A stretch of 18,068 nt of DNA from Candidatus Latescibacterota bacterium (GCA_038279365.1 JAYODI010000005.1:80289-98356); one strand, 5' to 3'. Positions 1 to 18,068 are shown, counted from the stretch's first letter. Notes: a model not told the origin generated them from the letters alone. Made by a program: numbers and translations.

Positions 1-852
1 TGGCACATTGACCTTTTTACCCGTCACACCACGCGCCGTCAACAAATCCTGCAAAACCGTATCAAACCCTTTGGCATGAATCGACAACCGATTCAATTTT
101 TGTTCCGCAATCAACTGCCCCAACACACCCACAATTGCAGACCGCTCACCAGCATAATCCAACACGGCCACACGCCCCTCATCCTTCTCAGTTGCCGTTT
201 GCACCACCACAAACGCTTGCTCGCTCTCACCACGCTTAACCAAAAAGGTGCGCGCAGGTTTGTTTTGCACCCAGCCATCAATCCCAAATACAATGTCTGA
301 AGGCGGGCGCATCCAACGCACGGGTTCGCGCCGATAAATGCCACCCAATACATCCACATCGGCTTCCGTCGCAAGCTGAATACTCAAATCCGCATCATCA
401 AAATCACTTGCCAATTCAGCATCTACGCCATACATCCAATCGCGTCCCACCGTACGACACCCATGCCGGTGATACATATTGCGATACCCCGAAACCATGA
501 TGTAATCCACACCATCCTCACGACACACCCGCATCGTATCTTGCAACAGGGCCCCCGCATGTCCACGCCCCCTGTGCGAAGCATACGTCGCCACCCCACC
601 CAAAGACGCCACCTTTGCCGTGCATCCCATAATGGACACATCTCTGCGAATCGTGCCAATGTGCGACACCACCTCACCGTCTGCTACAACCACACGCAAA
701 TTGCTCAAATTATCTTCATGAAAAGCATGGGGTTGGATCTTTGGCAAATCGGGAAAAAACACATCGCCAATCAATTTATTCAAACTGTCCATCTCACTGC
801 GCCGCACACTGCGTATCCCATCTTCCCACGAAGGCTCAATTTCTCTTGGCAT
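1..852 (-). CDS. Eis-like GNAT family N-acetyltransferase (partial; runs off the left edge)
   Basis: Not in the ORF track. Manual translation from ATG at 852 is open to position 1: MPREIEPSWEDGIRSVRRSEMDSLDKLIGDVFF...VVSHIGTIRRDVSIMGCTAKVASLGGVATYASHRGRGHAGALL...YHRHG. It has GNAT motif A (GGVAT..HRGRG.A..LL) in the Eis/Acetyltransf_9 style and continues beyond 280 aa. SD-like AAAGGA lies in the end of the upstream gene. Confidence 0.85.
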   Translation of the reverse strand, partial: MPREIEPSWEDGIRSVRRSEMDSLNKLIGDVFFPDLPKIQPHAFHEDNLSNLRVVVADGEVVSHIGTIRRDVSIMGCTAKVASLGGVATYASHRGRGHAGALLQDTMRVCREDGVDYIMVSGYRNMYHRHGCRTVGRDWMYGVDAELASDFDDADLSIQLATEADVDVLGGIYRREPVRWMRPPSDIVFGIDGWVQNKPARTFLVKRGESEQAFVVVQTATEKDEGRVAVLDYAGERSAIVGVLGQLIAEQKLNRLSIHAKGFDTVLQDLLTARGVTGKKVNVP

Positions 853-861
853 AATATTTCA

Positions 862-1905
862 TCATCCTTTCATCAAACAGGTGTCAAACACATCCAAACA
901 CTTTCGCCCACTAAATTCATGCCCACCCGCAAAACGGTCTTTCACCAACACATCACGCGCATTGGCGGCTTTATAAATTCTGGCCAAATGTCGAAACGCG
1001 CGCTCGGCATCATCAATCTGAAATCCGCGATCTTCTTCACCCATTTCAGCCACCAATGGGCGCGGTGCAATCAACCCCGCCACATCGGCAATATCTCCCA
1101 AGGTCAACAACCCAGGCATAAACTGCGCACCACAAAAATTGGCACGCCCCGGCATCGCCCCGTTTCGAATGGTACTGATATAGCCACTCACACACGCACA
1201 TTTAATACGTTTATCCAATGCGGCCAAATAAGTCGTCATCGTCCCACCAAAAGAAACACCCACACACCCCAATCGGGTGCCATCTACTTCTTCGCGCGAC
1301 TGCAAATAATCCAACGTACGCAGCCCATCCCAAATTTGAAGCGCTAAAAATTCATGGCCACGATACCCTTCCGCCATATAGTTCACATTGCATTTATCGC
1401 GCGTCTTACGCACCCAATCTTCTGGACTCATGCGCTCACCAAATCCACGCCAATCGGGTGCCACCACCACATACCCACGCTTCACAAATTGTACGGCCAA
1501 TTGTTTTTGATACTCTTCATGAGGCTTTTCATCCCCATCCAACCCCACCAACGGATTCTTTCCAATGCCATGCCCGTGTGCCGCCAAAATACCGGGTCGT
1601 TTTTCTCCTTTTTCCAAACCCTTTGGCACCAACACATAGGCCGGCACACTCGCAAAAGCTTCGGTGTCATAAATCACCTTCTCACGCACGTAGTCGCCCA
1701 TATCTTCACGTTGTAAAACTTCGGCATGCAAAGGCACGGGCTTGGGCATCTCACCCAAAAGCTTCACCAACTGCGCACGAAATCGACGACGCCAACTGCG
1801 CCAATCGGCCTCGGTTTTGCCATCAAATGCCAACGTGGGTTTGGTCGCCTTCATCCATCCGTTAATTGAATCATACGGTGACAAATATCGTGTCCGTTTT
1901 GCCAT
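862..1905 (-). CDS. Alpha/beta-hydrolase (dienelactone hydrolase / acetyl-xylan-esterase-like)
   Basis: HGHG oxyanion region, nucleophile elbow GVSFGG, candidate acid (EEDRGF) and His (GGHEF), PRPL motif. SD GAGGGTG before ATG. Confidence 0.85.
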   Translation of the reverse strand: MAKRTRYLSPYDSINGWMKATKPTLAFDGKTEADWRSWRRRFRAQLVKLLGEMPKPVPLHAEVLQREDMGDYVREKVIYDTEAFASVPAYVLVPKGLEKGEKRPGILAAHGHGIGKNPLVGLDGDEKPHEEYQKQLAVQFVKRGYVVVAPDWRGFGERMSPEDWVRKTRDKCNVNYMAEGYRGHEFLALQIWDGLRTLDYLQSREEVDGTRLGCVGVSFGGTMTTYLAALDKRIKCACVSGYISTIRNGAMPGRANFCGAQFMPGLLTLGDIADVAGLIAPRPLVAEMGEEDRGFQIDDAERAFRHLARIYKAANARDVLVKDRFAGGHEFSGRKCLDVFDTCLMKG

Positions 1906-1920
1906 ATCACCCTCGCAAAC

Positions 1921-3333
1921 TTAAAAAAGACCCACTTCCCATAACAAACATGCCACAGCAAATGAAATATAAACAACAGCAGAAATCGCAGTAAAAATCG
2001 TGCACGCTTTGCCAGGGCGAACCGACTTGGGCAAATATTTATGATTCATATACAATGTCAATGGCACATACAACGCCATCGCAAACCCGCCCATATAAGC
2101 GGCGTTAAACAAAAAACCAAGCTCAGACACACCCACATTTTCCATCACAAAAGTAATCACAATCCCCACGATCATCCACACTGCCGCCACCAACAAATAC
2201 CACCAACTCAACTCGCGTTTTTTAGCCCCCTTAAAATTGGTATACACAATATCGGCCACCGAGCGCGACACCCCATCCACCAGAGCCAACTGCGTTGAAA
2301 ACAATGTTGCCAATCCCACAAGCAAAAACACATTGCGCCCAGTGCTGCCCCACACCTCACCCAAAATAGCCGCTTCATCCCAAATCAAACTGCCTGCCCC
2401 AGGCACAATACCACGCGGGTGCAACACCGCCAAAGCACCAAAAATGAACAACAAAATCGTCACCGAATTGGTAAACCAAAAAAACAAAACCTGATCTTGC
2501 TTAATGTACTTCCACCAAGACTGAAACCGATTGATATTTTCTTCTGTTTCCTCAAAAACAAAACCCGTTGCAGGTGTGGCTTCCGACCTGCCCCACAATG
2601 GGTTTTGCATCATCGGCACCCGCGCGCCCATACCAATTTGTTTGTCGCGCAAATAAAAGGTCAAAAACAAATTGGCCGTGCCACCTGCACCCGCAAATAC
2701 AATGGCAATAAACAAAGCCTTAACCGACAAATTGGGATCGCGATACCCAATATTAATCACCCCAGCACCCAACTCTTTCCACGTTTCAACAGACCCCACC
2801 GCCAATGCCACCGATATCAACCCAACCGTCACAATCACCACCATCAACTCAATGGTTTTCTCCATCGACTTATACACCAACTTGGGGCCAAACAACACCA
2901 ATGCCACTCCTGCAAACGTGACAATCGTCCAAAACGTATCCGAGCCCCACCCTTCTGGCCCCACCAACAAAGCCTTAAGTGCCAAACCCGATGCACGCCC
3001 CCACCCCGGTGCAATCCATCCCATAATTGTGAGCAAAATAAACAACGGTGCAAAGCCTTGCCAAATACGTGCATACCCTGTATACACCGTTTCACCTGTG
3101 GCAACTGTCCAACGCGCCACTTCCAAATTAACCCACAACTGCATAAAAATGCCCAAACCCGCCGCCCAAATCATACCCGCACCATATTCCGCCACAATGC
3201 GCGGCCACACAATAATTTCACCGGCCCCAATCGACAACCCCACCAAAATGGCTCCCGGCCCAGCCATCTTCCAAAATGGCAATGTGCGCTTGGGCATCTC
3301 TTGTATCTTAAAATCATCTAACTTCTCAAACAT
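1921..3333 (-). CDS. NRAMP-like (APC-superfamily) secondary transporter, probably not a canonical MntH
   Basis: About 11 hydrophobic segments. The N-terminal GPGAILVGLSIGAGEIIVWP, R.T..TGE and LFSTQL motifs are typical of NRAMP-like proteins. Start moved from 3393 to ATG 3333 (MFEKL) because GGAGG lies 9 nt upstream; 3339 is an alternative. Confidence 0.75.
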   Translation of the reverse strand: MFEKLDDFKIQEMPKRTLPFWKMAGPGAILVGLSIGAGEIIVWPRIVAEYGAGMIWAAGLGIFMQLWVNLEVARWTVATGETVYTGYARIWQGFAPLFILLTIMGWIAPGWGRASGLALKALLVGPEGWGSDTFWTIVTFAGVALVLFGPKLVYKSMEKTIELMVVIVTVGLISVALAVGSVETWKELGAGVINIGYRDPNLSVKALFIAIVFAGAGGTANLFLTFYLRDKQIGMGARVPMMQNPLWGRSEATPATGFVFEETEENINRFQSWWKYIKQDQVLFFWFTNSVTILLFIFGALAVLHPRGIVPGAGSLIWDEAAILGEVWGSTGRNVFLLVGLATLFSTQLALVDGVSRSVADIVYTNFKGAKKRELSWWYLLVAAVWMIVGIVITFVMENVGVSELGFLFNAAYMGGFAMALYVPLTLYMNHKYLPKSVRPGKACTIFTAISAVVYISFAVACLLWEVGLF

Positions 3334-3379
3334 GCGCATCTCCCTCCCAGAGTTTCTCATGTTTTTGATTGTTACCCAT

Positions 3380-3415
3380 AAAAAATGGCACACCTTTTAT
3401 CCCAAGGCCTGCCAT
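3380..3415 (-). terminator. Intrinsic terminator-like hairpin upstream of the transporter
   Basis: Minus strand reads ATGGCAGGCCTT-GGGATAA-AAGGTGTGCCAT followed by TTTTT (stem with one mismatch and one G-U pair). Confidence 0.6.
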
Positions 3416-3515
3416 CTTTATGTCTTATCTCTAACCCTCGGGCGTGTGCCGCTAAATAACGCCCGAAAAGGTGTAAAGTCAAGCATGTATCTCTATTTTT
3501 AAAAAGCCGTTCGCG

Positions 3516-4643
3516 CTACTTCACATCCAATATTTTGCTTACATGTCGCGACAAAGACAAATAGGTCGTCAGCTTCCCACCAAAAACATTGAGCAAACGG
3601 GTCTCTCCCTGTATATGCAAATCCAATTCATATTCGCGCGACAAATCTGTCGGATCTTCCTTATTGGCCACCAAAGGACGCACCCCCACACTGGCATCCA
3701 TCACATCTTCACGTCGAATCTGTCGATCTGGTTTCAAATAGGCATTCACTTCCCGAAGCAAATAATCTACATCTTCATCATGCACCCGCACATCATCAAT
3801 CTCCACACCTTCTTCACGCTCGGTCGTGCCAATCATCGTCTGTCCATTTTCTGGCTCGGGAATAATAAAAAAAATGCGCTTGCCATGCGCTTGCAAAAAC
3901 ATCGGTTCGGGCGTCAGTAACCCATCAATGAAAATATGAATACCACTAATTTTCCGAATCTGAAACCGCGCAGGCAACCGATACCGCGCGACCACCTCAT
4001 CAATCCAAGGCCCCGTTGCATTCACCAACTGTTTTGTGCAATAAACGTCATCCCCCACCTGCACCTCAAAACAATGATCCAATCTCCGAATATCTGCCAC
4101 ATCTACATTTTCGTGAAACACACACCCCAACGCCCGTGCATCTTCTGCCACCCGACGCGTCAGTGCCCAATCGTTTGTTTTGCCATCATAATATTTCAGC
4201 ACCTTTGCAATGCCATCTTGTTTCAATGCGCCAAATTCTGTCTCAAACACCGCGCGTTTTACAAATCCCGAGCGATACTTATTTTGCCACCCCGCCAACA
4301 CATCATACAACTTCACCCCCAACCACACCACCCTGGCAGGTCGTGGGCTGTTTTTATAATTGGGAAAAAAAAACGGCCGCATCCCCACCAGCTGGGGATA
4401 CCGCCGTAAAAGTTCCAACCGATCTTGAAGCGCTTCACGCACCAAAGCAAACCGCATCGTCTCCAAATACCGCAACCCACCATGAATCAACCGCGACGAC
4501 TTGGAAGACGTGCCCCCACCAATCACACCCTTATCCAACACAAGCACACGTCGCCCCTGCTCAGATAAGGATAACGCAATCCCACACCCATTAATCCCCG
4601 CTCCTAACACAATCACATCATATGTCAAATCACGATCACCCAT
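3516..4643 (-). CDS. glpD: FAD-dependent glycerol-3-phosphate dehydrogenase/oxidase family protein (short, 375 aa)
   Basis: GAGING FAD-binding motif plus GTSSKSSRLIHGGLRYLE, VNATGPW, IGTT, GVRPL and GGKLTTY, which are GlpD signatures. SD-like AGGTG. The protein ends soon after GGKLTTY. Confidence 0.75.
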   Translation of the reverse strand: MGDRDLTYDVIVLGAGINGCGIALSLSEQGRRVLVLDKGVIGGGTSSKSSRLIHGGLRYLETMRFALVREALQDRLELLRRYPQLVGMRPFFFPNYKNSPRPARVVWLGVKLYDVLAGWQNKYRSGFVKRAVFETEFGALKQDGIAKVLKYYDGKTNDWALTRRVAEDARALGCVFHENVDVADIRRLDHCFEVQVGDDVYCTKQLVNATGPWIDEVVARYRLPARFQIRKISGIHIFIDGLLTPEPMFLQAHGKRIFFIIPEPENGQTMIGTTEREEGVEIDDVRVHDEDVDYLLREVNAYLKPDRQIRREDVMDASVGVRPLVANKEDPTDLSREYELDLHIQGETRLLNVFGGKLTTYLSLSRHVSKILDVK

Positions 4644-4654
4644 GCCACCAACAC

Positions 4655-5923
4655 CTATTGCAAAAACGCCGGTACAACCTCATTCACCAAAATCTGATCC
4701 AATGTCTGGCGTTTGCGCACCAAATGAGCATTTCCATCTCGATCAATCAACACCTCTGCTGCCTCAGGAAACGAATTGTAATTCTTAGATGCCATCCCCG
4801 CGCAATACGCACCCGCGCCACCGATCACCACGGCATCGCCCACTTTGGCTTCCGTCAATTCTCGTGGCAACAGCCCTTCTGGATCATTCGGCGCAGGTGT
4901 CAACACATCGCCACTTTCGCAACAATGCCCCACCACCAAATACTCACCGGCACCACGTTTTTCTTCTTCGGCTGGCACCACCACAATCGGGTGCTGTGCG
5001 CCATACATACTCGGGCGCACCGTCTCTGTCATCCCACTGTCAATCTTAATAAACCGATAGCCATCCTTACCAGTATCCACAATATCCATTGCCGTGGTCA
5101 CAATGGCACCTGCATTGGCCACCAAATACGTGCCGGGCTCCACCTCCAAGCGCAATTTTCGTCCAGACTTACCCTCCGTCATTTGAAATGCCTCAACCAC
5201 ATGAGATCCAATCACCTGCAAATCCGTTGACACTTCCCCTTTCATCCGGCCCACCTTATATCCCCCACCCAAACTCAATGTTTGTGCATCGGGAAAGCCC
5301 ACACAAATCTCCAAAGACATCAAGGCCACGCGCTCCCACACCTCGGGGTCACTTCCAGACCCAATATGCGTATGCATCGCCGTCACCTTTAAATTGTAAT
5401 CTTTACAAATTTCATGCACCGTATCAATATGCTCATGCCAAATCCCAAAACTGGCCGCAGGCCCACCCACATTGGTGCGGTTGCTATGCCCAGACCCGGC
5501 CCCCGGATTAATTCTCACAGACAGCGAATGCCCCGGAAAAAGTTCACCAAATGCACGCAATTGATTTAATGAACACGCATTAAAAATAACACCCTTTTCC
5601 ACCAATTCTTTCAAATTATCGGGAGGTTGTTGTGCAGTAAGTTGAATGTGATTGGCGGGCACACCTGCGCGCATGGCACGCTCGGCTTCATACGCACTGC
5701 TGGCATCAATATGCAAACCCCGCTGTGTCAAAATCCGAATCACCGCCGCATTGGGCAACGCCTTCATCGCATAACGTGCGGTCAAACCAAATGCATTGGG
5801 GAAATTTAAAACCGAATCAGCTTGTTTCTCCAAGGTTTTTTGATCATACACATAAACAGGAGAACCAAACTCACGCCGAATCTCACGAACTTGCTCTGCA
5901 CTTAAAAATGACAACTGTTCCAT
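4655..5923 (-). CDS. lysA: Diaminopimelate decarboxylase
   Basis: PLP-lysine motif YAMKA, RINPG, HTHIGS, LGGG, EPG, RPSMYGA, CCESGD and GAY. Start moved to ATG 5923 (MEQLSF) after SD GAGGTG. Confidence 0.9.
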   Translation of the reverse strand: MEQLSFLSAEQVREIRREFGSPVYVYDQKTLEKQADSVLNFPNAFGLTARYAMKALPNAAVIRILTQRGLHIDASSAYEAERAMRAGVPANHIQLTAQQPPDNLKELVEKGVIFNACSLNQLRAFGELFPGHSLSVRINPGAGSGHSNRTNVGGPAASFGIWHEHIDTVHEICKDYNLKVTAMHTHIGSGSDPEVWERVALMSLEICVGFPDAQTLSLGGGYKVGRMKGEVSTDLQVIGSHVVEAFQMTEGKSGRKLRLEVEPGTYLVANAGAIVTTAMDIVDTGKDGYRFIKIDSGMTETVRPSMYGAQHPIVVVPAEEEKRGAGEYLVVGHCCESGDVLTPAPNDPEGLLPRELTEAKVGDAVVIGGAGAYCAGMASKNYNSFPEAAEVLIDRDGNAHLVRKRQTLDQILVNEVVPAFLQ

Positions 5924-5943
5924 CTTCACCTCATGATCTTTGC

Positions 5944-5972
5944 TTGACATATGAAAACAGAAAAGGAATATT
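5944..5972 (+). promoter_or_regulatory. Possible sigma70 promoter for the cNMP-binding protein gene
   Basis: Perfect -35 TTGACA, 17-nt spacer, weak -10 AATATT. Confidence 0.4.
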
Positions 5973-5990
5973 AAAAGCAACAGCCCTTTT

Positions 5991-6018
5991 TAATTTCTAA
6001 TTTCTAACTTCTAATTCT
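5991..6018 (+). repeat. Heptamer tandem repeat (TAATTTC)x~4
   Basis: TAATTTC TAATTTC TAACTTC TAATTCT, ending 2 nt before ATG 6021. Confidence 0.75.
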
Positions 6019-6020
6019 CT

Positions 6021-6530
6021 ATGAACGCGGCACTCTCACAATTTGTACAGGTCGTCAAACGCATCCCTCTCTTTGAAAGCCTCCAAACAGAACACGTCGT
6101 GGCTTTGCTAAAGGTATGTGATCGATGCAAGCTCGAACCCCGCGAAACACTGTGCGTCTATGGCGACCCAAGCAAAGAAATGTACATCCTTCTCAATGGC
6201 GAACTTTCCGTACGCACAGCAGAAGGTGTTCAATTTGCCAAAATCAAACCCATTGCCCCTGTGGGTGAAATGGGTATCTTCACCGGAGAGCCACGCTCAG
6301 CCACCGTCTTGGCCAGCGAAACGTCTTCATTGCTCGTTTTAAGCAAAGCAAAACTCGACATGTTCATGCGACGCAACCCCCCCATTGAAATTGCCATATC
6401 TCGCAGTCTCATAACCACCCTCTCCCAACGTCTGCGCACAGCCAACCAAGAAATTTCCCACCTACAACATCTCATTGCCGACCAAGGGGCCAAACCCGAA
6501 GATGTTTTGGATGACGCCTCTGAAACATAA
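6021..6530 (+). CDS. Stand-alone cyclic-nucleotide-binding domain protein (no HTH)
   Basis: IPLFESL, GDPSKEMYILLNG and phosphate-binding cassette GEMGIFTGEPRSATV. The C-helix LSQRLR is followed by a short coiled/acidic tail rather than a CRP HTH. Confidence 0.85.
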   Translation: MNAALSQFVQVVKRIPLFESLQTEHVVALLKVCDRCKLEPRETLCVYGDPSKEMYILLNGELSVRTAEGVQFAKIKPIAPVGEMGIFTGEPRSATVLASETSSLLVLSKAKLDMFMRRNPPIEIAISRSLITTLSQRLRTANQEISHLQHLIADQGAKPEDVLDDASET

Positions 6531-6554
6531 AAAAAGAGGCTCCCATTGGGAACC
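6529..6554 (-). terminator. Intrinsic terminator downstream of tRNA-Leu (convergent with the cNMP gene)
   Basis: Minus strand GGTTCCC-AAT-GGGAGCC then TCTTTTTTT. Confidence 0.65.
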
Positions 6555-6574
6555 GCCACCATTTTACAAAATTT

Positions 6575-6661
6575 TGGTGCGGACGGGGGGACTCGAACCC
6601 CCACAGGCGCAAGCCCACTAGATCCTAAGTCTAGCGTGTCTACCAATTTCACCACGTCCGC
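6575..6661 (-). tRNA. tRNA-Leu (anticodon TAG)
   Basis: GCGGACGTGGTGAAATTGGTAGACACGCTAGACTTAGGATCTAGTGGGCTTGCGCCTGTGGGGGTTCGAGTCCCCCCGTCCGCACCA: acceptor stem GCGGACG/CGTCCGC, anticodon loop CTTAGGA, long variable arm, GTTCGA T-loop, encoded CCA. Confidence 0.97.
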
Positions 6662-6680
6662 ACACATCAGATAAGCTCTA

Positions 6681-6709
6681 AAAGTAAACCTTTGTGCCAC
6701 ACACCGCAA
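6681..6709 (-). promoter_or_regulatory. Probable sigma70 promoter of tRNA-Leu
   Basis: TTGCGG-N17-TACTTT about 20 nt upstream of the mature tRNA 5' end and just downstream of a terminator. Confidence 0.5.
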
Positions 6710-6724
6710 GCAAAAATCATGACT

Positions 6725-6767
6725 AAAAAAACAAAAGGCGCCGACACATAAAATGGTCGACGCCTTT
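6725..6767 (-). terminator. Intrinsic terminator after the 77-aa ORF
   Basis: Minus strand AAAGGCGTCGAC-CATTTTATGT-GTCGGCGCCTTT then TGTTTTTTT. The G-U pair is valid only on the minus strand. Confidence 0.75.
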
Positions 6768-6791
6768 ATTAACTTCATTTAAAGTATGTAT

Positions 6792-7025
6792 TTATATTTG
6801 ATTGTCCATTACAAGTTCCAAGCCCACATCGTTCAATGCTGTAGGGCGAATATGTCGTTTTTTCAATTGTTGGGTCAACTCGTGCAAATAACCCCGAATT
6901 CTTGGATCGGTATGCACTTTTTTCTGGAGTTTCCAGTATAAAACAGCCAATTCTCTATCTTGTGCGCTCACTGGATGATTCTCCTGTTGAGGTTGTTGTT
7001 GCACTGTATTTTGAATTATCGGCAT
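6792..7025 (-). CDS. Hypothetical 77-aa protein (Gln-rich N-terminus, helical/basic core)
   Basis: ATG preceded by AAGGA (7036-7040). Followed by a terminator and preceded by a sigma54 promoter. No family recognised. Confidence 0.65.
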   Translation of the reverse strand: MPIIQNTVQQQPQQENHPVSAQDRELAVLYWKLQKKVHTDPRIRGYLHELTQQLKKRHIRPTALNDVGLELVMDNQI

Positions 7026-7039
7026 CTTCTAAATTTCCT

Positions 7040-7153
7040 TTAACGATTAATCTTCAACGCATCTACCCGATCCAAAATGGCAAGGCTGATAAACACCAAA
7101 AACGCCATACCAGCAATAATTCCCACCACCAACACAGACATGCTCAACACCAT
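7040..7153 (-). CDS. Unlisted 37-aa single-pass membrane microprotein (MVLSMSVLVVGIIAGMAFLVFISLAILDRVDALKINR)
   Basis: Manual translation. SD AAGGTGG at 7159-7165, an uncharged hydrophobic N-terminal stretch of about 27 residues, and a charged tail. The TAA stop overlaps the SD of the next ORF. Confidence 0.65.
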   Translation of the reverse strand: MVLSMSVLVVGIIAGMAFLVFISLAILDRVDALKINR

Positions 7154-7202
7154 AAATACCACCTTTTGTTATACCAATAAGGATGTGTCTCTTATGCCTA
7201 TC

Positions 7203-7217
7203 GCAACGTCCGTGCCA
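7203..7217 (-). promoter_or_regulatory. Sigma54 (RpoN) -24/-12 promoter
   Basis: Minus strand TGGCAC-GGACG-TTGC is an exact match to TGGCAC-N5-TTGC. It is intergenic, has an AT-rich upstream region, and predicts +1 near 7191. Confidence 0.8.
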
Positions 7218-7257
7218 TATTTTAAAAAAATCTCTAAACCCATTAAAAACAAATAAT

Positions 7258-7288
7258 AAAAAAAGGCCACACCAAAAGGTGTGACCTT
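7258..7288 (-). terminator. Intrinsic terminator downstream of the histidine kinase
   Basis: Minus strand AAGGTCACACC-TTTT-GGTGTGGCCTT then TTTTTATT. Confidence 0.7.
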
Positions 7289-7347
7289 AAAACCTGCAAA
7301 ATTACACTGCTTTGAGGAATTTTTTTCCGTTATAAAAATCCCTTTTA

Positions 7348-7376
7348 TTGACTTTTCGGAACCCGCGTCCTACGAT
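7348..7376 (+). promoter_or_regulatory. Near-consensus sigma70 promoter oriented antisense to the kinase gene
   Basis: TTGACT-N17-TACGAT with A/T tracts upstream (UP-element-like). Confidence 0.5.
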
Positions 7377-7406
7377 AAACGTTGGCAAAACACCCAATCA
7401 TACGTT

Positions 7407-8864
7407 TTAGGCCAAATGCGATTCTTTTTGCTTAACAGGAAAAGTCAAAGTAAACGTCGTGCCAACGCCTTCTTCACTTATCACATCAACCGTGCCACCA
7501 TGATTTTCGATAATGCGGGCACAAATCGCCAAACCAAATCCGTGACCTGTTTTTTTGGTTGTAAAACCCGAGTCAAAAATGCGCGTCACCACTTCTTTAG
7601 ACATACCAGGCCCATGATCGGTCACCACAACCGACACGCGGTTTTCTGCTTCCATAAACCGCGTAACTGTTTCAATTTGCCCCTCACCCATGGCATCAGC
7701 GGCATTGGCATATAAATTGATCAATACCTGTTGAATTTGCCCTGGGTCAATATCTAACAAAGGCAATTCAACTCCCAAATCGAGCGAAAACCCAACCTTA
7801 TGAAACCGGCTTTGCCCTTGGATAAACGCAATTAATTTCTCAATGAGTAAGTTGATATGGGCCGATTCTGTTTTAGAGCGCAACATACCCAAATCCATCA
7901 AACCAGATGCAAATTGTTCCATTTGGGCCAACTGATCAATAATGGCATTTAAACTGCGTGCAATGCGCTCCTCTCCTTTGAGTTTGGGATTGAGCAACAT
8001 CAACTCTGCATGCCCCATTAAAACCGTGAGATAGTTCTTAAGTTCATGGCCAATCTCTGCCGACATTTGTCCTGCCATGGCCAATTTTTCAGCTTGGATC
8101 AAACGCGATTCTAATATCTTACTGTCCGTAATATCACGAAAACCCAACACAACCCCATCTTGGTGAGGTGCTATGGTAATTTCAAAATACGCCAACGCAT
8201 CTTGGGTGTGTTTATATTCTAATGAAATGGTTGTCATTTCACCAGACACCATCACCTGCATTAAGGTTTGACGCACGCCACCACTCAATTGGGGTGCCAA
8301 CTCAAACAAATCTCTTTCCAGCAAATCATCAGTTGCCACATCATCAAAAATAGAACGGCGCTCTGTCAATCGGTTCCATCTGCGCACAATACAGTTGCTG
8401 TCCAACCACAAAATGCTATCGTACAAACTTTGTACCAGTGTTTCATCGAGTCGTCGCACACGCTGTGCCGTAATTTTGGCCACGTTTTGCAAAATCCGCC
8501 GATGCAAATGTGGGTATGTATCAAAACACGTATTGAGATCGTCTTGCGTAAACTCATATACTTCTGTGGGTTTCATCGCACGCACAGTTGCACTGCGAGG
8601 TTCACGATCAACCAAGGCAAGTTCACCAAAACACTCCCCCTCACCCAATGAGGTCAAAACCTCTTGCTGTTGATCAAGGGTGGCTTTTTCTACCCGAACC
8701 ATACCCGATACAATGACATACATCGCATCACCCATCTCGCCTTCGGTCACAATGGCCTGATGCGCTTCAAATGATCGGGGTTTTGCAAAATCAAAAAACA
8801 AGCGTTTGTCTTCTAAAGACAACCCCTCAAACAAGGCAATTTGTATATTATCATAATTCATCAC
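7407..8864 (-). CDS. Cytoplasmic sensor histidine kinase: cNMP-binding + PAS-like + HisKA + HATPase (NtrB/AtoS-like transmitter)
   Basis: cNMP cassette FGELALVDREPRSATV, PAS-like region ending FRDITD, EKLAMAGQMSAEIGHELKN H-box, N-box LINLYANAADA, G1 DHGPG, F-box IFDSGFTTK, G2 GHGFGL. No transmembrane segment. GGAG SD before GTG 8864 / ATG 8861. Confidence 0.92.
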   Translation of the reverse strand: MMNYDNIQIALFEGLSLEDKRLFFDFAKPRSFEAHQAIVTEGEMGDAMYVIVSGMVRVEKATLDQQQEVLTSLGEGECFGELALVDREPRSATVRAMKPTEVYEFTQDDLNTCFDTYPHLHRRILQNVAKITAQRVRRLDETLVQSLYDSILWLDSNCIVRRWNRLTERRSIFDDVATDDLLERDLFELAPQLSGGVRQTLMQVMVSGEMTTISLEYKHTQDALAYFEITIAPHQDGVVLGFRDITDSKILESRLIQAEKLAMAGQMSAEIGHELKNYLTVLMGHAELMLLNPKLKGEERIARSLNAIIDQLAQMEQFASGLMDLGMLRSKTESAHINLLIEKLIAFIQGQSRFHKVGFSLDLGVELPLLDIDPGQIQQVLINLYANAADAMGEGQIETVTRFMEAENRVSVVVTDHGPGMSKEVVTRIFDSGFTTKKTGHGFGLAICARIIENHGGTVDVISEEGVGTTFTLTFPVKQKESHLA

Positions 8865-8897
8865 ATGTCATCTCCAAGTCAGCGAACAACATAAAGT

Positions 8898-11183
8898 ATG
8901 AACAAAACCATCAAAAAACAAGCAATGTGGTTTGTGATCCTCATATTTTTTCTGCCCATCCCTCTGCTTGCCCAAACACCCAGTCCTGTGCACATCCCCA
9001 CTGATTCGATTGCATTTGACGCAGATCATATTACTTACGATTTGAAAAGTGAACGCATCAACCTACACGGCAATGCCATCTTAAAATATCAAAACATTAC
9101 CCTTACCGCAGGTCACATCCTCTACGACCGCAAAACACGCCAAATAACTGCTAATCCATTGCCCGATTCAACGGGGTCATACACCATTGGGCGCCCCGTA
9201 TTTAAACGCGACACCGAAACCATATCGGGTCGACAAATGATGTATGACCTTAAAACAGAGCGTGGCAACGTAAAAGAAGGCAGAGCCAACCAACAGCGCA
9301 AATATTATCAAGGAGCCAATATCCTGCTCGACAGCCCACAAGCACTCAATGCCATAGACCTGTCGATTAGCACCTGTAACAAAGACCACGTACACTACGA
9401 TTTTTTATGCCAAAACGTACGCGTGCTTCAAAATGACCAAGCCGTAGGTCGCTCTGTCACGTTTCGCATTGGCCCCGTGCCCATCTTTTGGTTGCCCTTT
9501 TTTATTTTTCCCACCAAACAAGGCAGGCAATCGGGCATCCTCACCCCCAGCATCGGCAGCAATGACCGCGACGGTATTTTTGCAAGAAATATCGGTTACT
9601 ATTATGCACCCAGTGACTATTGGGATGCCACCTTAAAAGGCACCATCAGAGAACGTGGGGGTTTTCTTGTTGAAACGCGCTTTGTCTACGCCATCAAAAA
9701 CCGCCTCTCTGGAAGCATGGATGTTGGGTATGACCACAGTATAACCTCTGCCGTAACCACCAACAGTTGGCGCTTCAATATGCAGCACCAACAACGCATC
9801 AATGCCACCACCAACATGCGAGGCACCGGTCAATTTACCACCAGTTCTACCTTTAACAAAAACAACAGCGATGAACTCTATACCTATCTTAACCAGCAAC
9901 TGCGATCCAGTTTTTCCATAGACAAACGCTGGAACGAATCGGGGCGAAGCATCGATGGCAGCCTCACCTATTACCGAGACTTAGAAAAAAATACCAATCA
10001 ATTTCAGGGTTTTCCGCGTCTGTCTTTTCGCCAAGGGTCGCGGGCACTTTTTGACCGTGCTTCCAATAGGCCAAATCAAGCCTGGTATCATGCCATTCGC
10101 TACGATATAAACAGCACCCTCACCAACACCTTCACCCATACCCCCAACACCACCGACACACGCAATCTGTCAGTTCAAAGTGGTTTGAATCTCAACAGCC
10201 AACACAAACCCCTCGGATGGTTAGATTTAAGCCCCCGCATTTCTCTCAATGAACAATTTATCAACAGCGATGCCGACTCGATCACGCGCAGAGAAAACTA
10301 TACTGCCAGCCTCAACGTTGGTACCAGTCTTTATGGTATATTTCAAACCAATATCGGGCGTATCAAAGGCTTCAGACACCGTTTGCAACCGCGCATATCA
10401 ATCAACTACAACCAAAATGCATCGCTCATTGGCGGTACATTTGGTTTTGGTGGCACACGCAATTGGGATGATCCACGCCGCAGTCTAAACTTTGGCCTCA
10501 ACAATGCCTTAGAAATGAAAACCGAGCACAACGAAGACGTGCGCCGATTCACCTTTGCCACACTCAACATAGACACCGGCTACGACCTCGACAACACCTT
10601 GCAAAAGTGGCGAGATTTAAACACCACAGCATCGATCAAACCCAACCAACGCATCGACATGCGTCTGACCATGCGCCATGAGCTACAAGACCTCAGTGGC
10701 AATTTTAATCCCCGCTTAGAATCCTTTACCATCACATCCAACTTTCGGTTTAACGGTGGGCAAAGCACAGCCACGCCACAAAACAGCTACCAAACCTCTA
10801 CACAAACCAATTTTGGCGTTGAAAGTGATCAATACGAAAATTTTGGTGACACATCTCAACCTTGGCGATTTGGTCTTACACACTACATTAACTACACAAA
10901 ACTTTCCCCAACAGAGCCTGCAAGCAAACGCTCGTGGGTCAAAGCCGACTTAGGTCTCAACCCCACATCGCGCATACGCCTCGACTATTCTGTTAATCTT
11001 GAGTTGGTACCCACACGCAGTTTGGTTGCCCAAAGTGTGTCTCTTTATCGCGACCTACACTGTTGGGAAGCGCGTTTGTCATGGTATCCCACAGGGTTTA
11101 ACAAAGGATATTACTTCAAAATCAACATCAAAGACATTCCACAAATCAAATTTGAACACCGCAAAGGGGGTTTTGGCATTTAA
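8898..11183 (+). CDS. lptD: LPS-assembly outer-membrane protein LptD (FCB-type)
   Basis: Signal peptide, OstA-like N-domain (ADHITYD, L.GNA.L.Y), STC..DH.HY, RQSGILTP, NIGYY, beta-barrel pattern and C-terminal YRDLHCWE...YYFKINIK. The start may be ATG 8925. Confidence 0.85.
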   Translation: MNKTIKKQAMWFVILIFFLPIPLLAQTPSPVHIPTDSIAFDADHITYDLKSERINLHGNAILKYQNITLTAGHILYDRKTRQITANPLPDSTGSYTIGRPVFKRDTETISGRQMMYDLKTERGNVKEGRANQQRKYYQGANILLDSPQALNAIDLSISTCNKDHVHYDFLCQNVRVLQNDQAVGRSVTFRIGPVPIFWLPFFIFPTKQGRQSGILTPSIGSNDRDGIFARNIGYYYAPSDYWDATLKGTIRERGGFLVETRFVYAIKNRLSGSMDVGYDHSITSAVTTNSWRFNMQHQQRINATTNMRGTGQFTTSSTFNKNNSDELYTYLNQQLRSSFSIDKRWNESGRSIDGSLTYYRDLEKNTNQFQGFPRLSFRQGSRALFDRASNRPNQAWYHAIRYDINSTLTNTFTHTPNTTDTRNLSVQSGLNLNSQHKPLGWLDLSPRISLNEQFINSDADSITRRENYTASLNVGTSLYGIFQTNIGRIKGFRHRLQPRISINYNQNASLIGGTFGFGGTRNWDDPRRSLNFGLNNALEMKTEHNEDVRRFTFATLNIDTGYDLDNTLQKWRDLNTTASIKPNQRIDMRLTMRHELQDLSGNFNPRLESFTITSNFRFNGGQSTATPQNSYQTSTQTNFGVESDQYENFGDTSQPWRFGLTHYINYTKLSPTEPASKRSWVKADLGLNPTSRIRLDYSVNLELVPTRSLVAQSVSLYRDLHCWEARLSWYPTGFNKGYYFKINIKDIPQIKFEHRKGGFGI

Positions 11184-11203
11184 CCCACATGGGTTGTTTC
11201 ACC

Positions 11204-11232
11204 TTGCCTAACCCACCTAAATCACTTAAATT
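11204..11232 (+). promoter_or_regulatory. Probable sigma70 promoter upstream of dtd
   Basis: TTGCCT-N17-TAAATT in the lptD-dtd spacer. Confidence 0.45.
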
Positions 11233-11263
11233 AAAGCGCATTACTTCATTATAGGGGGCCTAT

Positions 11264-11704
11264 GTGCGCGCGCTGATACAACGCGTCAGCCAAGCCGCTG
11301 TTCGTGTAGAAGGCCAAATAATTGGTCAAATAGAAAAAGGCCTGCTCATCTTCTTAGGCATCACACACCAAGACGACGAACAAGCCTTACATTTTGTTGC
11401 CGAAAAATGTATTCATTTGCGTATTTTTGAGGACGAACAAGGCAAAATGAATCGCTCTTTGCTCGACGTCCAAGGACAGGCTTTGGTGGTGTCCCAATTC
11501 ACACTCTACGGTGATACGCGCAAAGGGCGGCGCCCAGGTTTTGCACAAGCGGCAGCACCCGAAAAAGCCAATGCCCTTTATGAACAGTTTGTTGCTTATA
11601 TCAAAGAATGCGGTATACAAACCCAAACTGGGTCATTTGGCGCACACATGCACATCGAAATACACAACGATGGCCCTGTGACACTTATGATCGAAAACCC
11701 ATAA
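11264..11704 (+). CDS. dtd: D-aminoacyl-tRNA deacylase
   Basis: MRALIQRV, LRIFEDEQGKMN, SQFTL, KGRRPGF and NDGPVT motifs. GTG start after AGGGGG. Confidence 0.95.
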   Translation: MRALIQRVSQAAVRVEGQIIGQIEKGLLIFLGITHQDDEQALHFVAEKCIHLRIFEDEQGKMNRSLLDVQGQALVVSQFTLYGDTRKGRRPGFAQAAAPEKANALYEQFVAYIKECGIQTQTGSFGAHMHIEIHNDGPVTLMIENP

Positions 11705-11733
11705 AAAAAAACAAATGACATGCGGCCAAAAAT

Positions 11734-11761
11734 CGTTTGCCGTTTGCCGTTTGCCATTTGC
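11734..11761 (+). repeat. Heptamer tandem repeat (CGTTTGC)x4
   Basis: CGTTTGC CGTTTGC CGTTTGC CATTTGC ending 3 nt before the maf ATG. An imperfect inverted arm CAAATGACATGCGGC lies at 11712-11726. Confidence 0.8.
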
Positions 11762-11764
11762 CTT

Positions 11765-12394
11765 ATGACCAAACTCATACTTGCCTCTGCATCACCTCGA
11801 CGCGCCGAATTGCTCTTGCGTTTGGGGTTTCCATTTGAAACCATGCCCAGTGGGGCCTCAGAAGACCTATCAGAAGCCTTACCGCCCACACAGCACGTTT
11901 TGGAAATTGCAAAACGCAAAACACAAGCGGTTGCAGCCAAAGCACAAAATGCCATTGTCATTGGTGCCGATACGGTGGTGGTCATCAACAACACCATTCT
12001 CGAAAAACCACGCGATGCACATCATGCAACAGAAATGCTCACGCTGCTTTCAGGAAAAACCCATCAGGTATTAACAGGTTTGGTGCTTACCAATACAATT
12101 ACATCCCAAACCCATGCAGATGTGGCCATCACACAAGTCACCATGCGCCATCTCACCCCCCAAGACATTCGGCGCTATGTGGCAACAGGTGACCCTTTAG
12201 ACAAAGCAGGTGCCTATGCCGCTCAAGGCTTATCGGCCATTTTTATCGAATCCATTTCGGGCTGTTTTTACAATGTTGTGGGCTTGCCCCTAACCAAGCT
12301 ATGGACCATGCTACATACCATATGTGACCAATCACCTTGGGTTTATATTTCACAAAATCACACCACACCAGATTTGCTCAGTGCACCACAATAA
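11765..12394 (+). CDS. maf: Maf nucleoside triphosphate pyrophosphatase (YhdE-type, dTTP/UTP)
   Basis: LILASASPRR, GADTVV, LEKP, LSGKTH, DKAGAYAAQG and NVVGLP, with the R/T/Q residues of the YhdE subtype. Start set at MTKLIL because the ORF-track extension is translated repeat. Confidence 0.93.
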   Translation: MTKLILASASPRRAELLLRLGFPFETMPSGASEDLSEALPPTQHVLEIAKRKTQAVAAKAQNAIVIGADTVVVINNTILEKPRDAHHATEMLTLLSGKTHQVLTGLVLTNTITSQTHADVAITQVTMRHLTPQDIRRYVATGDPLDKAGAYAAQGLSAIFIESISGCFYNVVGLPLTKLWTMLHTICDQSPWVYISQNHTTPDLLSAPQ

Positions 12395-12442
12395 CCTCAA
12401 ACGTTCTTTATACTTCTTATCTTATCTCACGGCCATTTATCT

Positions 12443-13633
12443 ATGATAGAAATCGCAGAAGCACTTAAAAAACAACGTGAGGCCAAAGGCTTCACCATCG
12501 ACGATCTCTTTCAACGCACACGCATCAACACCGATTTTCTCCGTGCACTTGAATCTGGTCAATTTCATATTTTACCAGAAACATACGTACGATTGTTCAT
12601 CAAGAAATATGCTCAAGAAGTAGGCCTCAATGTTGAAGAAATTTTGTCAGAATACGACAAAAACATTCCACAAAAAGAAGTGTCGCAACCACAGCCACCA
12701 TCTTCGCGCGAAATAAACTTCCAACCTGCCATCCTGATCACTATTGGTGTTTTTATTATTGCCCTACTCATTTGGCAAGTGCGCCAGCAAACCAATCAAA
12801 ATACGGCCACGCTCTTAGAAGCCACCACATCCCAAACACCAACAGTGCCGCGTACTTCTCCCACGCCCTCTGCTACCGTTCAGACGCCCATATTGGAAAC
12901 ACCACAAGCCTTGGTATCTGAACCAAGCCTTGAAGAATCTACAAAACCCGAAACACAGCAACCCATAGAAGCACAAGCACCAAACCTTATAGAACCAACA
13001 GGATCCGAAACACCGCAACCCATAGAAGAACGTTCAACATCAGGCCCACCACCAGTCGTAGCCCCACCACCAACGGAACCTGCCACATCCCTTTCTTCTG
13101 TTGGTGAGCCAACTGCCATGCCAAATGAAACAACTACCTTAGAAGCACAGCCCCCTACAACAAATGTAGAGGTACCCACCCCAGAAACGGTGGAACCACT
13201 CGTAGAGACATTATCTGCCACCACAGAACCTATTTTGGCCACCCCCGTGACACCAAATGTAGAACCAGAGCGTCTCACAACCAATGAACAAACACCAGAA
13301 CCATCTCAAACCACCTCATCCTCATCCCCAACAGTAATGCCATTACCTGTTATCATTGCCCCAAACAACCCGATCTTGTTATCGGGCATTGCACAACAAA
13401 CCACCCAAATCTTGATCAAAGCCGATGGACGTACACTTTTTGATGGCGAATTACAAGTTGGCAGTCGACCTCGTTGGACAGCCCGAGACAGTTTGGAACT
13501 CATCTTAACCAATCACAATGCCATTGCACTCTCTCTACAAAACCAACCTCTCCGATTTGATGCCTCAATGGGCCCAAACATTCAAATAAGCATCAACCGC
13601 ACCCAAATACGTATTTTACCATCTCAATACTAA
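12443..13633 (+). CDS. rodZ: RodZ-like cytoskeleton protein (HTH, TM helix, long Pro/Thr/Glu linker, DUF4115-like C-domain)
   Basis: LKKQREAKG...TRIN..FLRALESG.F..LPETYVRLFIKKYA..VGL HTH, one TM helix (AILITIGVFIIALLIW), C-terminal I.ADG...FDG.L..G beta domain. Confidence 0.85.
   Translation: MIEIAEALKKQREAKGFTIDDLFQRTRINTDFLRALESGQFHILPETYVRLFIKKYAQEVGLNVEEILSEYDKNIPQKEVSQPQPPSSREINFQPAILITIGVFIIALLIWQVRQQTNQNTATLLEATTSQTPTVPRTSPTPSATVQTPILETPQALVSEPSLEESTKPETQQPIEAQAPNLIEPTGSETPQPIEERSTSGPPPVVAPPPTEPATSLSSVGEPTAMPNETTTLEAQPPTTNVEVPTPETVEPLVETLSATTEPILATPVTPNVEPERLTTNEQTPEPSQTTSSSSPTVMPLPVIIAPNNPILLSGIAQQTTQILIKADGRTLFDGELQVGSRPRWTARDSLELILTNHNAIALSLQNQPLRFDASMGPNIQISINRTQIRILPSQY
12948..13028 (+). 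repeat. In-frame 24-bp direct repeat in the rodZ linker
   Basis: CCGAAACACAGCAACCCATAGAAG (12948-12971) versus CCGAAACACCGCAACCCATAGAAG (13005-13028): one mismatch, 57 bp apart. Confidence 0.8.
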
Positions 13634-13635
13634 CC

Positions 13636-16083
13636 ATGACGCCACAGCCCTACGCACAAATCGTTCCTTTGGGCGCACCCATAGATCGAGAAATGACCTA
13701 CAGCGTGCCCGACGACTTGCGCGAGCATCTGCAATTGGGCAGCCGTGTGCTCATGCCATTTGGCACCCGCTGGCTCACAGGCATTGTGGTCAACCTCTCC
13801 AAAACCACCGACATGCCTCCCGACCGTCTCAAGGCCATTGGTGAAATACTCGATCCCTACCCTTTGGTTGAACCCTATTTGCTCGACCTTTATCGGTGGA
13901 TTGCCCAATACTACGTCTGTAGCCCCTCAGAAGTTCTCTCTGCCGCATTACCCTCTGGCATCCATCTCGACAGTGGGCGTCATATGACGCTCAATACCGA
14001 AGTGGCCATTCCAGAAGGTTTGCTGTCCAAACGCCAACGCGATGTGGTTGCCTGTTTAACAGAACTGGAATCGGCCACGATCAAACAACTCGAACGTCGT
14101 TTGGGAAAACAAGGTATTCAAAGTGCTGTTCATAGCCTCATACAGCGAGGCTTCATAAATGCCTTTCAAAAAATGTCTGCCCCTCGTGTGCGCACAAAAA
14201 CCGAACGCATCGCCGAACTCATACCCAACGATGCACGGTGGTTCGAATTGGAATTGCCCAAAATCACCACCAAAGCACCCAAACAAGGCGAATGTATCCG
14301 TCTCCTACAAAACGCTCAAAAACCTCTCTCACTTGCTCACCTGTCACAATTGGGCATTGCCTCAGGTGTCGTTCGTGCACTGGCCCAGCGCAACCTTATT
14401 CGCATCACAGACCGAGAAGTGCGCCGCGACCCATATGCTCAAGTCGATATTGCCCCACCCGAAAACCAGAATCCAACAGCCCACCAACAAACAGCCATTG
14501 ATCACATTACAAACAGCCTGAATCAAAAAACATTTCAGGTTCACATGCTTCACGGTGTAACCGGCAGCGGCAAAACCCTTGTTTATATTCAGGCCGTTGC
14601 CCACGCCCTTCAACAAGGCTTGGGGGCCATTGTTTTGGTGCCCGAAATTACCCTTACCCCACAAACCGTAAGTCGTTTTCGCGCCCACTTTGGTGACCAA
14701 ATAGCGGTCTTACACAGCGCACTATCCGATGGCGAACGCTACGATGCCTGGCGTGAATTGCGCGAAGGAAAACGCCCCGTTGTCATAGGGGCACGCTCGG
14801 CCATTTTTGCACCCGTTCAAAATTTGGGTCTCATCATCATCGACGAAGAACACGACGGATCTTACAAACAATCCGATCCCGCCCCCCGTTACAACGCCCG
14901 TGATGTGGCCATCATGCGCGCCAAATTGCAAAATCTCACCGTTGTATTGGGCTCTGCCACCCCTTCGCTCGAATCATATCACAATGCAAAAACCCAAAAA
15001 TTTAACCTCATCACCCTACCCAAACGCATAGACAACCGCCCCATGCCCATCGTGACACTTGTAGACATGCGAAAAGAAGGGGGCGGGTTGTTTTCCAAAC
15101 CCTTGCGCGAAAAAATGCACGAACGCATCAATCGCAGTGAAGGCATTATTTTGCTCCAAAACCGTCGCGGCTATGCCCCCACCGTACAATGCACTGGTTG
15201 CGGGTCAAGCATCGAGTGCCCACACTGCCAAGTAACCCTGACCTATCACGCCGCACAAAAACAGATGCTGTGCCACTACTGTGGTTACAGCCAAAAAATG
15301 CCCGAAACATGTCCATCTTGCCACAGTCGCCAACTTCAAATGCTCGGCGTGGGCACCCAGCGTGTTGAAGAAACCATCGAACAACAATTTCCAGGCGCAC
15401 GCATCTTGCGCATGGACGTCGATTCCACCCAGCGCAAAGGCGCACACGACCGTATCCTCCAAAGTTTTAGCAAAGGCGAAGCCAACATCTTACTCGGCAC
15501 CCAAATGGTCGCCAAAGGCCTCGATTTTCCAGGGGTGACACTGGTGGGGGTTATTTCTGCCGACACGGGCATTCATCTGCCCGACTTTCGTGCCAGTGAA
15601 CGCACTTTCCAACTGCTCACCCAAGTATCGGGGCGGGCAGGCCGTGGCAACTTACCCGGCGAAGTGGTCGTGCAAACCTATATGCCCGATGGCGAAGCCG
15701 TAGTTTGTGCCCAAACCCACAACTTTCTCGAATTTGCCCAACGCGAAATGGACACGCGCAAAGTGCTTCGATATCCACCTTTTGGACGCATGATCTTGCT
15801 CTTATTCAAAGGATATAACGAACATGAAGTGGCACAAACCGCTGGCATCTGCGCCGGTGCACTGCGCGCAGAAACACCACCCGATGTAGAAATTATGGGC
15901 CCAGTACAAGCCCCATTGTCGCGCATTCAAAAAACATACCGCTGGCAAGTGGTGGCCCGCTCCGAATCTCACAGCCACCTAAACGCCGTCGCACGCAAAG
16001 TCAGACAACAATTTACACCCAACAAAAACCGAGGCCGTGGCATCACCGTCTCCATCGACGTCGATCCCATTTCAATGCTTTAA
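13636..16083 (+). CDS. priA: Primosomal protein N' (replication restart helicase)
   Basis: GSRVLMPFG N-domain, Walker A HGVTGSGKT, LVPEI, DEEHD.SYKQ, SATPSLES, four CxxC pairs, GTQMVAKGLDF, QVSGRAGR, YPPF and C-terminal DVDP. Confidence 0.97.
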   Translation: MTPQPYAQIVPLGAPIDREMTYSVPDDLREHLQLGSRVLMPFGTRWLTGIVVNLSKTTDMPPDRLKAIGEILDPYPLVEPYLLDLYRWIAQYYVCSPSEVLSAALPSGIHLDSGRHMTLNTEVAIPEGLLSKRQRDVVACLTELESATIKQLERRLGKQGIQSAVHSLIQRGFINAFQKMSAPRVRTKTERIAELIPNDARWFELELPKITTKAPKQGECIRLLQNAQKPLSLAHLSQLGIASGVVRALAQRNLIRITDREVRRDPYAQVDIAPPENQNPTAHQQTAIDHITNSLNQKTFQVHMLHGVTGSGKTLVYIQAVAHALQQGLGAIVLVPEITLTPQTVSRFRAHFGDQIAVLHSALSDGERYDAWRELREGKRPVVIGARSAIFAPVQNLGLIIIDEEHDGSYKQSDPAPRYNARDVAIMRAKLQNLTVVLGSATPSLESYHNAKTQKFNLITLPKRIDNRPMPIVTLVDMRKEGGGLFSKPLREKMHERINRSEGIILLQNRRGYAPTVQCTGCGSSIECPHCQVTLTYHAAQKQMLCHYCGYSQKMPETCPSCHSRQLQMLGVGTQRVEETIEQQFPGARILRMDVDSTQRKGAHDRILQSFSKGEANILLGTQMVAKGLDFPGVTLVGVISADTGIHLPDFRASERTFQLLTQVSGRAGRGNLPGEVVVQTYMPDGEAVVCAQTHNFLEFAQREMDTRKVLRYPPFGRMILLLFKGYNEHEVAQTAGICAGALRAETPPDVEIMGPVQAPLSRIQKTYRWQVVARSESHSHLNAVARKVRQQFTPNKNRGRGITVSIDVDPISML

Positions 16084-16096
16084 CACCGATGAGTCA

Positions 16097-16174
16097 ACAG
16101 GTCACAAGTCACAGGTCATGAACCACAAAACCTATTTTGACCTGAGACCTGAGATCTGCTGACCTGAGACCAGT
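16097..16174. repeat. Inverted pair of heptamer arrays (ACAGGTC)x3 / (GACCTGA)x~5
   Basis: ACAGGTC ACAAGTC ACAGGTC (16097-16117), then a spacer, then GACCTGA GACCTGA GATCTGC t GACCTGA GACCAGT (16139-16174). The arms are complementary at 17 of 21 positions. Confidence 0.8.
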
Positions 16175-16184
16175 GACTATTTCT

Positions 16185-17639
16185 ATGCTATCCAGAATGA
16201 TTTCCCTCATACGCCACACCACCATCTATGGCACAGGTGACCTGCTCGGACGTGCCGTTGCCATTGTGCTTGTACCTATTTATGCACGCCATTTGTCGCT
16301 CACCGACAACGGCATTGTATCCCTGCTTTTTGCGGTGGTTGGCTTTGGGGCTGTTTTTTATTCATTGGGGTTAAATCCCGCACTCATTCGGGCCTTGTCG
16401 GGCAACAAAACCCCACTTGAGCAACAACAAGCATTTGGCTCTGCCTATTGGACACTTCTGAGCGTTGGGCTTTTTTTGTCTGCTCTGGTTTATCTCAATG
16501 CACAAACATTGGCCCAATACCTTCTATATGATGTCGCACATGCCCACATTTTTTATTATATCAGTGGGATCTTGTTGCTCGATGCACTTTCAGAGCCCTT
16601 TTTTACACTCTGCCGTGCACAAAAGCGCTCAACCCGCTACACCCTTGTGCGCTTGGCCCAATACACCCTCCAATTAAGCCTTACAGCCTATCTGATTGCC
16701 ATAAAAGGCCAAGGGGCAGAAGCCGTTTTTCAAGCCAATTTGATCAGTTCACTTTTTGCCTTTGTGGTCATCTTTCCAGTGGGTTTGCCCATACTGCGTT
16801 TTGTTTACCACCGTGCCACATTGCACCATTTACTGTCTTTTGGGTTGCCCTTTATCCCTTCGGCCCTATCTGTGCTCATCATCAACTTATCAGATCGTTT
16901 TTTAATACATTATATCTTAGGTGTCGAATCACTGGGTATTTATGGCATCACATATAAGTTGGGGTTGCCTGTTTTTTTTGCCATAAAAGCTTTTCGGGCG
17001 GCTTGGGCTCCAGCCGTTCTCGAATCTGAAGATGTAGACCAAACCAACCACATGACGGCGCGTATCACAACCTATTATACGGCTATTGGGTTGTTTTTAT
17101 GTCTTTTACTTACTGCTTATGCACACGAATGCATCACCCTAATTGCCGGTCAAAATGCGCCAGATTATCTCATTGGCAAAGCAGTGGTGCCCATTGTTGC
17201 ATTGGCTTTTTTTTGTTATGGGCTTTATGTTATACTCACCGCAGGGGTTTACATTCATGGCCGAGCCAGCGCATTGCCGGTCATCGTGGGTGCCGGAGCC
17301 ATACTCAACATTGTGCTCAACATCATTCTGCTGCCCCAATGGGGGTTTGTCGCTGCCGCCTGGAGCACATTGGCAGCCTATATCCTCATGACCATATTGT
17401 TATACGGTTTTGTACGTCAATTTCATCACGTGCCCTATGAATTTAGCCGATTAGGCAAAATTGCCATTGCAGGCATCATTGTTTATATTGCAATGTCAGA
17501 TGTTTTGCCAGATACATCCACACAAGGCACCATTGCCCGCAGTATTTTTCTTTTGGCATATCCACTTATATTGTGGGGGTGGCGTGTCATAGAACCCAAA
17601 GAACTCAAGCAACTTGCAACAGGGCTTTTAAAAGCGTAA
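16185..17639 (+). CDS. Wzx-like oligosaccharide flippase / polysaccharide export protein (MOP superfamily)
   Basis: About 14 hydrophobic segments; IYG.GD....AVAIVLVPIYARHLS, LLSFGLP, DRFLI, GIYG and NIVLNIILLPQWG..AAAWST motifs. Start is ATG 16185 or GTG 16173. Confidence 0.85.
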   Translation: MLSRMISLIRHTTIYGTGDLLGRAVAIVLVPIYARHLSLTDNGIVSLLFAVVGFGAVFYSLGLNPALIRALSGNKTPLEQQQAFGSAYWTLLSVGLFLSALVYLNAQTLAQYLLYDVAHAHIFYYISGILLLDALSEPFFTLCRAQKRSTRYTLVRLAQYTLQLSLTAYLIAIKGQGAEAVFQANLISSLFAFVVIFPVGLPILRFVYHRATLHHLLSFGLPFIPSALSVLIINLSDRFLIHYILGVESLGIYGITYKLGLPVFFAIKAFRAAWAPAVLESEDVDQTNHMTARITTYYTAIGLFLCLLLTAYAHECITLIAGQNAPDYLIGKAVVPIVALAFFCYGLYVILTAGVYIHGRASALPVIVGAGAILNIVLNIILLPQWGFVAAAWSTLAAYILMTILLYGFVRQFHHVPYEFSRLGKIAIAGIIVYIAMSDVLPDTSTQGTIARSIFLLAYPLILWGWRVIEPKELKQLATGLLKA

Positions 17640-17670
17640 CTTATCCGTCTGTTCATTAGGCGCCATCACA

Positions 17671-18042
17671 ATGGCGCGTCACCCAAATCGGAAGCTTATG
17701 CCGAACACATTTCAAAGAGTGCGACGTCAAACCTTTGGAAAGATACGCCGATTTTTTCTATTGCGTTTTCAAGAAAATTATGTCGAAAAACAAATGGAAT
17801 CCCGACAAGGGGAATGCAACCAGTGTGGCAATTGTTGCGAAATTCTATTCCGCTGTCCATTTCTCGTCAAAGTCGAAGACGGTTCATCGTTATGCAGCAT
17901 CTACGAAAACCGTCCCAAACAATGTGCGGCATTTCCCATAGATGAAAAATGTTTGTCCGAAGTAGACTTTGACTGCACCTATACATTTGACAACACACAA
18001 AAAATTGTTCAAATCGAACCTGCCCTGCACCAAGCCGATTGA
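17671..18042 (+). CDS. YkgJ-family CxxCxxCC cysteine-cluster (Zn/Fe-S) protein
   Basis: CNQCGNCC...CPFL...CSIYENRPKQCAAFP. The start may be ATG 17698. Confidence 0.8.
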   Translation: MARHPNRKLMPNTFQRVRRQTFGKIRRFFLLRFQENYVEKQMESRQGECNQCGNCCEILFRCPFLVKVEDGSSLCSIYENRPKQCAAFPIDEKCLSEVDFDCTYTFDNTQKIVQIEPALHQAD

Positions 18043-18068
18043 AAACAATTTGCCACACAAGGGGGTAG

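Follow-up and report, generated by a model that had tools for sequence, protein, structure and literature searches.

In Salmonella and E. coli, the flagellar operons flgMN, flgKL and fliDST are read from both middle-class and late-class promoters, and in Campylobacter flgM has sigma54 and sigma28 promoters. Beyond the model phyla, flagellar regulons are known almost only by homology, so that their lineage-specific parts remain unseen. Here we describe a two-gene unit of a Latescibacterota genome that resembles the dual-promoter flagellar operons in its predicted control: an upstream middle-class promoter is followed by an internal FliA promoter, an arrangement in which the distal gene would be expressed early at a low level and then boosted late. 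It differs from these operons in what it encodes and in where it lies, since its proteins are unrelated to FlgM, FlgN, FlgK/L or FliD/S/T (no Pfam match) and since it stands outside any flagellar cluster, in a genome that encodes FlgM and FlgN of its own. Taken together, the two promoter motifs, the phyletic profile and the selection tests place this pair of orphan micro-genes in the motility programme of a phylum that is still uncultured; on this basis we consider it reasonably likely that the two genes form a module of the flagellar/motility regulon specific to the lineage, with two promoters in series that would stage its expression.

Layout of the unit and its predicted promoters

The window, that is, the whole stretch of 18,068 nucleotides that was analysed, corresponds to G000:C19:80289-98356 in an assembly (G000) of 6.03 Mb, 199 contigs and 46.5% G+C. 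On its minus strand, the unit is arranged in the order sigma54 promoter, 37-aa membrane peptide, sigma28 promoter, 59-aa three-helix protein, terminator. A sequence-only reading of this DNA had proposed a self-contained transcript delimited by two terminators and comprising a sigma54 motif and two ORFs. All of these signals are present on the minus strand, and the unit as such is borne out, its set of elements and their order recurring in relatives. At the 5' boundary, an intrinsic terminator of the upstream histidine-kinase gene (7263..7288, minus strand; hairpin and T-run) was matched by a terminator scan with 11 pairs and a T-run, and its fold of -18.7 kcal/mol (z -7.06) was equalled by none of 200 shuffles, in agreement with the earlier call. 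An AT-rich spacer separates this terminator from the sigma54 motif. The terminator that closes the unit (6725..6767, minus strand; a hairpin, then a U-run) had also been called correctly: its fold of -20.8 kcal/mol (z -6.25) was again equalled by 0/200 shuffles, and hairpins occur at the equivalent position in relatives. The simple terminator scan missed it because of a bulge in the stem. Further downstream, as context only, lies a tRNA-Leu gene (anticodon TAG; 6575..6661, minus strand; found by ARAGORN), which was also the sole match of an Rfam search (tRNA, 61.8 bits).

We compared the unit with a set of 14 orthologous loci (L002-L007 and L009-L016) from several genera and families; a further locus, L008, was left unjudged because a contig end cuts it just upstream of the gene. 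All 14 share one layout, consisting of the sigma54 motif, the micro-ORF, TAAAGGAA-N10-TGCCGAT, and an SD with the 59-aa ORF. The G009 copy (L016) is frameshifted. The joint conservation of both peptides with the -24/-12 motif, which would be expected if the earlier proposal were correct, was therefore seen in 14/14 loci, and the recurrence in place of the sigma54 motif and the micro-ORF shows that the anatomy of the unit is more than chance.

The sigma54 (-24/-12) promoter, TGGCACGGACGTTGC (7203..7217, minus strand), is an exact TGGCAC-N5-TTGC with a predicted start near 7191, about 12 nt below the GC. It is the sole exact match in the window, where sites with at most one mismatch number six against 2.71 expected. 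The motif is oriented toward the gene, about 50 nt before the micro-ORF, with GG at -24 and GC at -12; these dinucleotides are intact in all 14 orthologous loci, which keep the motif with at most one mismatch (consensus TGGCAc.g...TTGCgat), so that this element of the sequence-only reading stands. Promoters of this class require an NtrC-type enhancer-binding activator. The genome encodes rpoN, whose presence that reading had presupposed (Sigma54_DBD, 204.6 bits, at G000:C1), together with about 26 full-length Sigma54_activat proteins among 30 matches, and it contains 64 exact sigma54 motifs; given so many activators and motifs, sigma54 alone does not point to flagella. Expression had been thought to be strictly signal-gated through sigma54. 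A predicted internal sigma28/FliA promoter directly precedes the second gene, however, and so expression of the unit is probably not gated by sigma54 alone.

This sigma28/FliA-type promoter, TAAAGGAA-N11-GCCGATAA, lies at 7016..7042 on the minus strand, with the -35 box at 7042-7035 and the -10 box at 7023-7016, and reads in full TAAAGGAA-ATTTAGAAGAT-GCCGATAA. For comparison we used the E. coli sigma28/FliA consensus as tabulated in PMC2859248, TAAAGTTT-n11-GCCGATAA; with this tabulated consensus the window site shares the TAAAG core, the 11-nt spacer and 8/8 bases of the -10 box, an identity of consensus that likens the unit to the enterobacterial operons. Among the orthologous loci, TAAAGGAA-N10-TGCCGAT(A/T) is found in 14/14 and forms the best-conserved nucleotides of the whole unit. 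It is kept whether the micro-ORF stops at TAA or reads through in another frame, which argues for a constraint on DNA or RNA and not on the peptide. In the window, the micro-ORF stop TAA (7042-7040) provides the first three bases of the -35 box. The sequence-only reading had this stop overlap the SD of a 77-aa ORF; the overlap is real, but the region is better read as a putative promoter element, the sigma28 -35 box, given that it is kept in 14/14 loci.

Similar motifs (TAAAG/TCAAG-N-xxCGATA) precede five flagellin genes in G000, one of them with an exact GCCGATAA, and they also precede flgM, an MCP gene, a CheY-like gene and a DksA-like gene. When the genome was scanned with a PWM trained on eight of its sigma28-like sites, the window site being excluded from training, the window site ranked about 11th of about 12 million positions; a strict form of the pattern occurs 10 times in the genome, against about 3 expected under equal base frequencies. 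The cognate factor is encoded as well: fliA (FliA_WhiG, 277 bits; G000:C48:13352-14020) lies within a fliOPQR-flhB-flhA-flhF cluster. The sigma28 regulon is nevertheless only partly validated, because about 230 nt separate the flagellin promoter at C194:38757 from its gene and because several of the highest-scoring sites precede tiny ORFs of no known identity.

Flagellar setting, distribution and the neighbouring kinase

The flagellar gene set of G000 is full and includes flgA, flgH, flgI, a flgJ-like gene, flgN, flgK, flgL, fliW, flaG and fliD, with eight Flagellin_N matches and with FlgM genes elsewhere than in the unit. Sigma54 motifs are found 57 nt before the rod gene flgF/G and in front of one of the flagellin genes; together with the sigma28-like sites, this means that both promoter types of the unit are used by flagellar genes of the same genome. 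No flagellar gene adjoins the unit in any locus examined.

Among 61 related genomes (G000 included), flagellin was found in 20 and the 59-aa gene in 15, all 15 of them with flagellin. Conversely, the gene was found in 0/41 genomes without flagellin, many of them from genera g5 and g7 and assembled completely in one contig; these relatives are not independent, and the co-occurrence may amount to perhaps three loss events. Within genus g8, G042 has both flagellin and the 59-aa gene and G032 has neither. Among the 20 flagellated relatives, the gene was not found in five (G004, G051, G053, G059 and G060), and the absence from G004 is probably a contig-end artefact, because the upstream kinase sits at a contig end there and the place of the unit is unassembled. 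In a phylum-wide sample, the family was present in 12/151 genomes from three families only, which indicates that it is not a core flagellar component. Searches with the second ORF recovered 33 clusters in a set of 5.8 billion proteins, all unnamed or annotated as "hypothetical", and a profile search of 1.84 billion representatives recovered only 19 clusters; a 3326-aa polyvalent SLT/ART protein among these 19 (E 1.3e-7) was treated as uninformative. Judged by their distribution in sequenced genomes, the pair are conserved genes confined to flagellated Latescibacterota.

We infer the use of both predicted promoters, the timing of expression and the biochemical role as follows. The sigma54 promoter at 7203-7217, with an NtrC-type activator, would produce a transcript of about 460 nt encoding the 37-aa peptide and the 59-aa protein, which would be cytoplasmic. 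The sigma28/FliA promoter at 7016-7042, embedded where the micro-ORF ends, would produce a transcript of about 280 nt encoding the 59-aa protein only. In a sigma54-then-sigma28 hierarchy, the membrane peptide would be made at the basal-body/hook stage; the 59-aa protein would be made at this stage too, and would be boosted after hook completion, once FlgM frees FliA. The pair would then act as an accessory or regulatory factor in flagellar assembly or motor function. If this function is confirmed, the unit would add a new small-protein component or regulator to the sigma54-then-sigma28 flagellar hierarchy; should no function emerge, the locus still offers a clean system in which to test how dual promoters time the production of small proteins.

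Upstream of the unit lies a gene for a histidine kinase with cNMP-binding, PAS, HisKA and HATPase domains (7407..8864, minus strand; Pfam domains), which raises a different account: the unit could be the output of this cyclic-nucleotide-sensing kinase, with nothing flagellum-specific about it, and its co-occurrence with flagellin could be shared loss in a few reduced lineages. The kinase is directly upstream of the unit in five annotated loci of f1 and f2, small cNMP-binding proteins flank the locus, and the best NCBIfam matches of the kinase, both below cut-off, are AtoS and ZraS, kinases of a type that pairs with sigma54 activators. Its phyletic profile is nearly that of the unit: an ortholog was found in 14/61 relatives, 13 of which have the unit, and this agreement extends to f4, where the two are unlinked, the kinase being beside lptD-dtd-maf and the unit elsewhere. 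The mismatches between kinase and unit fall at contig ends or in incomplete assemblies. This account leaves the conserved sigma28 promoter unexplained, however; no response regulator was found beside the kinase in the loci checked, f4 genomes included, and all 14 genomes with the kinase are themselves flagellated. We therefore regard a purely kinase-defined unit as unlikely. Because the kinase is confined to flagellated genomes, the two readings are not exclusive, and the kinase is a candidate signal source that may feed the sigma54 promoter, by way of an NtrC-type regulator, inside the motility programme. Under the flagellar reading, too, the unit offers a handle on a cyclic-nucleotide-sensing kinase of matching distribution.

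The membrane peptide and its soluble partner

The micro-ORF (7040..7153, minus strand) encodes a predicted 37-aa single-pass membrane peptide (MVLSMSVLVVGIIAGMAFLVFISLAILDRVDALKINR) and is preceded by the SD AGGTGG at 7164-7159, 5 nt before the ATG. It is the kind of gene that gene callers usually miss. The sequence-only reading had recognised both the SD and the hydrophobic ORF, and conservation supports it: the micro-ORF is found in 14/14 orthologous loci, without indels in its first 33 codons and with a total length that ranges from 37 to 55 aa. Every orthologue carries the motif G-x-(A/G)-F-L-(V/I)-x-(V/I)-S-x-A-I-L-D, and each has a single hydrophobic helix. By Nei-Gojobori estimates, the dN/dS ratios, expected below one for genuine coding sequence on that reading, lie at 0.10-0.52 (micro-ORF core) and 0.02-0.21 (59-aa ORF), with synonymous sites already almost saturated inside the genus. 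The N-terminus of the peptide is short and uncharged and is followed by the hydrophobic helix and then by a charged tail, DRVDALKINR, for which the positive-inside rule predicts a cytoplasmic location.

Small membrane proteins such as AcrZ, KdpF and MgtS modulate larger membrane complexes. The peptide resembles them in being single-pass, shorter than 50 aa, conserved and, by its predicted promoter, condition-regulated; it differs from them in having no homology to them, in its constant association with a small soluble partner and in its predicted tie to sigma54/sigma28. It is plausible that the membrane microprotein and its soluble partner work as a regulated module, as had been suggested from the DNA alone. 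Complex prediction with alignments for the 59-aa protein and the 37-aa peptide, run without controls, scored 0.00, a value that speaks neither for nor against binding.

The AlphaFold2 model of the 59-aa protein is a three-helix bundle (pLDDT 93.8, pTM 0.77), for which structure searches gave no significant neighbour. Foldseek against the PDB gave generic three-helix bundles (best E 1.1), VIA-align against 48,161 chains gave a best Z of 6.2, in the background range for helical bundles, and the ESM Atlas gave a best score of 0.83, to unnamed clusters. A sequence search of the PDB with the same protein returned nothing below E 0.1. No family of Pfam or NCBIfam was matched, the known small motility-protein families included, of which YjfB-like is an example in Pfam. 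Neither the FlgM profile (PF04316) nor any other Pfam profile matched the window protein or 18 family members at E up to 5. FlgM, the anti-sigma28 factor, is likewise a small protein with a sigma28 promoter before its gene; free FlgM is largely disordered, whereas the 59-aa protein, besides having no sequence match to FlgM, is predicted with high model confidence to be a well-packed three-helix bundle. By these searches both genes are orphan families: the proteins are new, and the predicted regulatory design is of a known kind.

Paralogs of the 59-aa protein are found in non-flagellar contexts. Some adjoin NtrC-type activators, one of them with its own exact sigma54 motif 65-83 nt upstream, and another is placed between mraZ and rsmH. 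Some enhancer-binding proteins of sigma54 have small anti-activators, namely FleN for FleQ, PspA for PspF and HrpV for HrpS, and the position of the paralogs beside NtrC-type activators suggests a functional analogy to them, though none has a sequence or fold match to the 59-aa protein. One could then imagine that the 59-aa proteins are a new family of regulators acting on sigma54 activators or the sigma54 holoenzyme: the late, FliA-made copy would feed back on the sigma54 middle genes, the 37-aa peptide would tether it to the membrane or set it free, and the paralogs would do the same job in other circuits. We consider this more specific scheme quite unlikely.

Start of the second gene and RNA-library contigs

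The second gene most likely encodes 59 aa from the GTG at 6971-6969 (6792..6971, minus strand; SD AGGAG at 6985-6981, stop at 6794-6792), and not the 77 aa (6792-7025) of the sequence-only reading. The longer frame is indeed open in the window, but the conserved coding core comprises only the 59 residues. Conservation jumps from variable, with indels, to near-invariant at V/M-S-A-Q-D, a start codon is found at this point in all 18 loci used, and a purine-rich SD-like stretch precedes it in most of them, being weak in a few. Many database homologs are likewise 59 aa long. The remaining 18 codons (6972..7025, minus strand) appear as an open, unconstrained extension and would probably serve the sigma28 transcript as its 5' UTR. 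Since the -10 box of the sigma28 promoter and the ATG of the 77-aa frame overlap, a FliA-driven transcript could encode the 59-aa form only. A corrected gene model for the second ORF is thus gained.

The start of the gene also bears on whether the sigma28 promoter exists at all. It could be supposed that a single sigma54 transcript encodes the 37-aa peptide and a translationally coupled 77-aa protein, with TAAAGGAA acting as the SD, the ATG at 7025 as the start, and the likeness to a sigma28 promoter as coincidence. Several observations fit such a transcript: no stop interrupts the frame in the window or in many close relatives, gene callers produce 77-aa models, AAAGGA stands 10 nt before an ATG or GTG in 11/14 loci, the frame from this start to the core is open in 9/14, and two RNA-library contigs, X15 and X17, bridge the junction. 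Against it, the start is a CTG in 3/14 loci, in-frame stops break the extension in 5/14 (including L010 and L004, the latter of the same genus), and the extension varies with indels up to an almost invariant core with a start of its own. Nor would an SD and a start codon need the conserved T or the full GCCGAT(A/T), and the similar motifs before flagellins and flgM in G000 would have to be set aside. A transcript driven by sigma54 alone, with a coupled 77-aa product, therefore appears very doubtful to us, and we retain the internal sigma28 promoter with a 59-aa product.

A programmed +1 frameshift that would join the micro-ORF to an AKGNxxxAD tail, in frame in some relatives, was also considered. 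It was rejected, because the frames are inconsistent between loci (L016 differs) and because the sigma28 promoter explains the nucleotide motif. Finally, a toxin-antitoxin-like pair, one example given by the sequence-only reading, or a defence pair, in which a membrane-damaging peptide would be neutralised by its partner, has in its favour only the general shape of a small hydrophobic peptide beside a small soluble protein and is scarcely credible in view of the lack of PADLOC, Pfam or NCBIfam matches at the unit, a primary locus that is chromosomal, stable and syntenic across genera (with paralog copies in other contexts), strong purifying selection on both ORFs, no mobile-element context within the window and strict co-occurrence with flagellin.

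Four metatranscriptome studies contributed RNA-library contigs that lie on the unit with 99-100% identity, at 6900-7149, 6990-7166, 6778-6991 and 6804-6998. X15 and X17 cover the micro-ORF and extend across the internal sigma28 promoter, and X16 and X19 cover the 59-aa gene. As assembled contigs, they attest presence in the libraries only, and not starts, strand or a single transcript, with DNA carry-over being possible; within these bounds they agree with the earlier proposal that the unit is transcribed, as contigs lie over the unit and none over the promoter/terminator gap above it. Stretches 7167-7400 and 6670-6771 have no contig cover, gaps that are not evidence of absence. The contig ends at 6991 and 6998, seen in two studies, lie 10-17 nt below the expected sigma28 start (7-9 nt below the -10 box) and hint at best weakly at a 5' end near 7000. 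At the other promoter, contigs that reach up to 7166, with none over 7167-7400, are compatible with the predicted sigma54 start near 7191.

Flagellin promoters and further sigma28-type promoters in the source genome

One flagellin gene of the source genome (G000; start at 37174) is preceded by the sigma54 motif TGGCATACCCATTGC (G000:C194:37031-37045), while the remaining flagellin genes carry sigma28 motifs instead. Because of this promoter split, our analysis suggests that there are two flagellin classes in this genome, an arrangement resembling the two-class flagellins of Vibrio, Helicobacter and Campylobacter.

Further top-scoring sigma28-type promoters of the genome lie before tiny unannotated ORFs (G000:C9:31453, C127:122549, C118:3869 and C26:28471). 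Two of the ORFs encode membrane proteins, 67 aa and 61 aa long; the other two specify products of 71 aa and 61 aa, the latter ORF being followed by a CheY-like gene. No Pfam family covers any of them, and they are possibly additional small late-flagellar proteins. Also among the best-scoring is the promoter at G000:C164:7047, downstream of which lies a gene for a DksA/TraR-type zinc-finger protein of 148 aa.

Neighbours of the unit: a cNMP-binding histidine kinase and tRNA-Leu

The phyletic profile of the cNMP-binding histidine kinase (window 7407-8864, minus strand) is almost identical to that of the unit, and a search of non-flagellated relatives did not find the kinase. Alongside it occur small stand-alone cNMP-binding proteins (window 6021-6530), and in the related genome G058 (locus L074) two of them adjoin a second kinase copy. 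Together, the kinase and these small proteins may provide a cyclic-nucleotide input to motility.

RNA-library contigs pile up on the tRNA-Leu (window 6568-6669); since they come from many other organisms and run on into unrelated flanking sequence, their depth there is uninformative for the source genome.

Paralogs, a frameshifted copy and a weak match of the 59-aa protein

NtrC-type sigma54 activators immediately precede other paralogs of the 59-aa protein in two loci from related genomes, L049 (1376-1531; = L017) and L052 (6001-6159; = L018). In L049, an exact TGGCAC-N5-TTGC lies 83 nt upstream of the paralog gene; the L052 paralog is flanked by a PAS-activator on one side and by a PAS/GAF kinase and a response-regulator activator on the other. 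In two genomes of family f4 (L053:5800-5964 and L054:5914-6063; also L019 and L020), the cell-division (dcw) cluster begins with mraZ, a 68-aa paralog and rsmH, in that order; this paralog comes without micro-ORF, sigma54 motif or sigma28 motif.

The G009 copy of the 59-aa gene (L016:1454-1629, G009:C322) is frameshifted after ~18 codons; as this genome is 84% complete, the gene may be misassembled if it is not a pseudogene. The 59-aa profile also weakly matched residues 1074-1133 of P0051 (E 1.3e-7), a polyvalent protein of 3326 aa with SLT domain and ART-PolyVal; this similarity probably arose by chance between helical sequences or through capture of the domain.
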